Below, piece after piece: positions 1 to 64,000 of a stretch of 64,000 nucleotides of DNA. How positions within the stretch are numbered: position 1 is the stretch's first letter; every line of letters starts with the position of its first letter. The position numbers and the translations under genes are program-made. Source of the stretch: Promethearchaeia archaeon (GTDB lineage Archaea > Asgardarchaeota > Lokiarchaeia > Sigyniarchaeales > SOKP01); assembly GCA_029856045.1 (NCBI GenBank), contig JAHQWG010000003.1, positions 1 to 64,000 on the forward strand, in the 5' to 3' direction. The notes beneath the pieces are model-generated. The model was given only the letters and a program-made list of their open reading frames with translations, made no database searches and was not told where the DNA came from.

Positions 1-143
1 CCTTTGCGACGTATAGCTCCAGCAACACCACCACCAAGTATTAATTGAGAATTAGCTGCATTTACTATTGCATCAGTATTACATTCTGTAATATCGCCTT
101 GTTTTAATTCAATAACCGAATTTTTTATCTTTAAACTGTCCAT
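1..143 (-). CDS. Macro domain protein (ADP-ribose binding/deacylase), N-terminal part, runs off the window edge
   Basis: Manual translation from ATG at 143: [47 protein letters not shown], with the macrodomain GDIT, VNAAN and GGGVAGAI motifs; not in the ORF track. Confidence 0.9.
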
Positions 144-229
144 ATCTTTATTTTCTCTAAAAAATTTTAAGGTTATATTGATTACCAGCTAATATTCAAT
201 TAGGTTTTGAATACTTTTTGTGAAAATGG

Positions 230-961
230 TTATTTTTCAGAAACATCCCGAGGTTTGCTAAATATTTCACTAATTTTCTTTTTATCTTCTTCGCTCATAC
301 TTTCCATTGCTTCTTTATTTTGTTTGATTAATTCCATCATTACATCTTTTTGTATGATTTGATGCAATACGGCAATATTAATCCTTATCCTTGTAAGTTC
401 AGTAAACATCAGTTTGGCAGTTTCTCTCATTTTTTCTAATTCTTCTTTAGTCATACCCTCTTGACCTACTCCGGGGCAATCCACATCGACATTAGAATAG
501 TTTTTTCCGTCAAATTCCAATGGATAAGTCCTGCAACTGAGAGGTCTATTCTCATAAATTAAACATTCTTTTTTCTCTAGATTATATAAAGGACATTTCT
601 CTTCCAGTAATTCTTCAATTGGAGTAGATGAGAACGGATCTGATGGAGTCACTTTTTGATCTGCATCATCTTTTGGGATTGGGATTGGTTTTAGTATAAG
701 ATCCAAATTTCCAGTGGGATTTTTATACAATTCTAAATATGGCATAAAATTCATCAAAACACCATTTCTTGCCCACATTTCTAAATCCCAAAATGTTAGT
801 GGGATAGGACCCCTAGCAGCGCAACACTTATTACATCTTGTGCAATTAAACGTAAATTTCGCTTTCTTCTTTTCTTCCTTTTTCACTTCAGTATCTTTAC
901 TTTCATTTAAATTTACTTCTTCATTTTCTTCTTTTTTTTCATTATTTGAACCTTCAGACAT
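230..961 (-). CDS. YkgJ-family cysteine-cluster (CxxCxxCC) protein
   Basis: FNCTRCNKCC ... CPLY ... CLIYENRPLSCRTYP ... CPG. Confidence 0.85.
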   Translation of the reverse strand: MSEGSNNEKKEENEEVNLNESKDTEVKKEEKKKAKFTFNCTRCNKCCAARGPIPLTFWDLEMWARNGVLMNFMPYLELYKNPTGNLDLILKPIPIPKDDADQKVTPSDPFSSTPIEELLEEKCPLYNLEKKECLIYENRPLSCRTYPLEFDGKNYSNVDVDCPGVGQEGMTKEELEKMRETAKLMFTELTRIRINIAVLHQIIQKDVMMELIKQNKEAMESMSEEDKKKISEIFSKPRDVSEK

Positions 962-1092
962 ATTAAAAAACTCCTCAATTGTTATAAATTAGTTAAACAT
1001 AACATCAAAAAAAAATTTTTACCTTTAGATTTATTTTTAAAAATAAATACTATGTTAATTTCTATAAAGTAATACTATTTGAAGTTAGTAAA

Positions 1093-2181
1093 ATGAGTTT
1101 TGAAGAAGATTTTAAAATTATAAAAAATCTTACTGAGATCCAAGGATGCTCAGGAAATGAAGGAAAAATAAGAGAATATATTAAAAAAATAATAACACCC
1201 TATTGTTCGAAAGTAGAGATCGATTCTATTGGTAATTTATTTGGTTTTATTAATGGAGAAAAAATAGGAGACACTAAAGCAAAATTAAATATTTTATTAG
1301 ATGCACACGCGGATGAGATTGGGTTTATGGTAAGATACATTGATAAAAAAGGTTTTATCAGATTTTCCCAAGTAGGTGGTCAAAATCCACGAATTCTTCC
1401 TGGACAAATAGTTACTGTTCATTCGAGTTCGGGACAAGATATTATTGGAATTATTGGAGAAAAACCGTTACATCTTCTTAAACAAGAAGAAAGAAAAAAA
1501 ACAAGTAAGATAGAAGACCTATTTATTGATATCGGCACTAAAGATGAACAGGAATGTAAAGAATTGGTTTCTGTAGGGGATTACATTACATTCAAGCAAG
1601 AGTGTTCAAGATTGATAAAAAATCAGAGAATCTTTGCAAAATCATTTGATGACCGAGCAGGCTGCTTTGTCCTTATGAAATTAATTATGGAAATTTCTCA
1701 GATTTCCGATAAATTACCTCATAATTTAATATTTTTATTTTCCAGCCAGGAAGAAATTGGAACAAGAGGGGCAACTGTTGGATCATATAATATTTCTCCT
1801 GATATAGGATTGGCGGTTGAGGTAAATCACGCAATTGATTTTCCCGGAATTGATAAGGAAAAATATTTTGAATGTTCATTAGGATCTGGAGTAGCAATAA
1901 GAGTAGGGCCAAATATGCATTCAAAATTAAGTAAAACGTTAATTGATCTAGCTAAAAAAGAAAATATTCCCTTTACTTTAAGAGCAGAGCCAGGTATAAC
2001 CCCTACAAATGCACGAGTAATTCAAATGACTAAATCTGGTGTTCCATGTGCGCTAGTTGGAGTCCCACTAAGATATATGCATACAAATGTAGAAACGATT
2101 CAATATTCAGATATAATTCATACAGTGAATTTATTGAAATCTTTTCTATTAAGTGATCTAACAGGGGTATTAATCTTGTAA
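1093..2181 (+). CDS. M42-family (TET-like) aminopeptidase
   Basis: DAHADEIG, FDDRAG, QEEIGTRGA, RYMHTNVE. Confidence 0.92.
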   Translation: MSFEEDFKIIKNLTEIQGCSGNEGKIREYIKKIITPYCSKVEIDSIGNLFGFINGEKIGDTKAKLNILLDAHADEIGFMVRYIDKKGFIRFSQVGGQNPRILPGQIVTVHSSSGQDIIGIIGEKPLHLLKQEERKKTSKIEDLFIDIGTKDEQECKELVSVGDYITFKQECSRLIKNQRIFAKSFDDRAGCFVLMKLIMEISQISDKLPHNLIFLFSSQEEIGTRGATVGSYNISPDIGLAVEVNHAIDFPGIDKEKYFECSLGSGVAIRVGPNMHSKLSKTLIDLAKKENIPFTLRAEPGITPTNARVIQMTKSGVPCALVGVPLRYMHTNVETIQYSDIIHTVNLLKSFLLSDLTGVLIL

Positions 2182-2223
2182 TTAGGATAACAATTCATAA
2201 ATTTTTAGAAACTAAAAATAAAA

Positions 2224-3735
2224 TTATTCCTTTAAAATTCTTGAGATTTCTTGATTAGCTCTTTTAAAAGTTTCTTTTGATATAATTTGGTGCTCATATA
2301 AAGTATTAAACAACTCCTTATCAATAACCTCTTTTCTACCATCATTGAATTCAACAACATCGACTTCTAAATCTAAATAATGAATTTCCGTAGGTCGAAT
2401 TTCAATAGGTGTATTAATATTATAATATGCACCCTTAAAGGAATCATGACGATCAAAATACTCATTCTTATAACTCCATTCTCCTTCAATGAAATGAACT
2501 AAAGCATAATCTCCTCTTTCAATTGGAATATTTAAACCATCATAATGTCCTTCCGATTTAAATCCCCTTTTTACCTTGAGTTCGAATGGAGTTTTCTCAC
2601 TTTTTTCAATTATTTTCCCTGGCGATAAAGATTCAACCTTAAGTAAAATTTTTTGATGATTTATTGGAATATATGTGTCTTTTTGAAAATATTTCTTATA
2701 AATAAATTCAATAAATGAAGAATTTATTCTTTGTTCTTCTTCAGGAAATTTTTCTAATAAATATTCATTGAAATCAATAATCATTTCAAATTTTTGAGAT
2801 GGGGGGTTAAAGCCAGATTTAAATGAATGATGAAATTGAATAGTTTTACATGTATTTCGCCTAATTTCATCCATTTTTAGTTTTATATTTCCAGAAAATA
2901 AATAATGACATGAAATTGTATCTCGATATACAAGTCCAATATCTTGCTTTTGCTTCATTTTTAAATCTATTGATTTCTTTAATTCTAATATTTCATCAAA
3001 TTCATCTCGAAGGTCTTCCTCATTAGCCTGCATAGCAGCAGTCCGAAAAATGATATCAATTCCTGTTAATTCAAATGATTTTCCTAAATTAAACAATTTT
3101 GATTTAAGATTTGATGATTGGATCTTTTTGCTAAATAAGATTCTTGAATTACCTTTTAATAATAATACAAGATAATTTCCGCTTAATGAGTTAAACGGCA
3201 TTAAAATAGCAGGATTTCTTCCAGAATCTTCCTGAATTATTTGAAAAAAACCTTCGAAATTTTTTTCGTAATAGGAATAAATAATTCCATAATCTGGTTT
3301 ATAATCAGTTGTTGAGAGATGTTGATTATCTTTACCGTAATCATTTTCTGTTATTAAATCTACAATTGAATAACCCCGATTTTCATACGTTCTTATAACC
3401 TTTCCTTTATATATTGAATTACGTGAATATTTTGAAATGAGAGTAACCAAATTTGGAAAATCTTTTTGATTTAAAGGTAATTGTGAGATCAATTCTATAG
3501 GATTTTCAATGTGTTTTTTAAATAAAAAAATATAAACAATAATCCCTTGATTATCATTGCGATTTTGAATAGATATTTCCTTTATTTTATTTTCTTTATC
3601 AGATAATAAATTAAATCTTTTTTGAATTAGAGGAGATGGATAGATTATATTGTATCCAGCCTTTAAAAAGAGGTCGGTTAAAGCAGTTGAATATATACCA
3701 CGTATAAATACATTTTTCATTTTAATATATCTCAA
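2224..3735 (-). CDS. FAU-1-like ribonuclease / RNA-binding protein with C-terminal DUF402 (likely start ATG 3720)
   Basis: N-terminal IRGIYSTALT; C-terminal GAYYNINTPIE and YLDLEVDVV. Confidence 0.8.
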   Translation of the reverse strand: MRYIKMKNVFIRGIYSTALTDLFLKAGYNIIYPSPLIQKRFNLLSDKENKIKEISIQNRNDNQGIIVYIFLFKKHIENPIELISQLPLNQKDFPNLVTLISKYSRNSIYKGKVIRTYENRGYSIVDLITENDYGKDNQHLSTTDYKPDYGIIYSYYEKNFEGFFQIIQEDSGRNPAILMPFNSLSGNYLVLLLKGNSRILFSKKIQSSNLKSKLFNLGKSFELTGIDIIFRTAAMQANEEDLRDEFDEILELKKSIDLKMKQKQDIGLVYRDTISCHYLFSGNIKLKMDEIRRNTCKTIQFHHSFKSGFNPPSQKFEMIIDFNEYLLEKFPEEEQRINSSFIEFIYKKYFQKDTYIPINHQKILLKVESLSPGKIIEKSEKTPFELKVKRGFKSEGHYDGLNIPIERGDYALVHFIEGEWSYKNEYFDRHDSFKGAYYNINTPIEIRPTEIHYLDLEVDVVEFNDGRKEVIDKELFNTLYEHQIISKETFKRANQEISRILKE

Positions 3736-3867
3736 AAAGAAAAAATACTATAATTTATTTACTAAATTGATTTAAAAAATTTTATCATTAAAAATAAATA
3801 AGTTAAAAAATTTTTAATTAGAAAAATCAATCTTAAATAAATTAAATAAAAACAGAATTATCCATTC

Positions 3868-4530
3868 ATGAAGCCACCAGAAATTGAATTTGAAGGTAAA
3901 AAATATATTTTTTCTTTAAAATCTTTAATTATTTTTGCAGTAGGAATTCCATTAATTTCATTTTTAATTTATTTCAGCCATGACTGGGTTTGGCTTCATG
4001 ATGTAGTAATCCACCAAACAGTCTTCGTCATGAACCTTTTGACAGGGATGGGGGCTGAAGCCGTTTATAACCCTTATGGACCTCACTATTGGTATTTTGA
4101 TATCCCCGGAAAGCCTAATATTGGCTTCGAAACGTTCTGCACCGGAATTCAAGCAATCGCTATATTTGCAGGAATTATTATCACTATTCCACACTCAAAA
4201 GATCCAATCACAAGTAAAAATATTTGGTGGAGAAAACTTAAAGCTCTAATTATCTCTTCTTTAATATTTTATATTGTAAATATTATTAGGATGGTTATAC
4301 AACTCTATTTATATTATATTGGATATGCTTGGGATGATATACATTATTCAATTTCTGCTGCCAGTTCGTTTATTGCAGCGATTATAATCCTATTACTTCA
4401 TAAGTGGATTCCAGAATTTATCATATCAATTATTTATGCGGGAATATTAATTAAAAGAAGAATTAAAGGTTCCAAAGAGGTTGAATTAAATACTTTATCA
4501 AATGAACAAAATAAAATTGAAAAGATTTAA
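3868..4530 (+). CDS. Archaeosortase/exosortase-family transpeptidase
   Basis: Multi-pass membrane protein with Cys (FETFCTG), Arg (NIIR) and His (DIHY) in exosortase order. Confidence 0.75.
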   Translation: MKPPEIEFEGKKYIFSLKSLIIFAVGIPLISFLIYFSHDWVWLHDVVIHQTVFVMNLLTGMGAEAVYNPYGPHYWYFDIPGKPNIGFETFCTGIQAIAIFAGIIITIPHSKDPITSKNIWWRKLKALIISSLIFYIVNIIRMVIQLYLYYIGYAWDDIHYSISAASSFIAAIIILLLHKWIPEFIISIIYAGILIKRRIKGSKEVELNTLSNEQNKIEKI

Positions 4531-4548
4531 ACTCTGTGAATTGCTAAT

Positions 4549-5457
4549 ATGATAGAATTTGAAAAAGAACAAAAAGTATTAACGATTGGAAATATTAAAA
4601 TTGGTGGTCAACCGGGAGAAAATCCAAATGTATGTATCGGTTCTGTTTTTTATGCAGGACACTCTGCTCTTCTTGATGAAAAAACCGGAAAAATTGATAA
4701 AAAATTAGTTGAACAAGAACTTAATGAATTTGTTGATGTTTGTGAAAAAAATTCAATTCCATTTATCATAGATGTTGTTGGTTCTTATGAGGATCCGTTA
4801 TATAAAGAATGTATGTATATAGCGGATTTGGTGGATTGTCCATTTTTAGTGGATGGATTAAATGATTCATCAAGAATTCCAGTTATGGAGAAATTGGCTG
4901 AGAATGGACTGTTAGATCGGGCGATTTTGAACAGTATAGATGAAAGTACTAAAGATGAATCCCTTGAAAAATTTAAAGAGATTGGAGTAAAAAATGCAGT
5001 TATTCTAACATTTGGGAGTCGTTATGTTTTTCCAAAGCAGAAATTAAAATTTTTAAGAGAAACTTTATTACCAAAAGCAAATAAAGCGGGTATAGATAAT
5101 TGTATTATTGATACTGGAGTATTAGATTTGCCTTCAATCTCCATAAATGCAAATACTTCATTTATGATAAAAAATGAACTCGGATTGCCCACTGGATGCG
5201 CTCCAGCAAATGCTATTTATGCATGGAAATCAATTAAACAATTCGGGAACGAAGCAAGGATAAGCGCAATTACATCCGCTTCTATATATTGTATAGTTTC
5301 AGGAAGTGATTTTATTTTATTTGGACCAATTAAATTTGGAAAATACATAGTTCCATCAATTGCTTTAATAGTATCAATGAATTCTTATTATAGAAAAAGA
5401 GTTTTACGAAAAGAGATAGCAGAAAATAATCCATTATATAAAATCTTTAGAGAGTAA
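4549..5457 (+). CDS. mtrH: MtrH/MtxH-family pterin-dependent methyltransferase
   Basis: FEKEQKV..IGNIKIGGQPGENP..GSVFYAGH, LPTGCAPAN, GSDFILFGP. Confidence 0.8.
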   Translation: MIEFEKEQKVLTIGNIKIGGQPGENPNVCIGSVFYAGHSALLDEKTGKIDKKLVEQELNEFVDVCEKNSIPFIIDVVGSYEDPLYKECMYIADLVDCPFLVDGLNDSSRIPVMEKLAENGLLDRAILNSIDESTKDESLEKFKEIGVKNAVILTFGSRYVFPKQKLKFLRETLLPKANKAGIDNCIIDTGVLDLPSISINANTSFMIKNELGLPTGCAPANAIYAWKSIKQFGNEARISAITSASIYCIVSGSDFILFGPIKFGKYIVPSIALIVSMNSYYRKRVLRKEIAENNPLYKIFRE

Positions 5458-5510
5458 AATAATTATTTTCTAAAACTAATGTTGAAATAGGCCAAAATTA
5501 ATTACTATTT

Positions 5511-6029
5511 TTATTTTATTTGCTCAATTTTTTGCTTGAAATCAAGATAATCAAAAACTTCCCCACTTTCAAGAATCAACGGAGGATCAAACACGGGGTC
5601 TATTCGTCGAAATTTTTTAAGAGATAATATGTTTTTATCATGGGTCGCTATGGTTTGAATTTCCATTCGCTCCATTGTTGCTATTATTAAAGCATCACGC
5701 CCTCCGATTCCTATTGTTCTATATTTCTTTAATATATCTATTACTTCAATAATTAAATTTTGATCAATATCAATTAATTGGCAATTTTCTAATAATATTA
5801 ATGATAGAAGTATTTCTTCTACTTGTGTTTTATTTAATTCTTTATTTTTTTCATGAATACTAAAAAGATTATGAGCAATCTCGATGGGGATAATAGAACT
5901 AAGAATAATAACTTCTTTTAATAAGATTTTATCTAACCATTTGAGCACATTACTATGTTCTCTGGCTGTTGTATCATAGTAATAAATCCAAATTTGGGAA
6001 TCAATCGACAACAATTTAATTCTAATCAA
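5511..6029 (-). CDS. vapC: PIN-domain (VapC-like) toxin
   Basis: Acidic PIN residues in IDS, IEIAH, RDALIIAT and THD; overlaps the AbrB gene. Confidence 0.8.
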   Translation of the reverse strand: MIRIKLLSIDSQIWIYYYDTTAREHSNVLKWLDKILLKEVIILSSIIPIEIAHNLFSIHEKNKELNKTQVEEILLSLILLENCQLIDIDQNLIIEVIDILKKYRTIGIGGRDALIIATMERMEIQTIATHDKNILSLKKFRRIDPVFDPPLILESGEVFDYLDFKQKIEQIK

Positions 6030-6255
6030 AAATCTTTTTTACAGGAATGGGTTCATCTGTTACTTCTTGTAAATGCTTTCTAAATATTTTAGACCTTTCT
6101 ATAAATTCCTCTGGTTTTGTAGCCTTTATCATAATTATTGTTCCCTCTTTTACTTGAAATAACAATTTCTCACCAGCTCTAAGGTTAAGTTTTTTTCTTA
6201 ATTCCACAGGAATACATACTCTCCCCTTTTTATCAATAATTGATTCTGAATTCAT
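6022..6255 (-). CDS. AbrB/MazE/SpoVT-type antitoxin
   Basis: IDKKGRVCIPVELRKKLNLRAGEKL; immediately upstream of the PIN gene. Confidence 0.88.
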   Translation of the reverse strand: MNSESIIDKKGRVCIPVELRKKLNLRAGEKLLFQVKEGTIIMIKATKPEEFIERSKIFRKHLQEVTDEPIPVKKIFD

Positions 6256-6339
6256 AATAAACCACTAAGTGTACCTAAGTGGGATTTATTAATAAATTTA
6301 TTTAAAATAAAAAAAAGATAATTATGATTCTAAAAAGAT

Positions 6340-7851
6340 TCAGGAAATATATCGAATAATTAAATCTTGAGTTTTTTCTAAAAGTAAAGGTAAGAACTCA
6401 TCAATTTTTTCATTTTTTTCTTCATTATTCACGAAAAAAAGAAAGAACATTGGATTATTTTCAATTATTGTCTTTTTTATTATTATTATATCATCAGGAC
6501 TTATTTTATAAATTGCTTCATTTATATCAGTTTCTCTGAATTTTTCCAAAATTTTATACAAATTGGCTATTTGAGGCGCCAGAATTTCAAAAAAACTCTT
6601 AACAGAGGCTTTTAAAGGTTGTGATTCAGAGAAGATATATTTTATTTCGCCAAGTAATGAAGGACTATAAAAATCAGCAAGTACTAGCCCTTGTTCATTC
6701 ATCAACATAGAAATCTCAATTCCAATGTCTTCTGAAAACCTACTTAAATTAAAGTTAATTAATTCTCTGTTTGGAGACAATAATGATAATCCATGAGAAT
6801 ACGAAGCCAGTATCGTATATACTGAAAAAATACTTGTTAAGAAATATTCAATATTTAATTGCTTTTCTTGATTTATCTCTTCAATTTTTTTGACAATTTG
6901 ATAAACTAAATTTTTTATTTCAGTTGTTTCTTTTATATCTGGATCAACTTTGGAAATTATGATTAACACAGGAATTTCTTGTACATATGTTTTGACATTT
7001 TCGAGAATTTGGTTAAAATAATGAAGACTTTCACCAATTCTTTTGGGATCTCTGACATCTATGAAGTAATAAATTAAATCCGCATCATACAAATAGATTG
7101 GAGCCTTTTTAAGAAATTTATCTCTTGATTTTTCTTGGCCAGATAAGTCCCACGTGAAAACATGGCTGCCGAATGTTTCAAGATGTTTAATTTCTGCTCC
7201 TAATGTAGGTTTTAAACCTAATAATTTGGAATATTTTCGATCAATAGTTAACAAAAAGGATGTTTTTCCAGAATTATCTAGTCCAGCAAGAACGATTTTT
7301 AACTTTCTTGAAGATGTTAGAGGTAAAGTGGGGTTTTCCTCAATTTCAAGCAAATTATTGGTTAATTTTGAAAATGTTGGTTCTAATATATTGTTTTCTA
7401 CATAACCATTATTAATTTTTTCGTCAATTTCGGTTTCAATTTCCAAAATAAATGGTTTTAACCTCTCAATATTATTATAAATAAAACTCCTTTTATTTTC
7501 ATCAATTAATATTGATAAGGTTGAGGCAATTGGTCTCTCTGAAAAGGTAGTTTTAATAAAATGAAAAAACACTAAACTGGAAACTCCAAAATCAGGAAAG
7601 GGTATAATTCCGAAATAATTATAATCGGAAATTTCATTATCAGTAAATAATAAAGAAAGACTTTTAATCGAAATTTGATAAATATCTCTTAAACTCTGCC
7701 TAAACGCCCCATCCACATTTTGGTTAGTATTACATTCATCTAAATTGGACAAGATTGATTCAGGGAAAATATATTTAGGTTCAGGACCACGGTCACCATA
7801 AATAGAAAATATAACTCCTTTTATACAACTTTCTTTGGGTATCTCTCTCAT
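6340..7851 (-). CDS. Rag/Arf-like small GTPase with N-terminal uDENN/longin-like domain and C-terminal roadblock-like domain
   Basis: G1 GLDNSGKTS, G2 PT, G3 WDLSGQ, G4 SKVD, G5 TSIF; paralogous over full length to 14902..16332. Confidence 0.85.
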   Translation of the reverse strand: MREIPKESCIKGVIFSIYGDRGPEPKYIFPESILSNLDECNTNQNVDGAFRQSLRDIYQISIKSLSLLFTDNEISDYNYFGIIPFPDFGVSSLVFFHFIKTTFSERPIASTLSILIDENKRSFIYNNIERLKPFILEIETEIDEKINNGYVENNILEPTFSKLTNNLLEIEENPTLPLTSSRKLKIVLAGLDNSGKTSFLLTIDRKYSKLLGLKPTLGAEIKHLETFGSHVFTWDLSGQEKSRDKFLKKAPIYLYDADLIYYFIDVRDPKRIGESLHYFNQILENVKTYVQEIPVLIIISKVDPDIKETTEIKNLVYQIVKKIEEINQEKQLNIEYFLTSIFSVYTILASYSHGLSLLSPNRELINFNLSRFSEDIGIEISMLMNEQGLVLADFYSPSLLGEIKYIFSESQPLKASVKSFFEILAPQIANLYKILEKFRETDINEAIYKISPDDIIIIKKTIIENNPMFFLFFVNNEEKNEKIDEFLPLLLEKTQDLIIRYIS

Positions 7852-7936
7852 TAGTTAATATTATACAAACAATGGCTAAAAAAAATTTGTTTTCTAATAA
7901 GCATAAAAATATTGAATAATTATATCAAACATAGGT

Positions 7937-8893
7937 ATGATTGAGAAATTAGCTGAAAATATAAGAAACAATGTTGAAATAATCCAAAAACAATCATTAG
8001 ATCCTATTATAGATTTTGTTAGGACTAAATCATATAAAAGTGAAAGGATTTACAGCGATTACGGTGAAGACAGTGCTTCTATTAAAGAAAATGAGAAGTT
8101 ATTATTATTCACAACTGATGGACTTCGTTCCGAATTTGTTGAAAATTTTCCATATGGAGCAGGATTTAGTGCAATAATGGTAAGCGTTGACGATATTTAT
8201 GCATGCGGAGGAATTCCTCTAGCAGCAAGTTTAGTGGTCAATTATAATAAAGAAAAAATTGGTAACGAAATATTTAGAGGAGCTTGCGAAAGTTCCAGGA
8301 AATTTAAAGTTCCAATTATTAGGGGACATACAAATCAAAACTCAGCGATTTGTTGTCTAGCTATTAGCATGGTTGGAGAAATAAAAAAGGAAGATTATAT
8401 TTCCGCAGGAAATGCTCAAATTGATGATGATATAATATTAATTGTAGACTTTGATGGAAAACCTGGGAATGCTAGCAAATATTATTGGGATACGGCTACG
8501 TTTAAAACTTCTGAACAAATATTGTATTCAAGAAAAAGTATGAATGAAATTGCTACTAAGCATTTATTAAATTCTTCTAAAGATATCTCAAACGCTGGAA
8601 TTTTTGGTACATTGTATCAATTACTAACATATTCTAAAGTAGGTGCTAAAATCGACATAGATTTAATTATTCTTCCAGAGCTTCTGAGAGATTTAAATTA
8701 TTCTATTTTTGATTATTCTAAAATGTATTTAACTACTTCTTTTATAACTACATGCAAGGAGATAAATACAGAAGAGGTAATTAATTTGTTTAAACGATAT
8801 AATCTAGAAGCACATAAAATTGGTAAAGTAATTAAAAAACCTATTGTAAAAATATATAATAATAAGGATGAAACTATTTTATTTGATCTATAG
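7937..8893 (+). CDS. AIR-synthase (PurM/ThiL)-related protein, methanogenesis-marker-2-like
   Basis: GEDSA, VDDIYACGGIP, RGHT, KDISNAGIFGT. Confidence 0.8.
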   Translation: MIEKLAENIRNNVEIIQKQSLDPIIDFVRTKSYKSERIYSDYGEDSASIKENEKLLLFTTDGLRSEFVENFPYGAGFSAIMVSVDDIYACGGIPLAASLVVNYNKEKIGNEIFRGACESSRKFKVPIIRGHTNQNSAICCLAISMVGEIKKEDYISAGNAQIDDDIILIVDFDGKPGNASKYYWDTATFKTSEQILYSRKSMNEIATKHLLNSSKDISNAGIFGTLYQLLTYSKVGAKIDIDLIILPELLRDLNYSIFDYSKMYLTTSFITTCKEINTEEVINLFKRYNLEAHKIGKVIKKPIVKIYNNKDETILFDL

Positions 8894-8907
8894 GTATAAA
8901 GTTATTT

Positions 8908-9672
8908 GTGAAAATTCGTATGAAATTTAATATCTCAAAAAGAGATTTATCAATATTTATTATTCTACTTTTCTCATTTAATTTAATAAATCTATTATTT
9001 CTCAATTTTGATAATACTAATTCATTTGAAATTAATTATGAAAATCAGAAAATACCGAAAATTTCTCAATCTGAAGCGAGTGAAAATCTAAGTGTGGAAA
9101 TTAAAAGTTATAGTCAATTAATTTGGTTTAGTGGCAATGTTGTAATAGAAACATCCAGTAATATTTCAGGATATTTAAAAATTGGTTTATCAGACGGTTT
9201 AGGAGGAAGTTATTTTCAGAATTTACAGCAAATAATTCCAATTTCCAATACTTCAGAAAATGAGATTTCTGAAATTCCAATAATCCCTCAAATGTATCTG
9301 TTTCCCGGAGTGTATAATTTATCATTTATTATTAATTATATTCCATTAATAAATTCAACTGATGAAACTACTATATTATCTAGCCAATTGCAGATTAATG
9401 TTGGATTAGGGCTTCCAATGCTGATAGTGCTGATTATTATATTTGGAATATCATTTACATTAATTCTTACCAAAAAAGAAACCATAAAAGAAGAGATTTT
9501 AGCCTATGAGCCAGAAAAACAAATTGAAGATGCTTTGGATGCACCTCAAGGTAAGATTAAATGTCCAGAATGCAAAAAAGTCATCGATGAAGGACTTATA
9601 TTTTGTCCGGAATGCGGAAAACGGATTCCTGAATTCCTTAGATATCGTCCGGAAACTACTGTTCCTAGTTAG
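8908..9672 (+). CDS. Membrane protein with C-terminal zinc ribbon
   Basis: N-terminal hydrophobic segment, second TM near aa 165-187, CPEC...FCPECG. Confidence 0.7.
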   Translation: MKIRMKFNISKRDLSIFIILLFSFNLINLLFLNFDNTNSFEINYENQKIPKISQSEASENLSVEIKSYSQLIWFSGNVVIETSSNISGYLKIGLSDGLGGSYFQNLQQIIPISNTSENEISEIPIIPQMYLFPGVYNLSFIINYIPLINSTDETTILSSQLQINVGLGLPMLIVLIIIFGISFTLILTKKETIKEEILAYEPEKQIEDALDAPQGKIKCPECKKVIDEGLIFCPECGKRIPEFLRYRPETTVPS

Positions 9673-9745
9673 CTGTCTATACAAATTGAATTAATAATAT
9701 TTTTTTTAATTTAAAATTTTAAAGAATTTGTGACGTGAATCAAAA

Positions 9746-10261
9746 ATGAATTTTAATTATAAAGGAATAATCTCAGTAATAGGTTCTAGCGAAATAGATT
9801 CTGAAACCGCTGAAAAGGCTCGAAAAATTGGAAAATTAATAGCTAAGAATAATTATATTCTAGCATGTGGTGGAATGGGAGGAGTAATGGAAGCTGCATG
9901 TAAGGGGTGTAAAGAAGAAAATGGTTTAACTATCGGAATTTTGCCGACAGGAAATAAAAATAACGCCAATCCATATGTAGATATTAAAGTTCCAACAGCG
10001 CTTGGGCATGCGAGAAATACAATAGTTGCTTTAACAGGTGATGGAATTATAGCTGTAGCTGGAAATGCTGGTACTTTAAGTGAAATCTGTTTTGCATGGG
10101 TATATAATAAACCAATTTGTGTATTGACTAGTGTAAAGGGATGGTCATCTAAAATGGCAAATCAAAAATTAGATTATAGAAGAAAAGAAAAAATTCATGG
10201 AGCTAATACACCAGAAGAGGCAGTAAAAAAGATTATTGAACTAATTGAAACTAATGAATGA
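9746..10261 (+). CDS. LOG/TIGR00725-type Rossmann-fold protein
   Basis: CGGMGGVMEAACKG, GILP, ARN, GTLSEI. Confidence 0.88.
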   Translation: MNFNYKGIISVIGSSEIDSETAEKARKIGKLIAKNNYILACGGMGGVMEAACKGCKEENGLTIGILPTGNKNNANPYVDIKVPTALGHARNTIVALTGDGIIAVAGNAGTLSEICFAWVYNKPICVLTSVKGWSSKMANQKLDYRRKEKIHGANTPEEAVKKIIELIETNE

Positions 10262-10289
10262 AATATTTCAAAAATAAATTTGTAAAGTC

Positions 10290-11072
10290 CTAGTCATGAT
10301 ATTCCTTCTTTTTCTTCTTTTTACCTGACGAAGACCACCCACCAGAACCATCAATAGAATCAGCACCAGCAATTGCTGCAACAATAATGAGAACAACAAT
10401 TAGAACTATAACAAGAAATATCAATAAAAAACATAAGATTCTGAATGCAATAAATATCCAGAAATCATCTTTTATTTTTTTTGTCATTATTGTACCATAC
10501 AACATAATGATTAAGGATATACTAATTAAATATATCATAGAAACTAGAATTACAATCCAATTAGTGATTGCCATGACAAAAATATAAAATAATAACACCA
10601 TAATTATACCTATTGCTATTAAAAGGAATTGAAGCCAAAAATATCCAGCTGCAAGAAATTTATCCTTTAAGATAAGCCCCATTATTAATATAATTGCAGT
10701 TCCCCATACCGACAAACTAACAAAAACATGAACATATATCGAAAAATCCGAAAGCCATATAAATATAGGAACGCTGAGGACTCCGGCAGTAAAAGCGAAC
10801 ATAAAATAAATAATGAGTCCTGAAATATTTTTTCCTTTTCGGGAAACAATGTAAAATATAACGAATAAAATAGCATTTAGGATAATCATTATAACATATA
10901 TGGCGCCAATATCCAATAATGACGCTATTTCTGTGAAAATTATGCCAAAAAGGATTTCACTAATTAACCAAATTAAGGATCCAATAAATATAGTTGGCAT
11001 TACTTTTTGTAAAAATACTGTACGTTTAGAATCAGTAAGAATATATTTAGAAACCATTTTTAACAATCCCAA
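10290..11072 (-). CDS. Multi-pass membrane protein, possibly Bax-inhibitor-1/YccA-like
   Basis: About 7 hydrophobic helices; FAFTAG segment reminiscent of BI-1 family; basic C-terminal tail. Confidence 0.45.
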   Translation of the reverse strand: MGLLKMVSKYILTDSKRTVFLQKVMPTIFIGSLIWLISEILFGIIFTEIASLLDIGAIYVIMIILNAILFVIFYIVSRKGKNISGLIIYFMFAFTAGVLSVPIFIWLSDFSIYVHVFVSLSVWGTAIILIMGLILKDKFLAAGYFWLQFLLIAIGIIMVLLFYIFVMAITNWIVILVSMIYLISISLIIMLYGTIMTKKIKDDFWIFIAFRILCFLLIFLVIVLIVVLIIVAAIAGADSIDGSGGWSSSGKKKKKKEYHD

Positions 11073-11260
11073 AAATCTATTAAACTGATAATTAAATTAT
11101 TATCATTTATGGATTTATAAAGTTATTGATCAATAATTTTTTTTTTAAGAAATATCAGTCAATAATTTAAATTAGTTTTTTTATTTTATTATCGTAATAT
11201 AAATATATGGCGAAATGTTTTTTTAAAGATATATAGTTAAAAATTATAAAATAATAAGAA

Positions 11261-12205
11261 ATGCAATATCTCAAAAGTGAAGAATTAGCAAAAAAGATTT
11301 TGTTTACAGGTTTAGACTTCGCAGGAAAGAGCTCAATTATTCTTGCTCTACAGAAAGAATTTTCAAAGATAGCTATACTCAAACCTACTCGAGGCGCAGA
11401 CAGGAGCGTATTCTCTTTTTTAGGATATGAATTTAGTACTTGGGACCTCGGCGGTCAGCAGGCTTACAGAATTAATTATTTACGAAATCCGACTAAATAT
11501 TTTGATAAGACTGAGATTGCAATTTATGTAATTGATATTCAAGATCCAGCACGCTTTGATGATGCAATTGGATATTTAGCGGATGTTATTAAGCAATTTA
11601 AAGAACTTGAAATTGAACCTCCACTCTATGTCTTTTTCCATAAAGTTGATCCAGCATTAATTAAAGAATCAAAGACAGATTTAAACAATTTAATATTAGA
11701 TCTTACTGAAAAAATTAATAATGCCATAGAATATGAAAAAATTAATTTTTATGAGACATCTATTTATGATTTATTTTCCATCATGGCAGCTATTTCGGAA
11801 ATTTTACTTAATCTTTATCCGAAATCTAACCTTATTGATAAGACTCTTTCCGAATTCGGGAAAAAAATTGAAGCTGAAGGACTTATGATCATAGATGATA
11901 ATTCATTACTTGTAGGTAGATATTACTCGAATGATGAAATTAAGCAGATTTTAAGTGCAAGTTCTCCATATTTCTTAACATTACATGATAGGTTTAATGA
12001 GGCAGATATGGAAGGTTCTCCAAAAAAAGAGGATGAGGGAATGGTTGTACAAAGATTTGGAAAATATTTTCAATTTAAAGAAATTAAGTTCCGTTCTGAT
12101 CCTGGGGGACGATATTATTTATTGATTGCGAAAGATACTTATGAATTTGATATAAATTTAATAAACGAATTCGTAGAAATTTTCCAAGATATTTTTACAA
12201 TTTAA
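11261..12205 (+). CDS. Rag-like small GTPase (G domain plus C-terminal roadblock-like domain)
   Basis: GLDFAGKSS, PTRG, WDLGGQ, HKVD, ETSIYD; HKxD and TSIxD are Rag/Gtr-type G4/G5. Confidence 0.88.
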   Translation: MQYLKSEELAKKILFTGLDFAGKSSIILALQKEFSKIAILKPTRGADRSVFSFLGYEFSTWDLGGQQAYRINYLRNPTKYFDKTEIAIYVIDIQDPARFDDAIGYLADVIKQFKELEIEPPLYVFFHKVDPALIKESKTDLNNLILDLTEKINNAIEYEKINFYETSIYDLFSIMAAISEILLNLYPKSNLIDKTLSEFGKKIEAEGLMIIDDNSLLVGRYYSNDEIKQILSASSPYFLTLHDRFNEADMEGSPKKEDEGMVVQRFGKYFQFKEIKFRSDPGGRYYLLIAKDTYEFDINLINEFVEIFQDIFTI

Positions 12206-12358
12206 AACAGGAAAAACTCATTTGTTCTATAAATTCGAATATACTTGCTCTTTTATTAGTTTATAGAAGAAAAATATTTAACTTTTAATTATTATATTTC
12301 AGTTAGAGAAATTTTCTAAATTAAAAATCAGTAAAAATTTGTCCGAAGTGAAGATTGA

Positions 12359-13300
12359 TTGATAATTTGTCCGAATTGTGGTTTTACCAACGATAATCAA
12401 TCCCAATACTGCCGAAAATGTGGTACCGCAATTTCGAATGTTTTTTCCCCTCCAAAAGTAAAAATTCCAATCTTTAATTCTGAAAATGAAGAAATTATTG
12501 GGGATAAACGAGAGGTTAGAAATGATTTACAACCCATTCAGAGAGATACTAAAGTACCCCCAAAACAAAAAGAGCAAGAAAATACATGGACTCCAGATGT
12601 TTCAATTAATAATAAATATGATTTTAATCTCAGAAAAATACCAAAGGTTTCAGAAATTGATGAACCTACTACAAGAAAAGGGAGACCTGCTTCAATATTA
12701 CAAGAAATACCCCCACAACCCTTTTCACTTCAAAGTATTCCATTAACTAATAGTAAAAAGCAATCTTCCCAAGTTCAAAATATTCAGCCTCCAAAAAGAG
12801 AAGAAATATCTTCATCAATGACGAATGCAATGCAAACCCTTACAAAAAATCTTACAACTAAAAAGAAACCGATGAGAACTTCACAAGAATCTCTTGAAAC
12901 TCAACCGGATACAAAATATGAAGAGATCATCTCTAATAATTTGGATGAAATATTAAGAAACATATCAAGATTAGACAAGAATATAGAAGCTTCGGCAATT
13001 ATTAACCCTGATGGAGTGATATTATCTTCCGCACTTTCAGGAAGAGTAAATGACTCATTATTTGTCTCAATTGGAAAAACTTTATCGGTCATTGGTAATG
13101 ATATAGTTAATGCATTAAATACAGGAGCCTTAAAATCCGTTACAATTAATGGAACTCATGGAAAATTTAGTTTAGCGCCAATAGTCAGTGATGTTCTTCT
13201 TCTAATTTTAACTGGTCCGAGAGGAAAAGCAGGAATCATACATTTAGCTGTTAGCTTATTTAAAAAGCAATTTAAATCATATACGGAAAAGAGAAAATAA
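12359..13300 (+). CDS. Zinc-ribbon, low-complexity linker and roadblock/LC7 domain protein
   Basis: CPNCG..YCRKCG; Pro/Ser/Gln-rich middle; C-terminal IEASAIINPDGVILSS...VTINGTHG. Confidence 0.8.
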   Translation: MIICPNCGFTNDNQSQYCRKCGTAISNVFSPPKVKIPIFNSENEEIIGDKREVRNDLQPIQRDTKVPPKQKEQENTWTPDVSINNKYDFNLRKIPKVSEIDEPTTRKGRPASILQEIPPQPFSLQSIPLTNSKKQSSQVQNIQPPKREEISSSMTNAMQTLTKNLTTKKKPMRTSQESLETQPDTKYEEIISNNLDEILRNISRLDKNIEASAIINPDGVILSSALSGRVNDSLFVSIGKTLSVIGNDIVNALNTGALKSVTINGTHGKFSLAPIVSDVLLLILTGPRGKAGIIHLAVSLFKKQFKSYTEKRK

Positions 13301-13320
13301 TAATCACTAATTGCTGAATT

Positions 13321-14148
13321 TTAAAAAATATTTGTTAAATTTTTTTGAATTGTTATATTAGTTATTATTTCATAAATAAAAAATTTCTCGTTGTAATCAA
13401 ATTCTTGGATGAATCTGTTTAAATGAAAAATAGATACAATAGGAACTTGAATGTAACTTAATTTAACTTTATTCTCAATTAATGTTACAATCATTGGAAT
13501 AAGTTTAAAGGGCATAAATGCTTTTATTTTTTGAAGCTCATTTTGATTTAAAAGTATAGTAATTAATTTTGATATAACATCAGGATTTTTTATTAAGGCA
13601 CGCATTCTTCTTGATTGAAGTTTTGCTGCTCTATTAATTGCTGATAAATTATTTGTCCTACAATTCCAATGTTTTGCATCAATTAAAAGAATCAGTCTTC
13701 CCAATATGGCTATTACATCTATTTCATACCGTTTTTGATCAGTTTTACGATAATAATTTGAGTGATCAGTAAATCTAAAATTTTTTATTACTTTAAATTC
13801 ATTTTTTTCAAAAATCTTTGAAATTAAATCTTCAAATTCTTTCCAATTCAATAATTTTGACAATTTCATTATATCTATATCTAAATATTTAGCAGCCTCC
13901 AAAACAAAAAGAGATTTTTGAACTTTAATGTACTCATTATAAAATGTAAGACCACATTCAATTGATACCGAAAAATCTTTTATTAGTTCAATATCATATT
14001 GTGAGAAATTCTCAAAAAAATTTTCTTCAAGAGAGATATTAATATAAGTATTTTGAGTTCTATATTGGTCCAATTTACTTATATTGTAATAAATTTTTCG
14101 AAAAAATAAAGAAATGGTTTTATATTTATCAGAAAATTTAGAAATCAT
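13321..14148 (-). CDS. Mrr-like PD-(D/E)xK endonuclease domain protein
   Basis: WKEFEDL, EIDVIA, LIDAKHW. Confidence 0.7.
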   Translation of the reverse strand: MISKFSDKYKTISLFFRKIYYNISKLDQYRTQNTYINISLEENFFENFSQYDIELIKDFSVSIECGLTFYNEYIKVQKSLFVLEAAKYLDIDIMKLSKLLNWKEFEDLISKIFEKNEFKVIKNFRFTDHSNYYRKTDQKRYEIDVIAILGRLILLIDAKHWNCRTNNLSAINRAAKLQSRRMRALIKNPDVISKLITILLNQNELQKIKAFMPFKLIPMIVTLIENKVKLSYIQVPIVSIFHLNRFIQEFDYNEKFFIYEIITNITIQKNLTNIF

Positions 14149-14275
14149 TAAATTTCAAGGTTGAAATTTCATATAAAATTTTTATTAATCAATTTTTTTA
14201 ATCCTAAGATAATTTATAATACAACGAGACAATTCAATAAGTATAAAATTTCAATAGATAATATGTGAATATAGA

Positions 14276-14713
14276 GTGAAAAGCAAAAAATTGGAAGAAG
14301 AGTTTAATTTAGTTAAACATATGTTGCCAAATGTTATAAACAGTAAATTAGAGGTTGTCAAATTTAAACCCGAAGCGATTATTAATTCTTTATCACTTGA
14401 AACTGATGCAACAAGAGATGAAGCAAATCTTGTAACTCTAGAGGTAATAAGAAAGATTATCTCTGCAAATCTAAAAATTTTAACTGCACCCTTAATCAGG
14501 GAATTAGTCAATGCTACATTATTATCAAAAGGGCTTGAATTATATCGATATCAATATACTAGACTAGGATTACCTTTTTATGATTTTGGTAAGAAATTAG
14601 AATCTCAAAATATTAGTAGCGAAGATATTTTTAATCATTTAAAAACCGAATATGTGGAAGTAAAAAAATTAATAAATAAATTAAAAAATAGAGAATTTAA
14701 GGACAAATCATAA
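14276..14713 (+). CDS. Stand-alone ATP-cone protein (NrdD N-terminus-like)
   Basis: FKPEAIINSLSLET...TAPLIRELVNATLL..G.E.YR.QYTRLGLPFYD resembles the archaeal NrdD N-terminal cone; no catalytic domain follows. Confidence 0.65.
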   Translation: MKSKKLEEEFNLVKHMLPNVINSKLEVVKFKPEAIINSLSLETDATRDEANLVTLEVIRKIISANLKILTAPLIRELVNATLLSKGLELYRYQYTRLGLPFYDFGKKLESQNISSEDIFNHLKTEYVEVKKLINKLKNREFKDKS

Positions 14714-14901
14714 GTTGCGTTATAATAGATTAAGGAAAGTTAATCTTATTTTTTAAAGAGTTAATGATTTCTAACGATTCTTTAATTAAATTAAATTTAT
14801 TTTTTGGAACCAATTAAAAATAATTGAAGATTTAAATAAGTTAAATAGATGAAACTAGTAAAAATCTATTTATTGAAATAATTGATAGGAAAGGGTATAA
14901 G

Positions 14902-16332
14902 TTGGCTAATAGTCAGAATTCAAATAACGTAAAGAATATAGAAGAGTCTTCTATTATTAAAGCTATTGTTGTATCCATTTTTGATGCGGAAGGGCCAACA
15001 CCTAAATATTATTATCCAGAAAATTTAAATGAAGAATCACGGCTTTTAATAGCAATGAAAACCATAAGTTTGCTTATGGGGGAGGCAACATATCAAGATG
15101 GCAATGCAATAGAAGGCGTTAATTATTTTGGCATTTTACCTTTCCCAGATATAAAATTAAATGGATTGACCTATTTTTTTCTTATATATGACCCTGAAGC
15201 AAGAGGTCAAGCAAAAGCATCTACAATTACTATTTTAGTTGACGAGGAAAACAAATCATTTTTCTATGATAATATTAAATATTTACGAGTTATTATTGAC
15301 AAAGCTGCTTCTCAGATCCAAACTGCTCAGGACTCAAATGAAATGAAAAACATTTTAAATTCTCTACGTATGCAATTATTAAATTTTATCAAAGATTTAA
15401 AACACCCATTTTCTCAAACCAGACAAATAAAAATTTTATTTGCGGGATTGGATAGGTCCGGTAAAAGTTCATTTGTTCTTGGAATACAGAAAAAATATTC
15501 TGAAATAATAAAAGTCTTACCAACTAAAGGTGTATCAAGAGAGATAAGTGAGTTATTTGGTGCTCAACTCATACGCTGGGAACTTGGTGGTCAGAAAAGC
15601 TACCGAGATCAGTATCTTAAGGAAAGCGAAGTTTATTTATATAACGTTGATTTATTATTTTTCTTGATAGATGTTCAAGATTTAAAAAGAAGGGAAGAAG
15701 GATTAAAATATTTTAAAAAATTAATTGAATCTCTTGAAAACATTGATGATTTCCCTCCTATTGTATTATGTTTCCATAAGACAGACCCAGACATAAAAAA
15801 TGAAGAAAAAATTCGTGAAAACATTGAATTCTTAATTATGAGAATTCAAGAATTTACCCAAAATTATTATATTAAAATATTTGAAACATCAATATTTGAC
15901 CACTGGTCATTAGTCTCTGCCTTTTCCTACGGTATTAGTAGATTATCTCCAAATAGAGAGATTTTTAAAAAGCAATTGGAGTGGTTTGCTAATAAAACAG
16001 ATTCTGAAGCTATTTTACTCTTAAATGAAAAAGCAATAATTTTATCAAATTTTTCAAGAGATGATGTCTCAGGAAAAGTTTTCGAGATTTCCGCCCCTCA
16101 TTTTCAAACATTATATAAGACATTTAAAGAATTTAAGATTTTGAAAAAAGATTTCCTTGTATCTTCTGGAATTTCTCAAACTAAAAAGATATTATTTAAG
16201 AAACTTAGTATTGGGAAATTTAATTTATATCTTCTCCTATTCATTAGTAGTGAAGATTATATTGAGAAAATTGATGAAAATTTGGAAGAGTTTATTTCAA
16301 GAATTGAAGTATTGATACAAACATATATTTAG
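14902..16332 (+). CDS. Rag/Arf-like small GTPase with N-terminal uDENN/longin-like (FLCN/SMCR8-like) domain and C-terminal roadblock-like domain
   Basis: SIFDAEGPTP and YDPEARG in the N-domain; GLDRSGKSS, PTKG, WELGGQ, HKTD, ETSIFD. Confidence 0.85.
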   Translation: MANSQNSNNVKNIEESSIIKAIVVSIFDAEGPTPKYYYPENLNEESRLLIAMKTISLLMGEATYQDGNAIEGVNYFGILPFPDIKLNGLTYFFLIYDPEARGQAKASTITILVDEENKSFFYDNIKYLRVIIDKAASQIQTAQDSNEMKNILNSLRMQLLNFIKDLKHPFSQTRQIKILFAGLDRSGKSSFVLGIQKKYSEIIKVLPTKGVSREISELFGAQLIRWELGGQKSYRDQYLKESEVYLYNVDLLFFLIDVQDLKRREEGLKYFKKLIESLENIDDFPPIVLCFHKTDPDIKNEEKIRENIEFLIMRIQEFTQNYYIKIFETSIFDHWSLVSAFSYGISRLSPNREIFKKQLEWFANKTDSEAILLLNEKAIILSNFSRDDVSGKVFEISAPHFQTLYKTFKEFKILKKDFLVSSGISQTKKILFKKLSIGKFNLYLLLFISSEDYIEKIDENLEEFISRIEVLIQTYI

Positions 16333-16363
16333 GAAAAGAAAATTTAACTCCTATTTTTAAAAT

Positions 16364-17689
16364 TCAATAATTGTTAGAATAAGAATAGTTTTGATACATT
16401 GCTTCCTTTTTCTTCTTATTTTTACTAGTTTTTATAAAAATGTAAATTATAACTAATAGAGTTATTAGTAAAATTAATCCGACTATAATATACATCATAG
16501 TATTATCTTCTATTAAATTTACTTCAAGCACTTTAACGTTTATTAATGTATCATACTTGAAAATTGCATTAGATTGAAATACAGGACTTGGAAGAACCGA
16601 ATATTCACTAAATATTGATAAAGATGGAACTTCGAACCATGCTCCAATGTTCGCGGTTAAATGAATAAAGTCCATATAATTAAAATAGTTAAATCCAGCG
16701 CTACCCCAAGTTGGATCACATGGTATCCATCCTAGATTCGGGACGTAATATTCTAACCAAGCATGTAATAAAGCATTAGAATCAGGTTCTCCTGCAGAAA
16801 GTTGTGAATTTTTTAAAAAATTGCTATAATAACTCCATTCTGTGCCAACTATTGGATTATAGTTTGGTGTAGCTTGACCAGAAGCAGTAACATTGCTTAA
16901 AATCATGCCCGTGCATTTTCTAGCTGGAATTCCTTGGATTCTTAGTAAAGTAATCATCAAATCAGAGAATTCACTACAATCTCCCTCTTTATTTTGATAT
17001 GCCCACAGGGCCCCCCATTCTACGGGTTGTCCTACATATTCTATATTTTCAGAAACATAATCGTAAATTGCTTTAGCTTTATCAATTGGGTTGCTTAATC
17101 CTTCAGTAAGGCTATTAGAAAGAGCTATTAAAGTGGGGTCATTCATTTCAAAGAGTGGTTCTGCTTGACAATAAAGGTCATGAATTATATCTGAAGTGTT
17201 ATACGCACCAATATCTCCCCCAGGAACTCCCTCATCAAAAGAAATTTCATTCAATGTTATAACGTATTTCTGATTAATCGAAATAGGAGCACTATTCATA
17301 TTATTAATTGTTCTATTAAATAAATAGTAATGATTACCGAATTTATCTGTTTGAGTAATTATTTCAGTTCCATTACCTTCAATTGAATGAGTTTCTAATG
17401 ACGATACTTGTATCGGGGGAGTAAATACATATTCGCTAGGAATACGATTATCAAAAAAAGAGTTTTTTAAATAAAAAGTATAAGAATTTGTACCTAAACG
17501 AGTTAAAGTCCAATTAATCGTAATTTCGTAAGTAACATTTTGAATCATATTATAATGTGTTATTCCTGGGTATTCTGATTTAATCGAAACTTGTTCTAAA
17601 CCTTTCACAAAATTAAAGTGAATAAATGAGAGATGACAGAAAGTTAATTCAAATAAAATAAATGTTAATATAATTGTTTTTTTTTGCAT
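16364..17689 (-). CDS. Exported, membrane-anchored transglutaminase-like protein
   Basis: Signal-like N-terminus, GDCSEF, HAWLEYY..GWIPCDPTW triad, C-terminal TM plus basic cluster. Confidence 0.85.
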   Translation of the reverse strand: MQKKTIILTFILFELTFCHLSFIHFNFVKGLEQVSIKSEYPGITHYNMIQNVTYEITINWTLTRLGTNSYTFYLKNSFFDNRIPSEYVFTPPIQVSSLETHSIEGNGTEIITQTDKFGNHYYLFNRTINNMNSAPISINQKYVITLNEISFDEGVPGGDIGAYNTSDIIHDLYCQAEPLFEMNDPTLIALSNSLTEGLSNPIDKAKAIYDYVSENIEYVGQPVEWGALWAYQNKEGDCSEFSDLMITLLRIQGIPARKCTGMILSNVTASGQATPNYNPIVGTEWSYYSNFLKNSQLSAGEPDSNALLHAWLEYYVPNLGWIPCDPTWGSAGFNYFNYMDFIHLTANIGAWFEVPSLSIFSEYSVLPSPVFQSNAIFKYDTLINVKVLEVNLIEDNTMMYIIVGLILLITLLVIIYIFIKTSKNKKKKEAMYQNYSYSNNY

Positions 17690-17802
17690 AATATTATAAT
17701 TCTTATTTTTATCGATCTAATAAAGTTAAAAAATATAAAATTGACTATTTTAAATCGGTAAATTCCATTCAAAAAAATCATTAATCTAAAAGAGGCTTAT
17801 GT

Positions 17803-18447
17803 TTGATTTATAAAGTATTTTTGATAGATGGGAGTGATGGTATTCTTATTTTAGAAAAATCTTTTAAGGAATTTAATAAAAGTAAAAACTTAAAAACAGA
17901 ATTATTAACTGATTTCTTTAAAGAAGTAAATAAGATGATTGATGATTTACAAGATGCCATGACCAAGGGAAGTAGATTAGGTGATACAAATAGGATTATT
18001 TCTGGAGATTACTCCACGATAATAATGTATTACCATTCATTGTCTCATGTGCTATTTTGCTCAATATCTGATGATGATGATGATAAAGAAAAACTAATAG
18101 AAATACTACAAAATTTTGGGTTAAAATTTTATGAAAAATATGAAAAGGATTTAAAGAAATTTAGAAAAACCTCAGAAAAAAAATATTTTTTAAGTTTTAT
18201 TGATGAAATAGATATATTATCAGTTAGAGGTCGTGGGGCAGAAATATTACCAAAACTGATTATAGCAAAAAATGTTCTTGAACGTATCAAAAATATGGGT
18301 ATAATAAATGATAAGGAACTAAAAATTGCTCTAGAATGTAATGGAAAAAAGTCCCTTCTTAAAATTTCAAGGAATTTAAGTATAGTCGAGAGCAAAATAA
18401 GAGAGAGTCTTAAAAAATTGGAAAATTTAGAAATTATTAAATTATAA
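17803..18447 (+). CDS. Longin-like domain plus C-terminal winged HTH protein
   Basis: N-terminal VFLIDGSDGILILEKSF...LKFYEKY longin-like pattern; C-terminal CNGKKSLLKISRNL...LKKLENLEII wHTH pattern. Confidence 0.55.
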   Translation: MIYKVFLIDGSDGILILEKSFKEFNKSKNLKTELLTDFFKEVNKMIDDLQDAMTKGSRLGDTNRIISGDYSTIIMYYHSLSHVLFCSISDDDDDKEKLIEILQNFGLKFYEKYEKDLKKFRKTSEKKYFLSFIDEIDILSVRGRGAEILPKLIIAKNVLERIKNMGIINDKELKIALECNGKKSLLKISRNLSIVESKIRESLKKLENLEIIKL

Positions 18448-18547
18448 AAACTCATATTGACAAAAAAAAAAGAAAATTTCAAAAATTCATCTTAATTAAT
18501 AAACTCACAATTAATAATTTTTGAAAAACTGTAAAAATCGAATTATC

Positions 18548-19015
18548 ATGGTACAAAAACCAATAGTTATATCACCAAGTAGAAAAAAGGATTTTAAAAA
18601 AGGAACCGGTTTTTCACTTAGAGAGGTAAACAAATCAAATAAAACATTGCAAGATTTGAAAAGTGCAAAAATAAAGATTGATTTTCGCCGAAAATCAGAA
18701 TATCAACAAAATATTGAATACTTAAATAATTTAAAATTAGATTTGAAGAAAAAACCAAAACGTGAGCCTTATAGGAAAAAGGAAGAAAAACCTAAAAAAA
18801 TAATAAAAAAGAAAGTAATTAAGAAACCCCCAATAAAATTAACTTTATTAAATAAATTAGGCCCATCTACTGAAAAAAAAATGATTGAAATTGGAATTCC
18901 TGATGTTCAAACATTAATTAAAGAAGATCCTAAGGAAGTGGCTAGCTTAGTCTCAGGGTGTTCGGAAGAGCGAGTGATTAAATGGATTGAAGAAGGTAAA
19001 AGATTAGTTGAATAA
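18548..19015 (+). CDS. rpl13e: Ribosomal protein eL13-like fused to a C-terminal helix-hairpin-helix domain
   Basis: GTGFSLREV...IDFRRKS..QNIEYL matches eL13 GxGFSxxE...DxRRKS; Lys-rich linker then LNKLGPSTEKKMIEIGI HhH; ATG 18548 preferred over TTG 18521. Confidence 0.72.
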   Translation: MVQKPIVISPSRKKDFKKGTGFSLREVNKSNKTLQDLKSAKIKIDFRRKSEYQQNIEYLNNLKLDLKKKPKREPYRKKEEKPKKIIKKKVIKKPPIKLTLLNKLGPSTEKKMIEIGIPDVQTLIKEDPKEVASLVSGCSEERVIKWIEEGKRLVE

Positions 19016-19049
19016 TTATACTAAATAAAGAAAAATTAGTGCTATTATT

Positions 19050-19541
19050 TTGCAAAAAAATTATTATATTTATTCAAATGATAAATGTAAAATAGTTATA
19101 AATAAAACTCCCATCTGGTTCGAAGAAGTAAAAGTAGAAGGGAATCATGAAAAAGGAACAATATTTTTCGAATCTCATGAAGAATTTGACGAAAATTTTG
19201 GTAAAAGTGTAAAAATTGAATTATCATGGTACCCTAAGGAAAGAGAAGAATATTATCATGCTAGAGAAGTACAAGATTCTATTGATACTTATAATAGCAT
19301 TAATATTGTAGTTACAAAAAAAGAGACTATTTGGCTCTTAAGTCATGAATGTACATATTGGTTTGGAGCAAGGATTAAGATGATACGAAAAGGTTATTAT
19401 CCTTCAAAAATCATTCACTCAATATTTTTTTGTGAAATTACTGGGCGTGTTATAACTATTCATTTTGAAGTGATTAGAAAATATTACTTAAATTATGAGA
19501 AATATATAATTGAAATGCTTCAATCGATTATATGTCATTAA
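19050..19541 (+). CDS. Hypothetical protein
   Basis: 163-aa ORF, no recognised motif. Confidence 0.6.
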   Translation: MQKNYYIYSNDKCKIVINKTPIWFEEVKVEGNHEKGTIFFESHEEFDENFGKSVKIELSWYPKEREEYYHAREVQDSIDTYNSINIVVTKKETIWLLSHECTYWFGARIKMIRKGYYPSKIIHSIFFCEITGRVITIHFEVIRKYYLNYEKYIIEMLQSIICH

Positions 19542-19556
19542 ATAATAAATAAATTC

Positions 19557-20330
19557 TTATTTTTCTGATTTTTCTTTTTGTAGCCAAATAAAAAAATTGT
19601 CATTATTTGTGGGTCCCCCTAAGATTGAGAATTTTCGGATTTTAAAGTGTTTAGTTAATTTTTTAACTTCTTTTTCTGAAAATAAGTGATAATAGCGAGT
19701 GTAAGATCCTTTATTATTCGATTTTTTCCAAGGTATAATTATATCACCAAATTCTTGTAATCCCTTACCGTATTGAGATTTCCTATATTTAGCGGAGAAT
19801 ATCCTTTTTAACCAATCTTTTATGAAATATTTTCGAAACCTCTTTTGCCATTTTCGCCATACAGATAGGATAAATGAACCATTTTCTATCATTAAGTTTG
19901 GGAGTTTAAGCATAAAATCTGAACGAATTTTTTTGTTGTATAAGTGGTGAATCGAAGCGATTGCAAAGATATGGTCAAATACTTCTTTTCTAAAAGGAAG
20001 GAAAATTAGATCAGACAATATTATTTCGATTTCTCTTGTTTTTAAGCGACTATTCCTATTTCTAATTAATTCATCTCTTTGATTTTTAATAATTTTCAAT
20101 AATTCGATCGAATTATCTAATCCGATTATTCGAAAATCATTTTGTTTACTTCCAATAATTGACATATTCCTACCATTTCCACATCCAGCATCTAAGACTA
20201 TTCCACTAACGTCAAGATTATCTATTATAGATTCATAAAATTCTTTAAACGCTCTCCAGGGCTTCTTCCTTTTCAAATCAAAATCTTTTGCAAAACAATC
20301 ATAAAAATTTTTTTTCAAACTCTTAATCAA
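19557..20330 (-). CDS. Class I SAM methyltransferase, Trm9/ALKBH8-like tRNA methyltransferase
   Basis: LDAGCGNGRN, IASIHHL, SVW, RYYHLFSEKE. Confidence 0.75.
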   Translation of the reverse strand: MIKSLKKNFYDCFAKDFDLKRKKPWRAFKEFYESIIDNLDVSGIVLDAGCGNGRNMSIIGSKQNDFRIIGLDNSIELLKIIKNQRDELIRNRNSRLKTREIEIILSDLIFLPFRKEVFDHIFAIASIHHLYNKKIRSDFMLKLPNLMIENGSFILSVWRKWQKRFRKYFIKDWLKRIFSAKYRKSQYGKGLQEFGDIIIPWKKSNNKGSYTRYYHLFSEKEVKKLTKHFKIRKFSILGGPTNNDNFFIWLQKEKSEK

Positions 20331-20379
20331 GTTTGAAAATATACTAAAATATAAAAAAATATAGATACTTCTATAAAAT

Positions 20380-22050
20380 ATGGAAAATGTTGATAATTTC
20401 TTTCAAACTTTTAATCAAGTGCTTGGAGAAGATCTTTTAACTTATTTTGGAAAATTTTATAATTATTTATCTGATTTATTTGTAGAAGCTTATATTAAAT
20501 TAGAAAATAAGACTAAAAATGATGATTTTATAACTTATAAAAAAAATATTGAAAGTATTTTTGAGGTCATTTCATTAGGATTAAGAACAGTTGGTGTTTC
20601 AAGAGATGAGATTACCTCATTTAAAAATGATTTTCTTAATTCGATTAAAGATAAATATGAAAATATTGAGAAATATAGTCAAATATTAGATTTAATCTTG
20701 AAACCAATAATAGAAGCTTCTCTCATAGAAATTATTATTCAATATCTTATAAGTGAAGATAAAACCCAACTTTTAAATCTCAATGTTTTCAATTTACTTC
20801 CAAGAGGTTTTATTGAGAAAGTTGAGAATTTTAAAGAATCTTATGTCTCACCTCCAATTCTTGTTTTTTTAAAAGGTGATAAAATTAAGAAAGAACCTTC
20901 TCCAATTCCAGTTGAAATTGAGAAAATACCGACAAGATTTATTAAACCTGCAGAAAAAGCTATAATGGACCTTTTAGAAAAACTAAAACAACAAAGAATC
21001 GATAGTGAAAAAATTCTTGAAAAAAAGATTCCTATCGAAAACAAAGATGAAGCCGTGGAGATTTTAAAAAAAATTAGAAGAATTCGAGATGAAGATCTCT
21101 CTCTTATTGAATCAACTGAAGCTAAACAATCAATTGAGGAAATAAAAATAAAAGAATCAGTAGATATTAGAAGTGAAATATTTATTGAATTTTTTGGTAA
21201 TTTTCCTCAATTATCTCCAATTGTTAGAAATAATATTAAAATTAATAATGAAAATTTACAACAATATAATTTTAAAGAGTTTCAAGATTTAGAGACATTC
21301 TATTATTTTATTTGTTCTTTAAAGATGATGGGGTTAGATTTTCCTTATTCTAGAGATGAAATCGTTAATAGATTGCAAAATTTTATCTCTAATAAAATTT
21401 TTTGCACAGGAATTGATTCTGTCCCTGATCCTTTAAATGTTTTTTTTGGAACTGCAATTTTTTCCGAGTTTAGTTTATTATCGCATAAAAGTATTGACAT
21501 CGGAAAGATAAAAAATTTTATTTATGGAGAGCTTTCTGATTTTAATCCCTGGAAATTACATCTAAATACATATTCTTTATTAACTCTTAAAGTTTTAGAA
21601 AAAAATGGAGTTTCTTCCCAAAAATTTTCCCAATTAGAATCCAATTTATTAAAATATGATATAAAAACAGCCGAAGACTATTATCCAAATATAGATTTAT
21701 TTGATAAAATTCTTTCTCTTAAATTATTAAATAATTTTGGTGATTTAAGCGATTTTTCTCAAGAATTTCTCAGACAACTTAAACAAAATATAACAATAAA
21801 TGGGTCTATTAGTTACAATCTTACTGACACTGCAAAATTTTTGTTAATGGCATCTCTATTAAATTTAAATAATGAAATAAAAGAAGAAATAAATCAAATG
21901 AAAAATTACATACAAAATGGAACAACACTCTTTAATAATCCAAAAGATCTCAAAAATTTAAATTGGAATCTTGATAATCTTGGATTTAAAATAGAAATTA
22001 GGATGTTATATTGGATATTATTAGCATTATCTCAATTCCCAAATCCTTAA
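20380..22050 (+). CDS. Hypothetical alpha-helical protein, C-terminal half possibly alpha/alpha-toroid (prenyltransferase-like)
   Basis: 556-aa ORF with helical repeats such as ETFYYFICSLKMMG and TDTAKFLLMASLL. Confidence 0.45.
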   Translation: MENVDNFFQTFNQVLGEDLLTYFGKFYNYLSDLFVEAYIKLENKTKNDDFITYKKNIESIFEVISLGLRTVGVSRDEITSFKNDFLNSIKDKYENIEKYSQILDLILKPIIEASLIEIIIQYLISEDKTQLLNLNVFNLLPRGFIEKVENFKESYVSPPILVFLKGDKIKKEPSPIPVEIEKIPTRFIKPAEKAIMDLLEKLKQQRIDSEKILEKKIPIENKDEAVEILKKIRRIRDEDLSLIESTEAKQSIEEIKIKESVDIRSEIFIEFFGNFPQLSPIVRNNIKINNENLQQYNFKEFQDLETFYYFICSLKMMGLDFPYSRDEIVNRLQNFISNKIFCTGIDSVPDPLNVFFGTAIFSEFSLLSHKSIDIGKIKNFIYGELSDFNPWKLHLNTYSLLTLKVLEKNGVSSQKFSQLESNLLKYDIKTAEDYYPNIDLFDKILSLKLLNNFGDLSDFSQEFLRQLKQNITINGSISYNLTDTAKFLLMASLLNLNNEIKEEINQMKNYIQNGTTLFNNPKDLKNLNWNLDNLGFKIEIRMLYWILLALSQFPNP

Positions 22051-22682
22051 TTTTCAATTATTAATCTTTTCATCTTATTATCATACTTTAAGATGGTTTT
22101 TATAAAATTTCGCGCTGTAGGTTTGATTCTTCCTTTCTCCACATTATTATTCCAAATTTCAATAAATTTACTATTTTCCTTTAATTCTTCTACAACTCTC
22201 TTACCAATTTTTACCCATTTTTTATTACTAATATATGGAGCATTAGCTGAAATGCCTTTACAATATTCTTTTGCTTTTGTTGTATAGAACATCTGAATAT
22301 TGATTTTTGAACTAGAACTTTTTATATTTAATACTTTAAACGTAAAAGGAAATGTTCGACAAAACATAGGGCGTAAATTATAAATTTTACACTTTTTTTC
22401 ATCTAGGAAAATACATTCCCCAGTAGATTTTTTTAATAGCCCAACAAAAGCGTTTCCTTTTTCGGTGATTATCGACGGAATTACCATCTTTTTAAAAAAA
22501 TCATTTGAAATATTTTTTTCATATATATAAAAACCCAAAATTTCTAAAATTTCATTAAAAGATAAATTTAATCCTTTAGTTATTCTTAATATATCAAGAT
22601 AAGTTACATTAACTATTGTTTTTTTATCGGAACAGCAATTCGCGCAATAAACACATCGAAATTTGAAACGATCCTTTTGCAT
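22047..22682 (-). CDS. YkgJ-family cysteine-cluster protein
   Basis: FRCVYCANCC, CIFLD..KCKIYNLRPMFCRTFPF, CKG. Confidence 0.85.
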   Translation of the reverse strand: MQKDRFKFRCVYCANCCSDKKTIVNVTYLDILRITKGLNLSFNEILEILGFYIYEKNISNDFFKKMVIPSIITEKGNAFVGLLKKSTGECIFLDEKKCKIYNLRPMFCRTFPFTFKVLNIKSSSSKINIQMFYTTKAKEYCKGISANAPYISNKKWVKIGKRVVEELKENSKFIEIWNNNVEKGRIKPTARNFIKTILKYDNKMKRLIIEN

Positions 22683-22722
22683 TTTAATATATTAAAATAA
22701 GAAAGAATAGTTTTTAATTAAT

Positions 22723-23049
22723 CTAGAGAAATTCCTTTTTTAACATACTAATAATGTCATCACGATCTGAATTATCAATATCTTTTGCATCTTTACCCAT
22801 TGAGTTGAATTTATCAGGGGGGACTTCATGAAAAAGAGATAGAATTAGGATTATTGCATTTTCAACAAGTTTATAATTATTATATAAATTTTCGATTTCT
22901 TTCTTTTTTTTCAAGAAGCCCATTAAATTTATATAAGTTTGATCTTCCCAAATTTCTGTTTCTTCATCGGTTCTATTTTTTTTGTTAAAAAATTTTAGAA
23001 TTTGGTCATAGGCTTCCAATTCTTTACCGCCGCCGCTAATAGTACTCAA
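22723..23049 (-). CDS. Hypothetical protein
   Basis: 108-aa ORF co-oriented with the YkgJ gene. Confidence 0.6.
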   Translation of the reverse strand: MSTISGGGKELEAYDQILKFFNKKNRTDEETEIWEDQTYINLMGFLKKKKEIENLYNNYKLVENAIILILSLFHEVPPDKFNSMGKDAKDIDNSDRDDIISMLKKEFL

Positions 23050-23129
23050 ACCTTTTTAATATTTTTTTATTATATCAAAAAATTTTTAATAATAGTTCTT
23101 ATATTTCAAATTTTTAAAACTCCTAAAAA

Positions 23130-23154
23130 ATGCGCATAATATGCGCATAATATG
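23130..23154. repeat. Tandem 11-bp repeat ATGCGCATAAT containing palindromic ATGCGCAT, in a divergent intergenic region
   Basis: atgcgcataat atgcgcataat atg read directly. Confidence 0.7.
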
Positions 23155-23328
23155 AACCGATAACCAATTTTGTCGTATATTATTATTACTCCTTGAATAT
23201 TTATTATTTTTGTCGAAAAATAAAACACAAAATTACTCTAATTTGCATATCTTGATTTATCACTAAAAGAACTTTTTTTTTACTAAAATAGTAACCTTTA
23301 ATTAATTTCTAAGCTAATTTTTTAAAAA

Positions 23329-25023
23329 ATGGCATCAGAAACTAATAAGAAAAAAATAAAAAATCATAATATTCTTCTTTATTTAATTAGTTATCTTTTA
23401 ATTTATTTTGTTTCATTTGGTATTCCAGGAATTCTATTCATTGTGTTTATTAATTTTTTTTTTATTCCACATGTGTTAAATGTTTCAAATTTTCTGGATC
23501 TTTTTACAGATCAAAATTCACTTATTTGTTTAATATTATCTCCAATTATTATAATTGTATGTTATTTATTGCATTTACTCATAATAGCCATAAATTTAAA
23601 GTTAATCTATCATTATACAGAGAAAAAAGTTCCTACTAAAGATGGTATAATTCCAAGAGATTTTCCCAATAAAGAATTGCAATTTTATCATGTAAGATCA
23701 TTTATTATGAAATATCCAAAATGGGCTTTTTCAAAAAGTCCATTCCCTTGGCTTACTGTTAAATTATTTAATTTTATTGGTACAAACCAGATGGGAAAAG
23801 GTACAACACTTGAAGAACAAGTCGTTGGTGAGAAATTAATCAAAACGGGAAAAAATTGTTATTTTGGAGTAAATAGTGTTTTAGCTAGCCATTTAGTAGA
23901 AGGAATTTATGGAAATGTGAATCTATTTACCATTAAAGTGGGAAATAATGTTACGTTTCCAGCATTTGGAATGGCAACTCCAGGTACGGAGATTGGTGAT
24001 AATGTTGTTTTACTCCCATTATCAGCTGCTGCAAAACATAATCAATTGAAAGGAAATAACTATTATTTTGGAATCCCAGTAAGAAAAATATTCACTAAAA
24101 AAATAAAAGAATGCACAGGATTAACCGAAAACCAAATCATAAAAAAAAAAAAAAAAAAAAAGATATGTAATGATATGAATGAATCAACTGAATCTATGGA
24201 ACTAACTATCGATGTTCTTACAGGAAGTGGAATGCCTAAGGATGCTTTAAAATTTTTATGGCTTTATATTCCGATTATTTGGTTTGCAGGAACAGTAACT
24301 TTATTTCAATTCACATCCTTTTGGAAGGATTATATTAATATTCCTATACTTTTTTACTTACTATTACCATTTGTGATATTTGGAGATATTTATATTTTTC
24401 TTGGTCTTTCATTGTTTTTTACTAAACTATTATTAATTTTTATAAATCTTATTCATAAACCAAAAGAAGGAATTTTTCACATTAGAGAAGATAGAAGAGT
24501 TTATATTTTTTGGTGCATCAGAAAATTACTAAAAAAATTTGTAATATGGTTTGCAAGAAATACCCCTCTCCCATATGTTGATATTATAGCTTTTAGATGT
24601 TTGGGAGTGAAAGTGAATTTTTCAAATTCAATATTAGACAGCTGGTTAGATTTAGAATTTATTGAAGCTGGAAAAAAGGTTTTTATTGGGCAAGGTTCAA
24701 CGGTTTGTAGTGGCATCGTTGTTGGAAATTATTTAATAATCAAAAGGATAATATTTGAAGATCTCGCTATAGTTGGGGGTCATTCTGTTGTTTCTCCAGG
24801 AACAATTATCCGAAAAAACACAATATTGGGTGCTGCATCAATTACTAGCTTTAATCAAGAATTAGAAAAAGATTGGGTATATATGGGGATTCCAGCAAGA
24901 AAACTTAAACTAAATAAATATGCTGAGAGTAATAGAGAGATTATTATAAAAAAGGACGTCGAATTAAAAGAGACATCTATAGTTAAATATGAAAAAATAG
25001 AAAATAAAGAAGGTGAAAAATAA
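23329..25023 (+). CDS. Membrane protein with two TM plus left-handed beta-helix acyltransferase modules, joined in frame by an A21 tract
   Basis: Hexapeptide repeats (VGNNVT, IGDNVV, IGQGST), YFGIPV / YMGIPA module ends, TM segments. Confidence 0.75.
   Translation: MASETNKKKIKNHNILLYLISYLLIYFVSFGIPGILFIVFINFFFIPHVLNVSNFLDLFTDQNSLICLILSPIIIIVCYLLHLLIIAINLKLIYHYTEKKVPTKDGIIPRDFPNKELQFYHVRSFIMKYPKWAFSKSPFPWLTVKLFNFIGTNQMGKGTTLEEQVVGEKLIKTGKNCYFGVNSVLASHLVEGIYGNVNLFTIKVGNNVTFPAFGMATPGTEIGDNVVLLPLSAAAKHNQLKGNNYYFGIPVRKIFTKKIKECTGLTENQIIKKKKKKKICNDMNESTESMELTIDVLTGSGMPKDALKFLWLYIPIIWFAGTVTLFQFTSFWKDYINIPILFYLLLPFVIFGDIYIFLGLSLFFTKLLLIFINLIHKPKEGIFHIREDRRVYIFWCIRKLLKKFVIWFARNTPLPYVDIIAFRCLGVKVNFSNSILDSWLDLEFIEAGKKVFIGQGSTVCSGIVVGNYLIIKRIIFEDLAIVGGHSVVSPGTIIRKNTILGAASITSFNQELEKDWVYMGIPARKLKLNKYAESNREIIIKKDVELKETSIVKYEKIENKEGEK
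24141..24161 (+). repeat. A21 homopolymer inside the coding region
   Basis: 21 consecutive A, encoding the I-KKKKKKK run. Confidence 0.9.
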
Positions 25024-25853
25024 CGGCGACTCCTGTATCTTTAAAAATAGCTCCTTTTACTGCAAGTGTTATAGCTAAAAAGAGATATTTTATTATATAT
25101 TTCATTTTAATATGGGGAAGTTGCATTCCTCCCATTTTACAATTTTGGTTTTTTTGGAAAATTCTAAATATTAATGAATTATTATTTTTTGCTCTTTTGC
25201 CATTAGAATTTCTTCTTTTTTATTTAATTTTAGTTTTTAGTTCAATATTTTTTGCAAAAATAATCTTAATTTTTGTAAATTTATTTCATAAACCTCGAGA
25301 AGGTGTATTCAAAAGAGATCCGAAAAATAGAGATTATTGTTATTGGAGTCTTCGATCAATGATTATAAAATGGCCAGCATGGATAAGTCATTCATTCCCC
25401 GTTCCTTGGCACGATGTAATTTTAATGAAAGTATTTGGAGTAAAAACTAATTTTTCAAATTCAACTTTTGATGGATGGGTAAATTGTGAATTTATTGAAT
25501 TTGGAAGTAATATATCGGTTGGTCAAGCTGCGATAATATTATCTTCAATGATTATTGGCGATTATTTAATCATTAAAAAAGTTAAAATAGGAGACAATGT
25601 AATCATTGGCTCGCATTCAGTTATTTCACCTGGAACAATTATTGGAAAAAATTGTATCCTTTCTGCATTTTCTTATACTATGGTTGACCAAGAATTAGAA
25701 GAAAGTTGGGTCTATATTGGGATTCCAGCAAAAAAATATAGAGAAAATAAATTCATAAAGGCTGAAAAAGAGTTAAAGATTAAAAAGAAATTAAGTGTAT
25801 CAGAAAAATGGGATAATTTTATTGAAAAAAGAGAAGGTATCACTTCAAAATAA
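25023..25853 (+). CDS. Third TM plus beta-helix acyltransferase paralog; frame open from ACG at 25023 (track start 25197)
   Basis: HKPREGVF..YCYWSLR..., IGDNVIIGSHSVISPG, YIGIPA; upstream in-frame TM segment aligns with paralog module 2. Confidence 0.75.
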   Translation, partial: TATPVSLKIAPFTASVIAKKRYFIIYFILIWGSCIPPILQFWFFWKILNINELLFFALLPLEFLLFYLILVFSSIFFAKIILIFVNLFHKPREGVFKRDPKNRDYCYWSLRSMIIKWPAWISHSFPVPWHDVILMKVFGVKTNFSNSTFDGWVNCEFIEFGSNISVGQAAIILSSMIIGDYLIIKKVKIGDNVIIGSHSVISPGTIIGKNCILSAFSYTMVDQELEESWVYIGIPAKKYRENKFIKAEKELKIKKKLSVSEKWDNFIEKREGITSK

Positions 25854-25897
25854 GAAAATATTAGAATAAATTAAATTTAAAAGAAATTCTCCGTAAA

Positions 25898-26878
25898 TTA
25901 ATCTAATTCCTTTGGAATATATCCATAAGTTTCTTTAAATTTATTTTTAACAGCTTTAAAAGTATATTCTTGAGATTGACCCCCCATTGATTGAACAACA
26001 AAAGAACCAATAACGGATCCTAATTTACAAGCATCTTCTAATGACATTCCTTTAATTAACCCCGTTAAGAAACCAGAACGATAACCATCTCCTGCTCCCG
26101 TTGGGTCAACGACATCATCAACTTTACAGCAGGGAATTTCACACTTAATATTTTGTTCCTTAGAATATAAAATCGAACCCTTTTCACCCTTTGTTATTAT
26201 AACAATTGGAACCAATTTGTAAAGCTCCTCATCAGAGAGGTTAATTTTCTGTTTAATAATCTCAATCTCATTTTCATTGCATATTAATACTTGAGCTTTT
26301 TCAATAACATTAATCAATTCTTGACGTTGAAATAATGGGAGCACTTGTCCGGGGTCAAAAATGAAAGGTATTCCAAGTTCTTTCAACTCTTCTGCAAAAT
26401 GAACCATAGCAGGAACACTCTGAACTGAATTGATAGCATAAAAATATTCACTGGGATCTTTAATTTTTGATTTTAGTGAAAATTCAACGTTTTTGTCCAA
26501 TGCTCCACCATGGAAAGTTATCATTTGATTTTTTGAATTATCATTTATGACAAAACATGCTGCGGTGTATAAATCATCATATATTTCAATAATTTGATTT
26601 ATCTTATCAAATTTATCTATATGCTCCTTATAACCAAGGCTTATAAAATCCTTCCCGACTGAACCACAAATATCACAATGAACACCCAATTTACCAATAT
26701 GATAAGAAATGTTACCTGCCGTCCCTCCAAATTGACAAACTCTAGAACTAGCAGTAACCACTGATTGATATTTACGATTCTCTATATCAATACTAACAGC
26801 ATCTAAGAAGTTTTTATCGAAATCCATAATATAATCATATGCAATAGATCCCAAAACAAGAATTTTTTTCTTAGTCAT
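25898..26878 (-). CDS. PfkB-family carbohydrate/nucleoside kinase
   Basis: GSIAYD, GGTAGN, DPGQ, NENE, DPTGAGDGYRSG. Confidence 0.92.
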   Translation of the reverse strand: MTKKKILVLGSIAYDYIMDFDKNFLDAVSIDIENRKYQSVVTASSRVCQFGGTAGNISYHIGKLGVHCDICGSVGKDFISLGYKEHIDKFDKINQIIEIYDDLYTAACFVINDNSKNQMITFHGGALDKNVEFSLKSKIKDPSEYFYAINSVQSVPAMVHFAEELKELGIPFIFDPGQVLPLFQRQELINVIEKAQVLICNENEIEIIKQKINLSDEELYKLVPIVIITKGEKGSILYSKEQNIKCEIPCCKVDDVVDPTGAGDGYRSGFLTGLIKGMSLEDACKLGSVIGSFVVQSMGGQSQEYTFKAVKNKFKETYGYIPKELD

Positions 26879-27003
26879 ACTATATTTCTTAATTAAATAT
26901 GCTAATATTAAAAATTGATCTTAAAATTGTTGTTGAAATACATATGTGCACTATTTAATGCAAAATCAAAAAACATAAAAGATTTCTAATTTTTTCTTAC
27001 TTA

Positions 27004-28434
27004 ATGGTTGATGATCAACAAGACTTTGACAAATTTGATACTTTATTCCATCCTAAACATATAGCTTTTATTGGAGCTTCAGAAAAATCAGCTCTCGGTT
27101 CTATGCTTTTTTTGAGATCTTTTAAAAACTCTCAATGGTCAGAAACATTTTATCCAGTTAATCCAAGAAGTGAAAAAATTCTTGATTGGAAATGTTATCC
27201 CTCTGTTCTAGATGTTCCATATCCTGTTGACACGGCTTACATTTCCACAAAGACAAAATATATCCCAAAAATAATGAAGGAATGCGTTGATAAAAGAATT
27301 CCTTGGGTGATAATTTTTTCCTCTGGATTTTCTGAGACAGGAGATCCTGAGAGAAAAAAATTAGAAGGGGAAATAGTGGAGATAATTAAAAGAACTGATA
27401 CAAGAGTTATCGGTCCCAATTGTTTAGGACCTTTTAATGGAGAAACGGGGATGGCTTTTACTTTTTCTACTCCATTTGGAGTTCCTGGCTCAGTTTCTTT
27501 TATGAGCCAATCTGGAGGGCACCTCACTCAATTAGTTGATGTGGGTTTCAAACGTGATCTTAGATTTCGATATGGTATTTCATTCGGTAATCAGATAGAT
27601 TTAAATTGTTTAGATTTCTTAAGGCATTTCCGTAGAGATATTAAAACAAAAATAATTGCTATATATTTAGAATCTTTTGGATCCGCAAATGGTCATGAAT
27701 TTTATTTGGAATTGAAAAAGACAACTAAAACTAAACCAGTTATAATTTGGAAAGGTGGATTTACAGAAGATGGTTCTCGTGCGGCCTTTTCACACACAGG
27801 AGCTATGGCTTCAAATCAAAAATTATGGGAATCAATGGTAAAGCAAACAGGGGCCATATTAGTAAAAAATAATGATGAATTTTGGAATATAATAAAAACT
27901 TTAGAATTATTATCCTCAAATCATCTTCCTAATGGAAGAAATGTAGGAATTATCACCCCTGGTGGTGGATCATCGGTAAATGTTACAGATTTATTTGCAT
28001 TTCACAATCTAAAAATTCCTTTATTAACACTAAATTCTCAAGAAAAAATTGCAAATATTTTGCCAGATATTAATGTGAATATCAAGAATCCGATAGACTT
28101 AGGGGCTTCCGGGTTTATATTGGATATCTTTGCAGATTGTATAGAGATTGTAGTTGATGACCCAAATATTGATATAGTTATCGTCCCATTATGGCCAGAT
28201 CATTTGTATCGACATGTTTTCAATAGAATGATTAAAATTCAAAAAAGGATTTCAAAACCATTTGCTTTTTGCTTGCCTAGCATTGCAGATTCTATTGAAT
28301 TGGCAAAAAAATTTAATGGTGTTAAGAAAAATTTACATAAAAACCGTGTTCTTTACTTCTTTTCTTTAAAAGAGGCTGCAAAAAGTATTTCTTTATTTTG
28401 TGATTATTGTGATTATTTAAATTTTGGAAGATAA
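27004..28434 (+). CDS. NDP-forming acyl-CoA synthetase alpha-subunit-like (CoA-binding) protein
   Basis: IGAS, YPVNP, GPNCLG, SQSGG, SHTGA, NPIDL; no ATP-grasp beta domain. Confidence 0.88.
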   Translation: MVDDQQDFDKFDTLFHPKHIAFIGASEKSALGSMLFLRSFKNSQWSETFYPVNPRSEKILDWKCYPSVLDVPYPVDTAYISTKTKYIPKIMKECVDKRIPWVIIFSSGFSETGDPERKKLEGEIVEIIKRTDTRVIGPNCLGPFNGETGMAFTFSTPFGVPGSVSFMSQSGGHLTQLVDVGFKRDLRFRYGISFGNQIDLNCLDFLRHFRRDIKTKIIAIYLESFGSANGHEFYLELKKTTKTKPVIIWKGGFTEDGSRAAFSHTGAMASNQKLWESMVKQTGAILVKNNDEFWNIIKTLELLSSNHLPNGRNVGIITPGGGSSVNVTDLFAFHNLKIPLLTLNSQEKIANILPDINVNIKNPIDLGASGFILDIFADCIEIVVDDPNIDIVIVPLWPDHLYRHVFNRMIKIQKRISKPFAFCLPSIADSIELAKKFNGVKKNLHKNRVLYFFSLKEAAKSISLFCDYCDYLNFGR

Positions 28435-29738
28435 TCTTTTTGCAGCTCAACCATTTCGTTAAATATTGCTTCAGCCATTTCGGCATTTCCAACATTTGGA
28501 TCAACGGTTAAACATTGTAATGCTATCTCACGGGATCTTTTTATAACAGCTTCAATACATAAATCCTGCACACTTGCTTCGATGCGAAGTAATGCTGCTA
28601 TACCTTTAGGCAAATTACCGATTTTTATACCATGAACCCCATCACCATCAACCCACACAGATCCTTCGATTATTAAATCTTGAGGTAAATTATCTACAAA
28701 TCCATCATTCGGTATATTTACTGAACTTTCATAACTCTTTTTACCTGTAATAATTGCTTCAATTATCGGAATCGCACGCTCGCCAGTAGAATGTTTTGGT
28801 AATAACCTCAACCCTTTAAATGTTCCTTTTTTAAAACGTCTATGAAATCTCATAATGCGATCATAAATTGCCTTTCCTTCTTGGTCAGTCCGGTTAATCC
28901 AATCGATCATGTCTTGAGTTTCTGTAAATTCCTCTCCAAATTGCAGATATTCACCTAGATGATTATCACATGCATAAGAGAAATATCCAAATCTCTTAAA
29001 AACCTCAAATGTTAATTCAGAATATTCAAATCGATCTTTAACTTTATTAAGATATTTTAACGCTATATTATTAAATTCCGGCATTAAAGTTTTACCTGTT
29101 TTAAAATCCTCTAACCCAATTAAAAATCCAAAGTGATTTAATCCAAAAGCAGTTATTTTGAAATCCTCGAGTTTTCTATTAAATATCTTTGGAAGAAATT
29201 TATTTAAATAACCAATTTGATGGCAAAGACCAATAAATTTTAAATTTTTCGTGCTTCTTTTAATTGCTAAGCAAACACGGGACATAGGATTTGAAAAATT
29301 AATTAAAAATGCATTTGGACAAATCCTTTCAACATCTTTCACGATTTCTATAATTGGTGGAATTATTCTGAATGCATGAAAAGTTCCTCCAGGACCTCCA
29401 CATTCCCCCAGAATCTGCATTGAGCCATGTTTTCTCGGTATTTCATAATCTTGCCTCCATAATTCCATTCGATCACCAACCTCTATAGAATTTATAACGA
29501 AATTAGCATTTTCAAGGGCTTTTTGACGATTTGTAGTGCGCTCGATCGTGAAATTCTTCCCTAATTTTTCACTTTCATTAACAGTTAATTCATAAATTAT
29601 TTCTAATTTCTTTTTATCAATGTCATGCAATAAAATAGTTGAACCTTGTAAAATATTGCTTAAAAAAATATCAGCGAGCATTGAGGGTCCAAATGAAGTA
29701 CTGCCCGCTCCAATTAATACAATACGGTGATTCGTCAT
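28413..29738 (-). CDS. Glycoside hydrolase family 4 (alpha-galactosidase/glucosidase type)
   Basis: IGAGSTSF, GGPGG, NFSNP, GLCH, GLNHF. Confidence 0.9.
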   Translation of the reverse strand: MTNHRIVLIGAGSTSFGPSMLADIFLSNILQGSTILLHDIDKKKLEIIYELTVNESEKLGKNFTIERTTNRQKALENANFVINSIEVGDRMELWRQDYEIPRKHGSMQILGECGGPGGTFHAFRIIPPIIEIVKDVERICPNAFLINFSNPMSRVCLAIKRSTKNLKFIGLCHQIGYLNKFLPKIFNRKLEDFKITAFGLNHFGFLIGLEDFKTGKTLMPEFNNIALKYLNKVKDRFEYSELTFEVFKRFGYFSYACDNHLGEYLQFGEEFTETQDMIDWINRTDQEGKAIYDRIMRFHRRFKKGTFKGLRLLPKHSTGERAIPIIEAIITGKKSYESSVNIPNDGFVDNLPQDLIIEGSVWVDGDGVHGIKIGNLPKGIAALLRIEASVQDLCIEAVIKRSREIALQCLTVDPNVGNAEMAEAIFNEMVELQKDYLPKFK

Positions 29739-29889
29739 TTTATTTTAGCCTTTCTTTTATTTACTGAATTTATTAAAAAAAATTAAAATTTTTAATAAAC
29801 AATTAAAAATAATGAAAACTATATGTTATAATATAAATTATTTGATTATACAAATAACTGTTTATTTAAAATTTTAATGGGTTCATAAA

Positions 29890-31326
29890 TTGACAAAACC
29901 GACATTGTTCGGTACTTCTGGAATTAGAAAGGTTTTCAAAAATTACGGGGGAACTGAAGCTCATTTTACTCCAGAAATGGCGTTAAAGTTAGGATTAGCT
30001 ATAGGTTCGTATATTAATGGGGGTGTTGCAATAATCGGCAAAGATATCCGCACTGCCGCATTACCTATTGAACACGCATTAATCGCTGGTCTTATTAGCA
30101 CAGGATGTAAGGTTAAAGCCGTTGGCATAGTTACAACACCAACTCTTGCAATGTCTTGTAAAATGCTTAATGGAGATTGCGGAATCATGATTACTGCATC
30201 ACATAACACTCCTGAATATATTGGTGTCAAGCTATGGAACCCATCTGGCTTAGGGTTTTCAGCCGAACAGGAAGAAACAATTGAAGAGATATATAATAAA
30301 AAAAAGTTTAATAAAACTGATTGGACTGGAATCGGAAGCGCCACTCCAATATATGATCTTAACGAGTTTCATGTAAATGATATCTTAGAAAAAATTAAAA
30401 TTCCAAGAGATAATCAACTCCATTTAATCGTAGACCCTGGACATGGTTCCTCATGTGATATTCTCCCAATAATTCTTAATAATTATAATATTAAATATAT
30501 GACAATTAATTCGCAAATGGATGGATCATTTCCAGGAAGATTATCTGAACCTAATAAAGAAAATTTAAACCAATTAAGTAAATTTATTAAAATTTCAGAT
30601 GTCCAAGACATAGGAATTGCTCTTGATGGTGATGCGGACAGAGTTATTTTTATTGCTGAAGATGGTAAATTAGTTGACCCAATTAGATTACTTGCTTTAT
30701 GTGCTAAAGACATACTGACAGAAAATGGCGGAATACCAGAAAGAGATCGAAAAATCGCAACACCAATTAATAGTTCAAGTTTGCTTGAAAGATTTCTTGA
30801 ACCATTAGGTTATGAGGTAATTAGAACTGAAGTTGGAGACATTAAAGTTGCAACAGCATTGAAGGAAAAGGGGGGCATTCTTGGTGGTGAAACCAGTGGT
30901 ACATATATTTGGCCTAAATACCACTACGGACCAGACTCTCTTTTAACGATAGCATATGTTTTAGAAATGGTAAATAGAAAAGGAAAAACATTAGAAGAAT
31001 TATTAAAAGAGATTCCAGATTTTCCATTTGTACGAGAGAGTTTTCAATTAAACGAAGATATTCCTTTTACTAAAGAAGTAAATGAAGAAATAATAACAGA
31101 AATGAATATTTTATTTCAAGATTTAGGCAAAGACCATGTTAAAATAAATAAATTAGATGGTGTTAGATTTGATTATGAAGAAGGGTGGGTAATGATTAGA
31201 AGATCTGGAACTACTCCCGTTTTAAGAATATCTGTAGAATCAACGATAGATATTCCTCATGCTAAAGAAATATTTCAGATGATTGTAAAAAGAATGGATA
31301 AATTAGGTTTGATAAAGGAAAATTAA
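29890..31326 (+). CDS. Alpha-D-phosphohexomutase (PGM/PMM/GlmM family)
   Basis: FGTSGIR, TASHN, DGDADR, GGETSG, RRSGT. Confidence 0.92.
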   Translation: MTKPTLFGTSGIRKVFKNYGGTEAHFTPEMALKLGLAIGSYINGGVAIIGKDIRTAALPIEHALIAGLISTGCKVKAVGIVTTPTLAMSCKMLNGDCGIMITASHNTPEYIGVKLWNPSGLGFSAEQEETIEEIYNKKKFNKTDWTGIGSATPIYDLNEFHVNDILEKIKIPRDNQLHLIVDPGHGSSCDILPIILNNYNIKYMTINSQMDGSFPGRLSEPNKENLNQLSKFIKISDVQDIGIALDGDADRVIFIAEDGKLVDPIRLLALCAKDILTENGGIPERDRKIATPINSSSLLERFLEPLGYEVIRTEVGDIKVATALKEKGGILGGETSGTYIWPKYHYGPDSLLTIAYVLEMVNRKGKTLEELLKEIPDFPFVRESFQLNEDIPFTKEVNEEIITEMNILFQDLGKDHVKINKLDGVRFDYEEGWVMIRRSGTTPVLRISVESTIDIPHAKEIFQMIVKRMDKLGLIKEN

Positions 31327-31363
31327 ATTTAATTATTAGTTAAAAATTTAAATTCAGTTTCAA

Positions 31364-31888
31364 TTATAGAACCTTGAGTAAAGCATCTATATCTAACCAA
31401 CCTAATTTTTCATGAATAATTATGCCCTCAGAGTTTATAATAAACTGCCCGGGTGATTGTTTTTCCCAACCTTCATACTCTCCATGTTTAATTCCAAATT
31501 TTGTTGCTTCCTTAAACTTATCACGAACTTGTTTAACTGCTTCCATCCCCATTATTCCTAATCCATAATCATTATATAGTTCATTTTTTGAACTTGGAAT
31601 AACTGGAAATGTAATTTTTTTCTCCTCGATAAATTGTTTTGCTATTTTTTCACCAGATTGTGAAATATATAAAATCTTAGCATCTTTCGCTTCTATTTCT
31701 GACTTACGTTCTAATAAATTTTTTAGATCTAAATGACATATGGGGCAACCAAAATACCTTGAGAAAATAAGAATAATTTTTTGCTTTCCAATAAGATCAG
31801 ATAAATCAATAATTCCAGCATTATATGAATCGATTTTAAAAAGTGGTGCTTTATCTCCAATATTTAATTTTCCCATAGAATAAATCAC
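31364..31888 (-). CDS. Peroxiredoxin-like (AhpC/TSA/redoxin) protein
   Basis: IGDKAPLF, RYFGCPIC, PGQFIIN. Confidence 0.8.
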   Translation of the reverse strand: MIYSMGKLNIGDKAPLFKIDSYNAGIIDLSDLIGKQKIILIFSRYFGCPICHLDLKNLLERKSEIEAKDAKILYISQSGEKIAKQFIEEKKITFPVIPSSKNELYNDYGLGIMGMEAVKQVRDKFKEATKFGIKHGEYEGWEKQSPGQFIINSEGIIIHEKLGWLDIDALLKVL

Positions 31889-32218
31889 TTTAGTTTTATA
31901 TTTATTTTTTAGAATTCTGAATTTCTTTTAATTGTTTTGCATACTCTTGAATTAAACAGCTAAGTTTAGAAAACTTATTTCTATCACCTTAACAACAGAT
32001 CTCAAATATGTTTTTGGCTTTTTACAAATAAGTAAATTTTAATTAATTAAAAAATTAAATTCTAATATTACAATAAAAAACACGTGCTAATATTAAACAT
32101 CAAAAAAAATACATTTATTGAAGAAGACTGAAATTTTAATTGTAGTTGGAATAGCGTATCTTAAACCTATAAAAAGCCAAACATAAAAATTAACTTTAAC
32201 AAAAGTGTAATGATATAA

Positions 32219-32377
32219 ATGAATGAAATAGAGAACCATATAAAAGAATTGATAAGAATTTTAAGTATTTTGAAGGGAAAAAGAGAGTTATTTGTAAATA
32301 AAAAAGGGTACGATTCAATAATTTCTGTATTAGAGAAAGAACTTGAAGCTTGTAGATCGATCTTAGAGGTGGAGTAA
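32219..32377 (+). CDS. Small hypothetical protein (52 aa)
   Basis: Manual ORF MNEIENHIKELIRILSILKGKRELFVNKKGYDSIISVLEKELEACRSILEVE in an otherwise empty gap. Confidence 0.45.
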   Translation: MNEIENHIKELIRILSILKGKRELFVNKKGYDSIISVLEKELEACRSILEVE

Positions 32378-32442
32378 GAATTTTAGGAATTAATATAAAA
32401 AATTCTAAGATAAAATGAAATAAAAGTAAATTTAATAAAAAT

Positions 32443-33525
32443 TTAAGGTTTTAATAATTCCCAATTGATATATTTTTCTATAATTTCTAATGCAATCTGT
32501 TTTTCTTCTGGTTGAATTCCCGGTTTAATTCTTTCTATATTATATAAGGTCGTGTAGGTATCGCTGGGGCTTAACAGGAGCGGAATCCCTAATTCATCTG
32601 CTTTTACTTTAACTGAGATGTCTGGTTGGATATAGCCAGTTAGGATGATTACAGAAACATTAGATTCGAGAGTGGCTAAAATTAACTCACTTCTATCTCC
32701 ACCAGTAATACAAGCAGCGTTTACACTCTGTCTCACATACTTCATAGCGCTGGGAACATCCATAGCTCCAACTAATATTGATTTAACATTTTTATTCATA
32801 GATTCATCAGGCGGATTGTTTATTAATTCAGCACCAATGCCTTCCATAATTTCTAAAACTGTAGGTTCTGATAATGAGGGATCTTTTTGAATTATACCTA
32901 CCAAAGGGATCTCATATTTTTCGATATGTTTTTTCTGTAATTCTTTGACTCTTTCTACATAGTCAAAATCGATTTGGTTCATAATAAGCCCATTTATTTT
33001 CATTTCTCTAAAATCGAGATACTTCTTTGTAAAAAGTAATGTATCTATAAAATTATCAGTAGATATGTCTAATATAAAATATATTCCATCGATTCCTAAT
33101 TCTTTTGCAATTGTAACATCATCTAATCCAACTCGGCAAAAATAGCTAAAATTAGGTGTCCCCTCAATAATAACTATATCGCAATCTTGTTTAATTTTCT
33201 CATAAGCCTTTTTTATTTTCTCTGTATATTCAGTTCTTTGTCCAATATCTATATTATCAATATAATAGGTAGGTGAAATTGATACAGGACAAACCGTTTC
33301 CATATCATGCACTGATGCAATTATATTCATTAAAATAAACGAAACATCGCGATCAGATTTGTTGGTTAATGCTCCAATTGGTTTGCCTACAGGTTTGAAA
33401 TATTTAACTTTATAACCTTCTTTCTTGAATTTTTGGAGCAATCCTATGGCAATTAGAGTTTTACCAGCTCTTTCATTAAATGAACTCAAATATATTGTTT
33501 TTACCAATTTTTCTCTCACATACAT
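32443..33525 (-). CDS. BioD-like/DRTGG protein (phosphotransacetylase N-terminal-like)
   Basis: AGKT, YFKPVG, IIEG, ITGGDRSE; downstream of the ADP-forming acyl-CoA ligase. Confidence 0.85.
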   Translation of the reverse strand: MYVREKLVKTIYLSSFNERAGKTLIAIGLLQKFKKEGYKVKYFKPVGKPIGALTNKSDRDVSFILMNIIASVHDMETVCPVSISPTYYIDNIDIGQRTEYTEKIKKAYEKIKQDCDIVIIEGTPNFSYFCRVGLDDVTIAKELGIDGIYFILDISTDNFIDTLLFTKKYLDFREMKINGLIMNQIDFDYVERVKELQKKHIEKYEIPLVGIIQKDPSLSEPTVLEIMEGIGAELINNPPDESMNKNVKSILVGAMDVPSAMKYVRQSVNAACITGGDRSELILATLESNVSVIILTGYIQPDISVKVKADELGIPLLLSPSDTYTTLYNIERIKPGIQPEEKQIALEIIEKYINWELLKP

Positions 33526-33580
33526 TTTTAATTTTTTTATTCAAATAAATTTTAATTTTTTTCTTTTTCTGTTTATTATT

Positions 33581-35767
33581 TTAAGATTTAATTGTAATTT
33601 TAATATCAACAGCGGAACATCCTTTAACAAAGGATAACAGAGGATTTATATCCAATTCTACTATCTCAGGAAAATCATTTACTAATTGAGAGAGTTTTAA
33701 AAGTACATCAATAATTGCATCGATATCTGATGGAGGTTCGCCACGAACTCCTTGGAGTAAAGCAAAAATTTTAGTCTGAGATAATAAATTAACTGCATCT
33801 TCTCTTGTAAATCTATAAGTTAATGCAAATGCAATATCTTTAATGAAGTTAGCATAAATACCGCCACTACCTACCATAATCATCGGTCCGAAAGTAGAAT
33901 CTCTACTCATCCCCAAAATTAATTCATTTACTTTTGGTTGGGTTTTAAAATCTATCATTTCTTGAATTTCTATACCATAAATCTTTGCATTTCTAGGTCC
34001 AAATTTTTTTACTTTTGTCATAATTTGAGTATAAGCTTCTCTTGCTTGTTTTTGGTCAATAATATTCAATAAAACACCTCCCACATCAGTTTTATGTAAA
34101 ATCTGAGGGCTTACAACTTTCGCCACTAAGGGAAAACCCATTTCATTACTTGTTTCAAAAGCTTGGATTGGAGATCGAACTAATCTTGATTTTGGCGATG
34201 GAATTCCATAAATTTGAAATATTTCATTAGTTTCAAAGCTCAATAATACTGAGCGATTATCTTTACGTACTTCTTCAAAAATCTCATTAACCCTATTCTT
34301 ATTTATATTAAATTTCTCAATATTAATACTCTTTAAAGATTGTCTTTTCTTATTTTCAGAATACTTTACCAACACTTTTAAAGTCTGAGCAGCTTGGCTT
34401 GGAAAATAATAACATGGTATATGATTGTCATTTAATAATTTTTGACCTTCCGCAATATTTTTTCCACCAATAAAAGAACAAACCATTGGTATATAAGGAA
34501 TCTTTTTTGATGTTTCAAGAACCAAATTTGCAACATCAGTTGGTCTTGTTAAAGCTTGAGGTGCAAGAATAAGACAACATCCATTAGGAAGGTCTTGATT
34601 TAGCGAATCTTCTTTAGTAGATTCATTAATAGTATTTTTATCAAAATTGGAGTCTAATCTAAAAATAGTATTAAGTGCAAATCTATATCTTTCTGGAGTG
34701 GCATCTCCTACTATATCAACAGGATTAAATATACTTGCCTCTGCAGGTAAATTTTCTCTCAATTTATGAAGTATATCTTCTGGAAATTTTGCAAATTTTA
34801 AACCTTCCCGGGAAAAAGCATCGGCTGCTACAATTCCAGGGCCTCCAGCATTACTTATAATAACAAAAGAATTTTTTTTTGGTAAAGGTTGAAATGCAAA
34901 AATCTCCCCAAAATCAAAAAGATCCTCAATAGTTTTTGCTCTAATTACACCTGTCTTATCAAATGATAAATCATATGCCTTATCAGAACCTGCTAAGGCT
35001 CCAGTATGACTTGATGCTGCTTTTGCACCTTGCTCAGATATACCAGATTTCAGAATTACAACCGGTTTCTTTCTTGTAATTTCAGATACAACCTCTAAAA
35101 ACCTATCTCCATCAATTATATTTTCTAAATAAGCTATAATGACTTTTGTATTGTCATCATCTGTTAAATATTTTAAAAAATCGACAAATGTTAAATCCGC
35201 TTTATTACCCAAAGATATACAACAAGAAAAGCCAAAAGTTCGACCCATTGAATAATCTAACATCCCTGTAAGCATCGCACCTGACTGTGATATAATTGCT
35301 ATATTTCCTTTTCTGGGTTGATCAGCTGCAAAGGTTGCATTATAATTAAGACCCATAAAGCCCAAACAATTAGGGCCTAAGATACGAATGCTATTTTCTC
35401 TGCATATTTTAGCCAATTCTAACTCTCTTTTAACCCCCTCTCCACCAACTTCTTTAAATCCTGCAGTAATTACTATTAATCCCTTAATTTTTTTTTGTGC
35501 GCATTCTTTTACTACATCAACAACATACTTTGCAGGAATAACAATAACGCCAATGTCAATATCTTCCTTTACATCTAATACGCTTTTATAACATTTATAT
35601 CCAAGAATTTCACTGGCTGATGGATTAATTGGATATAATTTTCCTTTATATCCTGAATTTTTTATATTTTTTACCACACTATTTCCAATTTTAGCTTCAT
35701 TTACGCTTGCTCCTATAACTGCAATACTATCAGGATTAAAAAAATAACCTAAATCACTTTCCGCCAT
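33581..35767 (-). CDS. Acetate/acyl-CoA ligase (ADP-forming), fused alpha-beta
   Basis: GPNCLG, SQSGA, SHTGALAG, NPVD, HKTDVGGV, ELDINP. Confidence 0.92.
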   Translation of the reverse strand: MAESDLGYFFNPDSIAVIGASVNEAKIGNSVVKNIKNSGYKGKLYPINPSASEILGYKCYKSVLDVKEDIDIGVIVIPAKYVVDVVKECAQKKIKGLIVITAGFKEVGGEGVKRELELAKICRENSIRILGPNCLGFMGLNYNATFAADQPRKGNIAIISQSGAMLTGMLDYSMGRTFGFSCCISLGNKADLTFVDFLKYLTDDDNTKVIIAYLENIIDGDRFLEVVSEITRKKPVVILKSGISEQGAKAASSHTGALAGSDKAYDLSFDKTGVIRAKTIEDLFDFGEIFAFQPLPKKNSFVIISNAGGPGIVAADAFSREGLKFAKFPEDILHKLRENLPAEASIFNPVDIVGDATPERYRFALNTIFRLDSNFDKNTINESTKEDSLNQDLPNGCCLILAPQALTRPTDVANLVLETSKKIPYIPMVCSFIGGKNIAEGQKLLNDNHIPCYYFPSQAAQTLKVLVKYSENKKRQSLKSINIEKFNINKNRVNEIFEEVRKDNRSVLLSFETNEIFQIYGIPSPKSRLVRSPIQAFETSNEMGFPLVAKVVSPQILHKTDVGGVLLNIIDQKQAREAYTQIMTKVKKFGPRNAKIYGIEIQEMIDFKTQPKVNELILGMSRDSTFGPMIMVGSGGIYANFIKDIAFALTYRFTREDAVNLLSQTKIFALLQGVRGEPPSDIDAIIDVLLKLSQLVNDFPEIVELDINPLLSFVKGCSAVDIKITIKS

Positions 35768-35902
35768 TACTTATCGATTTATATTGATAAAACTATATTG
35801 TTATTTAACTAATTTAAATTTCTTATTAATTAATTGTTTTTTCTGTATAATATTATGAAATAATTAAATCCTTTTATATATGTCAATTATTTCTTATTAA
35901 AT

Positions 35903-36379
35903 ATGACTAATATCGTGATTAAAACAAATAAGGGGGACATTAATTTACAGCTTTTTGACGAGGATGCACCTTTAACCGTCACATCTTTTTTGGACCTAAT
36001 AAGAAAAGGTTTCTATACCGGACTTACATTTCATCGAGTTATTGAAAATTTCATGGTTCAAGGAGGTTGCCCATTAGGAACTGGTACTGGTGGCCCCAGT
36101 AACGTAGGAATTAACGGATTTGAATATCAAGGACACATGGTTTCTTATCCATTTAAGGATGAATTTCAGAGCGGTAGGGTTTTTGATAAACCTGGTTTAT
36201 TAGCTATGGCGAACGCAGGACCAAATACAAATGGTTCTCAGTTTTTCATAACTCATATAGTAACTGATTGGTTAACTAACAAGCATACAATTTTCGGACA
36301 AGTAAAATCGGATACTGATCAAGGAATTGTTAATTCAATTGTTACAGGAGATAAAATCTTAGAAATACAAATTTTTTAA
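35903..36379 (+). CDS. Cyclophilin-type peptidyl-prolyl isomerase
   Basis: FHRVIENFMVQGG, AMANAGPNTNGSQFFIT, HTIFGQV. Confidence 0.95.
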   Translation: MTNIVIKTNKGDINLQLFDEDAPLTVTSFLDLIRKGFYTGLTFHRVIENFMVQGGCPLGTGTGGPSNVGINGFEYQGHMVSYPFKDEFQSGRVFDKPGLLAMANAGPNTNGSQFFITHIVTDWLTNKHTIFGQVKSDTDQGIVNSIVTGDKILEIQIF

Positions 36380-36468
36380 GTCCTCATTTTTTTTATTTTA
36401 ATTAATTTGCACTATAAAGAGAAAGATTATCTTTTTATGGGAAAAAAAATAGTTAAATAATTCAATTT

Positions 36469-36657
36469 CTATTTTTGTTCTTCTCTTAGGTTATTAATGT
36501 AATCACAGATAATTTGAATAGTTTTCTCAACGATAATTTTTTCTTCGCTATTTAATTCAATTTTGAGAAACTCTAAATATTTTAGAGTTTTCTCTGCCCT
36601 TGCCATATTTTTAAGATATTGACTTCCGTCTTTATCTATAAAACCTCCCCATGCCAT
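36469..36657 (-). CDS. Small hypothetical protein
   Basis: 62-aa ORF downstream of the membrane-protein gene. Confidence 0.5.
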   Translation of the reverse strand: MAWGGFIDKDGSQYLKNMARAEKTLKYLEFLKIELNSEEKIIVEKTIQIICDYINNLREEQK

Positions 36658-36680
36658 GAAAATCCTTTTCTTGCCTTATT

Positions 36681-37139
36681 TTATGGAGTCATCATTTTTC
36701 CAACAAAATAAAATATTATCATTAGAATAAATCCAATGAGATAAACTGTGTAGGTAATGTAAGCGCTTTTCATCTCTCCCGGTTTAATCAGAAGCTTCCA
36801 TAATAATAAATAAAATGCTGCAGCTAGAGTAACAAAAATAATGTCCATAGAAGCATTTAATAATGAATCTTGTCTATTCTCAAATTTCAAGCCCCAACTC
36901 CATAATACAAAATTTTCAAAGAATTCCCAGAAAATCCCTATTATTACTGTAATTAAAAGTGCTAACCAAATGGGGAACGCATCGCTCTGCTTTATATATT
37001 TAAAATAGACATGAAGAAATGATAATAAGGCAAAAAATCCTAATCCCATTGCAATATGGCCCCAAGTGAAATAATCCATTGCCGAAATACCAACTTCAGC
37101 AATTGATTCTGCTATAATATCATTTTGAATTCCAATCAT
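36681..37139 (-). CDS. Small membrane protein
   Basis: Four TM segments, DYFTWGH, WEFFEN, DSLLNASMD. Confidence 0.65.
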   Translation of the reverse strand: MIGIQNDIIAESIAEVGISAMDYFTWGHIAMGLGFFALLSFLHVYFKYIKQSDAFPIWLALLITVIIGIFWEFFENFVLWSWGLKFENRQDSLLNASMDIIFVTLAAAFYLLLWKLLIKPGEMKSAYITYTVYLIGFILMIIFYFVGKMMTP

Positions 37140-37314
37140 TTCTTATTACGTTATTTATTTTTGAATTTTTTATAATATATGATAAGTTGAATTGCTTTTT
37201 AATATTATATTCAAATAGATACATTTAATAAATTGAGAACAAATAAAATTCATTTTAGCATTAAATTAATTAATTTATATGATCGATTAATAATTCACCA
37301 TAAAATAAAATAAA

Positions 37315-37968
37315 TTGAACACTGAAATTCCCTTTGTAATTTTAATCGGTGGAAAGAGTAAAAGATTTGGCTTGGATAAAGGTTTGATAAAAGTATCCGG
37401 TAAATCATTTATTGTTCAGCAAATTGAAACATTAAAAAAAATTAGTAAAAATATTTTTCTTTCTGTGCATGATAAATTTCAAATTCAAACTTACCAAAAA
37501 GCATTAACTAAATTTGATTTTTTATCCTATATTTTAGATGATTATTCAATTTTGGAGGGAAAAAAATTACGAAGCCCTCTACTTGGAATATATTCATCTT
37601 TTAAGTATTTGTTAAAAACCAATTTTAAAAAAATTTTTGTAATCTCTTGCGATTCACCGCTAATAAAATACGAAGTTCTCATCTTGATGTTAAAAGAATC
37701 CTTAAATTTCGATTGTTGTATCCCTCGATGGAAAAATGGATTCCTAGAACCACTTTTCGCTATATATCCTATAGAAAAAGGATATCGTATGGCAAAGAAA
37801 AATTTAAATCTTAAGAAATTTAGATTAAGAGAACTTCTAAATAAAGATTGGAAAATAAATTTCGTATCGATTGAAGATAAAATTAAAAATTATGATAATA
37901 AGTTAGCGACTTTTTATAACATCAATAAAGAAGAAGATCTAGAAAAATTAAAGACTAAACTTTCTTAA
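37315..37968 (+). CDS. mobA: Molybdenum cofactor guanylyltransferase
   Basis: LIGGKSKRFGLDK, SPLLGI, SCDSP, EPLFAIY, FYNIN. Confidence 0.88.
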   Translation: MNTEIPFVILIGGKSKRFGLDKGLIKVSGKSFIVQQIETLKKISKNIFLSVHDKFQIQTYQKALTKFDFLSYILDDYSILEGKKLRSPLLGIYSSFKYLLKTNFKKIFVISCDSPLIKYEVLILMLKESLNFDCCIPRWKNGFLEPLFAIYPIEKGYRMAKKNLNLKKFRLRELLNKDWKINFVSIEDKIKNYDNKLATFYNINKEEDLEKLKTKLS

Positions 37969-38096
37969 AAAAAAGAGTTATTAAGATAAAGCCTTCAGAC
38001 ATTCTTGTTAATAGAATTAAATCTAAACTTTTTTAATATATATAATTTTTAACTAATTAAGATTCAATAGAATAGAGAATAAAAAAAAACAAGAAA

Positions 38097-39488
38097 ATGC
38101 CCGTTCAAGTAGCATTCATGCAACTTTCTAGTTGTTGGGGTTGCCACCAGAGTCTCCTTAATGCGCACTTAGGATTATTGGGTATTCTCCCCGAGTTAGA
38201 AATTGTATATTGGCCAGCTGTTGTGGATTTCAAACATGATTCGCTTGAAGCAAGAGAAGATAGTTCAATTGTCGTGGGATTTCTTGAGGGGTTAATCCGA
38301 ACCCATGAAGATTTAGAAAATACTAAATTAATGAGAAAGAAATGTCAAATTATAATTGCTTTTGGTGCATGTGCTTGCTATGGAGGCATTCCTGGACTAA
38401 GCAATCTTTATAAAAAAGATGATCTTTTACAAAGGAAATTTATTGAAGCGGAATCAATTACAGAGTCTAGAATTCCTGACCAGCATGTTCCACCTATTGA
38501 AGACTATATTGTTAATGTTAAAGAAATTATTAATGTTGATATTTTTATCCCTGGTTGCCCCCCAACCACTGATAATATTATTGCTTCAATTTCATATTTA
38601 TTAAGTTTATTGTCCCCCGATCCAGAAAAGAAAGATGTTGATAAATCTGTATGTGAACAATGTTCATTATATAAAGATGGGTGTCTCCTTGAAAAAGGAG
38701 AGTTATGTTTTGGACCTATCACAGCTAGTGGTTGTGATTTAAAATGCCCAGAAAACGGTAGTCCTTGTGTTGGTTGCTTTAAAGCTAGTTCGAAAGTTGA
38801 TGATAAGGGAAAAAAACTATTGAATTTGCTAGGTTCAATTGATGAAATCGATACGCCCACCGGACTAAATATCAAAAAATTTCTTGAATTATATTTAGGA
38901 TTATCTAATTTGGAACATATGTATTTCAAAGGAGATTTATTGCAACGATTAGCTAAAGAACCTGAGACCTTTTCTGAAAAATTAATTTCAACCTTTAATG
39001 GAAAACAAAAAGTTTTAGAAGTTAAACAGACGGGAAATGAATTAATTGATAATATTATTGGATTACTTCTCTACAAATTAAGAGATAGCCCAGAATTTAA
39101 ATTTAGCCAAAAAACCGTTTGTAGTACATGCGACAGAGAAGTTGTTGATAAAGTTTTTACTGAAATAAAAAGGGATTATGAAGGCTTACCTACAATGGAT
39201 ACTTGTTTTTTAGAACAAGGATATGTTTGTTTAGGACCTGTAACTAAGGCTGGATGTGGAACAATCTGTCCAAATAAAGCAAATGCTCCATGCTTGGGCT
39301 GCTATGGACCTCCTGAAAATATAAAAGATGCAGGAGCAAAATTTTTATCTACTTATTGTTCTATCTCACAAAATGACCCTGAGGAAATTAATGAGAAAAT
39401 AAAGGACCCTGCTGGACTCTTTTATAGATTCACGCTCCCAAGTAGCATTTTAAGTCGAAAACGTGATGATTTTAAGGAGGATAAATAA
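38097..39488 (+). CDS. mvhG: F420-non-reducing hydrogenase small subunit (MvhG/VhuG-like), extended by a duplicated C-terminal Fe-S module
   Basis: SSCWGC, GACACYGGIP, PGCPP, two CL/F.E.G..C.GP.T..GC...CP.....C.GC modules. Confidence 0.85.
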   Translation: MPVQVAFMQLSSCWGCHQSLLNAHLGLLGILPELEIVYWPAVVDFKHDSLEAREDSSIVVGFLEGLIRTHEDLENTKLMRKKCQIIIAFGACACYGGIPGLSNLYKKDDLLQRKFIEAESITESRIPDQHVPPIEDYIVNVKEIINVDIFIPGCPPTTDNIIASISYLLSLLSPDPEKKDVDKSVCEQCSLYKDGCLLEKGELCFGPITASGCDLKCPENGSPCVGCFKASSKVDDKGKKLLNLLGSIDEIDTPTGLNIKKFLELYLGLSNLEHMYFKGDLLQRLAKEPETFSEKLISTFNGKQKVLEVKQTGNELIDNIIGLLLYKLRDSPEFKFSQKTVCSTCDREVVDKVFTEIKRDYEGLPTMDTCFLEQGYVCLGPVTKAGCGTICPNKANAPCLGCYGPPENIKDAGAKFLSTYCSISQNDPEEINEKIKDPAGLFYRFTLPSSILSRKRDDFKEDK

Positions 39489-39544
39489 TCTTATAAAAAA
39501 TAAGATAAAAAGATATATTAAATATTACTATTAAAAACCCGATA

Positions 39545-41281
39545 ATGAATAAAAAAATGTCAAAATCAATAATAATAAAAAACGGTCGTGTATATGACCC
39601 CAAAAATGGGATCGATGGAGATAAAATCCAAATTCACATTCAAAATGGAAAAATTGTAGAAAAAGTTAATGAAAAAGACGCAAAAGTTATCGATGCATCT
39701 GGAATGATTATACTTCCAGGTGGAGTAGATATTCATGCCCATATTGCTGGACCCAAAATAAATAGTGGTAGAGCCTTTAGACCGGAAGACCATGCAAAAG
39801 ATCCGGTTCTTAAAACTAAATTTACAAGAGGTGGTTCTGGATATTCATGTCCCTCAACATTTGTTACAGCTTACCGCTATGCACAATTAGGTTATACAAC
39901 AGTTGTAGAACCTGCAATGGCACCGCTTGAAGCTAAACATACACATGAAGAATTTTTAGATATGCCAATTATTGATAAATTGGCTTTTCCAGTATTCGGA
40001 AATAATTGGTTTGTGCTTCAATATGTTAAAAATAATGATATTGATAAGTTATCCGCATATATTGCGTGGTTATTAGAAACAGTTAAAGGTTATGCTGTAA
40101 AAATTGTAAATCCTGGAGGTGTTGAATCTTGGGCTTGGGGTAAAAATTGTGAATCTTTAGATGATCATGTTCTATATTTTGATGTCACACCCAGACAAAT
40201 TCTTGAAGGATTATCAGCTGCCAATGAAAAATTAGGATTGCCACATACCATACATGTGCATGGTAATAATTTAGGACACCCTGGAAATTATGCCCATACT
40301 ATAGAAACTTTTAAAACTCTAGAAAAAATTAATGCTGCATCAGGAAGAGAGAATGTAATACATTTAACTCATTGTCAATTTAATGCTTATGGAGGTACTA
40401 GCTGGAAAGATTTTGAATCTGGAGCAGATAAAATTGTAGAATATCTTGATTCTCATCAACATGTTACAACTGATGTTGGTCAAGTAATATTTACAAATAC
40501 AACAACTATGACCAGTGATGGACCATGGGAATATGCACTACATCATCTCTCAGGAGTATCAGGATGGGGGGCAAAGCCAGGTGTAAAATGGATAAATAGT
40601 CAAGTAGAAGCAGAATGTGGTGGGGGACTTGTACCATATATATTTAGTCCAAAAGTGGCTGTAAATGCTATTCAATGGGCAATAGGATTAGAACTTCTGT
40701 TATCTATTAAAAATAAAGAACAATGCTTTTTAACTACTGATCATCCTAATGGTGGTCCTTTTACATTCTATCCAAGAGTTATAAAATGGCTTATGGATAA
40801 AAAATCTAGAAATGTTTTACTTAAAGAGGAACTTTCACCTAAAGCAAGTTCAGCCACTGGATTAGAAGCTATTGATACAGAACTCACACTCTACGAATTC
40901 GTCCAATGTACTCGTTCTGGAACGGCAAAATGTTTAGGTTTAACAGATAAAGGGCATCTTGGAGTTGATGCTCAAGCAGATATCTCTATGTATAAATTTA
41001 ATCCTGATAATGGATATAAGGGAATTGAGATTGAAAAGGCATTTACAAATGCAGCATATACCATAAAAGATGGAGAAATTGTCGTCAAGGACGGAAAGGT
41101 TATAGCCACACCATTGGGTGATACTATTTGGACTAAAGCAAATGTTAAAGAAAATCTAATGGATGCTGTGATACAAGATATTAAAGCCAAATGGAGAGAT
41201 CATTATTCAATTAATTTTAATAATTATCCCGTTCAAGAAGTATATCTACCTAAACAAAAAATTATTACTACAAACAGTTAA
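39545..41281 (+). CDS. fwdA: Formylmethanofuran dehydrogenase subunit A
   Basis: DIHAHIAG, KIVNPGG, HTIHVHGNNLG, HLTHCQF, TTDHPNGGPF. Confidence 0.95.
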   Translation: MNKKMSKSIIIKNGRVYDPKNGIDGDKIQIHIQNGKIVEKVNEKDAKVIDASGMIILPGGVDIHAHIAGPKINSGRAFRPEDHAKDPVLKTKFTRGGSGYSCPSTFVTAYRYAQLGYTTVVEPAMAPLEAKHTHEEFLDMPIIDKLAFPVFGNNWFVLQYVKNNDIDKLSAYIAWLLETVKGYAVKIVNPGGVESWAWGKNCESLDDHVLYFDVTPRQILEGLSAANEKLGLPHTIHVHGNNLGHPGNYAHTIETFKTLEKINAASGRENVIHLTHCQFNAYGGTSWKDFESGADKIVEYLDSHQHVTTDVGQVIFTNTTTMTSDGPWEYALHHLSGVSGWGAKPGVKWINSQVEAECGGGLVPYIFSPKVAVNAIQWAIGLELLLSIKNKEQCFLTTDHPNGGPFTFYPRVIKWLMDKKSRNVLLKEELSPKASSATGLEAIDTELTLYEFVQCTRSGTAKCLGLTDKGHLGVDAQADISMYKFNPDNGYKGIEIEKAFTNAAYTIKDGEIVVKDGKVIATPLGDTIWTKANVKENLMDAVIQDIKAKWRDHYSINFNNYPVQEVYLPKQKIITTNS

Positions 41282-41292
41282 GGAGGATTAAA

Positions 41293-41853
41293 ATGGAAGA
41301 TTTAAAATCTGATCGAATTTTAGAGATTAAAGATGATATTTCTGATGAACTTAGAAAAGCGGGCTATGCAGAAATTGGTGCTTGCATTCAGTGCGGAAAT
41401 TGCACAGCTAGCTGTCCTTCCGGAAGAAGGACGGCAATGCGAACGCGCTCTATAGTTAGAGAAGCACTTTTAGGGCTTGATGAGGTTCTCTCAGATAAAG
41501 AGCTCTGGCTTTGCACAACTTGTTATACTTGTTTCGAAAGATGTCCGCGTAATATACCGATTACAGATATCATTATATTCCTAAGAAATTTAGCAGTTCA
41601 AAGAGGGCATATTCTACCAAATCATCTCAATTTATGTAGGATGTTCTATGATACAGGACATGGTGTACCAATAAATGACGAAAAATGGAACATCATGAGA
41701 GAATCTTACGGAGTAAGCCGAGTTCCACCTACAGTTCATGCACACCCTAAAGCCGTGAAAGAAGTGCAAGAATTAATTAGTTGTGTAGGTTTCGATAAAA
41801 CTATTGCTTGGGGTAAATACGCCAAAAAAGAAGAAAAAGCGGAAAAAAAGTAA
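41293..41853 (+). CDS. hdrC: Heterodisulfide reductase subunit C
   Basis: CIQCGNCTASCPSGRRT, WLCTTCYTCFERCPR. Confidence 0.93.
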   Translation: MEDLKSDRILEIKDDISDELRKAGYAEIGACIQCGNCTASCPSGRRTAMRTRSIVREALLGLDEVLSDKELWLCTTCYTCFERCPRNIPITDIIIFLRNLAVQRGHILPNHLNLCRMFYDTGHGVPINDEKWNIMRESYGVSRVPPTVHAHPKAVKEVQELISCVGFDKTIAWGKYAKKEEKAEKK

Positions 41854-41962
41854 TTTTTACTTCAAATTTTCTTTTTAATGGAATTCTTATCTCCTGTAAA
41901 AGTAAAAAATTTTTTCTTTTAAATATTAATATTATATAACCAAACCACACATACCAATATGA

Positions 41963-43222
41963 GTGAGTAAAATGAAAAGATTAAATAATCTAATATATCT
42001 TTTTGGATATTTAGTTCAAGGATTACTGCTAGTATTTTTTAATACTTTCTTACCCGTTCTACTAATTACGGTTTTGGGAATTCCTGAATCAGAAATTGCT
42101 TTTGCTCAATTAATTTCATATGCTGCGTTTTTAATTAAACCGATATTTGCATTGTTATCCGACAAAACTTATGAAAAAACTGGTCAACATCCTAAAAGGA
42201 AAACTTACATATTTTTGGGCAGTATTGGCTTATTTATCAGTTTTCTGTTAATGATTATTTCAATTCAAATTATGATTCTTTTTGGTATTTTTTGGAGTAT
42301 AAACTATTTCTTCATATCAATAATTGATGTTGCAATTGATGGAAATATTATCGATACTTCACCTAATATTCAAACGAAAAAAAGAAAAATTGTCTTAATA
42401 CAAATTGGAAATTCATTGGGTAATGTTTTAGCTTATTTATCCTATATTTTAATTATTAATAATATTTATAACATAAACGATTGGAATAATCTCTTTACTT
42501 TCCAATTAATCACACTATTTCCATTAATAATTCTTTCTTATTTTATATATAATAAAACTATTAATGAAGGAAATAGACAAGAAAGCCTTGAAGAAGAAGG
42601 TGTAAAACAAAAAATATATAAAAAGATAAGTATAAAAACTTTAGATCAATCACATCTAAAGCTTAGTTTCATTTGTATAAGTGCATTTTTGATCCTTTTT
42701 TTCTCAGAAGCACTAGTGCAGGTCCCTTATGAACCTTGGTTAGTGGGAAGATTTGGTCAGGAAGGTTTTGAAATATTTTCATTCTTTCTGATTTTTGCTC
42801 CTTTTATCAACATTATTGGATACCTCTTAATTAATATCGCGCTCAAATATAGTGATAGAAAGAAAATTCTTTATTTTTCAATAATTGTCGTTGGTATTTT
42901 TGATATGTGTATTCCATTTATGGATCTTTGGACTTTAATCATATTAGGAATGTTTGTATTAATTCCGAATGCAATAGCCTATATTGCATTTGTTTCTTTA
43001 ATGATGGAGTTTGCAGGAAATAAGTTTAGTTATAAATATCAGATACTTGCATTAATGGTAATTATTTCTATGCTTATTTTCGGACCATTAGGCACTTTTC
43101 TTTCTGGATTTATAGATACGGGAATTCTACTTGTTATCGTAGGAATACTTACTCTGAGTTCAATTATTCCGATAATATTCATAAAAATGCAAAAAGTTGA
43201 TAATCGAAATTATTTTTTTTGA
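41963..43222 (+). CDS. MFS transporter
   Basis: About 12 TM segments, IKPIFALLSD...RK.Y and DVAIDG motifs. Confidence 0.8.
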   Translation: MSKMKRLNNLIYLFGYLVQGLLLVFFNTFLPVLLITVLGIPESEIAFAQLISYAAFLIKPIFALLSDKTYEKTGQHPKRKTYIFLGSIGLFISFLLMIISIQIMILFGIFWSINYFFISIIDVAIDGNIIDTSPNIQTKKRKIVLIQIGNSLGNVLAYLSYILIINNIYNINDWNNLFTFQLITLFPLIILSYFIYNKTINEGNRQESLEEEGVKQKIYKKISIKTLDQSHLKLSFICISAFLILFFSEALVQVPYEPWLVGRFGQEGFEIFSFFLIFAPFINIIGYLLINIALKYSDRKKILYFSIIVVGIFDMCIPFMDLWTLIILGMFVLIPNAIAYIAFVSLMMEFAGNKFSYKYQILALMVIISMLIFGPLGTFLSGFIDTGILLVIVGILTLSSIIPIIFIKMQKVDNRNYFF

Positions 43223-43292
43223 ATAAATCAGAAATTTTTAATACTTTTTTAAATAAAATTAGCATAATTTCTTAGAGAGGCATTTGTAATTG

Positions 43293-43701
43293 ATGATTAA
43301 ATCCGAAATTGGTTCCGAATAAACGGAAAAACTTCTTGATTTAAAGAAGGACGAGTTCTTAATTCCGTTTAAGGTCGTACTGGGGTCCAGGTGAGTCGGG
43401 AAAAACAATAAATTTTAATAGGTTAAAAGAAAGGTTCAGTAAGGTCAAAATAACTCAGGGATATTCGATCGAGACGACCAATGGAAGGACGCTCTGGCAA
43501 GATTCCGTGTTTTTAATGTTGGGATGCGAATTAGAAGGTAAAAAATATAGAATTATCGTACAGATAGTTACCTGCACAGTTCAGGAAAGATTTTTATCTA
43601 CTAGAGAATACGTAATTGACGGAGCTGACGGATTTGTGTTTATTGGGGATTCAGACCCTGAGAAAATCGAGGAAAATACCAGTTTGTTCCCTTATCTCTA
43701 G
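43293..43701 (+). pseudogene. MglA-like small GTPase pseudogene
   Basis: MIKSEIGSE*TEKLL...FKVV / frameshift / WGPGESGKT...GRTLWQD...TCTVQERF...GADGFVFIGDS, truncated before G4. Confidence 0.8.
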
Positions 43702-43741
43702 TTTTACTATTGAAAATTTGTTGGTAAGTATTTCTTTCAAT

Positions 43742-44089
43742 TCAATAATCCTTGGATCGAATTACATGAAACCATTGATTCCAAACATTTAATAATTTTG
43801 CAAATTGTTCTCTGGAAATTGAGTATTCTTTGAATTTACCTTTCTTAGAACTATGAATAAATTTATGTTTCTCCAAAATTCTAATATGATGGGAGATAGA
43901 AGGTTGACTTTTATTCAAGCTTTTTTCAATATCAGATAGTAAACATGGTTTATTATTTAATAGATTTAAAATTAAAAATCTGTCTTTATTCCCTATGATT
44001 TCCATACATTCTCGTAAGAACTTATTGGAGTTCTTCTTCTTGATTTCTTTTTTTATAGTTTTACTTTTATTCTTTGAGAATTCTTCCAT
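43742..44089 (-). CDS. ArsR-family winged HTH regulator
   Basis: RFLILNLL, SQPSISHHIRILE, KKGKFKEYS. Confidence 0.88.
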   Translation of the reverse strand: MEEFSKNKSKTIKKEIKKKNSNKFLRECMEIIGNKDRFLILNLLNNKPCLLSDIEKSLNKSQPSISHHIRILEKHKFIHSSKKGKFKEYSISREQFAKLLNVWNQWFHVIRSKDY

Positions 44090-44131
44090 GTTTTTCTTAA
44101 TATTCTCTTTTTTCTACTATTTTCTAAAAAA

Positions 44132-44971
44132 TTAAGATGAGAGATTTTTAATCCAATTCTCCCATAAATGCACAAATTCCATTATTTTTGGCTTATTTAA
44201 TGAATAATAAATATATTTTCCATTTTTACATCCTTTAATGAATCCTGTTTCCTCTAATTTCTTAATATGATGTGAAGATGTAGATTGAGATTTACCAATC
44301 AACATCTCTATTTCTTCCAACTTTAATGGTTGAGATTTTATTACTTCCAGCATTAAAAATCTTTCAGGATTTGAAAACGATTTTAACCATTCAATTAAGT
44401 TAATTTTTTCATTAATAACGGCTATTTCAAGTATAGGTTCTATGTCGTCATTTCCTTGTTCAAGATAATTTCCTTTTTCTAAAGAATTATTAATTTGGGA
44501 GGGTAAAACACTTTTATCTGATTGGATTAAATGTTTAATCTGTTTAAATTTTTCATTATCTTTCTTAAGTTTATTTTTCACTTGATGATTATACATTGCG
44601 AGTTCTATTGTAGGTAGAAGCTCATCTTCACTCGTTATAGGTTTTACTATATATCCATAAGGTTCCGATAATTTGGCTCTATTTAATGTTTTTTTATCTC
44701 CGTATGCAGTTATAAATATAATAGGAATATTATATTTTGCATTAATAATTTTCGCTGTTTCAATTCCATCCATAGACCCAGCGAGAATTATATCCATTAA
44801 TATCAAATCAAGATTTAAATTCTTGATTTTGGAAATTGCTTTTTCTCCAGAAGAAACAATGGCTATTGGATTATAGTTTAATTTTTTTAAAAGAATCGCT
44901 ATTGCTTCAGCGGTAATTAATTCATCTTCAACAATCATGACTTTTATTTGCGACATTTTACTAATTCTCAT
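44132..44971 (-). CDS. Response regulator with C-terminal ArsR-type HTH
   Basis: IVEDE, DLILMDI, TAY, KP; C-terminal NPERFLML...SQSTSSHHIKKLE. Confidence 0.88.
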   Translation of the reverse strand: MRISKMSQIKVMIVEDELITAEAIAILLKKLNYNPIAIVSSGEKAISKIKNLNLDLILMDIILAGSMDGIETAKIINAKYNIPIIFITAYGDKKTLNRAKLSEPYGYIVKPITSEDELLPTIELAMYNHQVKNKLKKDNEKFKQIKHLIQSDKSVLPSQINNSLEKGNYLEQGNDDIEPILEIAVINEKINLIEWLKSFSNPERFLMLEVIKSQPLKLEEIEMLIGKSQSTSSHHIKKLEETGFIKGCKNGKYIYYSLNKPKIMEFVHLWENWIKNLSS

Positions 44972-44979
44972 AATAATTT

Positions 44980-47277
44980 TTATAATTTCCAGGTGATTAT
45001 GAAATGAGTTCCATTATTTCTTTCAATAGTAATATTTCCATCCATTTGTTTGGTTATAGTGTATATAAGTTTTAACCCAATTGTATCTGAATTTCTATAA
45101 TTTACATCTTTGGGAAAACCTATTCCATTATCATACACATCTAATAATATTCTATTGTTTTTGGTTTTTTTCAGTGTAACAATAATTTTTCCAACATCAT
45201 TTTTAGAAAATGCATGTATTAATGAGTTAGATACAAGTTCATTTACAATTAAACCACAAGAAATGGCTTTATTTAGGTTTAAATCAATATTTTCAATTTT
45301 CAATTGTAATTTAATTTGTTTGGAATTTGCTGAATAAGCTTTAAATAGATTATTAACAAGGGTTTTCATGTATTTTGAAAGATCTATCTTATTTAAGTTT
45401 TCGGATTTGTATAATATTTCGTGTATTAGCGCCATAGCTTTAATACGATTTTGGAAATCCTTAAAAATATGAAGAACTCTTTCATCTTTTACATATTGAT
45501 CTTGTAGTACTATTAAACTTGAAATTATTTGTAAATTATTTTTTACTCTATGATGGATTTCTTTTAGGAGTATTTCTTTTTCTGCTAGGGAAGATTCCAA
45601 TAGTGATTCATTCTTTTTTTGCTCGTTTATATCAATTATATTTATATGTAGAGCACAGGTTCCTTGAAATTGAATCCTTTTTGAATATTGTCGGATATAC
45701 AAATAATTTTCATTTTTTTTCTTCATTCGTATTTCGGATTGAAATGAGGATATATCTTCGTTTAAAATTTTATTATATTTTTCTAAAGTCATTTTTAAGT
45801 CTTCAGGATGAATATGCTGGCTTATAGTGTTTAGATCCCAAGATAGTAGTTCATTTATCGAAAATCCTAAAATATCAGATATACCTTTGTTTGCAAAAAT
45901 TATGCGTTCATTAGCAATGATAAGAGTACCCAACAAGGATTGTTCTGTGAGTATTCGATATTTTTCTTCACTTTCTCTTAACTCTTTTTCAGTATAATCA
46001 CGAACAATAACACTTGCAAGAATATTTGCTATAGATTGTAAAAAATTGATATCATCTTTTGAAAATTTCCGATATTTTTTTGTATGAGCTCCTAAAATAC
46101 CAAATGGTGCGTTTATTCCTTGAATAATAACACTCATTCCACTAATGACATCATGATCCGCAAGAAGTTTTGGTGCACAAAATCTCGTTTCATTTTTCAA
46201 GTTTTCCACAATTACTGGCGTAGTTTTTAGTAATGTAAAACCTGCTTGCGAATTTATATTATTTTCAACAGTTGCATTTCCAACTAATCCTTTATGCCAA
46301 CCAGACCCTGCCCTTAATTTTAAAAATTTGTTATTCGGAAGAAGTTCAAGTACTTTCGTAAACTCAATATCCAATATTTTTGCAAGTAAAGATGATGCTT
46401 TTTTAAACAATTTATCAATTTGTTTTTCCGTAATAGCTTCTAAGCCAAATTTTGCAATCATTGCTTGTCTATGGATACGATTATCAATGAACTGTCGGAT
46501 TGTTCTGTATCTCGTTAAGTCTTCGGAAACACAGAGAATTCCGACAATTTTATTTTGGTTATTGAAAATTGGTCCCATATTAGATGAAAATTGTATATCA
46601 CTTCCATTCTTTTTTTTTAATCGATATTTAATATTTGTAACAAATTTACCTTCCAATACTTTCTTAATTCCTTTGGTAAAAATCATTTTATCATTTGGAT
46701 GAATTAATTTATAAATGCTTAATGAATCAAGGATTTCTTCTTTGTTATATCCTAGAATATCAGTAAAAACATTATTTATATCAAGAAAATTTATGTTTAG
46801 ATCTAATTTATAAATCATAAATTTAGAAATTTTAAGCAATGTTTGAAATTTCTCTTCAGCTAAACATTGAGAAAAATAAGAATTTTTTAGTTTATTGAAG
46901 TGTTTTGTATTTTTTATCTCTCGTTTAATAGTAGGAATTAAGCGATTTAGATCATCTTCTTTGATATAATCATTTATTCCGGTTTTTATCAAGGAAATCA
47001 TCGCTTTTTCATCTATTTCTTGTCCAATAACAATATAGGGAATTATTAATTCTTTTTCTTTGATAATTCTTAATATTTCTATTCCGTATCGTGTCCATGC
47101 TTTATAGTCGGATAATATAATATCCCATGTTTTTTTAGATAACACTAAATTTAAAGTAACATAATTTTCGATAAATTCCAATTGCACTTTGAAGTTATAA
47201 GCTTTTAACTTTTGAATTATTGAGGATACTGAATCTTTAGAATCAGAAATGAATAATATATCAAATTTTTCACTCAA
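44980..47277 (-). CDS. Sensor histidine kinase, REC-PAS-GAF-PAS-HisKA_2-HATPase
   Basis: EIHHRVKNNLQ H-box, NELVSN, DNGIG, two IHPxD PAS motifs, GAF (FSKDDINFLQSIANIL), degenerate N-terminal REC. Confidence 0.92.
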   Translation of the reverse strand: MSEKFDILFISDSKDSVSSIIQKLKAYNFKVQLEFIENYVTLNLVLSKKTWDIILSDYKAWTRYGIEILRIIKEKELIIPYIVIGQEIDEKAMISLIKTGINDYIKEDDLNRLIPTIKREIKNTKHFNKLKNSYFSQCLAEEKFQTLLKISKFMIYKLDLNINFLDINNVFTDILGYNKEEILDSLSIYKLIHPNDKMIFTKGIKKVLEGKFVTNIKYRLKKKNGSDIQFSSNMGPIFNNQNKIVGILCVSEDLTRYRTIRQFIDNRIHRQAMIAKFGLEAITEKQIDKLFKKASSLLAKILDIEFTKVLELLPNNKFLKLRAGSGWHKGLVGNATVENNINSQAGFTLLKTTPVIVENLKNETRFCAPKLLADHDVISGMSVIIQGINAPFGILGAHTKKYRKFSKDDINFLQSIANILASVIVRDYTEKELRESEEKYRILTEQSLLGTLIIANERIIFANKGISDILGFSINELLSWDLNTISQHIHPEDLKMTLEKYNKILNEDISSFQSEIRMKKKNENYLYIRQYSKRIQFQGTCALHINIIDINEQKKNESLLESSLAEKEILLKEIHHRVKNNLQIISSLIVLQDQYVKDERVLHIFKDFQNRIKAMALIHEILYKSENLNKIDLSKYMKTLVNNLFKAYSANSKQIKLQLKIENIDLNLNKAISCGLIVNELVSNSLIHAFSKNDVGKIIVTLKKTKNNRILLDVYDNGIGFPKDVNYRNSDTIGLKLIYTITKQMDGNITIERNNGTHFIITWKL

Positions 47278-47374
47278 AATTCATGCACTACTCTAAATTT
47301 TCTATTTTTATTAACTTTAATATTTTAAGAAATTTCTTTAATTATAATATTGGAATTTTCATTAAAAAATATCT

Positions 47375-47422
47375 GTTTAATATTAACTATATCCAAGCGT
47401 TTAATATTAACTATATCCAAGC
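47375..47422. repeat. Perfect 24-bp tandem duplication GTTTAATATTAACTATATCCAAGC
   Basis: Two adjacent copies at 47375-47398 and 47399-47422 in the divergent intergenic region. Confidence 0.85.
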
Positions 47423-47744
47423 TTTCATTCTAACATTCTTAATATTATTAAAAAAAAAAATTGCTTTAAGGAAAAATTTTTCGATATAGATCGAAATATG
47501 TTAATATTGAATTAGATAAAATAGAAAGGAAGGTTTAATTAATTTAACAGATGATTTTTGCTTTAATATAAATTTTAAAGATATTTTTTCCATTTTTCTA
47601 TTCTAACTAATTTATCAGTTTAAAAAACTATTAATACAGTAAAACTTATAAATAAATTGAAGTAAGTTTTATATAAAGATTGTTGTTTCTTTATTTAAAA
47701 AAATTTATTTCAAAAATATAAAATTATAAAAATAGGAGAAAAAA

Positions 47745-48230
47745 ATGGTAAAATTAACACCTGAAATGAAAGAAGCGTTGATAGTTCCTGGAAAAGGAGG
47801 ATCTGTAATCTATTTAGCTACATCAACTATAGATGGTAAACCTAATATTGCTGCTATGAGATATATAGCAAGTATGAAAGATGACAAGGCTTTGGTCGCT
47901 GATATGTTTTTACTGAAAACAAAGAGGAACCTAAAGGAAAATCCCGAATGTTCCATAATTATAGGACACCCTATTGATTCGGGAAGAGATTGGGTATTTA
48001 AAGGAAAAGCAATAGATATAGAATATGGCTTTCCGCCTGATTTTGATTGGTATGGGATAACTGCTAAAGAAGTTTTAGCTGAATGGGGAGATTGGCATAA
48101 TAAAGAACCTCCAGATGAAGTGCCTCCTGATGTTGTATATTCACATCCCGCTCAGCGTGGAGTTGTTGTATTACATATCGAAGAAGTATATTCAATTGAA
48201 AAAGGAAAAGTAGGAGAAAAAATTTTATAA
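47745..48230 (+). CDS. Pyridoxamine-5'-phosphate-oxidase-like flavin-binding split-barrel protein
   Basis: YLATSTIDGKPN, ADMFLLKTKRNLKENP, FKGKA, IEEVYS; AGGAG upstream. Confidence 0.8.
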   Translation: MVKLTPEMKEALIVPGKGGSVIYLATSTIDGKPNIAAMRYIASMKDDKALVADMFLLKTKRNLKENPECSIIIGHPIDSGRDWVFKGKAIDIEYGFPPDFDWYGITAKEVLAEWGDWHNKEPPDEVPPDVVYSHPAQRGVVVLHIEEVYSIEKGKVGEKIL

Positions 48231-48243
48231 GAGGTATATAAAA

Positions 48244-48666
48244 ATGGCAATAGTTTTAACGAATAGAATGAGAGAATGGATAAAGACAGGATGTCTTTTA
48301 AATGTAGCTGATAAAAATGGAGTACCTTGTATTACCACCGCTAGAAAAATAGATTCAGTTTCAGATGATGAAGTCGTATTTGCCCTTACTAAAGACGAAT
48401 ATTCAGTGATTAAAAAACCTTTATCAGATAATTCCTGGGTTGCTTTTGGAATTCTTGGAATTGGTAGTATTCGGTTTTGTTATCAATTTAAAGGTAAAGG
48501 AATAGCGAAACAGAAAGGGGATAATGTACATTTGACTGTTAAGCTCTCGGAAGTTTATTGCACTAAACCTGGATGTTATGCTGGGTTGCGACTTGATCTT
48601 AAAACTCCTAAAGAATTTGATGAGTGGGAACGAAATTTATGGAAAGATATGCCAAAAAAAAAATAA
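48244..48666 (+). CDS. Second PNPOx-like split-barrel protein
   Basis: VADKNGVP, YQFKG, EVYCTKPG..AG. Confidence 0.65.
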   Translation: MAIVLTNRMREWIKTGCLLNVADKNGVPCITTARKIDSVSDDEVVFALTKDEYSVIKKPLSDNSWVAFGILGIGSIRFCYQFKGKGIAKQKGDNVHLTVKLSEVYCTKPGCYAGLRLDLKTPKEFDEWERNLWKDMPKKK

Positions 48667-48752
48667 AATTTTAATTTTTTTTTTTTTCTAATATCAAAAA
48701 AGATTAGAAAGAGATACATAATAAAAATAATATATACATGGTTAAATAACAA

Positions 48753-49061
48753 TTGAAATCAGTTAAGCAGATGGATAGTAAAAAAATAGATAGAAAGAAA
48801 CCTAAAAAAAAACCCGAACAATTTCCTTGGTTTATGCCATTTATGTGTGAAGGGTGTGGAGATTGTGTAGAAGCATGTCCAAATTCGTGTATTGAATTAA
48901 TGGGATTAAATCGAAAAGTCCCAGTGGCATGGCTAATTTATCCAGATTATTGTTTGGGATGTGGAAATTGCGCAAATATGTGTATAGTTGATGCCGTTCA
49001 AATGACTAAATACGTGGATAAAGCAATCGAGCGATATAAAACAAAAAAACCGTTTGAATAA
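48753..49061 (+). CDS. 2x[4Fe-4S] ferredoxin
   Basis: CEGCGDCVEACP and CLGCGNCANMC. Confidence 0.88.
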   Translation: MKSVKQMDSKKIDRKKPKKKPEQFPWFMPFMCEGCGDCVEACPNSCIELMGLNRKVPVAWLIYPDYCLGCGNCANMCIVDAVQMTKYVDKAIERYKTKKPFE

Positions 49062-49087
49062 ATTTGAATAAATAGCAATTAATTTTT

Positions 49088-49165
49088 TTTAATTCATAAC
49101 AAATTTAATTCATAACAAAATTAAAAGTAAAAAAAAAAGTAAAAAAAAGCAAAAAAAAAGTAAAA
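49088..49165. repeat. 16-bp tandem repeat TTTAATTCATAACAAA x2 followed by A-tracts spaced about 10-12 bp
   Basis: Read directly upstream of GAGGAGG and the CCG-protein start. Confidence 0.7.
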
Positions 49166-49178
49166 GAGGAGGAAATAA

Positions 49179-50243
49179 ATGGTATTTGATTTAAGAAGAT
49201 GTGATTTTTCGAAATGTAAAGGAGAATGTCTTGCAATGTGCTTATTTGTTGATTATGATGAGCAAAAAGCTAAAGCGGATATGGCCAAATTAATAGCTCA
49301 AGAACCTGCTGATATTCTTGCTAAATGTGTTACTTGTTATGGGTGTAATGAATATTGTCCTCAAGGAGCAAATCCATGGGATTTGATAAATCAAATGCAG
49401 GAAAAGACAGGTCTTTATATATATCCAAAAGAAGCTAAAAAAACTGCTTTAGGATGGGCAGAAAAAGAAGATAAGATCGTTAAAGGAGATCCTGATAAAC
49501 CTGCTGTTTCTATAGGTGGTTTTCCTGATGCACTTCCATGGGAGAAAGTTTTTAAAGGAAAGTTATTTGAAGGATTACCACTAATAATGGGTGGATCATA
49601 TTGCTGCAGAGCACCAGAAACACATATGTGTGATGCTAATTCTGCCTTAGATACCCTTCCATCATTAGTAAAAAATCTTGCTGATACAGGATATAAGGAA
49701 ATAATTTTTTATCATGATGCATGTTGGGGTTTTGTAACATCTGAAGCACTTGCTAAAATGATTGAAGTTCCTTTTAAACCAATTCATCTTATGGAATATA
49801 TTCGAGATTGGCTAAGAGAGCATAAAGATTTAATCACTCCATTAAATATTAAAGTTGCATATCAACGACCTTGTACTACAAGATATAATCCTCATGGAGA
49901 TTTAAAAGAAGGTTTCTATGATTGGGTTGAACAAACTTTTGAATTACTCGGTTGTGAGCTTGTAGAGCGAACATATCAAAAGGAAAATACCATGTGCTGT
50001 TGTTCCGGTATTTTTCCAACCCAGAAAGAACGTGCTATGAGTTATGTAAGAAAGAACCTGCAAGATGCTAAAGATGCTGGAGCAGATAATTATATTACAT
50101 TCTGTCCTATCTGTACTGCAGTAATGCGAGGTACAGCTAGAAAAATGGAAATGGAACCTTATCATATAATAATGCTCGTACAAAAGGCACTTGGTGAAGA
50201 TTTACCATTAGGGGGAGCAGGAATCGGAACTCCAGTTCATTAG
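49179..50243 (+). CDS. Fe-S oxidoreductase with ferredoxin-like N-terminus and CCG domain(s) (HdrD/GlpC-like)
   Basis: CVTCYGCNEYCP, YCC, YQRPC, MCCCSG, FCPIC. Confidence 0.8.
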   Translation: MVFDLRRCDFSKCKGECLAMCLFVDYDEQKAKADMAKLIAQEPADILAKCVTCYGCNEYCPQGANPWDLINQMQEKTGLYIYPKEAKKTALGWAEKEDKIVKGDPDKPAVSIGGFPDALPWEKVFKGKLFEGLPLIMGGSYCCRAPETHMCDANSALDTLPSLVKNLADTGYKEIIFYHDACWGFVTSEALAKMIEVPFKPIHLMEYIRDWLREHKDLITPLNIKVAYQRPCTTRYNPHGDLKEGFYDWVEQTFELLGCELVERTYQKENTMCCCSGIFPTQKERAMSYVRKNLQDAKDAGADNYITFCPICTAVMRGTARKMEMEPYHIIMLVQKALGEDLPLGGAGIGTPVH

Positions 50244-50291
50244 TAAAAATAATCAAATATTTTTTTTTTTATATATAAATAAGGATTTAAG

Positions 50292-51002
50292 ATGAGAGTT
50301 CTTATAAGTATACGTTCACTTGAAGAATTGCAACCTGCCTTAGAAGGAAAAGCTGATATTATAGATCTAAAGAATCCAGACGAAGGTTCATTAGGTGCAG
50401 CCGTTCCTTCATTTATTAAAAAAGTTAAAAAATTAGCATTAAATAATTTAGTAAGTGCGGCAATCGGAGATATGCCAAACCTTCCAGGAACTGCAGCATT
50501 AGCCGCATTTGGAGCTGCAAAATCAGGAGCAGATTATGTAAAAGTAGGACTTTTTGGAGTAACTAATGAGGAAGAAGGAATAAAATTGATGACTGAAGTA
50601 GTTAATGCTGTGAAAGAGGCCAACTCAGATGTTGTAGTAGTTGGGGCTGGTTATGCAGATTCAAGATCTTTTGGCGGTGTTGATCCGTTGATAATTCCTA
50701 ATATTGTGAAATCAGCAGGTGCTGAAATTGCAATGTTAGATACCGCTGTAAAAGATGGTAGAAGGTTATTTGATTTTTTAAATTTAAAGGAATTAAAAAA
50801 TTTTGTAGATAATGCTCATAATCAAAATTTATTGGTAGCGCTCGCAGGATCTCTTCGTACTGAAGATTTATCTATTATTAAACAATTAGGCGCTGATATT
50901 GTAGGATTTAGAGGTGCTGCGTGTAGTAATAATGATCGGAGGAAGGGTGTTGTTACAACAGATCGTGTTGCCAAGATTATGAAAATCACTAATAATTTAT
51001 AA
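50292..51002 (+). CDS. mfnB: (5-formylfuran-3-yl)methyl phosphate (4-HFC-P) synthase
   Basis: DIIDLKNPDEGSLGA, SAAIGD, YVKVG, GYAD, MLDTAVKDG, LAGSL, VGFRGAAC. Confidence 0.88.
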   Translation: MRVLISIRSLEELQPALEGKADIIDLKNPDEGSLGAAVPSFIKKVKKLALNNLVSAAIGDMPNLPGTAALAAFGAAKSGADYVKVGLFGVTNEEEGIKLMTEVVNAVKEANSDVVVVGAGYADSRSFGGVDPLIIPNIVKSAGAEIAMLDTAVKDGRRLFDFLNLKELKNFVDNAHNQNLLVALAGSLRTEDLSIIKQLGADIVGFRGAACSNNDRRKGVVTTDRVAKIMKITNNL

Positions 51003-51057
51003 AACAATTAAAATATTATTTTAAAAATTTTAAATAAATTAAAAAAAGTATAAAAAA

Positions 51058-51312
51058 ATGTCAACAAAAATAATAAAGCATATAGATGATAGATGTTATG
51101 CTTGCAAAACGTGTGAATTAGTTTGTTCTTTTCACCATAATAAAGTATTTCAGCCATCAAAATCGAGTATATCCGTAGAAAGAGACCATTTAAATGGTAT
51201 TTGGACATGGACATTAGATGATAGTTGCGATAATTGTGAAAACGAAGAGGAGCCATTGTGTGTTAAATTTTGTTTATATAATGCTATTGTAATTAAGGAG
51301 GAGGAAGATTAA
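51058..51312 (+). CDS. Small Fe-S protein, AOR-associated
   Basis: CYACKTCELVCS, CDNC...PLCVKFC; abuts the AOR gene. Confidence 0.8.
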   Translation: MSTKIIKHIDDRCYACKTCELVCSFHHNKVFQPSKSSISVERDHLNGIWTWTLDDSCDNCENEEEPLCVKFCLYNAIVIKEEED

Positions 51313-51313
51313 T

Positions 51314-53233
51314 ATGAATAGATTTAAAATTAAAGGAGGAATTACGGGGAAGATTTTACGTGTTGATTTAAGTGCAGAGAAAGTAAGAGTTGAGGAAAAT
51401 AAATATGCTGAAAGATGGATTGCAGGAAGGGCTTTGAGTAGCTGGATTCTCTTGAATGAAATGGACCCCACAACTAAATGGTCTGATCCTGAAAATTATC
51501 TTATTTTTGGTGCTGGTGCATTAATTGGTACGATCGCTCCTGCTAGCTGCCGGACAAACATCGATACGATAAATGTATTTAATAATGGAAAAGGATCCTC
51601 TAATGTTGGTGGGCATTTTAGCCCAGAGATGAAATTTGCAGGGTTTGATCAAATAATCATAAAAGGTAAGGCTGAAAAGCCTGTCTATTTATTTATCTCT
51701 GATGGTAAAGCTGAAATTCGTGATGCATCACATCTTTGGGGCAAAAGTACTTATGAAACTGAAGATATACTTAAGAAAGAATTAAGAGATAATAAAATTG
51801 AGATAGCTTCTATTGGTCCTGCTGGAGAAAATTTAGTTCATGGATCCGCAATAATTATAGATTGTGGTAGGGCTGCTGGTGGGTCTGGGGTTGGATGTGT
51901 TATGGGAGATAAAAAATTAAAAGCTATTGTAGTTCGAGGACACAACTCAGTGAAAGTTGCTCATCCAGAAGAATTTTTACAAAGAGCTTATGAAGCATAT
52001 CAGAAAATAATAAAACGTCCTACAGCTAAAGTATTCCGTAAAAAAACTCTTGCAGGAATGGTATATAATGACTCTGAACAATTTGATGATCTATGGGAAA
52101 TGATGCATTCTACTAAAAATTCTCAAGATGTACATTGGTCTCGTGAACAACGTTCAAGAATAATGGGTAAGGAAGGTGTTGGAAAATTCTTTAAAAAAGT
52201 TCAAGCGTGTTATGCATGTCCTGTAGGTTGTCAGCCATATTCTGAAATTAATGAAGGAAAATTTAAGGGTTCCAAGGGATTAGGTTATTGGATTAATTCA
52301 GTTATGTGGTCTGGAAAGATGGATGTTACTGATCCAGAAGCTTCATTAAGATATCATCTTCGTGCTAATCAATTGGGCTTGGATGGAGATGACTCATCCG
52401 TCGTTATGTCTTGGGCATTCGAGGCATATGAAAAAGGATTGTTAACAAAAGAAGATGTTGATGGCTTAATTTTAACATGGGGTAATTCTGATGCAATGCT
52501 TGAATTACAGGAAAAAATAGCTTCACGTGATGGTTTTGGTGATTTTCTTGCAGATGGTGTAGTTGCTGCAGCAAAAAAACTTGGAAAAGGTTCAGAAAAA
52601 TTTGCTATTAATCAAAAAGGACAAGATTCACTTGATCCATATCGTGTTTGTAAGGGATGGTCTCTCGCGTGTGCCACATCTCCAATTGCAGGGCGTCATA
52701 TGAGGGGAAGCATCAATATACCGATTGCATTTGGGCCAAAAGGTGTAAAATTTAATCCATATTCTTATGAAGACCAACCACCAATAGTATTTTGGGAATT
52801 ACGAGCTAAAGAAATTGAAGACATTACTGGAATCTGTGTTTATGTAGGAACTTGGTCTGGTGTATATGCACTTGAACCTTCAGATTATGTCGAATTAACT
52901 AATTTAGCATTAGGAATTAACCTAACGGAAGAGGATTTCATGCTCTTAGGGCAAAAAGGTTATAACTTAGAGAAAGCATTTAATACCATTCATGTTGGAT
53001 TTAAACGCGAAGATGACCTTCCACATCGAAGATTCTTTGAAGATCCTATATTATCAGGGCCACATAAAGGAGAAACCTTAAATAAAGAAAAATATAATTC
53101 TATGTTAGATGCATTTTATGAACTTCATGGATGGGATAAAGAAACGAGTTGGCAAACCCGTAAAACTTTAGAATCTTTGGGACTATCCGATGTAGCCGAA
53201 AAATTAGCAGAAGTTGGTCGGTTGATTGAATAA
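51314..53233 (+). CDS. Tungsten aldehyde:ferredoxin oxidoreductase-family protein (atypical active-site region)
   Basis: GKILRVDLS, IGPAGEN, MGDKKLKA, CYACPVGC, LGLD, DITGIC, FYELHGWD. Confidence 0.9.
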   Translation: MNRFKIKGGITGKILRVDLSAEKVRVEENKYAERWIAGRALSSWILLNEMDPTTKWSDPENYLIFGAGALIGTIAPASCRTNIDTINVFNNGKGSSNVGGHFSPEMKFAGFDQIIIKGKAEKPVYLFISDGKAEIRDASHLWGKSTYETEDILKKELRDNKIEIASIGPAGENLVHGSAIIIDCGRAAGGSGVGCVMGDKKLKAIVVRGHNSVKVAHPEEFLQRAYEAYQKIIKRPTAKVFRKKTLAGMVYNDSEQFDDLWEMMHSTKNSQDVHWSREQRSRIMGKEGVGKFFKKVQACYACPVGCQPYSEINEGKFKGSKGLGYWINSVMWSGKMDVTDPEASLRYHLRANQLGLDGDDSSVVMSWAFEAYEKGLLTKEDVDGLILTWGNSDAMLELQEKIASRDGFGDFLADGVVAAAKKLGKGSEKFAINQKGQDSLDPYRVCKGWSLACATSPIAGRHMRGSINIPIAFGPKGVKFNPYSYEDQPPIVFWELRAKEIEDITGICVYVGTWSGVYALEPSDYVELTNLALGINLTEEDFMLLGQKGYNLEKAFNTIHVGFKREDDLPHRRFFEDPILSGPHKGETLNKEKYNSMLDAFYELHGWDKETSWQTRKTLESLGLSDVAEKLAEVGRLIE

Positions 53234-53495
53234 TATTTTTAAGAATTAATACAAACTTTTATTTTTTTATTTTTTTCTATTTCAGTTTTTAAATAATTTT
53301 TCCTGTATTTTTTTTTTAAGATATTTAATTTATCTTCTAAAACGGAAAAAAAATGAACTAGTTTTTGAATTATAACCTTTCCTCCACAATTTTGTATATC
53401 TTTAAATCTAAAATTTTAAAACAAATTGAATAATTAATTACTTAAGTTCAGAGAACGTGTTTTACCCCAATTTAATAAAAGAAAGAAAGACCATT

Positions 53496-54440
53496 ATGCC
53501 TGAAAAAAAGTTAAAATATTCATTCTATCTAGGATGTGTTATTCCCAATAGATACCCTTTTATTGAGCAATCTGTGCGAAATGTGTTTAAGGAATTAGGA
53601 ATAGGGCTGATAGATATGCAGGGAGCGTCCTGTTGTCCAGCTCCTGGAGTATTCAGAGGATTTAGCATACCTCTTTGGCTTGTGGTGGGAGCGCGAAATA
53701 TTTCTATAGCAGAAGAGAATGGTGCCGATATTGTCCTTATGTGTAATGGATGTTATGCTACTTTGCTTGAAGTGAATGTTATGCTAAAACATGATAAAAA
53801 AAAGCGGGATATGGTAAATGAGCATCTTGCAAAAATAGGTAGGGAATTCAAAGGGACAATCGAAGTAAAACACATAATTGATGTTTTATATTATGATTTT
53901 GGACTTGATAAACTTAAAGATTATACCAACATCAAGTTCCCTAATTTAAGAGTTGGTGTGCATTATGGATGTCATATATTGAAAGATTCTACGCATCGAC
54001 CATGGCATGGAGAATCTGAAGATCCGAGGTTTTTCGAGGAATTAATTGAAATAACCGGGGCAAAATGCATAGATTACAAAGATCGGTTAATGTGTTGTGG
54101 AGCAGGAGGGGCTGTCCGAACAGCATCATTAGAGGTATCTCTTGATTACACTAGAGAAAAGCTTGAAAATATGCGAAATGTTGGGGTTGATTGTTGTATG
54201 GTTTGTTGTCCATTTTGTCATTTACAACTTGATTTGGGTCAAGTGCAGGTGAATGAGACATTTAAAGATATTATTGGGGAACCTTATAAGATTCCCATTA
54301 TTTATTACACGCAATTATTAGGATTATCAATGGGAATGAATCCTCGAGAGTTAGGATTAGTAGCCACTCATAAATTAGCGGGCGTTCCCCCATTTATTCC
54401 AATTAAATCATTTATGGATAAAATCAAGGAACACATATAA
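53496..54440 (+). CDS. hdrB: Heterodisulfide reductase subunit B
   Basis: YLGC, SCCPAPG, CNGC, HYGCH, CCGAGG, CPFCHLQ; ATG 53496 preferred over GTG 53457. Confidence 0.95.
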   Translation: MPEKKLKYSFYLGCVIPNRYPFIEQSVRNVFKELGIGLIDMQGASCCPAPGVFRGFSIPLWLVVGARNISIAEENGADIVLMCNGCYATLLEVNVMLKHDKKKRDMVNEHLAKIGREFKGTIEVKHIIDVLYYDFGLDKLKDYTNIKFPNLRVGVHYGCHILKDSTHRPWHGESEDPRFFEELIEITGAKCIDYKDRLMCCGAGGAVRTASLEVSLDYTREKLENMRNVGVDCCMVCCPFCHLQLDLGQVQVNETFKDIIGEPYKIPIIYYTQLLGLSMGMNPRELGLVATHKLAGVPPFIPIKSFMDKIKEHI

Positions 54441-54455
54441 AAGAATGTTGAGAAG

Positions 54456-56462
54456 ATGTCTAATACTATAAATACTGATGAAGAAATAAAAATCGGAATA
54501 TATGTATGCCACTGCGGTATTAATATTGCTGGAGTTATTGATACAACTACACTTACTGAATACGCAAAGACTTTACCAAATGTTAGTCTTTCAAAAGAAT
54601 ATACATTTATGTGTAGTAGTATAGGGCAGGAAATGATTAAAGAAGATATTAATAAAGGTTTAATAAATCGCGTGGTTGTTGCAGCATGTAGCCCACGAAT
54701 GCATGAGCCTACATTTAGAACAGTGGTTAGAGAAGCGGGTTTGAATGAATTTTTATTTGAACAAGCAAATATTCGTGAGCATGCATCATGGGTAAATTTA
54801 AATGATTCTGAAGGAGCATTAAAGATTGCAAAAGACCATGTGAGAATGGCTGTTGCAAAATTAAATGAATTAAAACCATTAGAAGTTGAGCTTGTAAAAG
54901 TTGAGCCGACTTGTTTAATAATTGGTGCCGGAATTGCCGGGATGTATGCATCCTTAGATTTAGCACAAGAAGGATATGATGTTTATTTGGTAGAAAAAGA
55001 ACCGACCATAGGGGGACATATGGCACAATTAGATAAGACCTTTCCAACAATGGATTGCTCGGCATGTATCTTAACGCCAAAAATGGTAGATGTTGAGAGA
55101 GAGGAAAAAATTCATCTTATGACATATTCCGAAGTTGATAATGTAGATGGATATGTAGGAAATTTTGATGTTACCATAAAGAAAAAACCTCATTATATTG
55201 ATCAAGAAGCATGTACAGGATGCGGAGCATGCGCTATAGAGTGTCCAGTTATTTGCGGGAATGAATTTGAGTTAAGTATAGGAACTAGAAAAGCAGCTTA
55301 TATTCCATTTCCGCAAGCAATTCCTGGGAAATATACGATTGATATGATTAAATGTATTAAATGTGGTATATGCGCAAGTCCCGATGTTTGTGAACCAGAT
55401 GCTATAAGATTAGATCAGAAACCGGAATATATAGACGTGAAAGTAGGAACAATTATTGTTGCTACAGGATGGGATTTATATGATCCAACAGAATTAAAGC
55501 AATATGGTTACGGAAAGTATCCAAACGTGATAACTGGCCTTGAAATGGAAAGGTTATTAAGTTCATATGGGCCTCTTGAGGGGAAACCTGTAAGACCTTC
55601 TGATTTAAAACCACCACATGTCTTAGGATTTCTACAATGTGTAGGTAGTAGGGATTTCCGTCCAGGAAAGAATAAATATTGTTCCCGTGTTTGTTGTATG
55701 TATGCAACGAAACAAGCCAGACAGTATAAAGAAAAACATCCAGAAGCGTCCGTTTATATCTTTTACACGGATATACGAGCCTTTGGTAAGGGATATGAAG
55801 AATTTTATGAATCCGCAGGAGAAAATTTTAATATTAAATTTATTCGCGGAAGAATTGGAGAACTGTATGAAAATAAAGATCACAGCCTTATTGTTCGAGC
55901 TGAAGATACTTTCCTTCAAAAACAAATTGAGATAAAGTTAGATATGTTAGTGTTATCATGTGGTTTAGAACCAAGGCATGATTCCGATCAGCTTGCATCA
56001 CTACTTACTATTCAAAAATCATCTGATGGGTTTTTCATGGAAGCTCATCCAAAACTTCGTCCGGTTGATACACTAACAAGTGGAATTTTCATTGCGGGTG
56101 TTGCCCAAGGGCCAAAGGATATCCCTGATACTGTAGCTCAGGCAAAAGGAGCAGCATCCAGTGCTGCTACATTAATGGCTAAGGGTGAATTTGAAATTGA
56201 GCCCTATTACTCCATAGTTTTAGAAGAAAAATGTAGCGGCTGTAAAAGTTGTCAAAGCCTGTGTCCATTTAATGCAATAAGTTTTGATGTGTTTAAAAAT
56301 ATTGCAGTAATCAATAAAGCTCTTTGTAAAGGCTGCGGAACATGCGTTGCGGCTTGTCCATCAGATGCTATTGTCCAGAATCACTTTTCAGACGATCAAA
56401 TTTTTGCTATGATCAATACAGCCATTCCACCACTAGCAAAAACAGAAAATGGAGGTAAATAA
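54456..56462 (+). CDS. hdrA: Heterodisulfide reductase subunit A (Cys form)
   Basis: VCHCGINIA, ACSPRMHE, GAGIAG, LDKTFPTMDCSAC, CVGSR, CSRVCC, EAHPKLRP. Confidence 0.96.
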   Translation: MSNTINTDEEIKIGIYVCHCGINIAGVIDTTTLTEYAKTLPNVSLSKEYTFMCSSIGQEMIKEDINKGLINRVVVAACSPRMHEPTFRTVVREAGLNEFLFEQANIREHASWVNLNDSEGALKIAKDHVRMAVAKLNELKPLEVELVKVEPTCLIIGAGIAGMYASLDLAQEGYDVYLVEKEPTIGGHMAQLDKTFPTMDCSACILTPKMVDVEREEKIHLMTYSEVDNVDGYVGNFDVTIKKKPHYIDQEACTGCGACAIECPVICGNEFELSIGTRKAAYIPFPQAIPGKYTIDMIKCIKCGICASPDVCEPDAIRLDQKPEYIDVKVGTIIVATGWDLYDPTELKQYGYGKYPNVITGLEMERLLSSYGPLEGKPVRPSDLKPPHVLGFLQCVGSRDFRPGKNKYCSRVCCMYATKQARQYKEKHPEASVYIFYTDIRAFGKGYEEFYESAGENFNIKFIRGRIGELYENKDHSLIVRAEDTFLQKQIEIKLDMLVLSCGLEPRHDSDQLASLLTIQKSSDGFFMEAHPKLRPVDTLTSGIFIAGVAQGPKDIPDTVAQAKGAASSAATLMAKGEFEIEPYYSIVLEEKCSGCKSCQSLCPFNAISFDVFKNIAVINKALCKGCGTCVAACPSDAIVQNHFSDDQIFAMINTAIPPLAKTENGGK

Positions 56463-56463
56463 T

Positions 56464-56892
56464 ATGGCCAAAGTAAAGGAAGATTATGACCCTTATATTT
56501 TAGGAATTTGCTGCAATTGGTGTACATATGCTGGTGCAGACCAAGCAGGGACTTCACGTATGCAAAGGCCCGCAAATTTAAGAATTTTAAGAGTTATGTG
56601 TGGTGGGAGAATGGAACCGATAATGGTACTTCAAGCATTGAAAAATGGCGCGGATGGCGTTCTTGTAAGTCATTGTCATGCCGGTGATTGCCATTATGTA
56701 GAAGGGAATCTTAAAACATTTCGAAAAATGCCATTATTTATAAAAATGCTTGGACAATTTGGAATTAATCCAAAGAGAGTAAAATACACGCAAGTTTCCG
56801 CAAGTGAAGGAGCTGAATTAACAGAAATTGTAAAGGAATTTGTTAAAGAATTAAAAGAAATTGGACCAAATCCATTAAAAATGGAGGAATAA
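56464..56892 (+). CDS. mvhD: MvhD iron-sulfur subunit
   Basis: CCNWCTYAGAD, RVMCGGR, CHAGDCHY; GGAGG before ATG 56464. Confidence 0.93.
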   Translation: MAKVKEDYDPYILGICCNWCTYAGADQAGTSRMQRPANLRILRVMCGGRMEPIMVLQALKNGADGVLVSHCHAGDCHYVEGNLKTFRKMPLFIKMLGQFGINPKRVKYTQVSASEGAELTEIVKEFVKELKEIGPNPLKMEE

Positions 56893-56895
56893 GAA

Positions 56896-57156
56896 ATGAA
56901 AGTTTATAGCATTGAAGTTAATAAAGTTTTATGTACAGGTTGTAATGATTGTGTTGTAAGTTGTCCGGTAAATTTTGATCAGTTAAAAGAAAAAGGTTAT
57001 TTAACTAATGAAAACGCAGTTATTTTAGTTAAAAACGGCTATGCAAATGAAGTATATGATGAAAATAGAACTACAAATTGTACCGGCTGTGGAATTTGTG
57101 TTGAGATTTGCCCGCAAAAAGCAATTAATATAAAGATAGTTGAAATGTTAGAATAA
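56896..57156 (+). CDS. fwdG: FwdG-like ferredoxin subunit
   Basis: CTGCNDCVVSCPVN, CTGCGICVEICP. Confidence 0.8.
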   Translation: MKVYSIEVNKVLCTGCNDCVVSCPVNFDQLKEKGYLTNENAVILVKNGYANEVYDENRTTNCTGCGICVEICPQKAINIKIVEMLE

Positions 57157-57219
57157 ATCAAATAATTTTAATTAAAGAAAATAAAAAGATTATTAATAAT
57201 TAGTAGTTGAGAAATAAAG

Positions 57220-57927
57220 ATGTCATTTCCAAAAATATCAAGGACAATAACCAAAGAAATGGAAAGTGTTCGAGTAAAATATCTAATTGAGAGTACTCAA
57301 CTTGATTTAGATAAGACGAAATGTGTGGGTTGTGGAGTATGTTCTAAGGTTTGTCCCAAGGAAGCAGTATCTAGAGGTCCAGTAGGTGCAACAAAAAGAT
57401 TATCCACCGAAGATCTTGTTCCAAATATATATGATCCAAATAAATGCAGTTTTTGTGGAGTCTGTGTCTATATGTGCCCATTCTTTGCGCTCTCAATTTA
57501 TTATAATGGTGAGAAAGTAGAATCTATTGATTTACCATTAGTTCAAAAGAAAGCACTACCTAAATTAGAATTTGAATTGAAAGATTGTGAAAAAATTGGT
57601 CGTCAAGCTAAACAGTATGTTGAAGGGAAGATCAGCATTGTTACAGAAGAATGTGCAGGTGGTTGTTCTACTTGCGTTGATGTTTGCCCCACGGGAGCTA
57701 TAACACTTCCAGAAAAACAAAAAGAAACACCTGGTTGGGAAAAATCACCCAAAATTGAACTCGACGATAAAAAATGTATATATTGTGGAACTTGTGATAA
57801 TGCTTGCCCAACGGGTGCAATAAAGCTTGAAATTACTGAAGTAAAATATTCTGGTGATTATAACGAGCCGTTTTGGCCAGATATGGTTGAACGATTGAAA
57901 ATGATGAGAAGGGGTGGAAAGGAATAA
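57220..57927 (+). CDS. fwdF: FwdF-like polyferredoxin (four cluster motifs)
   Basis: Four CxxCxxCxxxCP-type motifs, located in the fwd cluster. Confidence 0.75.
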   Translation: MSFPKISRTITKEMESVRVKYLIESTQLDLDKTKCVGCGVCSKVCPKEAVSRGPVGATKRLSTEDLVPNIYDPNKCSFCGVCVYMCPFFALSIYYNGEKVESIDLPLVQKKALPKLEFELKDCEKIGRQAKQYVEGKISIVTEECAGGCSTCVDVCPTGAITLPEKQKETPGWEKSPKIELDDKKCIYCGTCDNACPTGAIKLEITEVKYSGDYNEPFWPDMVERLKMMRRGGKE

Positions 57928-57928
57928 A

Positions 57929-58309
57929 ATGAAGTTTTTTCTCACCAGCGGTCGAACCATAGACCAGGGAGTTGCCCTTGAAGGTCAAAAACTAGGAAGG
58001 GAAAATATAAAAGCTTGTGCAATTTGTGAATTTGATAAAGATGATTTTAAAAAATTAGATTGCATGATTGGAACGCCTGTCAAGGTCACTACAAAATTTG
58101 GGGAAGTGGTTGTATATTCTCAAATTACAGAACAAGGACCCCACCCTGGCTTAATCTTTATTCCAATGGGTCCTTGGGCGAATGCTATTATTGATCCTGA
58201 AACTTATGGCACAGGAATGCCCTCATACAAGGGAACCGATGCGGAAGTAGAAGTAGTAAAAAGTGGGAAGATTCTTTCAGCATTAGAAATAGTTAAAAGT
58301 TATAAATAA
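57929..58309 (+). CDS. fwdD: Formylmethanofuran dehydrogenase subunit D
   Basis: SGRTIDQG, FIPMGPWAN, TYGTGMPSYKG. Confidence 0.92.
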   Translation: MKFFLTSGRTIDQGVALEGQKLGRENIKACAICEFDKDDFKKLDCMIGTPVKVTTKFGEVVVYSQITEQGPHPGLIFIPMGPWANAIIDPETYGTGMPSYKGTDAEVEVVKSGKILSALEIVKSYK

Positions 58310-58324
58310 AAAGAGGCAAAATAA

Positions 58325-59638
58325 ATGGCTAAAGTTGTTAAAGAAGATGTAGTCTGTCCTTTCTGTGGGACACTTTGTGATGATATAAAAATTATTATTG
58401 AAGATAATGAGATTATTGAAGTAGATAATGCTTGTGCTATAGGAACTGCAAAATTTTACTCATCGAATGTATCAGAGCACAGATACACAAAACCTATGAT
58501 AAGAAATAATGGTAAATTAGAAGAAGCTTCTTGGGATGAAGCTCTAAATAAAGCTGCTGAGTTATTAGCAAATGCAAAAAGACCATTGTCTTATGGATGG
58601 AGCTCTACGGAATGTGATGCACAGAGAAAAGCGGTTGAATTAATAGAAATTTGCGGAGGTATTCTTGATAATACTGCCTCAGTTTGTCACGGACCTTCAA
58701 TACTTGCCATCCAAGATGTTGGTTGCCCAACAAGTACATTAGGAGAATATAAAAATCGAGCAGATTTAGTATTATTCTGGGGGAGCAATCCAGTACATGC
58801 TCATCCTAGGCATATGTCGCGCTATAGTGACTTTATTAGAGGGTATTTCAGAGTAGATGGGCGTCTTGACCGAACAATAATTGTTGTAGATCCTAGGAAC
58901 ACACATACTGCTCAAATAGCAGATATGCATATTAAAATAAATCCTGGTGAAGATTATGAGTTATTTAATGCAATAAGAGCAATTCTTCGAGGGGCAGAAT
59001 TAGATGTTAAAAAAGTAGCGGGTGTTCCTGTTAAACAAATTAAAGAACTTGTTGAAATTTTAAAATCCTGTAAATTTGGAGTATTATTTTTTGGTTTAGG
59101 TTTGACTATGACTAAAGGTAAGCATAGAAATGTAGATGCAGGAATAAGTCTTGTTAGGGAATTGAATGACCACACTAAATTTAATTTAACTCCAATGAGA
59201 GGTCATTATAACGTTTCGGGAGCAAATATTGTATTTACATGGTCAACGGGTTATCCATATTCTATAGATTTTTCAAAAGATTATCCGCGTTATAATCCCG
59301 GCGAATTTTCAGCAGTCGATATATTAAAAACAAATGATTTTGATGTTACTTTAGTCATTGCTAGCGACCCAGCAAGTAATTTTCCGAAAGATGCTGTAAT
59401 TAATATGTTAAAAAAACCTTTAATTTCCATTGAACCTCATAAAACTCCGACCTCTGAAATGGCTGATATAGTATTGCCCCCAGCAATTGCAGGGATTGAA
59501 TGCGAAGGAACGGCCTATCGAATGGATAAAATTCCATTAAGGCTACGTAAGGTAAAAAATGCTCCCGAAGGTTGTATGGCAGATGCAGAAATAGTTGAAA
59601 AATTAATTGAAAAAGTAAAGGAGTTAAAAGGTGAGTAA
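58325..59638 (+). CDS. fwdB: Formylmethanofuran dehydrogenase subunit B (Cys form)
   Basis: CPFCGTLCDD, ASVCHGPS, HAHPRHMSRYS, PMRGHYNV, GTAYRMD. Confidence 0.95.
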   Translation: MAKVVKEDVVCPFCGTLCDDIKIIIEDNEIIEVDNACAIGTAKFYSSNVSEHRYTKPMIRNNGKLEEASWDEALNKAAELLANAKRPLSYGWSSTECDAQRKAVELIEICGGILDNTASVCHGPSILAIQDVGCPTSTLGEYKNRADLVLFWGSNPVHAHPRHMSRYSDFIRGYFRVDGRLDRTIIVVDPRNTHTAQIADMHIKINPGEDYELFNAIRAILRGAELDVKKVAGVPVKQIKELVEILKSCKFGVLFFGLGLTMTKGKHRNVDAGISLVRELNDHTKFNLTPMRGHYNVSGANIVFTWSTGYPYSIDFSKDYPRYNPGEFSAVDILKTNDFDVTLVIASDPASNFPKDAVINMLKKPLISIEPHKTPTSEMADIVLPPAIAGIECEGTAYRMDKIPLRLRKVKNAPEGCMADAEIVEKLIEKVKELKGE

Positions 59639-60455
59639 AAGAATGAGTAAAATTGAATTAACGTTAAAGAAGGAACCTACTTTTTCCCTTGAAGCAGAAT
59701 CAATATCTCCAGATAACTTTAAAGGAAAAACACAAAAGGATATTGGGGCTTTGAGAGTATTCCATGGTAATGAAAAACTTTCACTTAAAGATTTTTTTGA
59801 TATTAAAGGCACGGCTGGTAATAATTTAGATGATATTGAAATTGTGGTAAATGGAAATTTGTCAAAAGTGAAAAGAATCGGGGAAAAAATGTCTGGTGGG
59901 GCAATTACAATTAATGGAGATGTGGGAATGCACGTAGGAAATACAATGAGTGGAGGTAAAATTGTAGTGAATGGTAATGCTGCGGATTGGGCAGGAGCAA
60001 TGATGGAAGGAGGTGAATTAGAAATTACGGAGAATGCAGGAAATTATGTAGGTGCTGCATATAGAGGGAATTGGGAAGGTATGACAAATGGTGTAATAAA
60101 AGTTAAAGGAAGTGTTGGATATGAATCAATGATTTGGGCTCGAGGCTCAACTCCAAAAAAAAGATTTCCCAAATTAATCTGTGGTTCAGCAGGTCAATTT
60201 TTAGGCCTTCATAATCACGGAGGTATAATTATATGCGAAGGTGATGCAGAAGCTCGAGTTGCTGCCGATCAAGCCCGTGGATTCGTTGTAGTAAAAGGAA
60301 AAATCGGGAGGATGATGCCGTCTTTTAAAAAAATTGGAGAAGTTTCGGAAATCGAACTGCCAGACGGTGAAAAGATCTCAGATAAGTTTATTGAATATAG
60401 TGGAGATCATGCAACAAGTGCAAAAACCAAAGGAAGATTATTTGTAGCAAAGTAG
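59631..60455 (+). CDS. fwdC: Formylmethanofuran dehydrogenase subunit C
   Basis: EAESISPD, VKRIGEKMSGG, GxxM-GG beta-helix repeats. Confidence 0.93.
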   Translation: MSKRMSKIELTLKKEPTFSLEAESISPDNFKGKTQKDIGALRVFHGNEKLSLKDFFDIKGTAGNNLDDIEIVVNGNLSKVKRIGEKMSGGAITINGDVGMHVGNTMSGGKIVVNGNAADWAGAMMEGGELEITENAGNYVGAAYRGNWEGMTNGVIKVKGSVGYESMIWARGSTPKKRFPKLICGSAGQFLGLHNHGGIIICEGDAEARVAADQARGFVVVKGKIGRMMPSFKKIGEVSEIELPDGEKISDKFIEYSGDHATSAKTKGRLFVAK

Positions 60456-60652
60456 TTTTCTTTTTTATTATCTTTTTATTATTATATCATTAATTTAATA
60501 CTGCTGTATTTGTTTTAGCAAATTTTTTCCTAATAAAAAAATAGTGTATAATCTTAAAATAAATAAAGAATTATATGCTTATTTATCTCCTCAAGATGTA
60601 GAACAGATGCTATCTTTTCTTTTTGAGTAAGTTTATCAAAAATTAAACAGTT

Positions 60653-62326
60653 TTATATTTTAATTAACTTAATTTTATCAGTATTTGGTTTCAATGATTC
60701 ATAGAAGATTGAGCTATATTTTTTATAAAATTCCTTTTTCTTATCCATAATTTTTTCATAATTTTGTGTATTAACTATACCTTTTGACCAAAAAAGTGCA
60801 CCTTTATGATTTAGATTTATCGTTTCACCCTGTTTTACAATAATTCCATTCTTAATCACGGTATCTATATCAGAAAAAGCTTTCTTAATCTCATCTATTT
60901 GAGAAGCAGAGTCTTTTTCTTGAAGATTTATATTTAAAATATTAATATCTGCATCTGCACCGGAGCCTAAATTTCCTTTAATATCCCCCAAGCCCAAAGA
61001 TTTAGCCGGACTTGCTCGTGTTATGATTATTAAATCATTAATGGAGAAAGTATCTTCAATATTTAAGAGTGGATTGTCTTGTTTAAAATCATGATTCATA
61101 TCATCGGTAAATTTATCCCGTATATTCTTATTTAATAACCATGAGATGATTTCCGGAATATCAGTTAAATGTGCATAATTAGGGAAATTAATTGAAAATT
61201 GCATTTTCCACTTATCTTTTATCCCTAAGGCTAGACTTAAGGCGTTTGCCCATATGGTGCAATAGTGTAAATTATCTTTTTTTAAGATTCTAAAAGTTTC
61301 AAAATGGTCTCCTTCAGATTCAATTGCACCCTTAATTATTGGGTGTGATTTAGAAGAAGTTCCGTCATATAATTGGTTAATTAACCTTCGATCAGAAGTA
61401 ATTAGAGGATTAATTGGGCAAAAATTCATAAACCCTAAATCTAAATCAAAATTATCATTTGAATTGAAAAAATTAATTAATTTAGTATTGTCGTTAAAAG
61501 AATAAGCAGATGCATGAGCTAAATGGAATATTTGAGAACGTTTAATTTTTGTTTGACCTGATTGACTTGGTGCGAGTCCTTGAGTTTTAATATCTTCTAA
61601 TACCTTAAAAGCATTTGATTGCCCTATCTCTGATTCATATCCATCAATATGAGCATGTATAGAGTGGGGTAATCCAATATTCTCAACAGTTTTTGTCATA
61701 TTTCTGAAAACATCCATTGCACTGAGATTATAAAGCCGACCACTTGTTGATAGATCATCTCTGATTTCTTTAAAATCCCATTCCTCTGCTTCGAAGGGAT
61801 TATATATCTTTAATCCAAAACCCTTGATTAGATCCAGTAAGTCAGAGATAAATACAGATAATTTTTCAATATCTCCCTTTTGATATTCCAATTCAAGCGA
61901 CCATAAATTACTGGCATTAATCAGCATTGCTTTATCTAAAATTGGAATTTGATCAAAATTGAAAATAGTTTGTTTGGCTAAGGATGGAAATACATTTGCC
62001 TCAACAATAAAAGTATATCCCTTTGAAATATATTCTTTTGTTAAATAATCCAGCGTAAGCCCATTCCAAAATTGTAAAAATTCTTTATTTTTTGAGCCTA
62101 ATAATCTGATATTATTAGTTTGTTGTGATGCGATGTGTGTATGAATATCTATCGCACCAGGGATAACTGTTTTACCACTGGCATCTATAGATTTTACATC
62201 TTTTGAATTATTGTGTTTGAATTTATCAACAATTTTTCCTGCTTCAATTAATAAATCCTTCTTTTCACCAGAAATATTATTTATCGGATCAAAAACAATC
62301 CCATTTTTTATAATTAAATTGGACAT
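60653..62326 (-). CDS. Divergent FwdA paralog (amidohydrolase)
   Basis: IIKNGIVFDP, DIHTH, KIYNP, HSIHAH, HLAH; SINFPN in place of TTDHPN. Confidence 0.85.
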   Translation of the reverse strand: MSNLIIKNGIVFDPINNISGEKKDLLIEAGKIVDKFKHNNSKDVKSIDASGKTVIPGAIDIHTHIASQQTNNIRLLGSKNKEFLQFWNGLTLDYLTKEYISKGYTFIVEANVFPSLAKQTIFNFDQIPILDKAMLINASNLWSLELEYQKGDIEKLSVFISDLLDLIKGFGLKIYNPFEAEEWDFKEIRDDLSTSGRLYNLSAMDVFRNMTKTVENIGLPHSIHAHIDGYESEIGQSNAFKVLEDIKTQGLAPSQSGQTKIKRSQIFHLAHASAYSFNDNTKLINFFNSNDNFDLDLGFMNFCPINPLITSDRRLINQLYDGTSSKSHPIIKGAIESEGDHFETFRILKKDNLHYCTIWANALSLALGIKDKWKMQFSINFPNYAHLTDIPEIISWLLNKNIRDKFTDDMNHDFKQDNPLLNIEDTFSINDLIIITRASPAKSLGLGDIKGNLGSGADADINILNINLQEKDSASQIDEIKKAFSDIDTVIKNGIIVKQGETINLNHKGALFWSKGIVNTQNYEKIMDKKKEFYKKYSSIFYESLKPNTDKIKLIKI

Positions 62327-62342
62327 TATTTTAATCTCTCTT

Positions 62343-62717
62343 TTATAAATTTTTTAATTTTTCTAATATATTAGAGATTTCTGGGACAGTCTCTTCCGTT
62401 GGCTCAACTTCAACCTCTAAATTTTTAAAAAGCATTTTATTTTTAAAATCTCCAATGATTTGATTTGCCCAAATTGATTTATTTATGTAAATCATTTCTA
62501 ATGGAATAGATTCATCCTGAACTGGCTTTAAAACAACTGAACCATAATTGGTTGTTAATTTTAAATTTACTCCAGATTTTGATACAATTTTTTTAAATGT
62601 TTCAGGGTGAATTAAACAAAGAGCGACATTTTCTTTGAGCTCTTTCTCAGATAATTCATTAATAAGGGTTTTTTGATCATATTTTATTTCGCGAATCGTA
62701 CTTAACAATAATTTCAT
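62343..62717 (-). CDS. Divergent FwdD paralog (molybdopterin dinucleotide-binding domain)
   Basis: IHPET...LTTNYGSVVL...IYINKSIWAN...FKN parallels FwdD. Confidence 0.75.
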   Translation of the reverse strand: MKLLLSTIREIKYDQKTLINELSEKELKENVALCLIHPETFKKIVSKSGVNLKLTTNYGSVVLKPVQDESIPLEMIYINKSIWANQIIGDFKNKMLFKNLEVEVEPTEETVPEISNILEKLKNL

Positions 62718-62720
62718 TCT

Positions 62721-64000
62721 TTATTCCTCCATTTTTTGTATTATCTTTTCTAGGATTTGCTCATCAGAAGACAAATTAGCTGGTGGAGCAATTAATTTTT
62801 GCAAATTCATAGGTATATTATCCATTCTATATACAAGTCCATCAGTTTCTATTCCTGCAATTGCCACGGGCAATACAACATCAGCCAATCTTGTTGTAGG
62901 GGAAATAAAACAATCAATTGCAATTATGGGCTTCTTTGCTAATTTAGAGCTCAAAGTTATCGGTAAATTAGATATTGGATCGGAAGCGACGATAATAGAC
63001 AAATCAAATTCATCATCCTTTATTTTGGAAATTAGATCTTTTTTTGGTTCGACTAGTTGGTTATTTGAAAATTCTATTTGTCCCATTTTGCCCAATAAAG
63101 ATAAAGAAACTTGGATAAAACCATTCATATTATGCCCGGTCATAGGAATAATTGAAAAACGACTTCTCTTTGAAGTTTTATTAATTAGTTCAACTAATTC
63201 AATTAATGCCTTTATAACATTTCCATTTGGATTGGAATTAATTACTCCTTGCCCAAAAAGTATTACTCCATTTTCTGAACCTTTCAAATTTAGTATGAGA
63301 CGATTTAAATCCTGTTTATCAATACCAACAAAACCATCAGCGGGTACTTCGGATTTTTCTTTTAAAATCATATCTTTTAAAAATTGAATTAACTCTAAAT
63401 CTTTACCGGGTTTTAATGGTATATACAAATCTCGGGCTCCAGCAACTCCATAAGTGGCGGTCTCTCTAGGATCAATTAAAATTAACGTTTTTATTTCTCT
63501 CCCTGTTATTCTAAATTTACCTCGTGAAAAAATTGTTCTTGTTAAAAATTTTGGATGGGATTCTGCAGCGTTAGATCCCCAAAATATAAATACATCAGCT
63601 TTATTAATACATTCATTTAATGTGGTAGAATTGAGTCCACTCTCGATAACATTCGAATAAGTTTGACCATGACAAATCGATGCATTAGAATCAATAAAAC
63701 CATTTATCTTTTTAGCAAGACGTATTCCATTTATTTGAGCTTCACAAGTTGTATTAACAAAACCGTATAAAAGTGGTTTTTGAGAAGAAATAATAATTTC
63801 CTTAACTTTATTAAGTGCCTCATCAAAAGAAACTTTTTTTAACTCACCATTCTCACGAATCAATGGTTTTTTAATGCGATTCTTTGAAGTGATTTCATTT
63901 ACTTTTTTATAGCCCTTTAAGCATAAACCATAAGTCTCGACAATTTCATTATTTTCGGATAATATGATTTGAATATCATCGCAATATAATGAGCATCCAG
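62721..64000 (-). CDS. Divergent FwdB paralog, start beyond the window edge
   Basis: Frame open to 64000 (GCSLYCDD...GLCLKG); SICHG, WGSN, GLVYRMD. Confidence 0.88.
   Translation of the reverse strand, partial: GCSLYCDDIQIILSENNEIVETYGLCLKGYKKVNEITSKNRIKKPLIRENGELKKVSFDEALNKVKEIIISSQKPLLYGFVNTTCEAQINGIRLAKKINGFIDSNASICHGQTYSNVIESGLNSTTLNECINKADVFIFWGSNAAESHPKFLTRTIFSRGKFRITGREIKTLILIDPRETATYGVAGARDLYIPLKPGKDLELIQFLKDMILKEKSEVPADGFVGIDKQDLNRLILNLKGSENGVILFGQGVINSNPNGNVIKALIELVELINKTSKRSRFSIIPMTGHNMNGFIQVSLSLLGKMGQIEFSNNQLVEPKKDLISKIKDDEFDLSIIVASDPISNLPITLSSKLAKKPIIAIDCFISPTTRLADVVLPVAIAGIETDGLVYRMDNIPMNLQKLIAPPANLSSDEQILEKIIQKMEE

Follow-up and report, generated by a model that had tools for sequence, protein, structure and literature searches.

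Does an archaeal GTPase of the Rag type carry its own GTPase-activating protein (GAP) on the same polypeptide? This question is raised by a gene, here termed LGR1, that lies in a 64,000-nucleotide stretch of Promethearchaeia archaeon DNA (the window; contig JAHQWG010000003.1). Nutrient signaling in eukaryotes relies on GAPs built on longin domains, GATOR1 and FLCN-FNIP, which act on the Rag GTPases; a related complex, C9orf72-SMCR8, targets Arf. The first-pass annotation of the window had read LGR1 as a Rag-type GTPase fused to an FLCN/SMCR8-like domain whose Arg101 would be the catalytic arginine finger. Here, we followed up this reading by homology searches, structure prediction and comparison of related loci.

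LGR1 is a conserved gene with three domains on one chain

LGR1 is a genuine, strongly conserved gene of Lokiarchaeial type, and its product carries three domains on a single chain (Table 1). The reading frame and the motifs first quoted for it (SIFDAEGPTPKYYYP, TYFFLIYDPEARGQAKASTITILVD, WELGGQ, HKTD and TSIFD) were all present in the translation, and the Arg of DPEARG was indeed residue 101. In the ortholog P0002, which is 93% identical, an ATG occupies the position of the TTG start, and about 10 nt upstream of the TTG lies the purine-rich AGGAAAGGG. The 569 homologs found at E ≤ 1e-3, together with identities of 57–93% over the full length among the 120 matches listed, establish that LGR1 is not a chance open reading frame. 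The secondary structure of the AlphaFold2 model displayed a longin topology (b-b-a-b-b-b-a-a) at residues 19–165, a G domain at 176–346 and a roadblock topology (a-b-b-a-b-b-b-a) at 352–475. This layout agreed with the Pfam search and bears out the earlier division into an N-terminal domain, a G domain and a roadblock-like tail. The full-length model reached a pTM of 0.51, and the arrangement of the domains relative to each other is therefore not fixed by it.

Table 1. Features of LGR1 and its paralog LGR2, with positions in the window
Feature	Position	Strand	Basis
LGR1, whole gene including the stop codon, longin-GTPase-roadblock, 476 aa from a TTG start	14902..16332	+	ORF, homologs
N-terminal longin domain, aa 17-165, assigned to the FLCN/SMCR8/NPRL2 class	14950..15396	+	Model, structure and profile matches
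GP motif G31-P32, start of strand b2	14992..14997	+	Alignments; motif defined in PMC12290439
Codon AGA for R101, candidate arginine finger, b4-b5 loop	15202..15204	+	Alignment to SMCR8 R147
Linker aa 166-175, from longin helix a3 to G-domain strand b1	15397..15426	+	pLDDT<50 at 167-174
Rag/Gtr-type G domain, aa 176-346	15427..15939	+	Pfam, motifs, structure matches
Roadblock domain at the C-terminus, aa 347-476, like the C-terminal domain of Rag/Gtr proteins	15940..16329	+	AlphaFold2 model, structure matches
LGR2, paralog of LGR1 with the same three domains, 503 aa, 32% identity to LGR1	6340..7851	-	Sequence comparison, co-occurrence

The assignment of the G domain and tail to the Rag/Gtr type, as originally proposed, is supported by both profile and fold. 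Pfam Gtr1_RagA matched LGR1 with 86.1 bits (cut-off 22), and the full-length model aligned over approximately 300 residues with LokiRagO (8yl2), RagA/C and Gtr1/2 (TMt 0.65–0.74), ahead of Arf/Arl; for 8yl2, the E-values were 4e-40 by sequence and 1e-22 by fold. The G motifs were located at residues 182–189 (P-loop, GLDRSGKS), T208 (switch I), 226–231 (G3, WELGGQ), 292–295 (G4, HKTD) and 329–333 (G5, TSIFD), with the P-loop, the switch-I Thr and the Gln of the DxxGQ-type motif (Q231) all intact. The G4 motif of Rag GTPases reads HKxD, and that of LGR1 conforms to it, whereas in G3 a Glu replaces the Asp of the named Rags. Both peculiarities had been highlighted by the first-pass annotation and are real in LGR1, but they proved to be traits of a close clade: WELGGQ and HKTD are limited to the closest relatives (P0002–P0007), while most orthologs carry WDLGGQ and NKxD. 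The interswitch of LGR1 is also three residues shorter than that of its own orthologs.

RagA/B-RagC/D, Gtr1-Gtr2, LokiRagO and LokiRagM (8zla/9m28) share with LGR1 a G domain followed by a C-terminal roadblock. None of them has an N-terminal longin, whereas a longin domain of 165 residues stands before the G domain of LGR1; since canonical Rags consist of the G and C-terminal domains only, LGR1 is an architectural variant of the RagGtr group. Our literature search found no paper describing the PDB entries 8YL2, 8ZLA, 8YQG or 9M28 or the LokiRag names.

The longin domain and the candidate arginine finger

Profile and model comparisons support the placement of the N-terminal domain in the FLCN/SMCR8/NPRL2 (uDENN) class, apart from the generic longins and in line with what had been suspected from the sequence. 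The isolated domain was modeled with longin topology at high confidence (pLDDT 92.3, pTM 0.88). In VIA-align, its top match was the longin of a Loki protein (8yqg; Z 18.5, rmsd 2.3 Å over 140 residues), followed by C9orf72 (12.6), Lst4 (12.5), FLCN (12.3), NPRL2 (11.2), FNIP2 (11.1), SMCR8 (11.0), DENND1A (10.7) and the SEA complex (10.1), while generic longins such as TRAPP, VAMP7, Sec22 and AP sigma reached Z ≤ 9.7. Foldseek returned the same ranking, and the GEF domains of DENND1A/B were among the matches. The Pfam Folliculin family (PF11704; cut-off 23.3 bits), of which SMCR8 itself is a carrier, matched the isolated longin with 23.9 bits (E 4e-5) and 26 of the 87 related longin domains (best E 1.2e-6), while the full-length LGR1 stayed slightly below the threshold at 22.6 bits, which makes for a borderline though consistent result. 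Searching the whole PDB with a profile of the longin core retrieved only 8yqg and SMCR8, with the GP motif placed on SMCR8 G68-P69, and a phmmer search of the PDB with segment 72–150 found no FLCN or SMCR8 match. An ESM Atlas feature search gave scores of ≤0.83, to be taken as leads only, including one cluster with 19% NPR2 members. The longin of LGR1 is followed by the G domain and roadblock, with neither the DENN domain that comes next in FLCN and SMCR8 nor an NPRL2 C-terminal domain, and LGR1 is thus no ortholog of FLCN, SMCR8 or NPRL2; the homology is limited to the longin.

Conservation along LGR1 is highest in the longin core (40 of 100 columns invariant), and F27, D28, G31, P32, A100, R101 and G102 are invariant in the 31 LGR1 orthologs. 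Of 87 divergent related longin domains, 86 retained the G, 84 the P and 71 the R, the residue whose conservation across Asgard homologs had been proposed as a check. In hhalign, the profile of these 87 sequences aligned with human SMCR8 (residues 45–230) at a probability of 78% and an E-value of 1.7e-5 over 115 columns. The resulting register set YDPEARG of LGR1 on YDLEARG of SMCR8, R101 on R147 and G31-P32 on G68-P69, which agrees with the equivalence first suggested for the GP start and the D-x-x-A-R-G loop; it comes from a single alignment whose template is one sequence, SMCR8. With a trimmed core profile or a profile of the orthologs only, the alignment to SMCR8 was confined to the GP region, and the b4-b5 segment of SMCR8 by itself gave the expected register at a non-significant E-value of 0.17. 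We take SMCR8 R147, FLCN R164 and NPRL2 R78 to be equivalent finger positions of the class, and the residue-level comparison of R101 covers R147 of SMCR8. R147 has been visualized as the catalytic finger of SMCR8 (PMC8213707), and the GP motif is reported to be specific to GAP longins, where it adjoins the finger, and to be absent from non-GAP longins (PMC12290439). By its aligned position, R101 is a candidate arginine finger. We infer, with a probability of roughly 0.6, that the longin of LGR1 is a built-in GTPase-activating module whose R101 would be inserted into the nucleotide pocket of a Rag-type G domain.

The main competitor of this reading is that the longin serves only as a dimerization or platform module, the usual role of longin and roadblock domains, with R101 and GP kept for structure or partner binding and with hydrolysis either intrinsic or stimulated by another protein. 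The nearest solved relative speaks for such a role. The longin of this Loki Roadblock-Longin protein (8yqg; profile E 2e-22) is dimeric, is fused to a roadblock rather than to a GTPase, and keeps GP, whereas it reads EPEKT where LGR1 has EARGx and thus lacks the finger Arg. The Arg is also missing in 16 of the 87 family members; among these are the LGR2 paralogs, in which the domain and GP persist. Together with 8yqg, this indicates that the longin fold serves non-catalytic roles too. Moreover, dimers of longins and of roadblocks have been described as general platforms for GTPases (PMC10933270, PMC3747258), and helix a1 and the b3/b4 region are better conserved than the Arg loop. However, R101 is invariant in the orthologs along with its neighbors A100 and G102, it aligns with the proven finger of SMCR8, and the combination of GP and Arg is reported from GAP longins only (PMC12290439). 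We consider a pure platform role unlikely, while giving it some weight.

LGR2 and the distribution of the fusion

The reading of the longin as an activating module gains a possible partner in LGR2, encoded on the opposite strand of the window (Table 1). LGR2 keeps GP and lacks the Arg, and its loop at the Arg position is one residue shorter than that of LGR1. Across 10 loci from six genera, every LGR1 carried ARG and every LGR2 carried GP and lacked the Arg. At E ≤ 1e-60, both were present in 26 of the 32 LGR1-carrying genomes, usually on one contig and 7–20 kb apart. LGR2 is a candidate non-catalytic partner of LGR1. The pocket reached by R101 would most likely belong to a dimer held together by the roadblock domains, the longin domains or both; LGR1 may form this dimer with itself or with the Arg-less LGR2, and the Arg could act either in cis or in trans. 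Such an arrangement would parallel the eukaryotic action on RagA:RagC of FLCN:FNIP, SMCR8:C9orf72 and NPRL2:NPRL3, each a catalytic longin paired with a non-catalytic one. Prediction of a homodimer (two copies of residues 15–476 with 2 GTP and 2 Mg) scored 0.30 against a mark of 0.42, which counts neither for nor against it.

About 3 kb upstream of LGR1 lies a longin-less Rag-like gene (11261–12205) followed by a Zn-ribbon-roadblock gene, and among the nine loci of the same family that we examined, eight retain this adjacency, while the ninth has an insertion of approximately 1 kb. A wider block around LGR1 and LGR2 is conserved in five genera and includes MtrH-like, AIR-synthase-like, SLOG, NERD and transglutaminase genes. 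The idea that this gene order represents an operon or functional kit was rejected: the block contains unrelated genes, its ATP-cone gene changes strand, and the arrangement looks like gene order at the family level. Since housekeeping genes unrelated to such a function (MtrH, AIR-synthase-like, SLOG) sit in the block, linkage is weak evidence for LGR1 and LGR2 as a functional pair.

These genes also bear on a second alternative, in which the longin is a genuine GAP whose substrate is another GTPase, namely LGR2, the upstream Rag-like protein or a Ras/Rab-like GTPase, while the G domain and roadblock of LGR1 act as a regulated anchor. The pairing of an Arg-bearing LGR1 with an Arg-less LGR2 is constant across genera, the second Rag-like gene and its Zn-ribbon-roadblock neighbor are close by, and in eukaryotes FLCN and NPRL2 each target one specific Rag of the heterodimer (PMC9473554, PMC8213707). 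Against this, over half of the clusters in this family show a fusion to a GTPase, which makes the fused G domain or the dimer mate the simplest target, and we regard an outside substrate as quite improbable. A third alternative is GEF- or GDI-like autoregulation of the kind known from uDENN, Mon1-Ccz1 and TRAPP longins, with the longin acting as an exchange factor or locking the nucleotide state. It would fit the DENND1A/B matches and the GEF activity typical of most longin platforms (PMC10933270), but it is the least probable account, given that DENND proteins are reported to lack the GP motif (PMC12290439), that DENND1A ranked below C9orf72, Lst4, FLCN, NPRL2, FNIP2 and SMCR8, and that a GEF would not be expected to keep the finger Arg invariant.

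LGR1 orthologs at E ≤ 1e-60 were found in 31 of the 32 genomes of the window's own order and in none of the 118 genomes sampled elsewhere in the phylum. Among 105 representative clusters with this longin class, 56 contained a small-GTPase domain (Gtr1_RagA in 36, Ras in 31). Members of this longin class occur in fusions with Ras/Rab-like GTPases, with TIR, with TrmB and with further modules, a pattern consistent with domain shuffling specific to Asgards. The suggestion that LGR1 is a single-chain ancestor of the FLCN-Rag switch is weakened by this narrow distribution and by the variety of fusions, and we have downgraded it. We prefer to see in the fusion a 'Rosetta-stone' link, according to which GAP-type longins and Rag-type (and also Ras/Rab-type) GTPases already cooperate in Asgard archaea; the eukaryotic system need not descend from LGR1 itself.

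Relation to known systems and meaning

Among eukaryotic GAPs, the C9orf72-SMCR8 (CSW) ARF GAP complex has in common with LGR1 the longin fold, the positions of GP and Arg, and PF11704, and, like the LGR1/LGR2 pair, it combines one version of the longin that has the Arg with one that lacks it and keeps GP. In contrast to LGR1, whose longin shares its chain with a G domain of the Rag type and with a roadblock, SMCR8 has a DENN domain next to its longin on the C-terminal side, and its substrate is a separate Arf, on which it acts in trans. FLCN-FNIP2 (Lst7-Lst4), the GAP for RagC/Gtr2, and the NPRL2-NPRL3 pair of GATOR1, the GAP for RagA/Gtr1, possess longins of the class found in LGR1, and the GTPases they act on, Rag/Gtr proteins that end in a roadblock, are of the family to which its fused G domain belongs. 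They are separate multi-subunit complexes recruited to the lysosomal Rag-Ragulator, whereas DENN, DEPDC5, TOR and the lysosomal context are all absent for LGR1. Other GTPases obtain a catalytic Arg from within their own chain or from the second subunit of a dimer, as with the helical-domain Arg of G-alpha and the dimerization-activated GTPases, and in MglA-MglB the regulator of a small GTPase has the roadblock fold; MglB is not known to have an Arg finger. These cases are analogies only, as their domains and geometry are unrelated to those of LGR1.

The novelty of LGR1 had been overrated by the first-pass annotation. The longin-GTPase-roadblock (L-G-R) architecture has been published from AlphaFold2 models and listed for MK-D1, with the longin unclassified and the Arg finger not mentioned (Tran et al. 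2024, PMC10933270). Asgard longins of the FLCN/SMCR8 type with GP motif and Arg finger have also been published (Traffic 2025, PMC12290439); that study covers 15 Asgard longins and poses the question whether their partners are ArfR or Rag/Gtr GTPases, and its text does not contain the word 'fused'. Our literature search found no paper connecting the L-G-R architecture with the Asgard Arg-finger longins. Architecture and motifs have thus each been reported before.

In a further-reaching version of the activating-module reading, LGR1 and LGR2 would form a heterodimer through their roadblocks and longins and constitute a self-contained two-GTPase switch, with R101 firing on one G domain only, from which the Rag/GATOR1/FLCN switch would have derived by domain fission. 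A single dimer would then unite the equivalents of RagA:RagC and of the catalytic:non-catalytic longin GAP pair, and the logic of the eukaryotic nutrient switch would go back to a prokaryotic module of this asymmetric, self-timing kind; we deem this version rather unlikely.

LGR1 joins on one chain the regulator and the switch that are separate proteins in eukaryotes, and the two can therefore be tested together. For the partner question posed in PMC12290439, LGR1 and the GTPase fusions in more than half of the clusters provide a genomic answer, namely Rag-type and Ras/Rab-type GTPases. The asymmetry seen in eukaryotic longin GAP dimers and in Rag heterodimers may likewise be of older origin, as the constant pair of Arg-bearing and Arg-less paralogs suggests. 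LGR1 is a compact test object for whether the longin-GAP mechanism predates eukaryotes, and its value lies in making this a testable hypothesis.

Domain architecture of LGR1 and the fold class of its N-terminal domain

The open reading frame of LGR1, the longin-GTPase-roadblock protein under study, is real, the motifs quoted for it in the first-pass annotation were all found, and residue 101, its candidate arginine finger (R101), is indeed encoded as arginine (AGA). The gene starts with TTG, about 10 nt downstream of a purine-rich stretch, and ATG occupies this position in a 93%-identical ortholog. A search of 5.8 billion proteins returned 569 homologs; the 120 of them listed are 467-489 aa long, share 57-93% identity over the full length, originate from MAGs of Asgard archaea with the labels Loki-, Thor-, Hod-, Hermod- or Promethearchaeota, and, where they have a name, carry no annotation beyond 'ADP-ribosylation factor-like protein', '50S ribosome-binding GTPase' or hypothetical. 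The LGR1-bearing contig spans 64,918 bp of a 3.34-Mb genome (55 contigs, estimated completeness 100%), GC content in the window is merely 25-35%, and the neighbouring genes encode an ATP-cone, a NERD-domain and a transglutaminase-like protein.

Comparison with Pfam assigned residues 177-388 to Gtr1_RagA (86 bits), with a further match to Arf (60 bits), while residues 89-147 of the full-length protein came close to the Folliculin threshold (22.6 bits versus a cut-off of 23.3). The whole-chain AlphaFold2 model (42-sequence alignment, pLDDT 74, pTM 0.51) revealed three domains, whose mutual arrangement is not fixed by the model because the interdomain linkers are of low confidence. Its top Foldseek match was LokiRagO (8yl2, E 1e-22), followed by RagA, RagC, Gtr1 and Gtr2 (~300 residues aligned, TMt ~0.7); Arf/Arl proteins ranked lower and matched the G domain only. 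The lead of Rag/Gtr over Arf/Arl across ~300 residues identifies the modelled G-plus-roadblock part as Rag/Gtr-type. The G motifs read GLDRSGKS, T208, WELGGQ, HKTD and TSIFD; the G3 Glu, the G4 His and an interswitch shorter by three residues are confined to the closest relatives, and most orthologs carry WDLGGQ and NKxD. WELGGQ, in which Glu replaces the Mg-water Asp, and the HKxD form of G4 are shared by the genus of the window and its nearest relatives.

Features of LGR1, its paralog LGR2, a longin-Rab-like protein and neighbouring genes
Feature	Location	Strand	Remarks
LGR1, 476 aa	14902-16332	+	gene under study
R101 codon	15202-15204	+	
WELGGQ (G3)	15577-15594	+	
Longin strands, LGR1	aa 19-28, 31-38, 75-81, 86-96, 104-114		AlphaFold2 model
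Longin helices, LGR1	aa 44-59, 119-140, 145-165		AlphaFold2 model
G domain, LGR1	aa 176-346		AlphaFold2 model
Roadblock, LGR1	aa 352-475		AlphaFold2 model; a-b-b-a-b-b-b-a
LGR2, 503 aa	6340-7851	-	LGR1 paralog
Longin-less Rag/Gtr-like GTPase, 314 aa	11261-12205	+	Gtr1_RagA 95 bits
Zn-ribbon plus Roadblock/LC7 protein	12359-13300	+	directly 3' of Rag-like gene
214-aa protein	17803-18447	+	
Longin-Rab-like protein, 355 aa	contig C47, ~51555-52601	+	GP present, Pro at finger position

The N-terminal domain had been claimed to be of the FLCN/SMCR8 type; its fold places it closer to FLCN, SMCR8 and NPRL2 than to generic longins, and the sequence-profile match, though borderline, is consistent with this. 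Residues 1-172 retrieved 124 clusters from 1.84 billion cluster representatives, from which an 87-sequence alignment (A3) was drawn; the resulting domain model was confident (pLDDT 92.3, pTM 0.88). Compared against 48,161 chains, its best structural match was the longin of the Loki Roadblock-Longin protein (8yqg, Z 18.5), followed by C9orf72 (12.6), Lst4 (12.5), FLCN (12.3), NPRL2 (11.2), FNIP2 (11.1), SMCR8 (11.0), DENND1A (10.7) and a SEA-complex chain (10.1), with the generic longins (TRAPP, VAMP7, Sec22, AP sigma, Mon1-Ccz1) at Z<=9.7; Foldseek agreed with this picture. In Pfam, the isolated domain passed the Folliculin cut-off (23.9 bits, E 4e-5), and among the 87 related domains 26 matched Folliculin and four C9orf72-like, with no other longin family recurring. 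Among all PDB sequences, a trimmed core profile (A4) matched only 8yqg and SMCR8, placing the GP dipeptide on SMCR8 G68-P69.

R101 as a candidate arginine finger

The N-domain model places R101 in the b4-b5 loop and the GP motif (G31-P32) at the b1-b2 turn. The longin sheet has the strand order 2-1-5-4-3, so that the b1-b2 and b4-b5 loops are neighbours on the same edge. A published description puts the GP motif next to the finger in space (PMC12290439), in agreement with the neighbourhood of the GP turn and the R101 loop expected in LGR1 from this sheet order. SMCR8 sequences were retrieved with the fragment from the A4 match to PDB (P0339 being human SMCR8), and hhalign of A3 against SMCR8 45-230 gave a probability of 78.5% (E 1.7e-5, 115 columns aligned), setting IVVSIF-DAEGPTP opposite ILISEFSEQVGPQP and LTYFFLIYDPEARGQ opposite YVHHLTLYDLEARGF. 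By position count in this alignment, with residue equivalence computed against SMCR8, R101 falls on SMCR8 R147, which is the finger that points at BeF3 when SMCR8 is complexed with ARF1 (PMC8213707). The register is only partly robust: A4 and the ortholog-only profile (A1) each align with SMCR8 in the GP region only, and the SMCR8 b4-b5 segment alone yields the identical register but at E 0.17.

The proposed finger is conserved across Asgard homologs: F27, D28, G31, P32, A100, R101 and G102 are invariant in 31/31 LGR1 orthologs, and of the 87 divergent longin domains, 86 have the G, 84 the P and 71 the R. Conservation in LGR1 is highest in the longin core, where 40 of 100 columns are invariant; the counts are 45 of 171 for the G domain and 32 of 130 for the roadblock. 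Arg-less relatives exist, among them the closest solved structure, and these favor a rival reading in which the longin serves purely as a platform or for dimerization.

Paralogs, fusions and gene neighbourhood

LGR2 is 32% identical to LGR1 over its full length and shares its three domains; it retains GP and carries TTFSE-RP where LGR1 has DPEARGQ. Its G4 reads SKVD. At 10 loci in six genera, ARG is present in all LGR1 orthologs, and the LGR2 orthologs uniformly combine GP with a loop that is one residue shorter and missing the Arg. Of the 32 LGR1-carrying genomes, 26 also yielded LGR2, usually on the same contig and 7-20 kb away, a candidate pair that echoes, by analogy, eukaryotic catalytic/non-catalytic longin pairs. 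The third strong longin-class member of the genome, on contig C47, has a Ras/Rab-like G domain (GDPEVGKTS, WDIAGQ, GNKRD); such ~350-aa longin-Rab-like genes number one to four per relative in the family. Two weaker, paralogous profile matches (contig C27, 411-aa frame; contig C15, 360-aa frame) have a helical tail of ~250 aa behind their K/T-IGP and ARGG motifs, and are possibly stand-alone, trans-acting members of the class.

Across 151 sampled genomes of the phylum, LGR1 orthologs (E<=1e-60) were found in 28/29 genomes of the window's family and 3/3 of a sister family, and in none of the other 23 families. The longin class itself (A4, E<=1e-6) is present in 73/151 genomes, comprising all 32 own-order genomes sampled besides genome G000 and eight further families; it was absent at this threshold from families f7 (0/32) and f12 (0/14). 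Small-GTPase models matched 56 of 105 representative clusters with this longin (Gtr1_RagA 36, Ras 31). Single clusters showed fusion to TIR (E 7e-19) or to a TrmB-type winged-helix regulator (E 1e-12). By motif counting, which misses fragments and degenerate P-loops, the Arg is kept in 22/24 longin-GTPase proteins without a roadblock and in 7/12 longin-GTPase-roadblock proteins. Some proteins of 360-520 aa with this longin (P0132, P0152, P0200, P0207), a few of them as long as longin-GTPase-roadblock proteins, have no canonical GxxxxGK[ST] P-loop and may be pseudo-GTPase family members. The observation behind the first-pass annotation is confirmed and its interpretation, a fused arginine-finger GAP, partly supported; its proposal of a single-chain ancestor is weakened, since the variety of fusions looks like domain shuffling that recurred in Asgards. 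By Rosetta-stone logic, the fusions read as a sign that GAP-type longins and small GTPases are functionally linked, not as a sign of one ancestral single chain.

Five genera share the gene order seen between ~3.8 and 19.5 kb of the window. Given its mixed content (MtrH-like, AIR-synthase-like, SLOG, NERD and transglutaminase genes), this block was taken as family-level synteny and an operon reading was set aside. Its sole tight adjacency is that of the longin-less Rag-like and Zn-ribbon-roadblock genes, found on the same strand at 8/9 same-family loci examined (~1 kb is inserted in the ninth), which probably form a two-gene unit. The 214-aa protein gene lies beside or near LGR1 at 9/9 such loci, and its product had no Pfam match and no GP-longin profile match at E<=0.01.

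Proposed mechanism and relation to published longins

Demonstrated for LGR1 are the fold class, the motif equivalence, its conservation and the Rag type of its G domain, whose catalytic motifs are intact. In the mechanism we propose, R101 would be the finger that the longin offers to a Rag-type pocket, probably inside a dimer mediated by the roadblock and/or the longin; with a ~10-residue linker following a 20-residue helix, R101 could act in cis or in trans. We put at roughly 0.6 the probability that the longin works as a GAP module on its own family of G domains and depends on the Arg to do so. Besides the platform or dimerization role, rival readings are that the longin acts on a different substrate GTPase or exerts GEF-like regulation.

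Abundant NPRL2-like longins and FLCN-like proteins in Asgards were reported by Liu et al. (10.1101/2020.10.19.343400). The GP motif was defined, and found together with an Arg finger in Asgard longins, in a 2025 Traffic paper that asks whether their partners are ArfR or Rag/Gtr GTPases and leaves fusions unmentioned (PMC12290439); our literature search found no other relevant paper joining Asgard, arginine finger and longin. The PDB holds Loki Rag-like GTPases (8yl2, 8zla/9m28) and the Roadblock-Longin protein (8yqg), for which literature searches found no describing paper. Since the architecture (Tran et al. 2024, PMC10933270) and the Arg-finger longins are both already published, LGR1 belongs to two sets known from the literature; its novelty lies in connecting them and in the constant Arg+/Arg- paralog pair. 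Read from its sequence, LGR1 is a longin-type candidate GAP module built into a Rag-type GTPase.

Follow-up and report, generated by a model that had tools for sequence, protein, structure and literature searches.

A two-component-controlled cassette of Promethearchaeota that couples a second MfnB to a redox module and an AOR-family enzyme, and its putative link to methanofuran

MfnB, known structurally from MJ1099 (PDB 4RC1/4U9P), is the synthase of 4-HFC-P, the furan precursor in methanofuran biosynthesis. In shape, 4-HFC-P and its aminomethyl counterpart F1-P resemble PLP and PMP. The AOR family includes enzymes that oxidise aldehydes; a set of second-shell residues (Thr243, Glu313, Tyr427 and His448) is conserved in the aldehyde-oxidising clades, and Glu313, Thr243 and Tyr427 are thought to be needed for the reaction (PMC12096430). 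We have analysed a window of 64,000 nucleotides (contig JAHQWG010000003.1, positions 1 to 64,000) in which genes for these two kinds of enzyme stand in one run with genes for small flavoproteins and Fe-S proteins. The host is a Promethearchaeota (Loki-type Asgard) archaeon and not a methanogen; the host type implied earlier was wrong, as near-identical and related sequences in public records carry Promethearchaeota names. A literature search found no publication on the cassette described here.

Layout, control region and distribution of the cassette

The initial annotation reported seven co-oriented genes, and all seven calls proved correct. The run is real but not free-standing: it makes up the forward arm of a ten-gene cassette with sharp edges, in which genes for an ArsR-type protein, a response regulator and a sensor kinase are divergent from PNPOx1-PNPOx2-Fd-CCG-MfnB-FeS-AOR. 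The divergent two-component system was likewise confirmed. Its kinase (44980..47277, reverse strand) has the Pfam architecture REC-PAS-GAF-PAS-HisKA_2-HATPase, and every complete locus retains it, divergent from PNPOx1. The response regulator (44132..44971, reverse strand; Response_reg, 73.2 bits) carries REC fused to an ArsR-type HTH (HTH_5) and is 71-99% identical among the other cassette loci. The separate ArsR-type HTH regulator (43742..44089, reverse strand; HTH_5, 40.5 bits) adjoins it in 12 loci. The divergent control region (47278..47744), which shows block conservation across 12 loci, contains a palindrome, TTTCGAT-N4-ATCGAAA (47479-47496), and a TATA-like AAACTTATAAATAA at 47645, both conserved among these loci, as well as a 24-bp tandem duplication (47376-47423). 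The strong ribosome-binding sites noted earlier hold for PNPOx1, PNPOx2, CCG and AOR, which are preceded by GGAG/GAGG-type sequences, but the site of MfnB is weak and the ferredoxin and FeS genes have none.

Besides this genome, 10 species-level genomes have the full gene order, and four further genome loci, which lie on shorter contigs, show part of it. Of 400 genomes of the phylum, 19 have the AOR: this one (G000), 17 of the 134 in family f1 and one of four in family f11; its distribution within one family is patchy. The cassette itself belongs to one Promethearchaeota family. On 16 metagenome contigs CCG is followed by MfnB, and in 11 of these FeS (and AOR, where the contig reaches) comes directly after. 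The initial annotation had itself named the finding that would count against it, a linkage unique to this genome around its sole mfnB; the linkage recurs in many species-level genomes and metagenome contigs and the genome has a second mfnB, and that objection therefore falls. The genes flanking the cassette vary from locus to locus. Here it lies on a 10.1-kb segment (43216..53362) that is present in G000 and G004 and absent from G001 and G002 of the same genus, where the MFS gene is followed by hdrB about 90 bp on and the neighbours are 82-90% identical. One contig from run X17 has 43215 joined to 53363, and a short TTTTTGAAT microhomology is found at both segment junctions. The cassette behaves as an insertion/deletion, inserted in this genome between the MFS gene and hdrB, and its adjacency to Hdr/Fwd genes is therefore secondary.

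The electron-transfer module and its payload

PNPOx1 (47745..48230, forward strand) is a split-barrel flavoprotein (PNPOx_N, 30.1 bits against a cut-off of 28.1), 80-84% identical among cassette loci, with a 68% identical homologue in Methanoculleus bourgensis MS2. PNPOx2 (48244..48666, forward strand) gave no Pfam match; its AF2 model (pLDDT 87.7) is a split barrel for which Foldseek matches HupZ, PNPOx-like proteins and flavin reductases, and hhalign (E 3.9e-4) identifies it as a remote paralogue of PNPOx1. Modelling suggests that the two are likely to form a heterodimer: their complex scores an ipSAE of 0.83 against 0.00 for the best control, passing a mark that 58 of 80 solved complexes and 2 of 110 mismatched pairs pass, although split-barrel homodimers have been solved and the pass may therefore reflect likeness to those structures. 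Three model runs have at least 81% of contacts in common, with a partner pLDDT of at least 83. Next come a 2x[4Fe-4S] ferredoxin with a TTG start (48753..49061, forward strand; Fer4 families, two CxxCxxCxxxC motifs) and an HdrD/GlpC-like Fe-S protein (49179..50243, forward strand; CCG, 35.4 bits). In the latter, cluster motifs at the N-terminus are combined with two CCG domains, of which the first is degenerate and the second, matching the second CCG domain of HdrB in the PDB, is complete; its cysteines 8, 13, 17, 21, 50, 53, 56, 60, 143, 182, 232, 273, 274, 309 and 312 are invariant. Elsewhere, HdrD-like homologues adjoin enoate-reductase-like genes.

MfnB2 (50292..51002, forward strand; PF04476, 257.7 bits) matches MJ1099 (4RC1) at 238.7 bits. 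Its lysine-bearing motifs DLKNP, YVKVG and AVKDG, pointed out by the initial annotation, do correspond to D25/K27, K85 and K155 of MJ1099; D151 is likewise kept, and the five catalytic residues show no variation among the 15 cassette copies and the 28 others compared. The suggested search for another mfnB showed the cassette copy to be the second of the genome, and, of the mfnACDEF genes named with it, mfnA and mfnF were located outside the cassette, in single copy each. In the MfnB tree MfnB2 falls in clade A (UFBoot 97, SH-aLRT 94), the sole MfnB type found in six genomes (G001, G244, G251, G197, G238 and G276). A clade-A gene occupies the housekeeping context in G001 and G002, with neighbours 87-97% identical to those of G000. 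MfnB2 scores higher in NCBIfam than the housekeeping copy (292.6 against 283.3), and neither reaches the equivalog cut-off. Since its clade supplies the only MfnB of other genomes, we predict that MfnB2 most likely still makes 4-HFC-P. In 14 of the 15 genome loci that show its position, MfnB is flanked by CCG and FeS-AOR, and two different subclades fill the slot; between them MfnB is 57-61% identical, the adjoining CCG 72-87% and AOR 78-83%. Where the cassette is split (G276/L106), each half bears one MfnB, the pair being 63% identical. The cassette of one genome (L069/G011) and the module at a further locus (L109) do without the gene, which is therefore dispensable.

The last two genes, 1 nt apart, encode a small 8-Cys Fe-S subunit, FeS (51058..51312, forward strand; Fer4_9), and the AOR-family catalytic subunit (51314..53233, forward strand; AFOR_N and AFOR_C). 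The latter had been called a tungsten enzyme; the family stands, but the metal, W or Mo, cannot be read from sequence. Its best PDB match is 1AOR (349 bits), with BamB at 245 bits. Of the four second-shell residues it retains His448 only; a BamB-type cysteine was sought and is absent, Trp aligning with the W-ligand Cys322 of BamB. Both observations make ordinary aldehyde oxidation doubtful. The motifs G-x-G-[YF]-W-[IVS]-N and R-H-[ML]-R-G take the place of EGPEYET and the usual His context and, judged on its residues, the enzyme is one of an uncharacterised clade with a non-canonical, rewired active site. FeS is paired with AOR in 16 archaeal loci and in 19 of 22 bacterial loci with a same-clade AOR. 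These bacterial relatives, 48-57% identical and with the same active-site motifs, sit in heterocycle/amide catabolic contexts (transporters, hydantoin-type racemase, amidohydrolase, XDH-family hydroxylase, UbiD and M20 genes) with no MfnB nearby, and the chemistry of the clade therefore need not involve methanofuran.

The payload behind the flavoprotein/ferredoxin/CCG module changes in only four contigs. In L107 and L105 it is MfnB-Ftr(-Mch), in L109 Ftr-Mch without MfnB or AOR, and in L131 CCG is followed by Ftr. This ties the module to one-carbon transfer on methanofuran/H4MPT instead of furan catabolism.

Possible functions of the cassette

Our leading explanation, which we hold tentatively, sees in the cassette a redox side branch that is inducible and linked to methanofuran. 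The seven genes form the forward arm of a self-contained accessory cassette under two-component control, which would have two halves. One would be a portable electron-transfer/reductase module of the PNPOx1/PNPOx2 heterodimer, the ferredoxin and the HdrD-like protein; the other an exchangeable payload, here MfnB and a heterodimeric FeS/AOR-family W/Mo enzyme. Low-potential electrons from ferredoxin, flavin and the CCG cluster may be exchanged with a formyl- or aldehyde-level intermediate of methanofuran-dependent one-carbon metabolism, the rewired AOR carrying out a redox step other than ordinary aldehyde oxidation. The extra MfnB would ensure that the furan carrier is available, or would provide its precursor as a substrate. 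Identification of the substrate is beyond the reach of gene neighbourhood.

Direct modification of 4-HFC-P is a somewhat unlikely alternative. FeS/AOR could oxidise the aldehyde to a furan carboxylate, or reduce the acid; or PNPOx1/PNPOx2, driven by ferredoxin and the CCG protein, could interconvert the aldehyde and F1-P as PNPOx does with PLP and PMP, giving a bypass of MfnC or a route to an altered furan carrier, which the spare Ftr and Mch could serve. The likeness in shape to PLP/PMP, the wedged position of MfnB and its retention on both halves of the split cassette agree with this, and the two arginines around the conserved histidine of R-H-[ML]-R-G would suit an anionic substrate. The AOR, however, lacks the three residues thought to be needed, and both its bacterial relatives and some cassettes have no MfnB. 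The claim that the AOR redox-modifies a furan aldehyde is thus weakened by its second shell and by the Ftr-Mch payloads; the weaker proposal, that mfnB expression is coupled to a redox module, gains support from the conserved linkage of MfnB to CCG, FeS-AOR and the two-component system.

It seems improbable that mfnB is a hitchhiking spare kept by linkage under a common regulator, with the module and FeS/AOR handling some acid, aldehyde or heterocycle that is imported or arises from stress. The catabolic neighbours and transporters of the bacterial pairs, the enoate-reductase-like neighbours of HdrD-like homologues and the MfnB-free L069 cassette fit such an arrangement; it hardly explains why the slot was refilled by another subclade between conserved genes, why MfnB was duplicated at the split and why the alternative payloads are again methanofuran/H4MPT enzymes. 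Quite improbable is a BamB-like arrangement, in which the AOR and its Fe-S partner would join the HdrD-like protein and the HdrA/MvhD encoded nearby in an electron-bifurcating complex, to reduce an aromatic ring, that of a furan, at very low potential. BamB and YdhV also lack the aldehyde-oxidiser second shell, a GLDG motif is shared with BamB, FeS and HdrD-like partners share the cassette, and hdrB-hdrA-mvhD follow it here, as an HdrA-like gene and MvhD do in L069. Yet Trp replaces the Cys ligand, the P. furiosus enzyme is the closer structure, and the Hdr adjacency, which most loci lack, arose when the cassette entered an hdrC/hdrB cluster that was already there. For the methanofuran-linked side branch that we prefer, a spare intact MfnB in a regulated cassette of many Asgard archaea points to an undescribed archaeal one-carbon side branch.

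Comparison with known systems

MfnB2 resembles MJ1099 in its full-length PF04476 match, but differs in being the second MfnB of its genome, in belonging to a separate Asgard clade and in lying within a redox cassette, not alone or beside mfn genes. With HdrD/GlpC/GlcF-type proteins the CCG protein has in common N-terminal Fe-S motifs and a complete C-terminal CCG motif; it differs in its degenerate first CCG domain, its atypical first cluster motif (CX4CX3CX3C) and its partners, small split-barrel flavoproteins taking the place of a GlcD- or GlpA-type dehydrogenase. PNPOx1 and PNPOx2 share with PNPOx, HupZ and flavin reductases the fold and, as modelled, dimerisation through the barrel, but are very divergent paralogues predicted to form a heterodimer, with FMN, F420 or heme as candidate cofactors. 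The AOR shares both domains, the [4Fe-4S] Cys motif and His448 with P. furiosus AOR and the AOR/WOR family; it lacks Thr243, Glu313, Tyr427, Tyr312 and Tyr452, has GVGCVMGDK as well as the two clade motifs above instead, and is served by a dedicated 84-aa Fe-S subunit. The cassette resembles BamBC(DEF), the class II benzoyl-CoA reductase of Geobacter (4Z3W), in that its AOR-family subunit lacks the second shell of aldehyde oxidisers and is encoded close to a small Fe-S partner and an HdrD-like protein; unlike BamB, the AOR has no Cys ligand at the Cys322 position and is less similar to BamB than to AOR, and the cassette itself has no HdrA-like or NuoEFG-like genes.

Gene content and genomic setting

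The initial annotation described an unexplained run of seven co-oriented genes at 47745-53233, and ORF listing together with profile searches bears this out. The run opens with a PNPOx_N protein (PNPOx1, by profile match) and a 140-residue protein without a Pfam match (PNPOx2), followed by a 2x[4Fe-4S] ferredoxin, a CCG protein, MfnB (50292-51002), an 84-residue Fe-S protein with eight Cys, and an AFOR_N plus AFOR_C protein (AOR) whose gene starts 1 nt past the Fe-S gene. Intergenic gaps are 1-117 bp, and T-runs lie 3' of the PNPOx2 and AOR genes. The divergence from a two-component system also holds: upstream, in the opposite orientation, are a REC-PAS-GAF-PAS-HisKA_2 kinase, a REC-ArsR regulator and a free ArsR. 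Upstream of these regulators lie an MFS transporter gene, hdrC, fwdA and an mvhG-like gene, and the run is followed, in order, by hdrB, hdrA, mvhD, a ferredoxin gene, an fwdF-like gene and fwdDBC. The host (3.34 Mb, GC ~29.5%) is no methanogen but an Asgard archaeon whose Wood-Ljungdahl genes are of the H4MPT type; its nearest proteins and loci are assigned to Promethearchaeota, Lokiarchaeota or Promethearchaeia. Its single Ftr match is a 38-residue fragment (G000:C35:137098-137211, G000 being the window's genome) cut by the end of contig C35, and the assembly is thus without most of ftr.

The Hdr/Fwd neighbourhood is secondary, as shown by insertion into the hdr cluster. In G001 and G002, two genomes of the same genus without the inserted segment, hdrB is found ~90 bp past the MFS gene, and homology to them picks up again at ~53374; a contig from sequencing run X17 joins 43215 straight to 53363, and TTTTTGAAT, a short microhomology, is found at both junctions. 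The MFS gene (41963-43222 in the window, also in L089 and L090) sits between hdrC and hdrB in this genus, and hdrC-hdrB-hdrA is contiguous in other genera. A functional meaning of the Hdr/Fwd adjacency was considered and rejected on the gene order of G001 and G002. At its left end the 10.1-kb insert carries a truncated 112-residue open segment with no start codon (43363-43698, + strand) that encodes a small GTPase's P-loop half. This remnant shares 72% identity with a gene at G000:C35:102053-102352 and occurs as well in G004 and in two metagenome contigs; it does not match the Ras-type gene flanking the cassette in L044 and L052.

Conservation, spread and control region

The cassette, comprising the run and its divergent regulators, is a conserved, mobile and regulated unit. 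With the AOR protein as query and one genome per species, 16 archaeal loci (78-99% identity) were recovered; mapping all window genes onto them gave the full 10-gene order in 10, partial versions on shorter contigs in four, the same order without MfnB in one (L069), and one contig that begins at the Fe-S gene, with the upstream part not visible. The CCG protein as query added ~20 further cassette contigs from metagenomes. The neighbourhood of mfnB, AOR, CCG and PNPOx genes for which the initial annotation had proposed a search does recur in archaea. Clustering of all ORFs showed that conservation ends exactly at ArsR and at AOR, with flanks that vary by locus. AOR is present in 19 of 400 genomes of the phylum (G000, 17 of the 134 of the window's family and one of another family), its distribution within the family being patchy over four genera, and a near-identical stretch turned up in runs of marine sediment and salt marsh belonging to 16 studies. 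In L087 (G276:C22) and L106 the cassette is split, with MfnB-FeS-AOR convergent with PNPOx1-PNPOx2-Fd-CCG-MfnB.

The 467-bp divergent region shows block conservation across 12 loci. It carries a TATA-like box, which precedes PNPOx1 by ~100 nt, and the palindrome TTTCGAT-N4-ATCGAAA (47479-47496), which could be an ArsR-type operator. A 24-bp tandem duplication in the kinase/PNPOx1 control region (47376-47423; the unit starts TTTAATATTAACTATATCCAAGC) is found as one copy in 11 other loci, and the 24 nt are absent from one X17 contig. Contigs identical to the window from run X19, which is labelled metatranscriptomic and flagged as probably DNA, span 47674-50469 and patches of the AOR gene, and the uncovered parts prove nothing. 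The left end of one lies ~20-25 nt downstream of the TATA-like box, a mere hint of transcription as such contigs show neither transcript start nor level. No RNA run is listed as containing the stretch.

The second MfnB and the flavoprotein/Fe-S module

The second mfnB for which the initial annotation had suggested looking exists, giving two copies in the genome; of the other mfn genes that it proposed to look for elsewhere, mfnA and mfnF are present once each with scores above the cut-offs. The cassette copy, MfnB2, is intact and 47% identical to the housekeeping MfnB. It is a full-length PF04476 protein (positions 1-227 of 228; 257.7 bits against a gathering threshold of 22.4). Its score for the NCBIfam equivalog NF002573 is under the cut-off (292.6 versus 341 bits). 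Other Asgard copies fall short as well, among them the housekeeping MfnB at 283.3 and that of G001 at 268.3, and we therefore regard the shortfall as a property of the lineage and not of the paralogue. Five residues of MJ1099 (Asp25, Lys27, Lys85, Asp151 and Lys155), which we take to be essential or catalytic, are invariant in 15 cassette and 28 other MfnB copies. Alignment to 4RC1 confirms that all five are kept in MfnB2, including the Lys-bearing motifs (Lys27, Lys85 and Lys155) noticed at the outset. We infer that MfnB2 would still make 4-HFC-P, the furan precursor of methanofuran, from glyceraldehyde-3-phosphate, with indirect support from the place that genes of its clade take in other genomes.

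A maximum-likelihood tree divides MfnB into the family's housekeeping clade, which includes the copy on G000 contig C27, and clade A (UFBoot 97, SH-aLRT 94), which contains every cassette MfnB. Clade A occurs outside cassettes too, as the sole MfnB type found in G001, G244, G251, G197, G238 and G276; in G001 and G002 a clade-A gene fills the housekeeping locus, set among neighbours that share 87-97% identity with those of G000. The housekeeping mfnB is flanked by a His_biosynth (HisA/HisF-type) gene, GNAT, P5C reductase, aconitase and ATP-citrate lyase, and the neighbours of non-cassette clade-A copies (zinc-ribbon protein, GNAT, ABC-2 transporter, URO-D-like gene) are generic. URO-D/MtaA-like genes lie by a non-cassette clade-A MfnB (L085, 788-1948, - strand) and by the spare Ftr-Mch of G276 (L158, 8392-9567, + strand; genes upstream of Ftr-Mch annotated from PDB matches); the two are just 25% identical, which makes the link weak. 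An AOR-family paralogue of 729 residues with the canonical GPDYET (G000:C27:207338-209527) lies 9.7 kb downstream of the housekeeping mfnB, probably by coincidence.

The initial description of two split-barrel flavoproteins holds at the level of fold, through the PNPOx_N match for PNPOx1 and the predicted fold for PNPOx2. The latter, a remote paralogue of PNPOx1, is confidently predicted as a split barrel (pLDDT 87.7) and matches HupZ, PNPOx-like proteins and flavin reductases. A split beta-barrel fold is supported for both, a dimer was modelled, and flavin at the dimer interface is a trait of the family. The two are predicted to pair with each other: the complex model has an ipSAE of 0.83 (best control 0.00), a level attained by 58 of 80 solved complexes and by 2 of 110 mismatched pairs. 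As split-barrel homodimers have solved structures, the predicted pairing may reflect likeness to these. At least 81% of the contacts are common to the three runs, with a partner pLDDT of 83 or more. In the CCG protein two cluster motifs lie at the N-terminus; its first CCG domain is degenerate, and its second is complete (CXnCCXnCXXC: C232, C273, C274, C309 and C312, all invariant). Neighbours of its ~40% identical homologues (MoaE, AsnC, a thiamine transporter, KaiC and an AIR-synthase-like gene) gave no functional lead. On five metagenome contigs (L146-L148, L154 and L157) HdrD-like CCG homologues (30-33%) lie directly upstream of a 665-residue OYE plus Pyr_redox_2 (enoate-reductase-like) gene. 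Gene context suggests that the family may serve as a redox partner of flavoenzymes.

The four-gene module PNPOx1-PNPOx2-Fd-CCG is portable and occurs with alternative C1-carrier payloads. In the metagenome locus L107 the kinase and regulators, the module and MfnB are followed by Ftr and Mch in place of FeS-AOR, tightly spaced and co-oriented; L105 begins in the same way, L109 has Ftr-Mch straight after the module without MfnB, and in L131 Ftr follows a CCG homologue. Payloads are thus repeatedly methanofuran/H4MPT enzymes. The spare Mch is ~45% identical to the housekeeping Mch, and an 83% identical copy is found in G276. A 68% identical homologue of PNPOx1 is present in Methanoculleus bourgensis MS2.

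The AOR-family enzyme and the likely role of the cassette

The cassette AOR (AFOR_N 228.1 bits, AFOR_C 271.3 bits) retains the [4Fe-4S] motif CxxCxxxC...C, as CYACPVGC and a distal Cys in GICVY, and is a rewired member of its family. Thr243, Glu313, Tyr427 and His448 are second-shell residues conserved in the aldehyde-oxidising clades AOR, FOR, GAPOR and WOR (2025 review, PMC12096430); His448 alone is kept here, the alignment giving Asn or Leu for Glu313, Ala for Thr243 and Leu for Tyr427. Among the eight other AOR paralogues of G000, six have EGPEYET or LPEYET and one GPDYET, and most keep YGT. The cassette enzyme and its bacterial relatives instead share G-x-G-[YF]-W-[IVS]-N, S-[LI]-[DE]-P-[YF]-R, R-H-[ML]-R-G, GLDGD and GVGCVMGDK, and Cys195 of the cassette AOR is clade-specific. 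The clade is uncharacterised, and ordinary aldehyde oxidation cannot be assumed for it.

The bacterial relatives (L054-L076; 48-57% identical) come from Atribacterota, Dehalococcoidales, Thermodesulfobacteriota, Spirochaetota, Synergistales and Verrucomicrobia. Their loci retain the Fe-S partner, and the other cassette genes are absent. Conserved neighbours are a Liv-type ABC transporter, an Asp/Glu/hydantoin-type racemase, a 457-residue amidohydrolase, PyrK/PyrD-like genes, aspartase and PEPCK, with an XDH-family hydroxylase, UbiD, IclR, a TRAP transporter and M20 in two phyla. This setting looks like heterocycle or amide catabolism, and the loci resemble an undescribed catabolic cluster around a W/Mo enzyme without aldehyde-oxidiser residues. 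A literature search for AOR with hydantoin racemase or allantoinase found nothing relevant.

Of the readings considered we tentatively prefer an inducible, methanofuran-linked redox side branch. The coupling of a redox run to mfnB, proposed initially, is supported by the conserved linkage; its more specific form, in which 4-HFC-P itself is redox-modified, now including PNPOx-like aldehyde/amine interconversion, is a live rival that we consider rather doubtful. That mfnB merely hitchhikes is unlikely: the MfnB slot is held by two subclades only 57-61% identical to each other (CCG 72-87%, AOR 78-83%), and each half of the split cassette in G276/L106 has its own MfnB, the two being 63% identical, which argues that MfnB is under selection in the cassette. 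We rank hitchhiking below both the side branch and redox modification of 4-HFC-P, and do the same for a BamB-like bifurcating ring reductase, the most improbable of all, since the metal ligand Cys322 of BamB corresponds to Trp326 in the window AOR, where the Cys ligand of the BamB/YdhV clades is absent, and the HdrA-like and MvhD-like genes of a class II benzoyl-CoA reductase-type complex are absent inside the cassette. Such genes adjoin it at two loci only: in the window, where the cassette was inserted among the hdr genes, and in L069.

A bolder suggestion, to which we give little weight, is that the W/Mo enzyme may be no aldehyde oxidoreductase and would act on an amide-, carbinolamine- or formyl-level group in a reaction new to the AOR family. 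Its features under this suggestion are the missing Glu313, Thr243, Tyr427 and Cys ligand, an Asn that is conserved, and a pair of Arg on either side of His448. An example would be the interconversion of formaldehyde plus methanofuran (or a furan precursor) and the formyl-carrier, fed by the flavoprotein/HdrD-like module. If true, this would be a new entry to or exit from the Asgard methanofuran/H4MPT one-carbon pathway, and would explain the bacterial relatives beside amidohydrolases and cyclic-amide catabolic genes.

Returning to the preferred side branch, the cassette links an uncharacterised W/Mo enzyme and a portable flavoprotein/Fe-S module to a methanofuran-precursor synthase and, in variants, to Ftr and Mch as well. 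All of its parts are small, soluble proteins amenable to expression and assay. No paper describing a MfnB-AOR linkage was found in a literature search that included the methanofuran, Asgard and AOR angles. The best solved relative of the enzyme is Pyrococcus furiosus AOR (349 bits), with BamB at 245 bits, and its clade, common to Atribacterota, Dehalococcoidales and Thermodesulfobacteriota, offers a defined target for a new AOR-family reaction. Set against current pathway maps, the cassette points to an H4MPT/methanofuran one-carbon branch absent from them.
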